13,213 nt of DNA. It comes from Promethearchaeota archaeon. Lineage in GTDB: Archaea > Asgardarchaeota > Lokiarchaeia > Sigyniarchaeales > Sigyniarchaeaceae. Location of the stretch: assembly GCA_016932935.1 (NCBI GenBank), contig JAFGBX010000051.1:1-13213 (forward strand), read 5' to 3'. Below the pieces are notes generated by a model. That model was not told the DNA's origin and did not search any database. It was given only the letters and a program-made list of their open reading frames with translations. Positions within the stretch are counted from its first letter, which is position 1, and each line of letters begins with the position of its first letter. Made by a program: the position numbers and the translations under genes. This document shows positions 1 to 13,213 of the stretch, piece after piece.

Positions 1-245
1 CCGAACAGCCGCCAGAGGGCGTAGACCGGCACGTAGAACGCGCTGGTGCCCTTGAGCTGCTTGAGCTCGTCGGTTACCTTGAGGAAGGTGCCCATGAAGC
101 TGCTCGAGATGAACAGCTCGTGGTTCAGCGAGAGGCTTTCGAGGCGCTCGAAGAGGTCGGCGCTGCACGCGAGCGAGACGGCCTTCTCGTCCTCGACATC
201 TTTCGCCGCGATGGCCGATTGCATGAAGATGCTCGGGTCGAGCAT
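1..245 (-). CDS. Hypothetical protein, C-terminally truncated by the window edge; start candidates at ATG 245 or ATG 224.
   Basis: Manual translation of the minus strand in the LarA frame. After the LarA stop (351-353) the frame stays open to position 1 and reads MLDPSIFMQSAIAAKDVEDEKAVSLACSADLFERLESLSLNHELFISSSFMGTFLKVTDELKQLKGTSAFYVPVYALWRLF... Nearly every codon has G/C in the third position and the composition is balanced and protein-like. No recognisable family. The six-frame track omits it because there is no stop inside the window. Confidence 0.5.
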   Translation of the reverse strand, partial: MLDPSIFMQSAIAAKDVEDEKAVSLACSADLFERLESLSLNHELFISSSFMGTFLKVTDELKQLKGTSAFYVPVYALWRLF

Positions 246-350
246 CAGCTTCGGGGGTCTGGTCGACACAGTTTTCCACACTCCATTAGGATCGATCCTC
301 CCCGCCGAATTAAAGCATCGCGAGCTCGGAGGCGGAAGGTCAGCACCCTT

Positions 351-1658
351 TCAGCACAAGGGGAGGATCTCTGAGCCGCGGCGCACGACCTTCACGCTCG
401 TGCTGCGCCCCGGCGCGACTTGACGCCCCCCAGCGACGAGGTCATGGACGAGTGCTTGGAAGTCGCGTGATCGGACGATGTCGAAGCCGTGCTTGCCGAA
501 GGTCTTCTTGTCGAGGGTGTCCGAGACGACATGCACGTGGCAATGCGCCATCACCTCGCCGACGTGTGCCAAATGCGACGCTTCCAGCAAATGATTGGGT
601 GGTATCGCGCCGCCCTTTACCATCTCGTCGATCTCTGCGGGCGGGTGGTACCCGTGCTCGAGCAAGACGTCGGCATGGGCGGGAGACCAGCCCTCCGTGC
701 ACGGCGCGAGCAAGACGAGGTGCCCGCCGGAGCGAACGAAACTCTTGCAGTTGCATGCGGCCTTCGCGCACAGCCACCAGTCGGCATGCTCGGGAACAGC
801 GTCGGCGACGACGACGTCCGCGGGGTTGCCGACCGGCACGCCGTAGACCTCCCTCGCGACCGCGGCGCCCTGGTATTGGGCGGCGACCGGGTCGCCGAGG
901 CACAACGAGACGACGCGGGAGGCCCCGTCGAGCACCGTGTTCACCAGGAGGTCGATCGGCCGGTGCGCGCCGACCTCGTTGATCGCGTCGCGCACCGGGT
1001 TCCTCGGCACGCCGAGGATCCGCTCGGACGGGTAGGCGGCGCTGGCGTAGTGGATGCGGTTCATCGTGTCCTGGCACGTGAGGCCGGGCAGGAGGATCTT
1101 GTACCCGCCCGAGTACCCGCACACGCGGTGCGGCACGATGTTGCCCAGCCCGACGAGGAACGTGCCCGGCTCGCACGCGACGCGGGCGAGCTTGAGGTCG
1201 TACCCGCCCCGCGCCTTCCCGAAGTTGGCGAGGCCAGACTCGTCCGACCACTCGTGGTCGAGGACGGGCACCTCGTCCACGACGGCCGACCCGAACTTCT
1301 CCCGCTTCTCCTCGCGGGTCATGCGGCGGTGGCTCCCGCCTGCGACGACGATCGAGACGGGCTTTCCAACGGACTTCGCAGCGCGGATGACCGGGGGGAG
1401 CAGCGTTTTGACTGGCGTGACGCGCGTCTGGTCGTCGGACGCGACGAGGATCCTGGCCGACTTCTCCAGCCTTCCACGCTGCTTGGCGAGCTCAGAGGCG
1501 ATGAGCCTCGTGATGGCTGCCACCCCGTCGTGCTTGGCCTTCTCCGGGACTGGCGAGGCGGTGGCGGGAGATACCTCCTCGGCGTGCACGCCCGCGGGGA
1601 GGTCGAGCGGCAATTCCCCGATGCCCCACTTGATGTCGTAATGGTCGTGAGATGCCAT
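351..1658 (-). CDS. larA: LarA-family protein (lactate racemase N-terminal domain / DUF2088; nickel-pincer-cofactor-dependent 2-hydroxyacid racemase/epimerase family).
   Basis: The ORF 351..1808 carries the LarA hallmark motifs: SDDQTRVTP (cf. the DHTRP loop), VCGYSGGYK (the Lys that tethers the NPN cofactor, ~residue 187 counted from MASHD) and conserved His residues near 110 and ~200. The length from MASHDHYDIKWG is 435 aa, typical of LarA. Start set at ATG 1658 (MASHD...). The 50 upstream codons to 1808 are Arg-rich and unlikely to be coding. Confidence 0.8.
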   Translation of the reverse strand: MASHDHYDIKWGIGELPLDLPAGVHAEEVSPATASPVPEKAKHDGVAAITRLIASELAKQRGRLEKSARILVASDDQTRVTPVKTLLPPVIRAAKSVGKPVSIVVAGGSHRRMTREEKREKFGSAVVDEVPVLDHEWSDESGLANFGKARGGYDLKLARVACEPGTFLVGLGNIVPHRVCGYSGGYKILLPGLTCQDTMNRIHYASAAYPSERILGVPRNPVRDAINEVGAHRPIDLLVNTVLDGASRVVSLCLGDPVAAQYQGAAVAREVYGVPVGNPADVVVADAVPEHADWWLCAKAACNCKSFVRSGGHLVLLAPCTEGWSPAHADVLLEHGYHPPAEIDEMVKGGAIPPNHLLEASHLAHVGEVMAHCHVHVVSDTLDKKTFGKHGFDIVRSRDFQALVHDLVAGGRQVAPGRSTSVKVVRRGSEILPLC

Positions 1659-1691
1659 GACCAATTCACGGGGCCGCCGGGAGAAAAGGTT

Positions 1692-1731
1692 GGCCGACCG
1701 TGCGCGCAACCGTGCACGAGTACGGTTGGCC
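1692..1731 (-). other. Imperfect stem-loop (10-bp stem, one G-U/mismatch, ~20-nt loop) in the putative 5' leader of the LarA-like gene.
   Basis: ggccgaccgt (1692-1701) pairs with acggttggcc (1722-1731). It lies 34-73 nt upstream of the LarA ATG at 1658, between the gene and the AT-rich promoter island at 1860-2050. Confidence 0.3.
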
Positions 1732-1951
1732 ATGAGACACCGCTCATTAACCCCGCGCCTCGTGCTAACAAGCCATTTGAATGCCCAATGATTCATATGC
1801 ATCCACATTCACGGGAAGATTGGCGTAGCGGCGTTTCGGTCGTTCTCCAACTGAAGATACTTGGTCGCGTCGGATCTCTTTTATTTGGTTTAACAGATTT
1901 TTGATCAAAAGCAATGTGCGTGGATTGTACCAGGCGCACGACGTTTCCACC

Positions 1952-1980
1952 TTAATAACAATTCCGACTCGCGTTATTAA
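1952..1980. promoter_or_regulatory. 8-bp perfect inverted repeat, TTAATAAC-N13-GTTATTAA, in the divergent larA/Tes1 promoter region. Candidate operator.
   Basis: ttaataac at 1952-1959 and gttattaa at 1973-1980. The site lies inside the AT-rich island between the divergently transcribed genes. Confidence 0.3.
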
Positions 1981-2005
1981 CGCCGAGCGGTTTATCTCTA
2001 TCCGC

Positions 2006-2015
2006 ACGTTTAAAC
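2006..2015 (+). promoter_or_regulatory. TATA-box-like element (cgTTTAAAcc) with a purine-rich BRE-like flank, ~40 nt upstream of the Tes-like gene 1 ATG.
   Basis: gtttaaac sits at 2008-2015, in the AT-rich island, 38-45 nt 5' of ATG 2053. A second TTTATCTC box at 1991-1998 is an alternative. If archaeal, a TSS ~25 nt downstream would leave a very short leader. Confidence 0.3.
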
Positions 2016-2052
2016 CAAACAACAGCATCCCTAAATTCGACGAGGCCTTACG

Positions 2053-3741
2053 ATGGCAATGAATCTTGAAGGTAAGAAGGTCTACAGGCGGACCAAGTCG
2101 GTCTGCCCAGAATGCTTGAAGCAGATCGACGCGAACCTCGTTCTCGACGATCTAGATGGGAATCCGATGGTTCTCATGAGGAAGAAATGCAGCGAGCACG
2201 GCTACTTCGAGGACATCATCAGCCGGAACCCGCCAGAATACGAGAGGAACCAGAAATACTACCACGACTACGTGACCATCGAGAACAAGGACAACGTGCA
2301 CGACACGGGGAAGGGTTGCCCGCACAACTGCGGTATGTGCGCCGAGCATAAATCATCACCATGCATCGTCTTGATCGACATCACGAACCGGTGCAACCTG
2401 GCGTGCCCGATCTGCTTCGCCAACGCGTCGGCGAAGGGCTACCTCGTTGAGCCGACCATGGAGGAACTGCGCATGATCTTGCAGCACTTCCGGGACATCA
2501 AGCCGATCCCGCCCGTCTTGTTGCAGATATCCGGCGGCGAGCCCACGGTTCGGGACGATCTCGTGGACTTCATCCGAATGGGCAAGGAGATGGGCTTCGT
2601 CCAGATCATGCTCACGACGAACGGCCTCAAGCTCGCGGCCCGCAACGGCCCCCAATACATCAAGGAGCTGCACGAGGCCGGTATGGGCGCTATTTACCTG
2701 AGCTTCGACTCTGCCGACGATCCCGAGGTGTACAAGAAGGTTCGCGGCGTCAATTTGCTCGCCCAGAAGAAGCGCGTGATCGAGAACTGCCGCAAGGCGG
2801 GTTACGTCGGCGTGACGCTCGTGCCGACGATCGCACGGGGCATGAACGACCACCAGGTAGGGCCGATCATGCAGTACGCGATGGACAACCACGACGTCGT
2901 CACCGGCGTCGTGTTCCAGCCCGTGGCTCTCTGCGGCCGCGTCGACAACGAGCAGATCCGCGAGCTCCGGTACACGACCAGCGACCTCACGCGGGAGCTG
3001 GCGCGCGTCACGAAGCGCCAGGACACATATATCTTCCCCATCCCCGCCATCTCGAACATGACCAAGCTCATGGGCTGGTACGACTTCGCGCCCCAGTTCT
3101 CGATGGCGTCGCACCCCGATTGCGGCTTCGCGACGATTATGATTCCCGACAAAGAGGGCCGCTGGCACGGCATCGAGGAATGGTTCGAAGCGGACGGTTT
3201 CATCAAGTGGACCGACCACGTCTGGGGGATGGTTGAGAAGGGCGAGTGGCCCAACATGACCGACAAGTTCATCGCACCGCTGGCGAAGCTGTTCGGGGAG
3301 CAAGTCGGGAACGTGATCAACCAGGCCTCGGACTTCGCGTACCGAAAGGCCATCAAGGCCTATTACATGGCCGGCGCCATGCGTTACATCAAGGGCTTCG
3401 ACGGGCCCGTCGAGGAGTTCATCCCCATGGTCTTGAACCCCAACATCACGACATCATCACAGTTCTTCGAGGCGGGCAAGTCCATGCTCGTGAGCTCGAT
3501 GCACTTCCAGGACGTCTACAACTTCGACATCGAGCGCGTCCAGCGCTGCCTCGTGCACTACGGCACGATCGATCCCGACCACCCGGGCAAGGTGCTTCAG
3601 GTGCCCTTCTGCGCGATGAACTCGATCCACCGGGAGGCCATCGAGACCAAGATCGCCAAGGCCAAGTACAAGGTCAACGCGACCGAGATCAACGCGAAGG
3701 CGCGAGAGTTCCTCGAGAAGGAAGTCGTCGGCACCCAGTAA
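2053..3741 (+). CDS. Radical SAM enzyme, tetraether lipid synthase (Tes / GDGT-MAS)-like, paralog 1 (562 aa).
   Basis: The canonical radical-SAM motif CNLACPIC (CX3CX2C) is followed by SGGEPT (a glycine-rich SAM-binding motif). A second upstream CX3CX2C (CPHNCGMC) and an N-terminal CPEC...CSEH rubredoxin/Zn-ribbon-like Cys/His cluster are present, plus a ~300 aa C-terminal domain. Size and multi-cluster layout match what I recall of the Tes/GDGT-MAS family, but the family assignment is made by eye only. High-GC codon usage. ~75% identical to the 5333..7027 protein. Confidence 0.8.
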   Translation: MAMNLEGKKVYRRTKSVCPECLKQIDANLVLDDLDGNPMVLMRKKCSEHGYFEDIISRNPPEYERNQKYYHDYVTIENKDNVHDTGKGCPHNCGMCAEHKSSPCIVLIDITNRCNLACPICFANASAKGYLVEPTMEELRMILQHFRDIKPIPPVLLQISGGEPTVRDDLVDFIRMGKEMGFVQIMLTTNGLKLAARNGPQYIKELHEAGMGAIYLSFDSADDPEVYKKVRGVNLLAQKKRVIENCRKAGYVGVTLVPTIARGMNDHQVGPIMQYAMDNHDVVTGVVFQPVALCGRVDNEQIRELRYTTSDLTRELARVTKRQDTYIFPIPAISNMTKLMGWYDFAPQFSMASHPDCGFATIMIPDKEGRWHGIEEWFEADGFIKWTDHVWGMVEKGEWPNMTDKFIAPLAKLFGEQVGNVINQASDFAYRKAIKAYYMAGAMRYIKGFDGPVEEFIPMVLNPNITTSSQFFEAGKSMLVSSMHFQDVYNFDIERVQRCLVHYGTIDPDHPGKVLQVPFCAMNSIHREAIETKIAKAKYKVNATEINAKAREFLEKEVVGTQ

Positions 3742-4244
3742 TCCCTTCCATTCATTTTTCCAGCTATAACCTGAAGTCTTTCACTTGTACTAGGCGATTT
3801 CCTATGTTCTAGCAGATCTAGCAGAATCTGCATGATTGATAGATTACGCCCTTCACGGGCGTAATCATCGCCCGTGAAGAAGATGATTACGAGGGGCGGG
3901 CCGACCGATGCCTCGAGCACGGCGAGCAATTTGACAAACCACCAGTTCTTCCCGTCGAAGAAGACGTCACGTATGAAGAGAAGCAAGAAGATGTTGGCCA
4001 CGGCGTTCATCGTGAACGAGGCGTACGATGAGAGGGCCACGTAATCGAACACCTCGCGCCAGTCTGGATTAAGGCCGTTGACCGTGAAGACGACGTAGTC
4101 GATGGCAGCGTCGAGGACGAGGAACCCGACCATATCCCGCAGATGTCGGACGGTTCGTGCCTTTCCCACCTCATACTTCATCGCGAGCAAGATGAAGACG
4201 ACCAGGGCGATGGCCGAAGCGAGGATGGCGCCCGCGTAGGCCAT
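3597..4244 (-). CDS. Small polytopic membrane protein (about 4 TM helices). The 3' extent is uncertain.
   Basis: The ORF starts at ATG 4244, directly after an in-frame TAG and downstream of an AT-rich island. The first ~135 aa (MAYAGAILASAIALVVFILLA...VGPPLVIIFFTGDDYAREG) form 4 clear hydrophobic helices with GC-rich codons. The remaining ~80 codons run through the AT-rich hairpin region and overlap the Tes1 3' end by 145 nt, so they may be a non-coding read-through of the ORF. Confidence 0.45.
   Translation of the reverse strand: MAYAGAILASAIALVVFILLAMKYEVGKARTVRHLRDMVGFLVLDAAIDYVVFTVNGLNPDWREVFDYVALSSYASFTMNAVANIFLLLFIRDVFFDGKNWWFVKLLAVLEASVGPPLVIIFFTGDDYAREGRNLSIMQILLDLLEHRKSPSTSERLQVIAGKMNGRDYWVPTTSFSRNSRAFALISVALTLYLALAILVSMASRWIEFIAQKGT
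3843..3867. terminator. Perfect 10-bp-stem hairpin (GATTACGCCC-ttcac-GGGCGTAATC) between convergent genes, with a partial repeat of one arm downstream (cgcccgtgaag at 3869-3879) that allows alternative pairing.
   Basis: The palindrome can be read directly in the sequence. It is flanked by tagcagatctagcagaatctgca (direct/inverted repeats at 3811-3833). It lies 100 nt past the Tes1 stop. Confidence 0.4.
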
Positions 4245-4469
4245 CTACTGGTAATCGTAGGTGAAGAACTGGTGCATAGGCTCATGATCCTCTTTCTCTG
4301 AGCCTCCTTAAAGTCATTCCTTATCCTCGTTAGGTGCTTTAAGAGGATCATATTATTTCACATGCTTTGGATTGTGCTATCCCCCAGCGATGACTATTTA
4401 TCCCCGCGGAGCATATCAAGCTCATCCGGTGCCGCCCAGGGAAAGGCGCGCGCCGGGGTGGGAAAAGCC

Positions 4470-4670
4470 ATGGGAAGCGACAAGCAAGCGGTAGCCGCGC
4501 CCCCCGGGCTCGGCCTGGAGGACGGCGTGGTCATGTTCACGCGCAAGCCTGCAAAGATGGGCGACGATTACATCTTCTGGATCCCGCGCGTTTACGTGCG
4601 GAATGGTCTCGTTGACACGTCGGTCGAGTACGAGATCTACTTGCGCAAGGTACCGGGGCGGAAGGACTGA
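4470..4670 (+). CDS. Small protein (66 aa), possibly an AbrB/MazE/SpoVT-like swapped-hairpin DNA-binding domain.
   Basis: ATG 4470 is preceded by GGGGTGGG with 7-nt spacing (SD-like), with an AT-rich TATA-like ACTATTTATCC at 4391-4400. The product MGSDKQAVAAPPGLGLEDGVVMFTRKPAKMGDDYIFWIPRVYVRNGLVDTSVEYEIYLRKVPGRKD fits the ..IP+.h.+.hGL..GD.VEh.h pattern of AbrB-type domains only loosely. The longer 4362 start would code through the AT-rich promoter island. Confidence 0.4.
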   Translation: MGSDKQAVAAPPGLGLEDGVVMFTRKPAKMGDDYIFWIPRVYVRNGLVDTSVEYEIYLRKVPGRKD

Positions 4671-4773
4671 TGCGAGGTGCTGGAGGTTAGCCGGTGGCGG
4701 AGGAAGGGAGGATGAGCGGGCCCGGCCGCCCGGCGCGCATATTTCGGGAAATCTTGGGAGAGAGGGAAGTTTT

Positions 4774-4816
4774 TGCGCCACGGCGCAGCGCGAAAAGAAG
4801 CGGCTTCGCGCGCCGG
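4774..4816. other. Pair of GC-rich hairpins (tgcgcc-ac-ggcgca; gcgcgaa-N10-ttcgcgc) in the ORF-free spacer.
   Basis: gcgcgaa (4788-4794) pairs with ttcgcgc (4805-4811). An adjacent smaller stem sits at 4774-4787. The pair lies ~105-145 nt past the stop of the 4470..4670 ORF. It could be a terminator or part of a structured RNA. Confidence 0.3.
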
Positions 4817-5332
4817 GTTTCGCGGCCCAGGCCCGCTCGCGGTTAATTCACTTCGGCATCGGCCGCACCCTCTTCATTTTCCTCTTACAAGCCATGCAGT
4901 ATCCGCCCTCGGCATCCATCCCTGTCATGGTGGCTCCCGTGTTGCACCAGGGGCGCGTCACCACAACTTTGTGCTTCTCCGTCCGCATGGTTGCGATCGC
5001 GACAATCTGCCTATGGTACGCTCTATGGTCGACGCCGTGGTATTTATCATTGCTCTGTCCACGTGCCCCCGGCGCGTGTCGTCGAACGGGAGTTCACGGA
5101 TGAATCCTGGTGTCTGGTGAGCTCGGAAGAATTACACTGGATGGGTCGTTAAGCGAACAAAAGGCTGTTGAAGCGCGTCCATTTCGGTCTTGCTGATAGA
5201 ATGATGATGATGCCGAACAATACGATGCGGTTTATTGCCTGGGGCTAAAACCAACCGAACGGAAGCGGGATGAGCGAAAGAATTCGACACTGGAAGAGAA
5301 ATGAGGTGAGAAATACATCCAAGGGCGGTGCA

Positions 5333-7027
5333 TCAATTCCCGACTTCCTTCTCGAGGAACTCCTTGGCCTTGGCAGTGATCTCGTTCGCGTCGAGCTTGA
5401 CGTTCTGAACAGCGATCCTCTTCTCGACGTTCTCGCGGTGGATGCTGTTGAAGGCGCAGAATGGCACCTGCAGCACGTCGCCGGGGCGGTCGGGATCCAT
5501 CATACCATAATGGACGAGGCAGCGCTGGACGCGCTCGATGTCGAAGTTATAGACGTCCTGGAAGTGCATACTCGAGATCAAGAGGTTGTTGCCGTGTTCA
5601 AAGAAGCTCGCTGCCGTTTCGAGCCCTGGGCTGAGCATGATGGGGATGAAGTCGGAAACCGGCCCGCTGATGCCCTTCAAGTAACGCATGGCACCGCCCA
5701 TGAAGTAGGCCTTGATCGCCTTGCGGTACGCGAAGTCCGAGGCCTGGTTGATCACGTTCCCGACCTTTTCCCCGAATAACTTCGCCAGCGGCCCGATCAA
5801 CTTCTCGGAGAAAGTGGGCCACTGATTCTTGCATACGAAATCGTCCCAAACCTTGTCTCCCCACTTCAATAAGCCGTCCACATCGAACCAGTCCTCCACG
5901 CGCATCCATTTACCCGTCTTGGTATCGATTGACATGACCGTGGCAAACCCGCAGTCGGGGTGCGAGGCCATAGTGAACTGGGACGAGTAATCGTACCAGG
6001 CGATCAGCTTCGTGAGGTTGCTCGTGGCGGGGATCGGGTAGATGTAATTGTTCGTGATGCCCACCGCCTCGCCGATGGCTTTGGAGAGGTCGCTGGTCGT
6101 GTACCGGAGCTCGCGGATCTGCTCGTTGTCGATGCGGCCGCAGAGCGACACGGGCTGGAACACGACGCCCGAGACCACGTCACGGTTCGCCTTCGCGAAC
6201 TCCATGATCGGCCCGACCTGGTGGTCGCTCACGCCCTTGGCGATCGTGGGGACGAGCATGACGCCCTTGAAACCGGCTTTGCGGCAGTTCTCGATCACGC
6301 GCTTCTTCTGGGGGAGCAAGTTGACGCCCCTCGCCTTCCTATACACCTCGGGATCGTCGGCAGAGTCGAAGCTCAGGTAAATAGCGTTGAGGCCGGCAGC
6401 CATCAGATCCTTTATGTATTGCGGGCCGTTGCGGGCCGCGAGCTTGAGGCCGTTCGTCGTGAGCATGATCTCGACGAAGCCCAGCTCCTTGCCCATGCGG
6501 ACGATCTCGACGAAATCGTCGCGCACGGTGGGCTCGCCGCCGGAGAGCTGGAGTAACACGGGAGGGATCGGCTTGATGCTCCGGAAGTGGGTCATGATCG
6601 TGCGCAGCTCGTCCAGCGTCGGTTCCACGACGTATCCCTTGGCGGAAGCGTTGGCGAAGCAGATCGGGCACGCCAGGTTGCACCGGTTCGTGACGTCGAT
6701 CAAGGCGATGCAGGGCGACGACTTGTGCGCGTCGCACATACCGCACTCGTGGGGGCAGTTTTTCCCTGAGCGCTCCCCGTGCTTCTTGTTCTCGATCGTG
6801 CAATAATCATGGTAATATTGCTGGTTGCGCTCGTATTCTTGCGGGTTCCGGCTGATGATGTCCTCGAAGTACCCGTGCTCGCTGCACTTCTTCCTCATGA
6901 GCACGGCGTCCTTCCCCTCGAGCTCGTCGAGCACGAGGTTCGCGTCGATCTGCTTCAAGCACTCGGGGCAAACGGACTTGGTACGCCGGTACAGTTTCTT
7001 GCCTTCCAGGTTGGGTTCCATGGTCAT
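5333..7027 (-). CDS. Radical SAM enzyme, tetraether lipid synthase (Tes / GDGT-MAS)-like, paralog 2. 564 aa from ATG 7027, or 562 aa from ATG 7021.
   Basis: Same architecture as paralog 1: CPEC...CSEH, CPHECGMC, CNLACPIC and SGGEPT motifs. It is alignable to paralog 1 over the full length without gaps of note, at roughly 75% identity. ATG 7021 (MEPNLEGKK) has a GGAAGG/AAGGA SD-like motif 6-7 nt upstream, so the true start may be 7021. Confidence 0.8.
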   Translation of the reverse strand: MTMEPNLEGKKLYRRTKSVCPECLKQIDANLVLDELEGKDAVLMRKKCSEHGYFEDIISRNPQEYERNQQYYHDYCTIENKKHGERSGKNCPHECGMCDAHKSSPCIALIDVTNRCNLACPICFANASAKGYVVEPTLDELRTIMTHFRSIKPIPPVLLQLSGGEPTVRDDFVEIVRMGKELGFVEIMLTTNGLKLAARNGPQYIKDLMAAGLNAIYLSFDSADDPEVYRKARGVNLLPQKKRVIENCRKAGFKGVMLVPTIAKGVSDHQVGPIMEFAKANRDVVSGVVFQPVSLCGRIDNEQIRELRYTTSDLSKAIGEAVGITNNYIYPIPATSNLTKLIAWYDYSSQFTMASHPDCGFATVMSIDTKTGKWMRVEDWFDVDGLLKWGDKVWDDFVCKNQWPTFSEKLIGPLAKLFGEKVGNVINQASDFAYRKAIKAYFMGGAMRYLKGISGPVSDFIPIMLSPGLETAASFFEHGNNLLISSMHFQDVYNFDIERVQRCLVHYGMMDPDRPGDVLQVPFCAFNSIHRENVEKRIAVQNVKLDANEITAKAKEFLEKEVGN

Positions 7028-7268
7028 CCTTCCATGTTGGAGGTGGCGGGTTAATAGGAAAGCGCCGGTCTCTTAATAAACCGCCGCCAGATCTTCCAAT
7101 GTTTATATATAGATGGATAGTGAGATTTTAAGCCTTCCTCTCCGACGGCTCTCGTGCATCCAACACCGCAGCATCCCCGTGTCCAAACGAACCGTGTCGT
7201 TCACCAGTCGGGTTTCGGGATTCCCGCACGCAAGAACCTTTTAGTGATCCCGTGACCGCTATGGGGTC

Positions 7269-7913
7269 ATGGTGAACATTGTTTTGTTCGGCCCGCCAGG
7301 CGCAGGGAAGGGGACACTGGCCGAGATCATCAAGCGATACAGCAAGATCGTCCACATAAGCACCGGAGACCTCTTCAGGGAGAACGTGAAGAGCAGTACG
7401 CCGATCGGCAAGGAAGCCAAGAAGTACATGGACGAGGGGAAGCTAGTGCCGGATTCCGTCGTCATCGGCATGGTGAAGGAGCGGCTGGCCAGGGACGACG
7501 TCAAGAAGGACGGCTTCATGCTCGACGGCTTCCCGCGCACGCTGGATCAAGCAAAGGCGCTCGACGGGGTCACCAGGCTCGACACGGTCGCCGTGCTCGA
7601 CATCGACAAGAAGTCGCTGCGGGAGCGGATCCTCGGCAGGTACAACTGCCCGAAATGCAACCGCATCTACAACATCTTCAACGACAGGCTTAAGCCGAAG
7701 ATGGAAGGTCAGTGCGACGAGTGCAAGGTCGCGCTCACGCACCGTGCTGATGACAACGAAGAAACGTTCGAGAAGCGGTGGAAGGCCTACGAGGAACAGT
7801 CCACCGACGCGCTGGAGTATTACGAGGAGCGAGCGGGGCTCGTCAAGCACGTCGACAGCAACAAGATACTGGCCCTCACGGAGAAGGACGTCAAGGGCAT
7901 GTTTGGCCTATAG
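7269..7913 (+). CDS. adk: Adenylate kinase, long bacterial-type with a Cys4 zinc-binding LID domain.
   Basis: The P-loop GPPGAGKG is present, along with LDGFPRT (the AMP-binding region) and the LID motif CPKC...CDEC. The length is 214 aa. A GTG at 7272 would give the canonical MNIVLFGPPGAGKG N-terminus, so the start is 7269 or 7272. Confidence 0.9.
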   Translation: MVNIVLFGPPGAGKGTLAEIIKRYSKIVHISTGDLFRENVKSSTPIGKEAKKYMDEGKLVPDSVVIGMVKERLARDDVKKDGFMLDGFPRTLDQAKALDGVTRLDTVAVLDIDKKSLRERILGRYNCPKCNRIYNIFNDRLKPKMEGQCDECKVALTHRADDNEETFEKRWKAYEEQSTDALEYYEERAGLVKHVDSNKILALTEKDVKGMFGL

Positions 7914-7918
7914 AATCC

Positions 7919-7930
7919 ACGCGCGCGTGA
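7919..7930. terminator. Perfect 12-bp GC palindrome CACGCGCGCGTG between convergent adk and the PH-like gene. Possible bidirectional terminator hairpin.
   Basis: Read directly at 7919-7930, six nucleotides after the adk stop. No T-run follows it. Confidence 0.3.
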
Positions 7931-7978
7931 TTGGGACGAGGCATCTTGAGCCCCAGGTCACAGACCTCGGTTCCCGTT

Positions 7979-8539
7979 TCAATTGATGAGCACTGCCGGT
8001 GCACTCGTGGCGTGGTCGAAGGCGGCTTGCACCGGCATCAGTAGGCAGATCGCCGCCATGATGCCAATGACCAGCAAGACCTCCCTGTCCCTGGCTTCAT
8101 CGATCACGCTGGCCTTTATTTCACGAGAATTCTTTTCGATCTCAGCGATAGAAATCCCGCCTCTTCGGATGATCAAGCGCCTGGGGAATCCCTCTACCAT
8201 TATCTGCATGATGTCGGATCCGATCGCGCTCTCGTACTCGTAGGCATAATCGAAGCCGTCCGCCTTCCGGTTGACGATCCCGAATATCGCAAGGCCTCCC
8301 TCTCCATCGAGAGCGGCCCGCCTCGGCACGAGGATGCGGCAATGCTGGTCGCGGTCGCTCGTGGCCTCGAGGACGAGCGCGACCTCGTGCCGCGAGTTCA
8401 TCACGAATGACGACATCCCCCTCTGGTCTAGCTCCACCCGGATACTGCCCGCCAGCATCCCGTCGCTGTTTTCCAGCAAATACGCTTCGGCACGTTTGTC
8501 GTACCTGCACTTGAAGAACCAGCCCTTTTTTATGGCCAT
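7979..8539 (-). CDS. PH-domain-like protein with a C-terminal transmembrane anchor (tail-anchored). Function unknown.
   Basis: ATG 8539 has a strong SD (AAGGAGG, 8-nt spacer). The N-terminus MAIKKGWFFKCRYDKRAEAYLLENSDGMLAGSIRVELDQ...FVMNSRHEVALV resembles the PH/bPH fold signature (KKGWhhK ... hxhxx). The single C-terminal hydrophobic helix is LLVIGIMAAICLLMPV. The upstream 41 codons of the 8662 ORF lie in an AT-rich island and are excluded. Confidence 0.55.
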   Translation of the reverse strand: MAIKKGWFFKCRYDKRAEAYLLENSDGMLAGSIRVELDQRGMSSFVMNSRHEVALVLEATSDRDQHCRILVPRRAALDGEGGLAIFGIVNRKADGFDYAYEYESAIGSDIMQIMVEGFPRRLIIRRGGISIAEIEKNSREIKASVIDEARDREVLLVIGIMAAICLLMPVQAAFDHATSAPAVLIN

Positions 8540-8808
8540 CGGATCCGCCTCCTTCCAACTTGTTCCTCCATGAGAATCCTCACAGAACCTTATGCTATGA
8601 ACATACGACCGCGACAACAATGTTCCTACTGAATCTATATACTCCCCACTTCGAATCATCAAGATTGCAGTAAGATTTCATGCCGCCGTGCAATAACCTT
8701 CTGCGCATGATATCCAAGGATTCTGAGGCGGTTCTTGGCTGTTGAGGATGCCATCTCTTTTTTTGATGCGCGGATGCCCTCGGGCCATCATACTCCCGCC
8801 CGCCTGCC

Positions 8809-9759
8809 TCAACCGGCGCGGTCGTCCTTCGCGCCGAGGGCCGCCTTGTCGGCGCCCTCCAGCTTCTTGACGGAGCTCTTGTAGAGATCGGGAAGCTTCA
8901 AGGGCTCCGTGAAGCCACCGCGCTCGAACAGCTTCCAGGCCTCGAGTTTCGCGACGGCGTCCAACTCGGCGTCGCTCCTGATCCTGCCCGGCCTCTCCTC
9001 AATGGCCTCCTCACCGGTCGCATACAAGTGCGGGTTTTCCTGGACGTCCTTCACCCAGCGGCGCAACGAGGCCCCGATGGCCGCCCAGTTGAGGAAATTT
9101 GAGAAGAGGTTCTTGATCGCTGCCTGGTCCTTGAACAGGCCGTCGAACGGCGGGTTGAACGCGGCCAGATCCGTATTGCCGTCGAACCGACCGGCCCGCT
9201 TCCGTTCGTCCTTGGGGACGAGCTCGTCGCCCGGAAGGATGCAGTTGCTCCCCGCCGTGAACAGTGGCGACTCGTACCCCGTCGGGCCGGCGTAGGTTCT
9301 TTCGTACTCGTCGATCTTGGATCCGTTCGATCCACCGCCGCCCCGCCTATGTGGTTTCCAGGATGAAGGCGTGGATCGCCTGGCGCGCTGCTTGTTCCTG
9401 AACCCGGTGGGGCTCGGGTAGTCGTCCTCGCCGCTAGCCCCGACGGGTATGCCCATGAAAGACTTGCGCTCCCCGCCGAGGTAGACGCCGCAATGCGGGC
9501 ACCGCATCCCAACGCGGACGCGGCTCGGCAGAACCCGGCCACAGCCGCCGCACGTCCTCGTCGACCACGCGAGGCCGGGTATGCCCCGGAAGCTGCCGTC
9601 GTTGCACGCAATCATGCCGATGATGATGGCCGCGATGATGCCGTAGTAGATGAGGTCGTCGAAGAAGAACAAGGGGTTCGCGAAGGAAAGAACCAGGAGC
9701 GCCGTGGCGAGGATGGAGCAGATGATCACGAGCGTCCGCTTTGTTGGATCCATTGGCAT
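8809..9759 (-). CDS. Membrane-anchored zinc-ribbon protein with a disordered Gly/Arg-rich linker and a ~150 aa C-terminal domain of unknown function.
   Basis: Two N-terminal TM helices (LVIICSILATALLVLSF; LIYYGIIAAIIIGMIA) are followed by a C-x2-C-x16-C-x2-C zinc ribbon (CGGCGRVLPSRVRVGMRCPHCG), a low-complexity RRGGGGSNG linker and a C-terminal domain. Start is ATG 9759 (MPMDPTKR) or 9753. An AT-rich TATA-like island lies upstream at 9780-9860. Confidence 0.55.
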   Translation of the reverse strand: MPMDPTKRTLVIICSILATALLVLSFANPLFFFDDLIYYGIIAAIIIGMIACNDGSFRGIPGLAWSTRTCGGCGRVLPSRVRVGMRCPHCGVYLGGERKSFMGIPVGASGEDDYPSPTGFRNKQRARRSTPSSWKPHRRGGGGSNGSKIDEYERTYAGPTGYESPLFTAGSNCILPGDELVPKDERKRAGRFDGNTDLAAFNPPFDGLFKDQAAIKNLFSNFLNWAAIGASLRRWVKDVQENPHLYATGEEAIEERPGRIRSDAELDAVAKLEAWKLFERGGFTEPLKLPDLYKSSVKKLEGADKAALGAKDDRAG

Positions 9760-9892
9760 GGTGATCTCACGAACATCTGTTGGAAGGTGAATGACCACGA
9801 CCTTCGATTCAGTGATCGAGATATAGATGCCACGGGAGAATATTTAAAATGGTTTCATCCAGAAACGGCGGCATGGCGCCACCGAGCCGTGC

Positions 9893-10543
9893 TCACACCC
9901 TGCCCGGCAAGAAATAGCGTGTCCCGTCCTTGTAAGACACGTCCTTGCGGAGCAGCCCGGTTCGGAGCAGGTGACTGAGTACCCTCGCTAGGCGGACATC
10001 TGCCCAGTGCAGGGTTATCTTCAGCTCGGCCTCGCTCATGAACTCCTTGCCCTTGAATAGCCCCAGCACGGTTGCCCCATCCATGTACGCCTCGGATTGT
10101 TTGATCGCGAGGTAATGCTCCCCGTCCTGGTGGATCTCGTCGAAGGGCTTGTCCTTGATCTTGCAAGCCTTCCGGATGTGGTCTATCGAAACGAGGGCTT
10201 TGAGCGAGCTGCTCCCGAAGTCCTTGAGTATCGCAGGTAAGGCCAGGATGCCCCCCGTCGAGCCGATGGCTGACTCGAGGATAGCCTTGATTCTCAAAGC
10301 GAGGAGATCGATGCGGGGCTCCACGGTTCCTGGCGCGAGGATCTCGGAATACGAGTCCTTGGGTATGACCTTCACGTAGTTGTCGGTCGATGAAATGACG
10401 ATCGCCCTGTCTCCCTTGTTCAGGGAGAACTCGGAATCGGCCCTGACGAGATCCAACGTGCCAGCCTCGTGGCGAACCATGCCGTTCCCCCGAGCCTGGT
10501 TCCACAAGTCCACGGTCACGACAGCACCGACGGGCACCTTCAT
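9893..10543 (-). CDS. NfeD-like OB-fold domain protein (no TM segment) fused to C-terminal winged-helix (wHTH, TrmB/MarR-like) domain(s).
   Basis: ATG 10543 has a GAGGTG SD-like motif 11 nt upstream and lies 53 nt after the flotillin stop. The N-terminal ~65 aa (GAVVTVDL...VRHEAGTLDLVRADSEFSLNKGDRAIVISSTDNYVKVIP) matches the NfeD C-terminal beta-barrel pattern (V.V.GE.W.A.S-..I..GE.V.V....L.V). The C-terminal MSEAELKITLHWADVRLARVLSHLLRTGLLRKDVSYKDGTRYFLPG is a classic wHTH with wing. A second WH-like segment (ILALPAILKDFGSSSLKALVSID...GEHYLAIK) precedes it. Confidence 0.6.
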   Translation of the reverse strand: MKVPVGAVVTVDLWNQARGNGMVRHEAGTLDLVRADSEFSLNKGDRAIVISSTDNYVKVIPKDSYSEILAPGTVEPRIDLLALRIKAILESAIGSTGGILALPAILKDFGSSSLKALVSIDHIRKACKIKDKPFDEIHQDGEHYLAIKQSEAYMDGATVLGLFKGKEFMSEAELKITLHWADVRLARVLSHLLRTGLLRKDVSYKDGTRYFLPGRV

Positions 10544-10596
10544 CGATCGCACACCTCGAAAAAGAGAAAGAGGATGACGCAAAAGAAGCTATCGCA

Positions 10597-11880
10597 TCAC
10601 CTGCCCGACGCCGCGGCCTGGGCGGTCTTCGTGGCAAGCCCGACCTTGGCGATAAGCTCGGAAAGGCCGCCCTGGAGCAGCCCGGACTGAAGCAGCGCAT
10701 CGATCTTCGGCAAGAAGTTACCGAGGAAGTTGCCGTCCGAGTTCCCATTACCACCCGAGGGCAGATAGATGATCTTGTTGTTCGGCCCGACTGCCTTTGC
10801 TATCTGCTCCGCGGAATCGACTTGTGCCTTGGCGAGGAGTTCGAGGATCTTCATCTGCGCCGTCGTCTCGTTGTATTGCTTCATCGCCTCGGCCTTCTGC
10901 CGGATGGCATCAGCCTCAGCGATGCCCCTGAGGCGGATGCCCTCGGCCTCCGCCTCGAGCTTGAGCTTGACAGCATTACTGTCCGCCTGGGCCTTGATCG
11001 ACACTGCCTCCGAATCCGCCTTGGCGAGCATTATCTTCTTGTTGCGCTCGATCTCGGCCATCTTCTCCGCGTTCTGCTGTTCGACCTTCAAGCGCTTCTC
11101 CTCGAGCACGAGCTTCTGCTCCGACGCGAGCTTCTCACGCTCGTAGTGGGCGACCTCCTCCTCCTTCTTCATCTGCTCGCTCTTAACCTTGGCGTCCTTC
11201 TCCTTCTCGACCTCGATCTTGACCGCCTCGGAGTCGTGGGTGGCCTCGGAGATACGCGCGTTGCGTCGGAGCTCGGCGATCTTGACCTTCTCGAGCGAAG
11301 CTATGACGTCGGATCCCTCGATGTCCCGGATATTCTTGATGTCGAAAATCACGGGCGAGAGGCCGAGCTTGGACAGCGCGTCTTGCACCATCGCATAGAT
11401 GGCTTTTTCGATCTCCTCCCGGTTCTTCATGATCTCGAGGATGTTGCGCTCCATCGCCACGGAGCGTGCCGCCGACATAACCGTGTCCTCGACGACCTTC
11501 GAGATCGTGCTGTGGTCGATTGTCGTGAGGGTCGCTGCTGACTTTGGCGGGTCGGTCACCTGCACCTTGACCGATATCTCGACACCGAAGGGCAGCTTGT
11601 CCACGTCGTGCAGCTTGATGAGCTGGGGCTCGATGTCAAGCACGTGTTTCGGGATGATGGTTCGCCCGTGGAAGACCCGCAGGAACACGTACCTGCCCGA
11701 GCCATCATACTGAGTGATCCTTTTACCATGGCTGACGACGTGCACCTCGTTAAAAGGCACGACGACCAGCGACTTAAAATAAATGCCGACGACGATCATG
11801 GCGGCGATCCCGCCGATGACACATGCAAGGATCCCGCCGACGAGGTTGAAGTCCACCTGGAGATGCTGTGCTTGGATCAT
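10597..11880 (-). CDS. floT: Flotillin (SPFH/band-7 family, FloT-like) membrane scaffold protein.
   Basis: An N-terminal TM helix (ILACVIGGIAAMIVVGIYF) is followed by an SPFH domain and a long Glu/Ala/Lys-rich coiled-coil with EA repeats (AEAEGIRLRGIAEADAIRQKAEAMK) typical of flotillins. A GAGGA SD-like motif lies 6 nt upstream of ATG 11880. Confidence 0.85.
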   Translation of the reverse strand: MIQAQHLQVDFNLVGGILACVIGGIAAMIVVGIYFKSLVVVPFNEVHVVSHGKRITQYDGSGRYVFLRVFHGRTIIPKHVLDIEPQLIKLHDVDKLPFGVEISVKVQVTDPPKSAATLTTIDHSTISKVVEDTVMSAARSVAMERNILEIMKNREEIEKAIYAMVQDALSKLGLSPVIFDIKNIRDIEGSDVIASLEKVKIAELRRNARISEATHDSEAVKIEVEKEKDAKVKSEQMKKEEEVAHYEREKLASEQKLVLEEKRLKVEQQNAEKMAEIERNKKIMLAKADSEAVSIKAQADSNAVKLKLEAEAEGIRLRGIAEADAIRQKAEAMKQYNETTAQMKILELLAKAQVDSAEQIAKAVGPNNKIIYLPSGGNGNSDGNFLGNFLPKIDALLQSGLLQGGLSELIAKVGLATKTAQAAASGR

Positions 11881-11967
11881 ATGGGTTCCTCTATGCTTGG
11901 CACACCTTCTTCAACGACTGGTGTTCATGCAGAGCTAGCCGATTCAACAGCCTTGAATTGATGACAT

Positions 11968-11985
11968 GTGAAACATATGTTTCAC
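11968..11985. promoter_or_regulatory. Perfect 18-bp palindrome GTGAAACATATGTTTCAC in the divergent promoter region between the flotillin cluster and the WH/Pro-rich gene. Candidate operator for a dimeric regulator.
   Basis: Read directly. It is 88 nt upstream of the flotillin ATG at 11880 and 127 nt upstream of ATG 12112, inside the AT-rich island. Confidence 0.4.
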
Positions 11986-12111
11986 GATGCGCCACTGGGT
12001 CGGGATGCTTGGAGGGAATGCTTATTTGTCGTCCCCTTGATCTAATCACAATAGGACTCTCGGAGAATCGAGTGATTCATCCACCGGTTCACACCATCAT
12101 GGCGGACAACG

Positions 12112-13213
12112 ATGAGCGACGAGAAGAAGCCTTCGACGATGTTTGAACTAATGCAGATGTCGCAAAAGAAGCAAGAATCCGAGAAAGGAAAGAAAAAAAA
12201 GGACAAGGACAAGGACAAGGAGAAGGACGTCCAAGAGAGCCAGGAGTTGGACGAGAAGCTCTTCGGCAAGGCCTCGGTCGCGGCACCCGGTGGTGCAGCT
12301 GCCCCGGCGGGGCCGAGCTCGAGAGACTTGTTCTCGCTGCTCGAGGAGACGGACAAGGAGGCAAAAGCGGCCCTCAAAGCACAGCTCCTCGACGCGATCG
12401 AGGCCATGGCACAGGCCTATGCTGAGATACCGATCAACCGGATCGCGAAGCGCGTCAGGGAGGAGGCCGAGGAGGCCGTCCTCGCAGTGCTCGAGGAGAT
12501 GATCATCGGCGGCCTCATCAAGGCGCGGCTCGCCCCCGACCGGATCCTCCCCGCGGATGGCTCCAGCAAGATCCAGGTCGACCGTGGCGCTGCGGGGGTA
12601 CAACCCAAGTCACAGCCCGCTCCCTCGCCCCCGGTCGCGACGAGCAAGCCCGAGCCGCCCTCGGCAGCATCGGGCGCGCCCGCCGAGCCGGGGCCTGCCA
12701 AAGAAGCCAAGCCACGCCCGTCCATGGAGGACGTGCCACCAGCCCCTTCCATCCCTCCGGTTCCCGCGCCGGCGGCACCAAGGCCGGCGCCACCACCCGT
12801 TCCATCGATCCCAAGGATCGAAGCACCCCCGGCGATATCCATCGGCGTTGGGGCGCCGGCGCCAAGCCCACCGCCAGAGCCGGCGGTCGAACCGCCAGCG
12901 CCGGCAGCTCCCGCAGTCGAGGAAATACCCGATTTTCCCAATCCCGATTCGATCGAGGCCCCGCCCGGTGCGATCCCGGTTCCCGCTCCCGCGCCGGCCC
13001 CGGCACCCGTGGCGTCCCAACCAGCCCCGCCCGCGTCGAGGCCCCTTGGGGGGCTCAAGCCCATGGGGAAGATGCCGATCCCCAGCCCGGCCCGGGCCGG
13101 GATGGTGAAGCCCGCTCCGCCGGTTTCCCCGGCGCCCGTCGCGCCGGTGGTGCCGTCCGCGCCGGTGGTGCCGTCCGCGCCGGTGGTGCCGTCCGCGCCG
13201 GTGGTGCCGTCCG
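12112..13213 (+). CDS. Hypothetical protein, 3'-truncated by the window edge. It has an acidic/Lys-rich N-terminus, a PCI-like winged-helix domain and a long Pro/Ala-rich low-complexity tail with APVVPS tandem repeats.
   Basis: Manual translation from ATG 12112 has no stop to the window end (367 codons): MSDEKKPSTMFELMQMSQKKQESEKGKKKKDKDKDKEK...IPINRIAKRVREEAEEAVLAVLEEMIIGGLIKARLAPDRILPADG...(P/A-rich)...APVVPSAPVVPSAPVVPSAPVVPS. The six-frame track omits it because there is no stop inside the window. The opposite-strand ORFs here are G/A/R-rich shadows. Confidence 0.6.
   Translation, partial: MSDEKKPSTMFELMQMSQKKQESEKGKKKKDKDKDKEKDVQESQELDEKLFGKASVAAPGGAAAPAGPSSRDLFSLLEETDKEAKAALKAQLLDAIEAMAQAYAEIPINRIAKRVREEAEEAVLAVLEEMIIGGLIKARLAPDRILPADGSSKIQVDRGAAGVQPKSQPAPSPPVATSKPEPPSAASGAPAEPGPAKEAKPRPSMEDVPPAPSIPPVPAPAAPRPAPPPVPSIPRIEAPPAISIGVGAPAPSPPPEPAVEPPAPAAPAVEEIPDFPNPDSIEAPPGAIPVPAPAPAPAPVASQPAPPASRPLGGLKPMGKMPIPSPARAGMVKPAPPVSPAPVAPVVPSAPVVPSAPVVPSAPVVPS
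12201..12228 (+). repeat. Hexanucleotide tandem repeat (GGACAA)x3 plus degenerate copies, encoding DKDKDKEKD. It is immediately preceded by an A8 homopolymer (12193-12200).
   Basis: Read directly: ggacaaggacaaggacaaggagaaggac. It is in-frame inside the 12112 CDS. Confidence 0.8.
13141..13213 (+). repeat. Perfect 18-bp tandem repeat gcgccggtggtgccgtcc, at least 4 copies, continuing off the window edge. It encodes (APVVPS)n.
   Basis: Four identical 18-mers run from 13141 to 13212 in the frame of the 12112 CDS. Being cut by the window edge, the copy number is unknown. Confidence 0.9.

Follow-up and report, generated by a model that had tools for sequence, protein, structure and literature searches.

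The window analyzed here, a 13,213 nt stretch comprising an entire 13.2-kb contig, is labeled Candidatus Lokiarchaeota at NCBI, and its closest relatives are Sigynarchaeota. It contains two full-length paralogous genes, A (2053..3741, + strand, 562 aa) and B (5333..7027, − strand, 564 aa), which are convergently oriented, with 1,591 bp separating their stop codons, exactly as reported in the initial annotation. The product of B is identical to MBN2150297.1; the NCBI record for A (MBN2150295.1) is 560 aa long and starts two codons later. In a BLASTP comparison, A and B are 73% identical (85% positives over 560 aligned aa, with 2 gaps), close to the ~75% estimated originally, and the previously noted common cluster motifs, CPEC...CSEH, CPHxCGMC, CNLACPIC and SGGEPT, are all present in both. 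It had also been proposed that each gene possesses its own promoter island. The DNA upstream of both genes is indeed AT-richer and carries archaeal TATA-like hexamers, namely a putative TATA-box-like TTTAAA (2009..2014, + strand), 44 nt upstream of the ATG of A, and a putative TATA-like TATATATAAA (7102..7111, − strand), 80–84 nt upstream of the ATG of B, both read from the sequence. Given the general layout of archaeal promoters, TTTAAA and TATATATAAA may play a promoter role. The TATATATAAA element is located in the divergent intergenic region between B and an adenylate kinase gene.

Sequence searches and a structural model support the assignment of A and B to the Tes/GDGT-MAS family of radical-SAM enzymes, as suggested by the initial annotation. 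The nearest solved structure for both is GDGT-MAS of Methanocaldococcus jannaschii (7TOL; E-values 5e-102 for A and 5.9e-106 for B), and in both Pfam detects the same two domains, Radical_SAM and the PF23545 N-terminal zinc ribbon (3.8e-23 and 3.4e-15, respectively, in A). The top NCBIfam model for both is Tes (NF045702), with scores of 433.8 bits for A and 449.5 bits for B, just under the curated equivalog cutoff of 450; other Asgard homologs fall on either side of this cutoff (424.9–477.7 bits). The AF2 model of A (pLDDT 80.5, pTM 0.84) is matched by Foldseek over its full length to 7TOL/7TOM (TM 0.78/0.88, 541–545 columns), and the next match, MoaA, covers only the radical-SAM core (TM 0.31). 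The metal ligands of all four cofactors (C18/C21/C46/H49, C89/C93/C96/H99, C114/C118/C121 and C357/M483/C499/C520) are retained in A and in B, are invariant in all 48 aligned homologs and correspond in position to those described for GDGT-MAS (PMC9433317).

A different radical-SAM function, such as that of a TrsS-type (seleno)protein, the pterin methylase “HMPTM,” a cofactor maturase or a RiPP enzyme, appears very improbable. TrsS is the second-ranked NCBIfam model (335.9 and 326.9 bits), but these scores are far under its cutoff of 490 and ~100 bits lower than the Tes scores. Likewise, the N-terminal Pfam domain takes its name from HMPTM, and some database records name relatives of A and B 7,8-dihydro-6-hydroxymethylpterin dimethyltransferase; however, the HMPTM annotation of MJ0619 lacks corroboration, and MJ0619 itself has been demonstrated to be GDGT-MAS (PMC9433317), which is the only protein to give a full-length match. 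Pfam and NCBIfam searches of the window detected no SPASM/RiPP context.

A and B share the four-domain architecture of GDGT-MAS (MJ0619, PDB 7TOL/7TOM; Lloyd et al., 2022, PMC9433317), i.e., the rubredoxin-like CX2C...CX2H motif, the N-terminal CX3CX2C+His cluster, the radical-SAM CX3CX2C core and the C-terminal cluster with three Cys and a labile Met. Unlike GDGT-MAS, they come from an Asgard archaeon rather than a methanogen; the identity is only ~33%, and A and B are ~55 aa longer, mostly due to ~26 extra residues within region 387–468, which has no sequence alignment to 7TOL and of which residues 405–424 are modeled with low confidence. The predicted catalytic activity and products of A and B are those of tail-to-tail lipid coupling. 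Each protein would bind a rubredoxin-like iron and three [4Fe-4S] clusters; SAM would be cleaved by the radical-SAM cluster to yield the 5'-deoxyadenosyl radical. The substrate would be an archaeal diether phospholipid with a saturated phytanyl chain, whose terminal methyl would lose a hydrogen to this radical while a sulfide in the C-terminal cluster holds the chain end. After a second such abstraction, C–C coupling would join two chain termini, so that coupling of two lipids would yield GTGT and then GDGT, and internal coupling of one lipid would yield macrocyclic archaeol.

Tes of Methanosarcina acetivorans (MA_1486), the second homolog in that species (MA_1114) and Maeo_0574 belong to the same family as A and B, for which NF045702 is the best model. 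A separate Asgard Tes clade (566–576 aa; bootstrap 100%), found in MAGs labeled Promethearchaeota, Lokiarchaeota and Hermodarchaeota, is the sister group of the A/B clade, with the same domain set, 47–50% identity to A and B, and NF045702 scores of 424.9–457.1 bits. Bacterial Tes homologs (Planctomycetota, Actinomycetota, Latescibacterota and others), for which a role in the synthesis of branched GDGTs is putative and unproven in bacteria (PMC11868695), were retrieved with the same peptide patterns; these proteins show full-length homology to A and B at 32–35% identity and form the outgroup of the tree.

The phylogenetic and codon-level comparisons support the view that A and B are true, old paralogs, in agreement with the original description of two diverged copies. 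In the tree, A belongs to clade A (bootstrap 76%) and B to clade B (bootstrap 96%), each with separate orthologs on other contigs of Sigynarchaeota, and the duplication falls inside an Asgard-specific clade (bootstrap 100%); this is a neighbor-joining tree only, and the backbone within the A/B clade is poorly resolved. B is 92% identical to a partial B copy of Sigynarchaeum springense (L001). The dN between A and B is 0.197 in the window and 0.18–0.205 across all cross-genome comparisons, and at the sequence level these data show that the duplication took place before at least three Sigynarchaeota genomes diverged. As judged from dN/dS among orthologs (0.078 for A and 0.046 for B), both copies are under strong purifying selection. 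That the second copy arose through faulty assembly or binning, as a collapsed or chimeric duplication, has next to no probability: nothing beyond the origin of the contig from a MAG speaks for it, and it is refuted by the divergence of the two copies (27% at the amino acid and 22% at the nucleotide level), by the closer similarity of each copy to orthologs in other assemblies than to its partner in the window, and by the recurrence of the A/B pairing on contigs of four other assemblies (pairs on single contigs in L001, L030 and L035; tandem copies in L032).

The neighborhood of the two genes is partially conserved. Upstream of A lies a gene for a LarA-like protein of the nickel-pincer racemase family (351..1808, − strand; Pfam Lar_N 7.7e-33), with a probable start near 1661; the NCBIfam malate/lactate racemase models score this gene under their cutoffs. 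A Lar_N gene precedes the A-type copy also in L035, L042 and L043, and the L035 protein is 67% identical to the LarA-like protein from residue 49 onward. The conserved divergent neighbor of B encodes adenylate kinase (7269..7913, + strand; Pfam ADK 8.8e-48), and the same divergent pair is found in L030 and L035. The order LarA-A ... ADK/B-o227-o329-EAP30 is common to the window and L035, with the adenylate kinase-B unit inverted. Compared with the other Sigynarchaeota loci, this unit has probably undergone a local inversion, which would have produced the convergent orientation of A and B.

The genes between A and B are completely different in every related locus. In the window, this interval contains what had been taken for a protein with four transmembrane segments but is a decayed gene, the remnant of a gene for a multi-pass membrane protein of ~250–266 aa (3867..4277, − strand). 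The mechanically defined frame (3597..4244, − strand) continues into sequence antisense to the 3' end of A, and the only matches to its residues 163–215 are antisense to the 3' ends of Tes genes at other loci. An exhaustive HMMER search with this frame retrieved 12 homologs (210–267 aa), nearly all of which match only residues 1 to ~143 of the query. In a tblastn search, residues 1–137 of the homolog P0238 align to 4277..3867 with 68% identity, and an in-frame TAG (4245–4247) occupies the position of a Trp conserved in both aligned homologs (P0238 and P0239); the C-terminal half of the gene was not found anywhere in the window. At the break point of the remnant, 110 nt downstream of the stop codon of A, there is a hairpin with an 11-bp stem, CTTCACGGGCG/CGCCCGTGAAG (3851..3879; alternative stem 3842..3866); the predicted RNA fold of 3742..3900 has an energy of −51.8 kcal/mol (z = −3.8). 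NCBI lists no protein accession between A and the second gene of the interval, which encodes a 66-aa protein (4470..4670, + strand; MBN2150296.1, JW839_02505) and accounts for only the last 66 codons of a longer open frame (4362..4670). This protein belongs to a multi-copy family of ~93 homologs, all named members of which come from Sigynarchaeota/Lokiarchaeota MAGs, with the conserved core RKPAKMGxDYIFWIPRVYxxNGLVDP. No Pfam or PADLOC match was detected for it.

The initial annotation suggested a dual-Tes cassette in which the sandwiched membrane protein and a putative DNA-binding protein resembling AbrB could serve as accessory or regulatory partners. Apart from physical position, this reading could draw on the top fold matches of the 66-aa protein, which are cradle-loop/RIFT-type small dimers and pSSVi C56, but these matches are not significant (PDB E-values of 7–10 for an AF2 model with a pLDDT of 71.5), and Pfam AbrB gives no match even at E-values up to 10. 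Furthermore, the membrane protein gene is interrupted by a nonsense codon and its C-terminal half is missing, neither gene is found between or beside Tes copies in any related locus, and other copies of the 66-aa family adjoin unrelated genes. We therefore consider such a cassette extremely improbable; the A–B interval is more probably a variable insertion zone, occupied here by a dead membrane protein gene and one copy of a lineage-specific family of small proteins.

Functional divergence of A and B is a separate issue. The core idea of the initial annotation, sub-functionalization in product or substrate, is, in our assessment, rather unlikely. One copy could be the GDGT synthase and the other could produce mainly macrocyclic archaeol or GTGT, or else accept differently saturated, hydroxylated or head-grouped diethers. 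Such divergence is compatible with the retention of both copies, under strong purifying selection, from a time before the divergence of at least three genomes, with the ~2-fold faster evolution of A compared to B (dN 0.086–0.095 vs. 0.048–0.100), with 31 positions nearly fixed between clades A and B, and with the concentration of amino acid divergence at alignment codons ~300–420 (dN 0.27–0.34), compared to 0.12–0.20 in codons 0–300, which cover the N-terminal and radical-SAM core regions. Codons ~300–420 follow the radical-SAM core and include C357, a ligand of the C-terminal cluster. There is also a precedent in M. acetivorans, where MA_1486 produces GDGT, GTGT and macrocyclic archaeol (Zeng et al., 2022, PMC8941075), whereas MA_1114 yields only traces of macrocyclic archaeol and no GDGT (PMC8941075). 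However, only four differences between A and B are strictly fixed, all of them conservative (L/F, M/K, I/L, M/L), the ligands are all identical, and the 300–420 stretch is generally the most variable in the family, with part of it falling into the region that does not align to 7TOL. Moreover, one relative (PPR_0005) has one full and one truncated Tes copy, and a single copy is seen at the L042 locus. Our best guess is that A and B perform the same tail-to-tail coupling and are retained as isoenzymes, which would be regulated differently or show slightly different preferences for substrates or products.

The presence of two Tes homologs in one genome is already documented in methanogens (22 of 322 genomes; PMC8941075). 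The A/B duplication is independent of that which gave rise to the MA_1486/MA_1114 pair, with the MA_ proteins compared by description only, and, compared to those homologs, A and B are much more alike and still share one neighborhood. Because MA_1114 made no GDGT, homology alone is no proof that both copies make tetraethers. Homology, the full-length fold, the complete set of metal ligands, purifying selection on both genes and the old duplication together make it quite probable that this Asgard contig carries two anciently duplicated, independently transcribed Tes/GDGT-MAS genes, with the DNA between them not functionally tied to either. The small intervening genes would then be unrelated filler rather than helpers, and the locus would therefore add only modestly to an enzyme family that is already known. 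Should the same genome also encode a copy of the separate Asgard clade (~48% identity), neither A nor B would need to be the main GDGT synthase of this organism.

The two radical SAM proteins, Tes paralog A (2053..3741, forward strand, 562 aa) and Tes paralog B (5333..7027, reverse strand, 564 aa), are encoded by convergent genes 1,591 bp apart and share 73% identity and 85% positives in a BLASTP alignment of 560 residues that contains two gaps. The initial annotation placed both reading frames at exactly these positions, and the motifs it quoted are found in A and B alike. The protein encoded by B is identical in sequence to MBN2150297.1, and that encoded by A matches MBN2150295.1, the NCBI record being two codons shorter; a 66-aa protein encoded between them is MBN2150296.1, and the MAG from which all three records come is labelled Candidatus Lokiarchaeota at NCBI. 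The three records share a single contig of 13,213 bp, which the window covers completely. The closest homologs belong to Sigynarchaeota, and the more distant ones carry Promethearchaeota or Hodarchaeota labels. The GC content drops upstream of both genes, and TATA-like hexamers precede the start codons by 44 nt (A) and 80-84 nt (B), so that separate promoters are plausible. Convergent genes need separate promoters in any case.

The original assignment of both proteins to the family of tetraether lipid synthases (Tes/GDGT-MAS) is borne out by profile searches, sequence similarity to the solved enzyme, a matching structural model of A, and the cofactor ligands. Both copies contain the Pfam Radical_SAM domain (3.8e-23 and 7.2e-24) and the N-terminal zinc ribbon PF23545 (3.4e-15 and 2.6e-15), and the top NCBIfam model for each is NF045702 (Tes), with 433.8 bits for A and 449.5 bits for B, i.e., narrowly under the curated equivalog cutoff of 450 bits, which is an annotation threshold rather than a biochemical feature. 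Such scores are not peculiar to this pair given that other Asgard homologs straddle the cutoff: three members of a separate Asgard clade with about 48% identity score 424.9-457.1 bits, and the homolog from locus L006, a third Asgard type, scores 477.7. Because the cutoff is missed, NCBI names both proteins just "radical SAM protein" and its rule does not certify the same function, which gives the family assignment a practical value for annotation. The model for the TrsS radical SAM (seleno)protein (NF045646) was rejected: it yields 335.9 and 326.9 bits against a cutoff of 490, about 100 bits below Tes, and its best stretch spans the N-terminal ~300 residues only.

The GDGT-MAS of Methanocaldococcus jannaschii (MJ0619) is the sole solved protein that matches outside the radical SAM core (E = 5e-102 with A as the query, 5.9e-106 with B). 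The AlphaFold (AF2) model of A (pLDDT 80.5, pTM 0.84) superimposes on the MJ0619 structures 7TOL/7TOM with E = 1e-47 and TM-scores of 0.78/0.88 over 541-545 columns (Foldseek), and the next fold match, MoaA, has a TM-score of 0.31. The pterin methylase annotation of MJ0619 could not be corroborated (PMC9433317); the Pfam name "HMPTM" and some other database names are remnants of that annotation.

Four cofactor sites have been described in GDGT-MAS (PMC9433317). The rubredoxin-like CX2C...CX2H iron site of MJ0619 (C9X2C12X20C33X2H36; PMC9433317) corresponds to C18/C21/C46/H49 of A, with equivalents in B. The N-terminal [4Fe-4S] cluster, bound in MJ0619 by three cysteines (C73/C77/C80) and a histidine (PMC9433317), corresponds to C89/C93/C96/H99 of A (CPHNCGMCAEH) and to the motif CPHECGMCDAH of B. 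The radical SAM cluster, CX3CX2C in MJ0619 (PMC9433317), is represented by C114-X3-C118-X2-C121 in A and by C116/C120/C123 in B, and both proteins contain SGGEPT. The C-terminal [4Fe-4S] cluster is held in MJ0619 by three cysteines and the labile Met439 (PMC9433317); in A, the corresponding residues are C357/M483/C499/C520, again with equivalents in B, and M483 lies in SSMHFQD, which is aligned to ISCMHFMD of 7TOL. From the alignment and conservation, we infer that C357, C499 and C520 are the three cluster-ligating cysteines. All ligand positions of the four sites are invariant in A, B and 48 aligned homologs.

Beyond the homology, fold and ligands described here, and the selection documented below, the activity and products of A and B most likely correspond to those of their characterized homologs. 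By this analogy, each protein would most likely use radical SAM chemistry to join two saturated phytanyl chains at their terminal methyl carbons, with the C-terminal cluster carrying a carbon-sulfur intermediate (after PMC9433317), and would be expected to yield GTGT and GDGT, macrocyclic archaeol, or both kinds of product (after PMC8941075). The tetraether desaturase Ted was ruled out as the identity of the second copy: Ted is a B12-binding radical SAM enzyme related to GDGT methylases and not a Tes homolog.

In the neighbour-joining tree (200 bootstraps), A, B and their relatives with more than 66% identity form a single clade (bootstrap 100%), the sister group of which (bootstrap 100%) is the second Asgard clade, whose proteins of 566-576 aa are 47-50% identical to A and B. 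Within the former, clade A (76%) and clade B (96%) include the respective copies from the window, and a third group, clade C, is supported at 99%; the deeper branching order of the three is not settled by this tree. At least three further assemblies (L001, L030 and L035) have an A-type and a B-type gene on one contig, and in a Hodarchaeota-labelled contig (L032), two copies are in tandem, 370 bp apart. Within the window, A and B are separated by a dN of 0.197, and in all other A/B comparisons within and across genomes by 0.18-0.205; among orthologs, dN amounts to 0.086-0.133 (A) and 0.048-0.100 (B). Since the A/B distances are alike within and across genomes and exceed those between orthologs, the duplication predates the divergence of these genomes. 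A and B are therefore genuine diverged paralogs, as initially described, with orthologs of each in other assemblies that fall into their own clades, and cannot be an artefact of the assembly. The low dS between A and B within the window (0.58) follows from an extreme GC3 shared by the two genes, 0.87-0.89 in this genome vs. 0.75-0.79 in the closest relatives, which depresses the apparent dS; this marked difference in composition skews any dating by dS. Homogenization of the inverted copies by gene conversion was dismissed, given that dN shows no trace of it: the A/B values from one genome are the same as those from different genomes.

The ratio dN/dS among orthologs (A, 0.078; B, 0.046) shows strong purifying selection on both copies, and by default we regard A and B as isoenzymes with the same chemistry. 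Alternatively, an early duplication of Tes in Sigynarchaeia could have been followed by specialization to different products or substrates, a scenario that we consider rather improbable although both copies have been retained over the long term and A evolves roughly twofold faster than B. The amino acid replacements between A and B concentrate in alignment codons ~300-420 (dN 0.27-0.34), a segment that comes after the radical SAM core and leads into the C-terminal cluster and the lipid-binding part; however, the same segment is also the most variable one across the family in general, and the ligands are identical in the two proteins. Strict signature residues had to be set aside as evidence of specialization inasmuch as there are only four fixed differences between A-type and B-type proteins, all of them conservative, and the 31 nearly fixed differences are mostly conservative as well. 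In such a scenario, one enzyme might form GDGT and the other be biased to macrocyclic archaeol or GTGT, or to differently modified diether substrates, and the determinants would lie within ~300-420. Should specialization nevertheless turn out to be true, the pair would be a natural tool to map the determinants of inter- vs. intramolecular coupling.

The history of the locus can be traced by comparison with related genomes. Synteny with L035, a 152-kb Sigynarchaeota-type contig, is clear, the shared gene order being a LarA-like gene, A, a variable segment, the divergent pair of adenylate kinase and B, two conserved unknown genes and an EAP30-like gene. The adenylate kinase/Tes B unit (5333..7913 in the window) is inverted relative to L035 (16366..19008) and L030 (9847..12127) within preserved flanking synteny, and B of L001 is likewise inverted relative to L035 and L030; the convergent orientation of A and B in the window thus results from an inversion of this unit. 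No two of the loci compared have the same content between A and B: a membrane-gene remnant and the 66-aa gene in the window; a single 1002-aa SIR2/TPR protein in L001, from Sigynarchaeum springense; genes for NosD-like, creatininase, glycyl-radical enzyme, GTPase and other proteins in L030; an alcohol dehydrogenase and two unknown genes in L035; and nothing in the tandem arrangement of L032. In more distant relatives, the second copy is separated by 7 kb or more and seems to lie on another contig (L043), no second copy is found within 10 kb (L042), or the second copy survives as a remnant truncated at the 5' end (L004). These arrangements are consistent with an ancestral tandem duplication, the products of which were later separated by insertions and an inversion, but not with a functional cassette of two Tes genes with accessory genes in between, as had been envisaged; the supposed accessory genes are incidental. 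The family assignment is right and the paralog pair is real, but the cassette reading is wrong, and the locus is no new kind of system.

In L001, the SIR2-like/TPR protein (2283..5291, reverse strand; PADLOC TPR 4e-21, SIR2 7e-7) alone fills the gap between the convergent Tes copies and is possibly encoded by a defence gene. The intervening reading frames of the window have no PADLOC match, and a defence or phage role for them was dropped for this reason. In L004 (7629..11143), a locus on the 3.7-Mb scaffold of PPR_0005, a third-clade Tes copy that lacks the first ~186 codons adjoins a 569-aa transposase-like reading frame, and the full-length copy (L005) is far away from this disrupted paralog.

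The membrane-protein gene noted between A and B is decayed. Its open frame (3597..4244, reverse strand, 215 aa) has 12 homologs of 210-267 aa in an exhaustive HMMER search, nearly all of which match just the first ~143 residues. Residues 1-137 of the closest homolog, P0238 (266 aa), align to 4277..3867 with 68% identity, delimiting the gene remnant at 3867..4277 (reverse strand), and the alignment crosses an in-frame TAG at 4245-4247, where both aligned homologs (P0238 and P0239) have tryptophan. The C-terminal half (~130 residues) has no counterpart anywhere in the window. The remainder of the frame is AT-rich intergenic DNA followed by the antisense of the 3' end of A, open by chance, which explains why its tail "matches" the 3' ends of Tes genes from other loci; NCBI has no protein record for this frame. 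An intact homolog in L034 lies in unrelated surroundings and adjoins a transposase. Exactly at the break point of the pseudogene, 110 nt after the stop codon of A, there are overlapping perfect hairpins (3842..3879), GATTACGCCC/GGGCGTAATC and CTTCACGGGCG/CGCCCGTGAAG, with a fold z-score of -3.8 for 3742..3900.

The 66-aa gene (4470..4670, forward strand) is, by contrast with the decayed frame, genuine. Its family consists of ~93 clusters, with the named members all from Sigynarchaeota/Lokiarchaeota MAGs and with several copies per genome, and seemingly is limited to Sigynarchaeota-type Asgard archaea. The members range from 57 to 177 aa and share the near-invariant core RKPAKMGxDYIFWIPRVYxxNGLVDP. 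Other copies are found in L033 (5001-5180), L037 (373-636), L038 (4001-4192), L039 and L040; the genomic surroundings of family members are unrelated and include a position upstream of a choline-transporter-like gene, one directly upstream of rpoA' in three assemblies, and one beside a B12-binding protein. The AbrB-like character initially ascribed to this protein is unsupported: searches returned neither a Pfam family (E up to 10) nor a match in NCBIfam or PADLOC, and the AF2 monomer, of modest quality (pLDDT 71.5), has non-significant best PDB matches in Foldseek (E 6.9-9.9, probability 0.04-0.06), namely the RIFT-fold dimers 8jvq/8jvr and pSSVi C56 (7xi6). The protein might conceivably be a small cradle-loop-type dimer. 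The coding core of its gene is the only part of the inter-Tes DNA that is similar to the other loci compared. The ~660 bp that follow (4671..5332) show no convincing ORF, tRNA, Rfam match or DNA similarity to the related loci compared, and a search for ncRNA and tRNA in this stretch and the rest of the window found none.

Farther downstream, a weak EAP30/Vps36-like (ESCRT-II-type) protein (9893..11880, reverse strand; E = 2e-5, under the Pfam cutoff) is encoded next to an SPFH/flotillin-like protein, and L035 has an EAP30 gene in the same relative position. The weak match fits the Asgard origin of the contig; the flotillin and adenylate kinase neighbours carry no lineage information. The last ORF (12112..13213, forward strand) continues beyond the end of the contig; its product starts with a charged N-terminus, followed by a stretch that may be winged-helix-like and then a long Pro/Ala-rich tail encoded by 18-nt tandem repeats (13131..13202) that probably caused the assembly break.

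Tes is widespread in Asgard archaea, and two Tes homologs per genome are present in 22 of 322 methanogen genomes, with different outputs in Methanosarcina acetivorans (PMC8941075). A limited literature search found no paper on a Sigynarchaeota-type Tes clade, on conserved pairs of this kind or on tetraethers of Sigynarchaeota. Here, one Asgard lineage keeps two intact Tes copies that are maintained by selection in a conserved neighbourhood and belong to a clade apart from the one with ~48% identity, and the 73%-identical pair is convenient for tests of product specificity. The Tes/GDGT-MAS enzymes convert the bilayer lipids of archaea into membrane-spanning tetraethers, and the presence and copy number of Tes in Asgard archaea accordingly bear on the membranes of the archaeal relatives of eukaryotes.

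Follow-up and report, generated by a model that had tools for sequence, protein, structure and literature searches.

A flotillin gene with a soluble NfeD-type OB/ESCRT-II-like winged-helix partner, next to a zinc-ribbon/Tubby-like gene pair, in an Asgard archaeon

SPFH operons and the layout of the locus

Bacterial flotillin-NfeD operons, such as yuaF-floT of B. subtilis and floA-nfeD of S. aureus, constitute a close known system for the locus described here, and in S. aureus the OB domain of NfeD binds the coiled coil of FloA and stabilises its oligomers (PMC11222466). In archaea, Pyrococcus horikoshii encodes the stomatin PH1511 together with PH1510 (STOPP), a membrane serine protease; in both PH1510 and the PH0471 partner the OB domain is C-terminal (1510-C and PH0471-C, respectively). 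Docking of an NfeD-type OB fold on its SPFH partner takes place in bacteria as well as in Thermococcales. Asgard archaea, for their part, are the prokaryotes in which ESCRT-II homologues are known (PMC10936438).

The stretch of DNA analysed here (the window, 13,213 nucleotides) belongs to a contig of a Sigynarchaeia-like Asgard archaeon, a host that sets it apart from the bacterial operons. Four ORFs located at 7979-11880, all on the minus strand, agree with the NCBI gene calls (JW839_02520 to JW839_02530 and the flotillin gene). In gene order, they encode a flotillin-type SPFH scaffold of 427 aa (10597..11880), a soluble partner of 216 aa combining an OB fold with winged helices and hereafter termed OB-WH (9893..10543, starting at ATG 10543), a membrane zinc-ribbon protein of 316 or 314 aa (8809..9759, starting at ATG 9759 or 9753) and a protein of 186 aa predicted to be a Tubby/LURP-one-like beta-barrel (PHb; 7979..8539, with ATG 8539 preceded by GGAGG). 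For the latter, an earlier start (ORF 7979..8662) was rejected because it relies on an upstream TTG, the true start being ATG 8539. The co-orientation put forward in the original prediction was thus borne out, but of the intergenic gaps (53, 133 and 269 nt) only the first one is short.

TATA-like boxes read from the sequence precede both the zinc-ribbon gene (TTTTAAATA; 9841..9849, minus strand) and the Tubby-like gene (TATATAGA; 8634..8641, minus strand), each of which is probably transcribed from a promoter of its own. The element TTTAAATAT is kept at the same relative position in loci L013 and L014, being retained in L013 despite the deletion of the flotillin pair, and ca. 100 nt around the TATATAGA box align with the region separating two Tubby-like paralogues (PHa and PHb) in relatives. 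The wider neighbourhood, with HisRS, a Pro-rich gene, ADK and Tes, is syntenic among close relatives. The "lipid synthase paralogs" reported nearby turned out to be Tes-like radical SAM genes, which lie near the cluster in close relatives only (L001, L012 and L022); in L005, L008 and L010, the vicinity of the flotillin pair is devoid of them. All relatives are MAGs or metagenome contigs and represent few independent lineages.

The flotillin gene and its soluble partner

In the flotillin, a single N-terminal hydrophobic anchor (about residues 14-36, from hydropathy) is accompanied by an SPFH domain and by a coiled-coil region rich in E and A. Its identity is confirmed by matches to Pfam Band_7 (E 3.9e-19), to a FloT-like C-terminus in NCBIfam (1.6e-21) and to human flotillin-1, the top PDB sequence match (9.4e-16). 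Flotillins of related loci are 57-89% identical to it.

The neighbouring product, initially labelled NfeD-WH, could be described more specifically. Residues 1-65 (10349..10543, minus strand) correspond to an OB-fold domain of the NfeD C-terminal-domain type, and residues 78-216 (9896..10312, minus strand) to a tandem winged-helix region resembling that of ESCRT-II Vps22/EAP30; hydropathy revealed no hydrophobic or TM segment. In the AF2 model of the protein (pLDDT 91.2), the OB domain has 1510-C (TM 0.73) and PH0471-C (TM 0.61) as closest Foldseek matches, and ESCRT-II chains are the top four matches of the protein in the PDB. The family profile matches human SNF8/Vps22 with an E-value of 1.7e-10 and Vps36 with 1e-3; PF04157 is recorded in all 12 family members, the Pfam EAP30 score of the OB-WH protein (24.8 bits) being below the 26.8 cut-off. 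No sequence-level match links the OB domain to Pfam NfeD and, because the membrane segment of canonical NfeD is absent from OB-WH, it is fold and context that would point to NfeD homology.

In 8/8 distinct loci having upstream sequence (the window, L001, L014, L005/6/7, L008/9, L010, L016 and L017), the OB-WH gene is directly 3' of the flotillin gene and on the same strand, with a gap of 3-58 nt at loci other than L017. These loci cover 34-100% identity and include Sigynarchaeia-like and Promethearchaeota MAGs. Such constant adjacency and co-orientation support the view that the two genes form a robust functional pair. At locus L018, a 74-aa ORF, known by position alone, occurs 58 nt upstream of the OB-WH gene. 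No ESCRT genes were found near any locus examined.

Conservation within the OB-WH protein is highest in the OB domain. At Lokiarchaeia distance, this domain retains 52-57% identity and the flotillin 57%, versus 24-34% for the winged helices, a pattern that fits a conserved OB-flotillin contact with a faster-evolving outward face. The pair probably represents an unusual kind of SPFH-NfeD-type operon, in which the flotillin would assemble on the cytoplasmic membrane face through its TM anchor, SPFH domain and coiled coil. In place of the usual NfeD membrane segment, which it would have lost, OB-WH carries winged helices in tandem that are of the ESCRT-II Vps22/EAP30 type. Most likely, the OB domain would tether this soluble protein to the flotillin assembly, for which the binding of FloA by S. 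aureus NfeD offers a precedent, with the winged-helix pair displayed as a protein-protein interaction module that may either self-pair or recruit a lineage-specific partner, possibly ESCRT-II/III-type proteins.

One could instead regard OB-WH as regulating the flotillin operon by binding DNA through its winged helices, or as a nucleic-acid-binding OB/WH protein, rather than as an adaptor docking on flotillin. This would be in line with the net charge of the winged helices (+1 to +8 in 11 of the 12 members) and with a perfect 18-bp palindrome, GTGAAACATATGTTTCAC (11968..11985), located 5' of the flotillin gene, in the divergent promoter region; the match was reached in 0/200 shuffles, and conservation of its core, ACATATGTTT, extends to L001, L014 and L011. 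We consider this very unlikely, however, as, at the sequence level, it is specifically Vps22 and Vps36 that OB-WH resembles, whose winged helices both bind proteins, as the OB domain is specifically of the NfeD partner-binding type, and as the gene always lies 3' of the flotillin gene, only 3 nt past it in L005, a placement usual for structural partners.

The zinc-ribbon and Tubby-like genes and their relation to the flotillin pair

As originally predicted, the third product is a TM zinc-ribbon protein: it has two hydrophobic helices (about residues 10-27 and 36-52, from hydropathy) and a CxxC...CxxC motif (C70/C73/C87/C90), followed in the alignment by a variable basic linker and by a highly conserved C-terminal domain of ca. 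170 aa. Beyond weak zinc-ribbon similarity, no match was detected in Pfam, NCBIfam or the PDB, and the family is small, with only 6 clusters among 5.8 billion.

The PH-like fold assigned to the fourth product proved wrong, its model being suggestive, with moderate confidence (pLDDT 65.7, four sequences), of a Tubby/LURP-one-like beta-barrel; no sequence-level match was obtained to Pfam families of the Tubby/LURP-one/scramblase clan or to PDB sequences. The predicted tail anchor is probably incorrect too. Indeed, its hydrophobic C-terminal helix (about residues 151-167) carries the same risk as that of phospholipid scramblases, which is easily taken for a membrane anchor (PMC2639001). The 269-nt gap (8540..8808, minus strand) is where relatives hold PHa, the second Tubby-like paralogue (186-196 aa). 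PHa is absent from the window, in which tblastn with PHa recovers the PHb gene only, and, in its 3' part, the gap can be aligned with the PHa-PHb spacer. Both paralogues occur in L001, L011, L012 and L013, and the L014 contig stops after PHa.

Tubby-like genes follow the zinc-ribbon gene in 7/7 zinc-ribbon loci, including L022, in which the zinc-ribbon homologue (379 aa) is 38-41% identical and two Tubby-like domains are fused. We propose that this second pair would comprise a two-pass membrane protein exposing a zinc ribbon and a conserved C-terminal domain to the cytoplasm, followed by one or two barrel proteins that most likely act as its peripheral lipid- or protein-binding partners. Since it recurs beside SPFH genes, the pair may serve SPFH microdomains as a client or an accessory. 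The original prediction was to be refuted by homologues of these two genes scattered without linkage to SPFH genes; their relatives are in fact linked to SPFH genes, in arrangements that differ between the window clade and L022 and are independent of each other.

Whether all four genes act as one membrane-microdomain module, with a flotillin cage organising the zinc-ribbon and Tubby-like proteins as clients and OB-WH as adaptor, has to be weighed against the distribution of each pair. Three genomes (the window, L001 and L014) have all four genes side by side in one orientation. Remnants in L011 and L013, where the OB-WH gene is reduced to its last ca. 20 codons, joined to the region upstream of the flotillin, show that this arrangement was ancestral in the clade. 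In the distant L022, the zinc-ribbon/Tubby-like pair adjoins, in another order, a non-orthologous SPFH protein of 387 aa only 20% identical to the window flotillin, which resembles an in situ replacement of the SPFH system. Yet the samples giving L022 also contain flotillin and OB-WH genes paired elsewhere, at a locus unrelated to it (L008/L009), the four more distant lineages sampled (L005, L008, L010 and L016, Lokiarchaeia-type and other loci) have the flotillin pair but lack the other, the second pair and its promoter are intact in L011 and L013 after deletion of the first, and L019 and L025 carry Tubby-like pairs with neither SPFH nor zinc-ribbon genes nearby. The 133-nt and 269-nt gaps with their TATA-like boxes further suggest separate transcription. 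A single module thus seems rather unlikely: what stands of the four-gene unit is two conserved pairs, whose adjacency is found in some relatives only and is not obligate.

It is unlikely, to a slightly greater degree, that the juxtaposition merely reflects recent common descent without functional meaning, OB-WH being a divergent NfeD with winged helices used for self-association only. S. aureus NfeD does mainly stabilise flotillin oligomers via OB-OB contacts (PMC11222466) and, the whole neighbourhood being syntenic in the close clade, the adjacency of the two pairs there counts as a single evolutionary event and could be inherited synteny. Nevertheless, the flotillin and OB-WH genes remain neighbours at 34-40% identity, where their surroundings differ considerably, and a rearranged locus keeps the zinc-ribbon gene next to Tubby-like ones at 38% identity, both of which argue for selection on each pair; the occurrence of the second pair beside another kind of SPFH gene in L022, a single observation, is unlikely to be pure chance.

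We favour, with a confidence only slightly above even that covers the proposed roles as well, a cluster made of two separately conserved pairs that are neighbours in the window clade. A functional link between them is possible and would be facultative and dispensable, because the zinc-ribbon/Tubby-like pair persists without the flotillin pair and adjoins a different SPFH gene in L022.

SPFH-domain proteins occur in some defence systems, and the original prediction had also raised the alternative of a phage-defence or abortive-infection island. Both the zinc-ribbon and the Tubby-like family are indeed tiny and patchy, and an IS element is present at the L011 locus. This interpretation is nonetheless highly improbable: no PADLOC match was obtained for any of the four proteins, relatives were not found in IMG/VR contigs, nucleases, ATPases and other effectors are missing from the cluster, the genes around the locus (HisRS, ADK, Tes) form a conserved housekeeping synteny, and the flotillin shows a high conservation that contrasts with the fast turnover typical of defence genes.

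Comparison with known systems

OB-WH differs from bacterial NfeD in having neither the membrane segment nor the Pfam match, and a C-terminal ESCRT-II-like tandem winged helix occurs in no described NfeD found in the literature searched. Like PH1511/PH1510, the locus is an archaeal SPFH operon with an OB-domain partner, but its SPFH protein is of the flotillin rather than the stomatin type, and in OB-WH the OB domain is N-terminal, with no protease domain or TM segment. When compared to ESCRT-II Vps22/SNF8 (EAP30 family, PF04157), an OB fold replaces the N-terminal helical domain through which Vps22 and Vps36 pair, the steadiness box of Asgard Vps22 (cog.002769) is not seen, and the gene is not located beside vps23, vps28 or vps25. 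Relative to the Tubby, LURP-one (DUF567) and phospholipid scramblase superfamily, the window-type proteins are short (181-210 aa), occur as tandem paralogues or as a fused pair, and are linked to a zinc-ribbon membrane protein.

Finally, the "Meth_adaptin" loci of Methanomicrobia contain an SPFH gene amid Vps4 and ESCRT-III genes (PMC10936438; Makarova et al. 2024); neither an NfeD/EAP30 fusion nor an Asgard flotillin pair appears in the searched text and supplements of that study. The locus in the window lacks nearby ESCRT genes, and what connects it to ESCRT is a domain fusion in the partner of the SPFH operon, yet both cases have in common a contextual association of an SPFH protein with ESCRT-related domains in archaea.

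Gene models and the flotillin

The four co-oriented genes of the original prediction were borne out by gene models on the minus strand at 7979-11880. They encode, in cluster order, a flotillin (10597-11880; 427 aa), a soluble partner designated OB-WH (9893-10543; 216 aa; ATG preceded by GAGGTG at a distance of 8 nt), a zinc-ribbon membrane protein (8809-9759; 316 aa; the NCBI start lies two codons later) and a fourth, Tubby-like protein (7979-8539; 186 aa). For the last gene, the TTG at 8662 previously taken as start was rejected in favor of the ATG of the 186-aa model, which is preceded by GGAGG. The corresponding NCBI contig, labelled 'Candidatus Lokiarchaeota archaeon', carries the locus tags JW839_02520 to 02530; its closest relatives bear the labels Sigynarchaeota or Sigynarchaeum, which places the window in an Asgard archaeon.

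Intergenic gaps are, in the same order, 53, 133 and 269 nt, and the short gaps that had been noted thus apply to the first junction but not to the other two. TATA-like boxes are located at 9841-9849 (TTTTAAATA) and at 8634-8641 (TATATAGA), and the zinc-ribbon and Tubby-like genes are probably each under the control of their own promoter. Between the end of the flotillin gene and the beginning of OB-WH, the 53 nt at 10544-10596 are rich in T (CTTTTT, TCTTTT) and could serve as a partial archaeal terminator; the corresponding genes of L005, one of the related loci found on MAG or metagenome contigs (all designated here by L and a number), are separated by just 3 nt.

The flotillin matches the Pfam Band_7 (SPFH) family (PF01145; E 3.9e-19; 69.8 bits vs a cut-off of 23.6) and, in its C-terminal half, residues 222-392 match positions 285-451 of the profile of bacterial FloT. 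Its best sequence match among solved structures is human flotillin-1 (E 9.4e-16; residues 206-398 vs 198-390). Both features that were tested are found, namely an N-terminal membrane anchor, which hydropathy locates as a single hydrophobic stretch within residues 7-44, and a C-terminal EA-rich coiled-coil region. SPFH-like baskets have been described by cryo-ET under the membrane of another Asgard archaeon, with no partner named (bioRxiv 10.1101/2025.11.06.686947), an observation that does not extend to the present flotillin.

A flotillin partner with NfeD-type and ESCRT-II-like domains

The flotillin and OB-WH genes (pair A) form a novel Asgard version of the SPFH-NfeD operon, with a partner protein that has a tandem winged helix resembling that of ESCRT-II in place of the membrane anchor. 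The AlphaFold2 model of OB-WH (pLDDT 91.2), built from an alignment of 12 family members, displays in order a five-strand barrel (residues 8-61), a helix and two winged-helix units of the H-(H)-H-beta-beta type. In Foldseek, the barrel matches domain 1510-C of the Pyrococcus horikoshii stomatin operon partner (TM 0.73) as well as the C-domain of the NfeD protein PH0471, and OB-WH is accordingly modelled with a five-stranded, partner-binding OB fold of the NfeD type. By sequence, it is not classed as NfeD because it has no hydrophobic segment (no window reaching 1.6 on the Kyte-Doolittle scale in 4/4 members checked) and no match to Pfam NfeD, whether with four OB-WH N-terminal domains (E up to 10) or with the whole protein. 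It is therefore described here as working like an NfeD partner rather than as a member of that family.

The family profile of OB-WH matches human SNF8/Vps22 (E 1.7e-10), yeast Vps22 (5.6e-10) and Vps36 (1.1e-3), and the four best Foldseek matches of the model in the PDB are all ESCRT-II chains. The window protein scores 24.8 bits with Pfam EAP30 vs a gathering cut-off of 26.8, while PF04157 is listed in a precomputed table for 12/12 family members, some being flagged weak or faint. The designation "NfeD-WH" that had been proposed was right and can be refined, sequence and Foldseek both indicating that the winged helices are more specifically of the ESCRT-II type. OB-WH differs from Vps22, which is characterized by an N-terminal helical domain, accompanied in Asgard archaea by a steadiness box, and whose gene lies beside vps23, vps28 or vps25 (PMC10936438): the position of the Vps22-type helical domain is occupied by the OB fold, with only one helix (residues 78-91) before the first winged helix, the steadiness box was not recognized, and no ESCRT family of any kind was found among the neighbor genes at the OB-WH loci examined.

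In all eight distinct loci having upstream sequence (the window, L001, L014, L005/6/7, L008/9, L010, L016 and L017), a flotillin gene is followed directly, and in the same orientation, by the OB-WH gene; the gaps, measured in all but L017, are of 3-58 nt. One genome in which the pair occurs is GCA_040960625.1. These loci share 34-100% identity in quite different surroundings, and OB-WH has been kept beside flotillin in two Asgard groups, the Sigynarchaeia-like and the Promethearchaeota MAGs. Pattern-based scans for further members of the family, an insensitive approach, retrieved one locus from genome contigs and three from metagenome contigs. In L018, a 74-aa ORF occurs 58 nt upstream of the OB-WH gene. 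An actin-like gene (333 aa; 3856-4857, minus strand) is found immediately 3' of pair A in L010, which derives from a Promethearchaeota MAG, and small Arf/Ras-type GTPase genes occur several kb from the pair in L005, L008 and L022.

The OB domain carries 22 of the 34 invariant columns of the family, with K2, P4, D12, W14, R34, F39 and K43 among its invariant residues, and, at Lokiarchaeia distance, is 52-57% identical, which is similar to the flotillin (57%), whereas the winged helices are only 24-34% identical. This pattern fits a conserved OB-flotillin contact combined with a faster-evolving, outward module. Since Staphylococcus aureus NfeD uses its OB domain to bind the FloA coiled coil and stabilize FloA oligomers (PMC11222466), we infer that the OB domain of OB-WH would dock on flotillin in a comparable way; any role of the winged helices would be putative.

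One alternative is that the winged helices belong to a DNA-binding regulator, the region being mildly basic, with a net charge that is not decisive for DNA binding, and a conserved palindromic element occurring upstream of the flotillin gene. This element, an 18-bp perfect palindrome (GTGAAACATATGTTTCAC; 11968-11985), is found once in the window, in the intergenic region that separates the flotillin gene from the divergently transcribed gene of a Pro/Ala-rich protein. Its core (ACATATGTTT) is kept at the same place in L001, L014 and also L011, in which flotillin is deleted, and it may correspond to a promoter or an operator. The Vps22-specific sequence signal of the winged helices and the operon position of the OB-WH gene nevertheless argue against a regulator, so that this explanation is disfavored. 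The divergent gene (12112-13213, plus strand, running off the window end) encodes a protein that is rich in lysine at its N-terminus and has PVVPSA tandem repeats where the window ends, and for which no Pfam or PADLOC match was found; its L001 homologue has 570 aa and a conserved globular C-terminus, and synteny of the gene with the cluster is kept in all five relatives having sequence on that side (L001, L011, L013, L014 and L019).

The zinc-ribbon and Tubby-like genes and their association with pair A

The zinc-ribbon membrane protein is composed of two TM helices, a C70-x2-C73...C87-x2-C90 motif, a variable basic linker and, as seen in the family alignment, a strongly conserved C-terminal domain of ca. 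170 aa. No relative of the protein, including this domain, was detected in Pfam, NCBIfam or PDB sequences, and the family is limited to six clusters among 5.8 billion proteins plus a 379-aa homologue in L022. Two other zinc-ribbon proteins encoded upstream of flotillin are not homologous and were rejected as counterparts: one of 165 aa in L005, with two TM helices and a C-terminal ribbon, which is common to L016 and absent from L010, and one of 201 aa in L008, which is soluble and Elf1-like.

The product of the fourth gene had been described as PH-like and tail-anchored, of which the former was rejected and the latter is probably incorrect. Its model (pLDDT 65.7, pTM 0.68, four sequences) displays ca. 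12 strands and, C-terminal to them, a hydrophobic helix (residues 151-167), and not the PH layout, a seven-stranded beta-sandwich with a C-terminal helix cap. With moderate confidence, it is predicted to be a 12-stranded beta-barrel around a hydrophobic C-terminal helix, as in the Tubby/LURP-one (DUF567)/scramblase superfamily. Neither the window protein (E up to 0.1) nor the L001 PHa paralogue and five further members (E up to 1) gave any Pfam match, LOR, Tub and Scramblase included, and a 14-sequence profile of the family retrieved nothing relevant among PDB sequences. Because the C-terminal hydrophobic helix of this superfamily fills the barrel, the "tail anchor" is probably a core helix, and a tempting mis-annotation would thus be corrected; in scramblases, this very hydrophobic helix was also once mistaken for a transmembrane helix (PMC2639001).

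The Tubby-like family has nine representatives among 1.84 billion proteins, and two tiny orphan families are defined here, this barrel family and that of the zinc-ribbon membrane protein with its conserved domain. Tandem Tubby-like paralogues, PHa and PHb, occur in L001, L011, L012, L013, L019 and L025; sequence comparison indicates that the window has lost PHa, the place of which is marked by the 269-nt gap (8540-8808). In L022, the two are fused into a single protein (3067-4224; 385 aa) having two tandem Tubby-like domains, each with its own hydrophobic helix, which suggests that PHa and PHb may act as a heterodimer where they are separate.

Tubby-like genes come after the zinc-ribbon gene at all loci where the latter occurs, even in the distant L022 (38-41% identity), and therefore constitute with it a second conserved pair (pair B), a separate orphan pair lying beside pair A. 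The window, L001 and L014 have the two pairs side by side. A deletion has removed, in L011 and L013, the flotillin and all of the OB-WH gene but its last ca. 20 codons, which are fused to the flotillin upstream region (1479-1541 in L011, where an IS66-like transposase at 1640-3010 separates the remnant from the zinc-ribbon gene; about 5400-5450 in L013). Both loci have an intact zinc-ribbon gene and both Tubby-like genes, with the zinc-ribbon promoter retained in L013. These remnants indicate that the four-gene order is ancestral in the clade and that pair B survives at a locus without pair A. Conversely, L005, L008, L010 and L016 have pair A but lack pair B, and Tubby-like pairs are found with neither pair A nor a zinc-ribbon gene in L019 and L025. 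The original observation is thus confirmed in part and its interpretation supported in part, the four genes not being an obligate unit.

A link between pair B and SPFH microdomains, which had also been proposed, finds one favorable case in L022. The gene order there is zinc-ribbon homologue, fused Tubby-Tubby, 333-aa membrane protein, 387-aa Band_7 protein (E 6e-32), carbonic-anhydrase-like protein and Tubby-like protein. Since identity between the Band_7 protein and the flotillin of the window is only 20%, pair B lies beside a second, non-orthologous SPFH gene, and samples giving L022 also give pair A at a different locus (L008/L009). This case lends the proposed link real, if single, additional support. 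Our reading is that of two pairs whose association would be recurrent but facultative, any interaction between their products being conjectural. The 333-aa protein (4744-5745), encoded directly upstream of the SPFH gene of L022, has ca. 150 aa of N-terminal SGHD(A/V/M/F) His/Asp repeats that look metal-binding, TM segments and a beta-rich C-terminus; this layout fits a canonical NfeD, with no match in Pfam, NCBIfam or PDB or by hhalign against the OB-WH alignment.

The alternative of a defense or abortive-infection island received no support. PADLOC-DB, queried with the four proteins, three neighbors and the PHa paralogue, gave no match (E up to 0.1), no relatives of the zinc-ribbon or OB-WH families were found on viral contigs, and the synteny is of a conserved housekeeping kind. 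Likewise, the "membrane-remodelling island" formed with nearby lipid synthases is reduced to lineage synteny, Tes genes not being near the flotillin pair outside close relatives. These synthases are two convergent Tes-like radical SAM paralogues (2053-3741, plus strand; 5333-7027, minus strand), 73% identical to each other, which with 433.8 and 449.5 bits are just under the NCBIfam tetraether-lipid-synthase cut-off of 450; relatives also retain two copies near ADK. The 1.6 kb between them (3742-5332) contains only unconserved ORFs, and a 215-aa ORF (3597-4244) was discarded as unconserved and as having a C-terminus antisense to the Tes 3' end. At the equivalent position, L012 contains a 1002-aa SIR2_2 and TPR protein of defense-like architecture. 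The variable spot may therefore lie in this region rather than in the flotillin cluster.

Relation to known SPFH and ESCRT systems

ESCRT-II-type winged helices are a hallmark common to eukaryotes and Asgard archaea. Asgard ESCRT-II variants have been catalogued by Makarova et al. (2024), who also reported a contextual link between SPFH and ESCRT in Methanomicrobia (PMC10936438). In the main text and supplements of that study, as searched, neither an OB/EAP30 fusion nor a flotillin pair of Asgard archaea was found, and a search for literature linking NfeD with ESCRT or Asgard returned nothing relevant; within the literature searched, the OB/ESCRT-II-like fusion appears undescribed.

In a joint reading, which we consider rather unlikely, the flotillin cage would recruit a Vps22-like winged-helix adaptor via the OB domain and so couple SPFH microdomains to ESCRT-type machinery, with the zinc-ribbon protein and Tubby/scramblase-like lipid binders as accessory membrane-recognition parts. 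If true, this would represent a prokaryotic assembly of flotillin, ESCRT-II winged helices and a Tubby-like barrel, all parts of eukaryotic endocytic or membrane-signalling pathways. If the winged helices only self-associate, OB-WH would be an interesting but ordinary variant of an NfeD partner. By uniting the NfeD and ESCRT-II worlds in one polypeptide, OB-WH offers a testable handle on how Asgard SPFH cages connect to other machinery and on whether cooperation between flotillin and ESCRT is older than eukaryotes.

Prokaryotes commonly have SPFH-NfeD operons, but eukaryotes have no described NfeD homologue (PMC11222466). Canonical NfeD has a membrane segment, whereas OB-WH has, in exchange for this anchor, a tandem winged helix resembling that of ESCRT-II.

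Follow-up and report, generated by a model that had tools for sequence, protein, structure and literature searches.

The window, that is, the whole stretch of 13,213 nucleotides analysed here from a Lokiarchaeota MAG contig, carries on its minus strand a flotillin-like SPFH (Band_7) gene (positions 10597..11880; 427 aa, ATG start) followed by a smaller gene, hereafter the partner gene (9893..10543; ATG start), whose product is annotated in GenBank as hypothetical (MBN2150301.1) and consists of 216 aa plus stop, rather than the 217 aa counted initially. As described in the initial annotation, the SPFH gene comes first and the NfeD-like gene follows downstream, the spacer (10544..10596, minus strand) measuring exactly 53 nt as read from the sequence. 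This order had been regarded as non-canonical; it is not unusual in itself, and in E. coli qmcA-ybbJ, too, the SPFH gene precedes its partner. The partner start was assigned to the ATG at 10543 and not to an upstream TTG because all homologues open with M(V)KVP, and a GAGGTG motif (10552-10557, minus strand) is located 8 nt 5' of this ATG. Neither an Rfam nor a tRNA scan of the window gave a match.

Starting from its N-terminus, the SPFH protein comprises a TM segment, the SPFH domain, a long coiled coil, and a conserved C-terminal tail. The membrane anchor (residues about 13-37; 11770..11844, minus strand) has a 19-residue Kyte-Doolittle mean of 2.66 at residues 13-31, and K/R residues flank it only on the C-terminal side, so that, following the positive-inside rule, the SPFH domain is predicted to face the cytoplasm. 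This domain (residues 40-214; 11239..11763, minus strand) matches Pfam PF01145 with an E-value of 3.9e-19 over profile positions 2-173 of 176, and is followed, as in flotillins, by the long coiled-coil "flotillin" region. The best sequence relatives in the PDB are human flotillin-1 (E about 1e-15, matching residues 198-390), flotillin-2, and E. coli QmcA. The NCBIfam FloT model gave a partial match to residues 222-392 (E 1.6e-21), scoring 76.9 bits versus a cutoff of 700; the protein is therefore flotillin-like and not a FloT orthologue or equivalog.

The AlphaFold2 model of the partner (pLDDT 91.2, pTM 0.83), a check that had been proposed together with the initial annotation, places a β-barrel (residues 8-61) and a helix (78-96) ahead of two winged helices, wH1 (99-147) and wH2 (153-211). 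Along the gene, all on the minus strand, these elements define an N-terminal NfeD-type OB-fold barrel (residues 1-66; 10346..10543; strands 8-15, 20-25, 32-36, 46-52, and 57-61), a linker and helix (residues 67-96; 10256..10345), wH1 (residues 97-150; 10094..10255), which opens with an invariant TGGI motif common to Vps22, and wH2 (residues 151-216; 9896..10093), with invariant D155, W180, R184, and G207. As initially suggested, the partner is a soluble protein without a TM helix: its maximal 19-residue Kyte-Doolittle mean is 1.58, well below that of the SPFH anchor, and the corresponding segment lies in the helix/wH1 core of the model. With the same 19-residue window, no TM segment was detected in any of 25 family members, the maximum being at most 1.58 in 24 of them and 1.75 in the highest.

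According to the model, the N-terminal barrel is a five-stranded OB fold of the NfeD type; its invariant residues include D12-L13-W14, T29, S37, and K43. Its best six structural matches are all NfeD domains, which also show the highest identities (16-24%), and generic OB folds rank below them. At the sequence level, Pfam NfeD (PF01957) had no match at E<=10 among 12 N-terminal domains of the family, and a PDB profile search with this domain returned no NfeD and an Sm protein alone, at E 0.35; the weak sequence matches of the barrel are Sm/Hfq and eIF-1A barrels, and no N-terminal-only matches outside the family were found in a search of 1.84 billion proteins. The NfeD assignment consequently rests on fold and gene context, since the sequence-level tests gave no NfeD match.

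NfeD proteins are usually described as membrane proteins, and pairing with an SPFH gene is their defining genomic signature. The partner resembles the NfeD/STOPP proteins (B. subtilis YuaF, P. horikoshii PH0471 and PH1510, E. coli YbbJ, and S. aureus NfeD) in being encoded next to an SPFH gene, but differs from them in the absence of TM helices, of a ClpP-type protease domain, and of a Pfam NfeD sequence match, in the N-terminal position of the OB domain, which in NfeD is C-terminal and follows the TM anchor, and in the fusion of this domain to an ESCRT-II-type module. Cryo-EM and mutagenesis demonstrated that the NfeD OB fold binds the flotillin FloA directly (PMC11222466), and QmcA-YbbJ assembles as 26 heterodimers (structure 8z5g; PMC13086221). 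If the proposed interactions are real, a soluble protein, too, can use the NfeD OB domain as a portable "flotillin-docking" module, a broader view than the current one of NfeD as a membrane protein.

The C-terminal part had been assigned to winged helix-turn-helix domains of TrmB/MarR type. Two winged helices are indeed present in the model, but their sequences place them in the EAP30/Vps22 (ESCRT-II) family. Pfam EAP30 (PF04157) scored 25.0 bits (E 1.9e-5) with the partner, just below the gathering cutoff of 26.8 and through the C-terminal part of the model alone (positions 92-215 of 219), and matched 23 of the 25 family members, with a best E-value of 1.9e-10. A phmmer comparison of the partner with human SNF8 gave E 9e-6, while the family profile searched against the PDB retrieved only ESCRT-II chains, namely human SNF8 (5e-10), yeast Vps22 (9.6e-9), and Vps36 (0.016), and no transcription factor. 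Against a canonical Asgard Vps22 outgroup of nine proteins, all full-length EAP30, hhalign aligned residues 76-216 with 99.7% probability (E 1.7e-25). The top Foldseek matches of the partner were 3cuq_A, 2zme_A/B, 3cuq_B, and 1u5t_A, the top four being ESCRT-II Vps22 and Vps36; model and structural matches agree on the arrangement typical of Vps22/EAP30, a helix followed by a tandem winged-helix core.

Canonical Asgard Vps22 (asCOG cog.002769), like Vps22/SNF8/EAP30 in general, shares with the partner this helix and tandem core, with clear sequence homology. Motifs common to both include TGGI, D, W..R..R, and D.SY..G.(R/K)YYFP, and the wH2 wing carries RKD-SY-G-RY(Y/F) in the partner family as well as in canonical Vps22. 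D201, an acidic residue of the wing (Asp in 18 of the 25 members, Glu in 3) that is present also in canonical Vps22, aligns with the Asp of the SNF8 "WLD" motif and, by ungapped extension, with D214 of yeast Vps22, to which Hierro and co-workers are said to have attributed, in 2004, a role in Vps25 binding; this residue is the one hint that the partner might bind Vps25 or enter an ESCRT-II complex. The most conserved residues of wH2 coincide with those of canonical Vps22, which suggests, and no more than suggests, that a common partner surface has been kept and not a new contact acquired. The linker/helix region is equivalent to the final helix in the N-terminal region of Vps22; the alignment with Asgard Vps22 by hhalign starts at residues 75-76. 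The remainder of that region, the helical (steadiness-box-like) domain, is absent, since residues 1-66 form the OB barrel and the hhalign and Pfam matches begin at about 76-81. In Asgard Vps22, the steadiness-box/N-terminal helical region provides the tie to ESCRT-I (PMC10936438), and vps25, ESCRT-III, vps4, or ESCRT-I genes are typical genomic neighbours (PMC9192718, PMC10936438), whereas the partner has this region swapped for the barrel and its gene adjoins a flotillin gene, not vps23, vps28, vps25, ESCRT-III, or vps4. The partner family also forms a separate clade, full-length members matching at E 1e-52 or better and canonical Vps22 at 1e-14 or worse, and represents a second, previously unremarked Vps22 paralogue of Asgard archaea.

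Eukaryotic Vps36 is likewise a Vps22 paralogue with an N-terminal β-rich domain in front of a helix and two winged helices, and the tandem winged helices of the partner superpose best on Vps36 (Foldseek, TM 0.44). However, the N-terminal domain of Vps36 is a membrane-targeting GLUE/PH domain (split PH), unrelated to the NfeD OB barrel, and by sequence the partner family is far closer to Vps22 than to Vps36 (the PDB E-values given above). Any equivalence of the partner with Vps36 would be a functional analogy only.

A gene-order survey, also proposed initially, revealed an SPFH gene directly upstream of the partner gene and on the same strand, adjacent and co-directional as for NfeD, in 17 of 18 related loci (30-75% partner identity) from at least nine lineages, the sole exception being cut off by a contig end; the pair is therefore no chance adjacency. 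Elsewhere, depending on the lineage, 3 to 118 nt separate the two genes, and the SPFH orthologues adjoining partner genes are 55-88% identical. About 20 clusters with the OB-Vps22 architecture were found, and all named sources are Asgard archaea; the archaeal (Asgard) origin of the DNA had not been recognised in the initial annotation. Pattern-based scans, which under-sample the partner family, yielded only two further loci in metagenomes and one locus in genome contigs. All-vs-all BLAST of the ORFs from eight neighbourhoods identified the SPFH and partner genes as the only common families, the remaining clusters, considered as a possible third conserved gene, being antisense shadows or limited to close relatives. 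A TM plus zinc-ribbon protein is encoded downstream of the pair in the window (8809-9798), and a protein of similar type lies upstream in locus L004; the two showed no significant similarity. No vps25, ESCRT-III, vps4, or ESCRT-I genes occur within 5-10 kb of the pair in eight loci, and an AAA ATPase near the pair in locus L015 is PAN-like, not Vps4. Overall, SPFH and partner genes form a conserved module of Asgard archaea.

The interpretation we favour, with a probability of roughly 0.55, is that the partner is a soluble adaptor docked on a flotillin cage and displaying a Vps22-type protein-interaction module. The SPFH protein, with its single N-terminal membrane anchor, probably forms a cage or basket on the cytoplasmic membrane face, like other SPFH proteins. 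The OB barrel would dock the partner on this oligomer, possibly with one copy per subunit, and the flotillin scaffold would thereby be coated with Vps22-type modules acting as protein-protein adaptors, which might self-associate or bind Vps22, Vps25, or ESCRT-III-type partners. As the ESCRT-I-linking N-terminal region of Vps22 is replaced by a flotillin-binding domain, the flotillin platform would stand in for ESCRT-I as the upstream membrane cue. SPFH links to ESCRT-type machinery exist elsewhere, and B. subtilis YdjI-PspA and the euryarchaeal "Meth_adaptin" ESCRT loci offer precedents for an SPFH scaffold as an ESCRT-type membrane platform (PMC10936438; PMC7619361). There, the SPFH gene is part of a PspA or Vps4/ESCRT-III locus and an NfeD-Vps22 fusion is not involved, whereas in the present module a domain fusion encodes the link and no ESCRT-III or Vps4 gene is nearby. 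A bolder version, which we regard as speculative and rather doubtful, is that in Lokiarchaeia-related Asgards flotillin cages are an ESCRT platform and the chimera a flotillin-tethered ESCRT-II subunit, a functional analogue of Vps36 that would pair with Vps22 and/or Vps25 and might nucleate ESCRT-III at flotillin microdomains.

No known prokaryotes are more closely related to eukaryotes than the Asgard archaea, and eukaryotic flotillins intersect with ESCRT-dependent sorting. How the Asgard ESCRT machinery is targeted to membranes is the question on which the module bears. The partner points to a previously undescribed link between flotillins and ESCRT sorting: in agreement with the initial impression that the fusion was new, no description of it and no relevant paper on NfeD with Asgard, ESCRT-II, or winged helix was found in the literature searched, and the text and supplements of Makarova et al. 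(2024) mention neither the fusion nor MBN2150301. Asgard archaea have been reported to possess just one Vps22/36-like gene and to lack Vps36 (PMC9192718); orthologues of ESCRT-0 have not been identified in them either (PMC10936438). A flotillin-tethered ESCRT-II subunit, if such it is, would supply the "as-yet undiscovered" partner of Vps22 that has been considered for the ESCRT-II of Asgards (PMC9192718) and would be a prokaryotic forerunner of flotillin-linked endosomal sorting. If the proposed interactions are real, they constitute a testable physical link from flotillin microdomains to ESCRT-II-type adaptors in the lineage ancestral to eukaryotes; the SPFH and partner proteins are small and modelled with high confidence, and the hypothesis is thus directly testable.

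Other explanations of the same architecture were weighed against the adaptor. The partner could be a structural substitute for NfeD that braces the flotillin oligomer or promotes its formation, the Vps22-derived winged helices having been co-opted for dimerisation or cross-bracing where NfeD usually has its membrane anchor, with no ESCRT recruitment at all. This proposal, which we hold to be possible though unlikely, is in line with the oligomerisation-promoting role put forward for NfeD proteins (PMC13086221; PMC11222466), with the homodimerisation of several Asgard Vps22 proteins (PMC9192718), and with the fact that no ESCRT gene adjoins the pair in any locus examined, but it fits less well with the coincidence of the top conserved wH2 residues with those of canonical Vps22, although this is only suggestive. 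Far less credible is a generic N-terminal barrel of OB/Sm/PRC-like type, comparable to that of CdvA or of the ESCRT-associated barrel protein of Thermoplasmata, which would make the partner an ordinary ESCRT-II variant and its SPFH adjacency devoid of mechanistic meaning. Such a barrel would agree with the missing NfeD signal at the sequence level, with the weak matches to Sm/Hfq and eIF-1A, and with the beta-barrel proteins of some archaeal ESCRT loci (PMC10936438). Against it, all six best structural matches are NfeD domains ahead of every generic OB fold, and the SPFH pairing persists across at least nine lineages while all other neighbours change, which is the genomic signature of NfeD.

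The earlier proposal that the winged helices bind DNA, coupling flotillin status to transcription or autoregulating the operon through an upstream palindrome, appears improbable. The partner does contain the winged-helix fold of DNA-binding regulators; nevertheless, it has no significant sequence relation to ArsR/MarR/TrmB transcription factors, and its tandem arrangement and motifs are those of EAP30/Vps22. TrmB, MarR, and ArsR Pfam models had no match at E<=0.01 in the 25 family members, no such regulator appeared at E<=10 in the profile search of the PDB, which returned ESCRT-II chains only, and a single marginal match to HTH_60 (0.0075) was the only one to HTH families among these members. 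In the characterised ESCRT-II complex, winged-helix domains make protein-protein contacts, and because EAP30 domains have this function there, both DNA coupling and autoregulation lose their basis; judged from sequence relationships, DNA binding by the partner is unlikely, though the conserved palindrome upstream leaves it a small probability. The palindrome itself, noted initially, is confirmed by exact search as a perfect 18-bp repeat with arms of 9 nt, GTGAAACATATGTTTCAC (11968-11985), its centre lying 96 nt 5' of the SPFH start codon, with about 0.05 such palindromes being expected by chance in 13 kb. It could be a target of some other regulator or of the basal promoter machinery, and its core was not found in more distant AT-rich lineages, which still keep the SPFH-partner pair. 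Bacterial-type promoter and terminator scans of the window, whose models are not applicable to archaea, showed no excess over shuffled controls. Only one copy of the core AACATATGTT, exact or nearly so, lies near the gene in the window and in each of the loci L001 and L007, starting at -101, -101 (with 1 mismatch), and -108, respectively, and CATATGTTT is invariant in the three-way alignment of these sequences, which makes the palindrome a candidate operator or core-promoter element.

The partner is encoded on the minus strand at positions 9893-10543 (216 aa), exactly 53 nt downstream of the SPFH gene on the same strand (10597-11880, 427 aa), which confirms the gap and the succession of a floT-like and an NfeD-like gene described in the initial annotation. 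The reversed gene order regarded there as a special feature is not special in itself, as qmcA likewise precedes ybbJ in E. coli. The start of the partner was placed at the ATG at 10543 rather than at an upstream TTG because all 24 homologues begin with M(V)KVP; the sequence GAGGTG lies 8 nt ahead of this codon. The protein corresponds to GenBank entry MBN2150301.1 (JW839_02530), annotated as 'hypothetical' in a 'Candidatus Lokiarchaeota' metagenome-assembled genome, of which the window makes up one complete contig of 13,213 bp; the DNA is accordingly of Asgard-archaeal and not of bacterial origin. Plus-strand ORFs over the gene pair are rich in leucine and arginine and had no independent support; they were dismissed as antisense shadows of the kind typically seen in GC-rich DNA, and Rfam and tRNA scans of the whole window returned no matches.

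The SPFH protein contains a Band_7/SPFH domain (residues 40-214, Pfam E 3.9e-19), preceded by a single strongly hydrophobic N-terminal segment (residues 13-37, Kyte-Doolittle 2.66) and followed by a long coiled-coil region. Basic residues are confined to the part that follows the hydrophobic segment, so the positive-inside rule would predict a cytoplasmic SPFH domain. In the PDB, the protein is closest in sequence to human flotillin-1 (E about 1e-15, residues 198-390), flotillin-2 and QmcA of E. coli. NCBIfam FloT gave only a partial match (76.9 bits against a cutoff of 700), so that 'flotillin-like SPFH protein' is accurate and the earlier name floT is not.

The gene pair is real and conserved. 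Among all 18 retrievable loci, rechecked by tblastn, an SPFH gene (424-444 aa) lies directly upstream of the partner homologue, on the same strand and at a distance of 3-118 nt, in 17; in the sole exception (locus L015) the contig ends 118 nt upstream of the partner homologue. The adjacency first noticed in this window recurs across at least nine lineages, and all organism-named sources are Asgard (Lokiarchaeota, Sigynarchaeota or Promethearchaeota, all Promethearchaeati). Partner homologues are 30-75% identical to that of the window, and the orthologous SPFH proteins are better conserved (55-88% identity). According to an all-vs-all comparison, the SPFH gene and the partner are the only genes common to the neighbourhoods, and no ESCRT-I, -II, -III or Vps4 genes were found within 5-10 kb of the pair in the examined loci. 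Arf/Ras-type small GTPase genes occur within 10 kb of the pair in four of seven lineages, immediately upstream of the SPFH gene in L012, and in the lineage of L014, L015 and L009 the pair is followed directly by a bona fide actin gene (Pfam Actin, E 1e-131) in convergent orientation. These GTPase and actin genes (L004 482-1078, L007 18278-18841, L012 68-403, L014 837-2158, L015 908-2053 and L009 3856-5001) are consistent with an Asgard origin and may occur there only because Asgard genomes contain many of them.

An AlphaFold2 model of the partner, built with a 12-sequence alignment, was confident (mean pLDDT 91.2, pTM 0.83) and comprises a five-stranded barrel (residues 8-61) with a linker after it, a helix (residues 78-96) and two winged helices, wH1 (residues 99-147) and wH2 (residues 153-211). 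As initially proposed, the protein lacks a TM helix, as do all 25 members of the family. The NfeD-type OB-fold postulated for the N-terminal segment is upheld by structure but not by sequence: the barrel matched the NfeD structures of B. subtilis YuaF (2k14), P. horikoshii 1510-C (3wwv) and PH0471 (2exd), E. coli YbbJ in the QmcA-YbbJ SPFH-NfeD cryo-EM complex (8z5g_B) and MTH693 (2k5h), with scores of 8.5, 8.1, 7.6, 6.5 and 6.3, respectively, but had no Pfam NfeD match at E<=10. A PDB profile search with the barrel gave an Sm protein as its sole match (E 0.35), and weak matches to Hfq and eIF-1A were also seen. NfeD proteins share operons with their SPFH partners, and the present protein resembles them in being encoded with an SPFH gene and in its NfeD-type OB; it departs from them in three defining features, having no membrane anchor, an OB that is not C-terminal and no NfeD profile match.

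The two C-terminal winged helices are likewise present, but they belong to the EAP30/Vps22 type and not, as previously suggested, to the TrmB/MarR type. The only significant Pfam match of the partner is EAP30/Vps36 (PF04157; E 1.9e-5, model positions 92-215 of 219), which at 25.0 bits is marginally below the gathering score of 26.8; EAP30 is matched by 23 of the 25 family members, and TrmB, MarR or ArsR by none. Searching the PDB with phmmer retrieved human SNF8/Vps22 only, the 25-member family profile matched SNF8 (5e-10), yeast Vps22 (9.6e-9) and Vps36 (0.016) and no transcription factor, and the best four Foldseek matches were ESCRT-II Vps22 and Vps36 chains. A profile search of 1.84 billion representative proteins yielded a first tier of about 20 full-length proteins (206-244 aa, profile positions 1-214, E 1e-52 or better) and, past a sharp gap, a second tier of ~240-aa proteins matching only positions 77-213 (E 1e-14 and weaker). 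The latter, from Odin-, Sif- and Ranarchaeia, are canonical Asgard Vps22, with full-length EAP30 in 9 of 9 (best 6e-26). The two tiers were aligned by hhalign over residues 76-216 (99.7% probability, E 1.7e-25), and the motifs TGGI, D, W..R..R and D.SY..G.(R/K)YYFP are common to the partner family and canonical Asgard Vps22. The partner is homologous to Vps22, from which it differs in lacking both the Vps22 N-terminal domain and a genomic association with other ESCRT genes. Canonical Vps22 likewise conserves the residues that vary least in wH2 (W180, R184, R187 and the acidic wing residue D201). D201 corresponds in the alignment to the Asp of SNF8 'WLD' and, on ungapped extension, to D214 of yeast Vps22, which Hierro et al. 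in 2004 reportedly found to form a salt bridge with Vps25 R83; a comparable contact may be made by D201. The same tandem module, with longer and different N-terminal regions, was detected in an odinarchaeial protein (P0039, 299 aa) and in P0050-P0061 (315-601 aa); Asgard proteins seem to join it to a variety of N-terminal domains.

In S. aureus the cytosolic OB fold of NfeD binds the flotillin FloA directly, as established by cryo-EM and mutagenesis (PMC11222466), and in the E. coli QmcA-YbbJ complex 26 heterodimers make up a cage (PMC13086221). Within ESCRT-II, the subunits Vps22, Vps36 and Vps25 use their tandem winged helices as protein-interaction modules (PMC10936438). Asgard Vps22 associates with itself and with ESCRT-I and works together with Vps25, which in turn contacts ESCRT-IIIB (PMC9192718). 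Canonical Asgard Vps22 carries a steadiness-box-like helical domain, tied to ESCRT-I, ahead of its winged helices (PMC10936438), and it is exactly this region that the OB barrel replaces in the partner family. Because an SPFH-binding-type OB takes the place of the ESCRT-I-linked region, we read the partner as a probable soluble adaptor: its OB would dock it on the cytoplasmic flotillin assembly, displaying the Vps22-type module as a binding platform, possibly in many copies, and the flotillin scaffold would stand in for ESCRT-I as the upstream membrane cue. Domain identities and gene pairing are established; the OB docking, the membrane topology and any recruitment of ESCRT proteins are inferred. 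We assign the adaptor model as a whole a probability of 0.55, and consider an actual coupling of the pair to ESCRT-II or ESCRT-III rather doubtful. The winged-helix module might instead merely dimerise or brace an NfeD-like cofactor with no ESCRT link, an unlikely reading that would agree with the lack of neighbouring ESCRT genes.

Considerably less probable is that the winged helices bind DNA, as in the DNA-coupling or autoregulator role first envisaged, although winged helices share a generic fold, this region is mildly basic (family median pI about 9) and the SPFH gene is preceded, at 11968-11985, by a perfect 18-bp palindrome, GTGAAACATATGTTTCAC. The palindrome core AACATATGTT is located at -101 from the SPFH start in the window, at -101 in L001 (one mismatch) and at -108 in L007 (about 8561-8570 in both L001 and L007), with no further exact or near-exact copy near the gene in any of these three lineages, where partner identity is just 54-71%; a second conserved block, CGAACA(T/C)C, follows ~45 nt downstream of the core. 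However, the core was not found in AT-rich lineages that retain the pair, and the palindrome, a possible operator, could just as well function as a core promoter element or be bound by an unrelated regulator. Sequence comparison gives the DNA-binding model no support, leaving a transcription-factor role without basis.

The most thorough archaeal ESCRT survey lists as Asgard ESCRT-II variants a steadiness-box Vps22, variants of Vps25 and cog.002441, and the sole SPFH link it describes is that of the euryarchaeal 'Meth_adaptin' loci; its text and available supplements contain no mention of an NfeD/OB-Vps22 fusion or of MBN2150301 (PMC10936438). According to PMC9192718, Asgard genomes have a single Vps22/36-like gene. 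Full-text literature searches for NfeD together with Asgard, ESCRT-II or 'winged helix' returned nothing relevant, in keeping with the earlier impression of an undescribed architecture. No description having been found in these sources, we regard the pair as a novel domain architecture and a novel conserved two-gene module assembled from known parts. Its significance lies in an ESCRT-II-type module, not a transcription factor, that is presumably tethered to flotillin in Asgard archaea.

A divergent gene running off the contig end (12112-13213, plus strand) encodes a protein without Pfam match, in which a K/E-rich N-terminus is combined with a short helical segment (IPINRIAKRVREEAEEAVLAVLEEMIIGGLIKARL) and a long low-complexity tail rich in Pro and Ala; L001 has a 570-aa homologue at the same position (6684-8396, minus strand). 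The next gene downstream of the pair (8809-9798, minus strand), with a TATA-like TTTAAATATT ahead of it, encodes a 329-aa protein for which two membrane helices are predicted and which also has a CxxC...CxxC zinc ribbon and a long, polar tail; L001 has a syntenic counterpart (312 aa). Other lineages have unrelated TM or zinc-ribbon proteins beside the pair, such as one with a weak, sub-threshold MARVEL match in L004 (7960-8457) and an Elf1-like protein in L007 (7833-8438), with no significant sequence similarity among these proteins. Ordinary housekeeping functions seem likely for a LarA-like protein (351-1808, minus strand; E 8e-33 for the N-terminal domain of lactate racemase) and for an adenylate kinase of bacterial type with a zinc-binding lid (7269-7913, plus strand). 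Two paralogous radical-SAM proteins of ~560 aa (2053-3741, plus strand; 5333-7027, minus strand) with an HMPTM N-terminal zinc ribbon, also present in two copies in L001, are similar to the pterin methyltransferase of methanopterin biosynthesis, a cofactor chemistry that looks unexpected for a Lokiarchaeota-type genome. Finally, a 227-aa protein (7979-8662, minus strand) is without family match; L001 carries a tandem pair of 186-aa paralogues at the equivalent position.

Follow-up and report, generated by a model that had tools for sequence, protein, structure and literature searches.

A rare Asgard protein cut off in a perfect tandem repeat: probable N-terminal part of a two-winged-helix protein with a repeat-variable proline-rich spacer

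The truncated gene and its surroundings

The stretch of DNA analysed here (the window) is an entire Lokiarchaeota MAG contig of 13,213 bp, and the ORF under study leaves it at the real contig end (Table 1). As the window and the NCBI contig are one and the same, the truncation of this ORF reflects an assembly break. The start codon at 12112 is backed by the N-terminus MSD(E)KKPSTM, which is conserved in the full-length ortholog L005 and in the relatives P0001 and P0002. As originally predicted, the ORF is truncated; it opens with a KD-rich stretch, followed by a winged helix (WH) and a Pro/Ala/Val-rich tail of about 210 residues. The same contig encodes Tes2, EAP30-like and flotillin proteins (MBN2150297/301/302); the EAP30 match of the EAP30-like neighbour (9893-10543) is near-threshold (E 2e-5, 25 bits vs a cut-off of 26.8). 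Scans of the window with Rfam and for tRNAs gave zero matches.

Table 1. Features of the truncated gene and of its upstream region, in window coordinates
Feature	Position	Strand	Remarks
Perfect 18-bp palindrome GTGAAACATATGTTTCAC	11968..11985		127 bp upstream of the start codon; matched in 0/200 shuffles
Partial CDS, 367 codons, stop-free	12112..13213	+	translation from ATG 12112
Conserved N-terminal peptide MSDEKKPSTMFELMQMSQKK, aa 1-20	12112..12171	+	near-invariant in the window protein, L005, P0001 and P0002
Lys/Asp/Glu-rich charged low-complexity tract, aa 21-70	12172..12321	+	net charge 0; AF2 pLDDT <50
Acidic PCI-type winged helix (WH1), aa 71-158	12322..12585	+	long helix, then H-H and beta-hairpin wing
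Pro/Ala/Val-rich disordered linker, aa 159-367	12586..13213	+	34% P, 20% A, 10% V; aligns to the 362-aa linker of L005
Linker motif 1 PPPVPSIPRIEAPPAISIG	12790..12846	+	kept in L005, L014, L020 and P0002
Linker motif 2 EEIPDFPNPDSIEAPPGAIP	12919..12978	+	IPDFPNP[DE] in L005, L014 and L020
Linker motif 3 RPLGGLKPMGKMPIPSPARAGMVKP	13039..13113	+	G.LKP[LM].K[MI]P in L005, L014, L007 and L020; partial in P0001 and P0002
Four perfect 18-bp units GCGCCGGTGGTGCCGTCC, (APVVPS)4	13141..13212	+	exact starts 13141, 13159, 13177 and 13195

The N-terminal peptide was considered as a membrane-targeting helix and rejected, its hydrophobic moment being too low (0.35-0.44); its mean hydrophobicity is below zero. 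The KD-rich tract that follows varies in length among orthologs and is 10 aa longer in L005. It contains the A8 run (12193-12200) and the (GGACAA)3 repeat (12201-12218) that had been noted at the 5' end, and TRF reports AAGGAC x5 at 12199-12228. An independent Logan assembly (L001, from SRR13394437, probably the source sample) is 100% identical to the window over 9685-12636, including both of these runs. In the AlphaFold2 (AF2) model, residues 22-67 are of low complexity with a pLDDT below 50, and ahead of the WH core lies only a single long helix (aa 73-102).

Residues 154-367 comprise 71 P, 41 A and 22 V out of 214, and the longest Pro run in the linker is 3. Comparison of the orthologs shows that the linker holds four conserved short motifs; nucleotide conservation with L005 over 12785-13010 is 70%. 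An association with the cell envelope, which had been proposed, is not borne out: inspection of the 367 aa by eye shows no hydrophobic segment, and the two WH modules of the family are both acidic.

The palindrome lies in the 231-bp intergenic region that separates the target gene from the divergently oriented flotillin gene (minus strand, 10597-11880), and is possibly a promoter-proximal element of the target gene. The original prediction saw in it an operator shared with the flotillin cluster. The palindrome itself was confirmed, but the functional pairing was not. Contig L006 has lost the flotillin and EAP30-like genes apart from a remnant of about 22 codons, yet carries an intact target ORF. 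Upstream of this ortholog the flanking sequence CTTGAAT..ACATG.AAACATATGT persists despite the flotillin deletion; of the palindrome, the arms are not conserved and only the core ACATATGT is kept. The deletion rules out conserved functional linkage to flotillin as a requirement. In L002, the upstream neighbour of the target is Tes instead. The Zn-ribbon neighbour was also discarded as a conserved partner, since the Zn-ribbon protein of L002 is non-homologous to window 8809-9798 beyond a TM-like stretch.

A full-length relative, the extent of the family and its winged helices

A full-length, Sigynarchaeum-like ortholog was found as a single ORF of 612 aa (L005, 314-2152), which is 73% identical to the window protein over the N-terminal 160 aa. 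It consists of the N-terminal peptide, the KD-rich tract, the acidic PCI-type WH, a 362-aa disordered linker and a C-terminal WH. Judging from this alignment, the window gene is the 5' ~60% of the coding sequence of a protein that is about 600 aa long in this one full-length relative. The C-terminal WH is missing from the window protein because the contig stops inside the repeat. As the outcome that would speak against the original prediction, an ORF that soon stops downstream and has no additional repeats had been named; the ortholog ORF instead continues for more than 190 aa. The suggestion that the tail is a flexible tether is also supported, in that the tail leads to a second, C-terminal WH in full-length relatives.

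Few relatives were retrieved. A word-indexed search with the N-terminal 168 aa gave one, an exhaustive HMMER search of 1.84 billion representatives gave three, and a scan of genome contigs returned only the same Bin_245 contig. The family is thus rare or poorly captured in databases. Its size is uncertain: gene callers split the gene or place it on the wrong strand, and protein libraries hold few partial products. Provisionally, the family is confined to Asgard archaea, its members so far coming only from metagenomes of Asgard-type archaea; P0001 carries the NCBI name Bathyarchaeota. All 14 fetched contigs that carry the C-terminal domain but lack the N-terminal half (L007-L020) start inside the Pro-rich region. 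Among contigs from the window's own sample, none with the C-terminal domain was found, so that the 3' half of the gene was not recovered, and comparison of the C-terminal-domain contigs with the last 313 nt of the window gave no match beyond motif 3.

The original prediction held that the WH resembles the PCI type and proposed its comparison with PCI, ESCRT-II and MarR profiles. PCI (PF01399) is indeed the top Pfam match in the four family members tested, with every score below the Pfam gathering threshold of 22 bits: 13.8 bits (E 0.07) for the window WH, 20.6 (E 5e-4, the best) for P0001, 19.6 for P0003 and 13.5 for P0002. As to ESCRT-II, neither a profile match to EAP30/Vps22/Vps36 (PF04157) nor a tandem WH pair was found in the target, and resemblance to MarR appeared at the level of the fold. 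Scans of the target protein with Pfam, NCBIfam and PADLOC gave nothing at or above threshold, and no PCI or MPN gene was found elsewhere in the window.

In the AF2 model, WH1 consists of H73-102, H108-115, H120-132, E136-140 and E144-147 (pLDDT 80-90), and it has PCI-type structural neighbours; a helical-repeat (TPR/HEAT-like) subdomain directly N-terminal to it is absent from the model. The C-terminal domain (FENPKLALLGFDEDW...GLNFVINTNL), which is 64-91% identical across seven clusters, was modelled from the relatives with an H-H-H-H-beta-beta WH topology and generic wHTH fold matches. Foldseek searches with both models, which are built on shallow alignments (4 and 7 sequences) and have a mean pLDDT of ~69-70, mostly matched MarR, ArsR, CggR and DtxR regulators (E ~5e-3). 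Judged by their residues, the WH modules look unlike DNA-binding ones: their pI values are acidic (4.8 for WH1, 5.7 for WH2), and the third WH helix (EEAVLAVLEEMII), which would take the place of a recognition helix, has an acidic and hydrophobic character.

In-frame tandem duplications recur in the distal linker

The original prediction of at least four identical 18-nt (APVVPS) repeats running off the window was verified by the finding of four exact units. TRF places an 18-bp repeat at 13136-13213 (4.4 copies, 98% matches, score 149), and the perfectly periodic suffix is 74 nt long (13140-13213), up to the contig end. Since the array reaches that end, the copy number in the window gene is a lower bound of at least 4.

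The instability and variable copy number that had been foreseen for this zone are found in the relatives. Six of the seven distinct relatives readable there have an in-frame tandem repeat of their own, different from that of the window, in the distal linker. Next to the 18 bp x >=4 of the window, the in-frame repeats are 45 bp x 2.6 in L005/L006, 30 bp x 2.4 and 54 bp x 2.1 in L007, 51 bp x 2.4 in L010, 18 bp x 2.4 in L011/L014, and 24 bp x >=5.9 and 33 bp x 2.7 or 3.7 in L018/L019. Between L005 and L006 there are 3 differences in 1588 positions, all three inside the 45-bp array. L018 has two exact 33-bp units and L019 has three, with the flanking anchors 80 vs 113 bp apart and 0 mismatches in the 921 bp downstream of the array. 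Copy number varies in the family, because these otherwise identical sequences differ by exactly one 33-bp unit; this variation between closely related populations is seen in the L018/L019 ortholog and not in the window's own array. The distal linker is therefore a hot spot of in-frame tandem duplication. The original prediction had also raised phase variation. Length variation was observed in the L018/L019 ortholog, but phase variation was not supported: every tandem-repeat unit is divisible by 3 (6, 18, 24, 30, 33, 45, 51 and 54 bp), and the A8 run is identical in L001.

Proposed role, alternative explanations and comparison with known systems

Taking sequence and structure models together, we consider it reasonably probable that the target is the N-terminal part of a cytoplasmic two-WH "dumbbell" with a repeat-variable Pro-rich spacer, acting as a flexible tether or scaffold; it is the architecture that suggests the tether function. 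Both WH modules, which are acidic, and the motifs of the linker would bind putative protein partners, and the length of the spacer may be under loose constraint only. The (APVVPS)n array would be a recent expansion by slipped-strand events or unequal recombination, altering the length of the spacer and not the reading frame, and the contig would end where the assembler broke in the perfect repeat.

This last step has to be weighed against an assembly artefact, in which the four identical units would be a graph cycle or a chimeric contig end. The array lies exactly at the contig end, and its 74-nt periodic length is presumably near common k-mer sizes. However, orthologs from independent assemblies show comparable in-frame repeats in the same place, which in L005, L006, L011 and L014 are fully bounded inside the contigs, and the array extends the frame and the composition of the sequence that precedes it (APVAPVVPS...). 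Just this picture arises when an assembler halts at a genuine perfect repeat that exceeds k, as in L018, a contig named k141_ that opens with 142 nt (k+1) of the 24-bp repeat. We therefore give an artefact hardly any credence. Equally little weight falls on a contingency locus, likened by analogy to phase-variable surface genes, in which slippage at the A8 run, the (GGACAA)n repeat or the 18-bp array might cause on/off switching or adaptive variants. Slippage-prone runs do occur in the 5' coding region, and a change in copy number has been demonstrated in an ortholog. Yet units that are all multiples of 3 change length and not frame, the A8 run (AAG-AAA-AAA-AAG) is made up of Lys codons, which a Lys-rich tract would be expected to contain, and L001 is identical across A8 and (GGACAA)3. 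The target is also not an exposed antigen, because inspection by eye reveals neither a signal peptide nor a membrane segment.

The remaining alternatives assign other partners to the WH modules. A WH transcription regulator that binds the 18-bp palindrome and controls both itself and the divergent flotillin operon would account for a perfect palindrome in a 231-bp divergent intergenic region and for the regulators among the Foldseek matches. Against it stand the acidic modules, the hydrophobic and acidic third helix, a 360-aa Pro-rich linker that is untypical of regulator architecture, and the non-conservation of the palindrome arms in L006, which together make this reading very unlikely. Another view is that the protein is a membrane-trafficking or DDRGK1-like/ESCRT-II-type adaptor that would dock onto the flotillin/EAP30-like pair or another WH protein, its Pro-rich linker motifs recruiting additional factors. 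It draws on the charged tract ahead of the WH, as in DDRGK1, and on a position divergent to an SPFH/flotillin gene and near the gene with the near-threshold EAP30 match. UFL1 and DDRGK1 have been reported as Asgard-derived (PMC10183829), and contextual links between SPFH and ESCRT as well as HTH/PCI domains among Asgard ESCRT-associated proteins have been described (PMC10936438). Nevertheless, the DDRGK sequence signal is absent by PF09756 scan and hhalign, the protein has no N-terminal membrane anchor, the target is absent from the supplements of the ESCRT survey, and its gene is intact in L006, which lacks the flotillin/EAP30-like pair, and has Tes upstream in L002. We regard an adaptor of this kind as unlikely.

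The two-WH Asgard protein represents a rare, uncharacterised and unusual family. If our reading is right, it adds a protein family of the Asgard lineage that is unannotated and escapes every Pfam, NCBIfam and PADLOC model, and it joins two eukaryote-flavoured features: a protein-binding WH of the PCI/DDRGK1 type and a long, motif-bearing disordered linker that evolves by repeats. The linker provides a clean archaeal case of a VNTR that lies in frame within a coding spacer and differs by one unit between populations. Short-read assemblies are systematically interrupted at the Pro-rich repeats, which also induce antisense shadow ORFs; as a result, the family is broken into fragments and can hardly be seen in protein databases. 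As function is inferred from architecture only, the family alone opens no long-standing question. An extended version, which we hold to be quite improbable, is that the protein is an Asgard forerunner of eukaryote-style trafficking/UFMylation adaptors, with a DDRGK1/PCI-type WH and a second WH docking onto WH machinery. Docking would involve, for example, UFL1-like proteins of Asgard archaea or the SPFH protein and EAP30-like (ESCRT-II-like) protein encoded next door, and the linker motifs (IPDFPNPD, G.LKPxGKxP and the repeated VPxVP) would be presented to partners such as MIT, SH3-like or appendage-like domains. If true, this would be an early archaeal case of multivalent scaffolding by a disordered region.

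Among known systems, the PCI proteins (Rpn3/5/9, CSN7/CSN2, PCID2/Thp1) share with WH1 the pattern ..IP...IAK......E.....L..LI..G.I.ARL, at profile positions ~20-75 of 84, and Rpn3 and Rpn5 surface in a profile search of PDB sequences (E ~0.7-1.7). Like them, WH1 is acidic and appears from its residues to be protein-binding rather than DNA-binding. In contrast to PCI proteins, the family members score below the gathering threshold (13.8-20.6 bits, threshold 22), and the target has just one long helix after a disordered tract in place of a TPR/HEAT-like subdomain. Its WH runs on into a Pro-rich linker of 360 aa, beyond which a second WH lies, an arrangement found in no PCI protein.

The resemblance to DDRGK1/UFBP1 (PF09756), the adaptor of UFL1, the UFM1 ligase, lies in the long, highly charged Lys/acidic tract before the WH, and some DDRGK members themselves carry PF01399 matches. 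DDRGK1 ends shortly after its WH, whereas in the target a long linker and a further WH follow; the target also lacks both an N-terminal transmembrane anchor and a UFL1-like neighbour. No PF09756 match at E<=10 was obtained with six queries (three family members, the window WH, full-length L005 and the L005 C-terminal domain). Aligned by hhalign, the family WH alignment gave E 0.24 against the human DDRGK1 WH (sequence verified against 8b9x/8c0d/8ohd) and E 0.16, in the wrong register, against a 24-sequence DDRGK alignment.

TonB-type Pro-rich rods and VNTR-containing linkers are Pro-rich spacers with variable tandem repeats. By analogy, the target linker would be a spacer of this sort: a long, low-complexity and probably extended Pro-rich segment, whose length shifts by in-frame repeats and whose copy number differs between closely related populations. 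Unlike these spacers, the target is probably cytoplasmic, with neither membrane anchor nor export signal, and its linker bears conserved short motifs and joins two folded WH modules.

Architecture of the full-length protein and its family

The target gene, which encodes a winged helix (WH) and a Pro/Ala-rich tail, has no stop in the 367 translated codons from the ATG at 12112 (+) to the final base of the window. Its product begins with MSDEKKPSTMFELMQM and continues with a Lys/Asp/Glu tract, encoded in part by an A8 run and short hexanucleotide repeats (Table), after which AlphaFold2 models a WH of ~88 aa (H73-102, H108-115, H120-132, E136-140, E144-147; pLDDT 80-90). Pro makes up 34% of the final 210 residues, Ala 20% and Val 10%, and the terminal 74 nt of the window have a perfect period of 18. 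The original prediction had described the sequence accurately, and all the features it listed (the ORF, charged start, WH, Pro/Ala tail, 18-bp repeats and an upstream palindrome) are present; its interpretation proved to be partly right. An out-of-frame ATG 13 nt 5' of the target start opens an overlapping uORF of 15 codons (MADNDERREEAFDDV, then a stop). This ATG and its surroundings (ATGGCSGAYAACGATGAGCGACGA) are kept in the metagenome contig L006, which may simply reflect a conserved 5' leader.

Exact look-up of neighbouring proteins (MBN2150297, MBN2150301 and MBN2150302; locus tags JW839_) showed that the window is an entire contig (13,213 bp) from an NCBI MAG named Candidatus Lokiarchaeota archaeon, and hence that the ORF is cut by the contig end and not by an arbitrary window edge. 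The two paralogues of Tes (tetraether lipid synthase) in the window confirm that the host is an archaeon.

Database homologues are scarce: a word-indexed search returned one (P0001), and when 1.84 billion representatives were searched exhaustively with HMMER, three came up (P0001, P0002 and P0003). A metagenome scan yielded two contigs, L005 and L006, whose N-terminus is 73% identical to that of the target. L005 contains the entire gene as a single ORF of 612 aa, and the HisS encoded just 3' of it is identical to an NCBI-named protein of Candidatus Sigynarchaeum springense, a member of a genus of the Asgard kingdom Promethearchaeati. The L005 protein is composed of the same N-terminal peptide as the target, a longer KD tract, the WH (WH1), a 362-aa Pro/Ala/Val linker and, at the C-terminus, a conserved ~85-aa domain whose last residues are GLNFVINTNL. 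For this last domain, present in seven further database clusters (64-91% identity), the prediction is a second winged helix (WH2; H15-29, H34-52, H56-63, H67-79, E83-85, E90-92), the model of which matches generic wHTH proteins. Alignment of all long fragments revealed four conserved islands in the linker (PPPVPSIPxIEAPPxISxG, IPDFPNPD..APP, RPxGxLKPxGKxPxPxPA and KLAAVPRPPTVPPSMA), with variable Pro/Ala/Val sequence between them. The window stops in this variable zone after the third island, and, judged against L005, its protein is short of at least ~190 residues, WH2 among them. The target represents a new protein family, provisionally an Asgard one, that is sampled very sparsely and made of known kinds of parts.

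P0003 carries the same PCI-type WH in a 557-aa protein (E 7e-11 against the family profile). Judged by eye, the part ahead of the WH comprises an N-terminus like that of AbrB/VAT-N and a Zn ribbon, for which the Pfam Zn-ribbon matches reached E 0.14-0.15 only. The WH is followed by a short stretch rich in Pro and, at the C-terminus, by a TIR domain (PF13676, E 3e-17). The gene adjoins two others, one for a further TIR protein and one for a Ras/LRR/TPR protein of 1598 aa. The WH is therefore a mobile module that also serves in a setting of possible signalling or defence.

Coordinates and repeat content of the target, its relatives and other window genes
Feature	Sequence	Positions	Strand	Detail
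A8 run	window	12193-12200	+	within Lys/Asp/Glu tract
(GGACAA)3 / AAGGAC x5	window	12199-12228	+	within Lys/Asp/Glu tract
Exact GCGCCGGTGGTGCCGTCC copies, n=4	window	starts 13141, 13159, 13177, 13195	+	encode (APVVPS)4
uORF	window	12099-12146	+	overlaps target start
uORF ATG region	L006	5238-5250		
Palindrome GTGAAACATATGTTTCAC	window	11968-11985		perfect, 18 bp
SPFH/flotillin gene	window	10597-11880	minus	427 aa
EAP30-like gene	window	9893-10543	minus	216 aa
Zn-ribbon gene	window	8809-9798	minus	316-329-aa membrane protein, CxxC...CxxC
Gene without Pfam family	window	7979-8662	minus	227 aa
Tes	window	5333-7027	minus	564 aa
Tes	window	2053-3741	+	562 aa
Membrane-protein gene	window	3597-4244	minus	
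Intergenic stretch	window	4245-5332		~1.1 kb
Counterparts of 7979-8662 and 8809-9798	L006	969-3269		
IS-type transposase	L006	3560-4945		
Deletion scar	L006	5000-5110		EAP30-like remnant
Full-length gene	L005	314-2152		
P0003 gene	L004	7402-9075		
Repeat-bearing start	L018	1-244		
Repeat-bearing start	L019	1-222		
Shadow ORF	window	12417-13064	minus	over target linker
Shadow ORF	L008	2-241	minus	over Pro-codon region
Shadow ORF	L014	3-602	minus	gene call over GC-rich linker
Shadow ORF	L020	3-704	minus	gene call over GC-rich linker
Linker repeat	window			18 bp x at least 4, perfect
Linker repeat	L005/L006			45 bp x 2.6
Linker repeat	L007			30 bp x 2.4 + 54 bp x 2.1
Linker repeat	L010			51 bp x 2.4
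Linker repeat	L011/L014			18 bp x 2.4
Linker repeat	L018/L019			24 bp x at least 5.9 (99-100% matches) + 33 bp x 2.7 or 3.7

Repeat change in the distal linker

The distal linker is a repeat hot spot: of the seven distinct relatives in which it was read, six have an in-frame tandem repeat, each its own (Table). The sequence common to L008 and L009 showed no array, and L020 has a 6-bp x 2.5 micro-repeat only. Two comparisons show that repeat change is ongoing. Between L005 and L006, which come from two samples, there are 3 differences over 1588 aligned positions, and the 115-bp array contains them all. L018 (ENA) and L019 (JGI) have an identical C-terminal domain and no mismatches over the 921 bp 3' of the repeats; exact copies of the 33-bp unit (PAAPKVPAIQK) number two in L018 and three in L019, and the flanking anchors are 80 and 113 bp apart, respectively. 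This is a length polymorphism of one unit (11 aa) between populations of one ortholog, and the length variation originally proposed is thereby borne out in an ortholog. The 5' end of both contigs falls within a perfect 24-bp repeat, (APKAPSVP)n, of which L018 has at least 5.9 copies and L019 at least 3.6.

All 14 fetched contigs that have the C-terminal domain and lack the N-terminal half (L007-L020) start inside the Pro-rich region, several of them directly in a repeat, and the tail of P0001 is likewise interrupted by a contig end. The first 142 nt of L018, named k141_, consist of the 24-bp repeat, 142 being k+1. We infer that perfect arrays longer than the assembler k-mer stopped these contigs; the 74-nt periodic end of the window bears the same signature, and its (APVVPS) units number at least 4.

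The GC-rich linker with its many Pro codons is overlain by long spurious "shadow" ORFs, antisense or out of frame, whose products are rich in Gly/Ala or in Arg. In several public contigs, gene callers picked these, and the real gene shrank to C-terminal fragments of 70-98 aa, a systematic annotation artefact that conceals the family. The family seems so rare partly because callers prefer shadow ORFs and fragment the true gene.

Gene neighbourhood

The target is divergent from the flotillin gene (Band_7, E 4e-19), which is followed by the EAP30-like gene, a near-threshold match to EAP30/Vps36 (E 2e-5, 25 bits, cut-off 26.8) whose product is beta-rich in its N-terminal ~75 aa. PMC10936438 describes SPFH-ESCRT links, as well as HTH/PCI domains that occur in ESCRT-associated proteins of Asgard archaea; the target protein is absent from the supplements of that paper. 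L006, from a Sigynarchaeum-like relative, keeps the order adk, 218-aa gene and Zn-ribbon gene, and the flotillin and EAP30-like genes are missing. All that is left of the latter is its final ~22 codons (SLLRKDVSDKDGTRYSLP against GLLRKDVSYKDGTRYFLP), fused to the upstream region of the target, and a transposase gene adjoins the scar. Because the target ORF of L006 is intact in the absence of the pair, their linkage is not required in cis. The Asgard pair of flotillin and ESCRT-II-like WH protein is possibly worth a separate study. Tes lies directly upstream of the target homologue in L002, and the gene downstream of the target in L005, L008 and L018 is hisS, as identified from Pfam or from the NCBI name; in seven further contigs the gene at that place agrees with it in size and spacing.

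The two radical-SAM Tes genes of the window are convergent within 1.6 kb, and the only copy scanned with NCBIfam (5333-7027) scored 449.5 bits against rSAM_GDGT_ether (cut-off 450). The genes at 7979-8662 and 8809-9798 are without any Pfam family, and both are conserved in L006, the Zn-ribbon protein with 71% identity; a 196-aa ORF beside the counterpart of the former is apparently its paralogue. The stretch 4245-5332 contains no convincing ORF, its frames being a 166-aa Arg-rich one, one of 169 aa that lies mostly opposite the Tes gene at 5333-7027, on the other strand, and four shorter ones (102-119 aa); nothing was found there in scans with Rfam or for tRNAs.

Winged-helix type and interpretation

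PCI (PF01399) is the best Pfam match in every family member tested, the WH part of the profile being matched in all of them (P0001, E 5e-4, 20.6 bits; P0003, E 1e-3; P0002, E 0.085; window WH, E 0.07), and all score below the gathering threshold of 22 bits. The family profile matched the PDB sequences of Rpn3, Rpn5 and PSMD3 at E ~0.7-1.7 only. In Foldseek, the leading matches of the WH1 model were only generic MarR/ArsR-type proteins, with CSN2, Csn12, Rpn9, Thp1, SNF8/Vps22 and UFL1 next, inside the top 30. WH1 is thus PCI-type by fold and weak sequence signal; membership of PCI or DDRGK is not demonstrable.

We consider it reasonably probable that the target is a cytoplasmic two-headed flexible tether or scaffold, whose WH modules and linker motifs would bind proteins and whose linker length would drift through slipped-strand or unequal-recombination events, (APVVPS)n being a recent expansion by the same route. 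That the gene is a contingency locus, in line with the phase variation originally suggested as possible, is very improbable; every repeat unit is a multiple of three, and therefore spacer length varies without phase variation. An assembly artefact at the repeat end is equally improbable. Slightly less remote is a wHTH regulator that would act through the palindrome. The palindrome lies between the target and the flotillin gene, and matches arose in 0 of 200 shuffles. In L006 the region stays with the target, with the core ACATATGT and left flank conserved but not the arms, and the operator supposedly shared with flotillin is therefore unsupported. Both WH modules are acidic (pI 4.8 and 5.7), which would favour protein binding over DNA binding.

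A membrane-trafficking adaptor resembling DDRGK1 (the adaptor of the UFM1 ligase UFL1) or ESCRT proteins is unlikely, though less so than the preceding alternatives. DDRGK1 has reported Asgard roots (PMC10183829) and, like the target, a charged tract ahead of a PCI-like WH, and membership of the DDRGK family was therefore tested. The family alignment gave E 0.24 in hhalign against the human DDRGK1 WH, whose sequence had been verified against PDB chains, and E 0.16 against an alignment of 24 DDRGK sequences, where the register was wrong; PF09756 (DDRGK) gave no match in the Pfam scan of family members and the window WH. The target protein shares with DDRGK1 the arrangement of charged tract and WH, but it differs from DDRGK1, which has a membrane anchor, and from PCI proteins, which have a helical-repeat part, in having neither.
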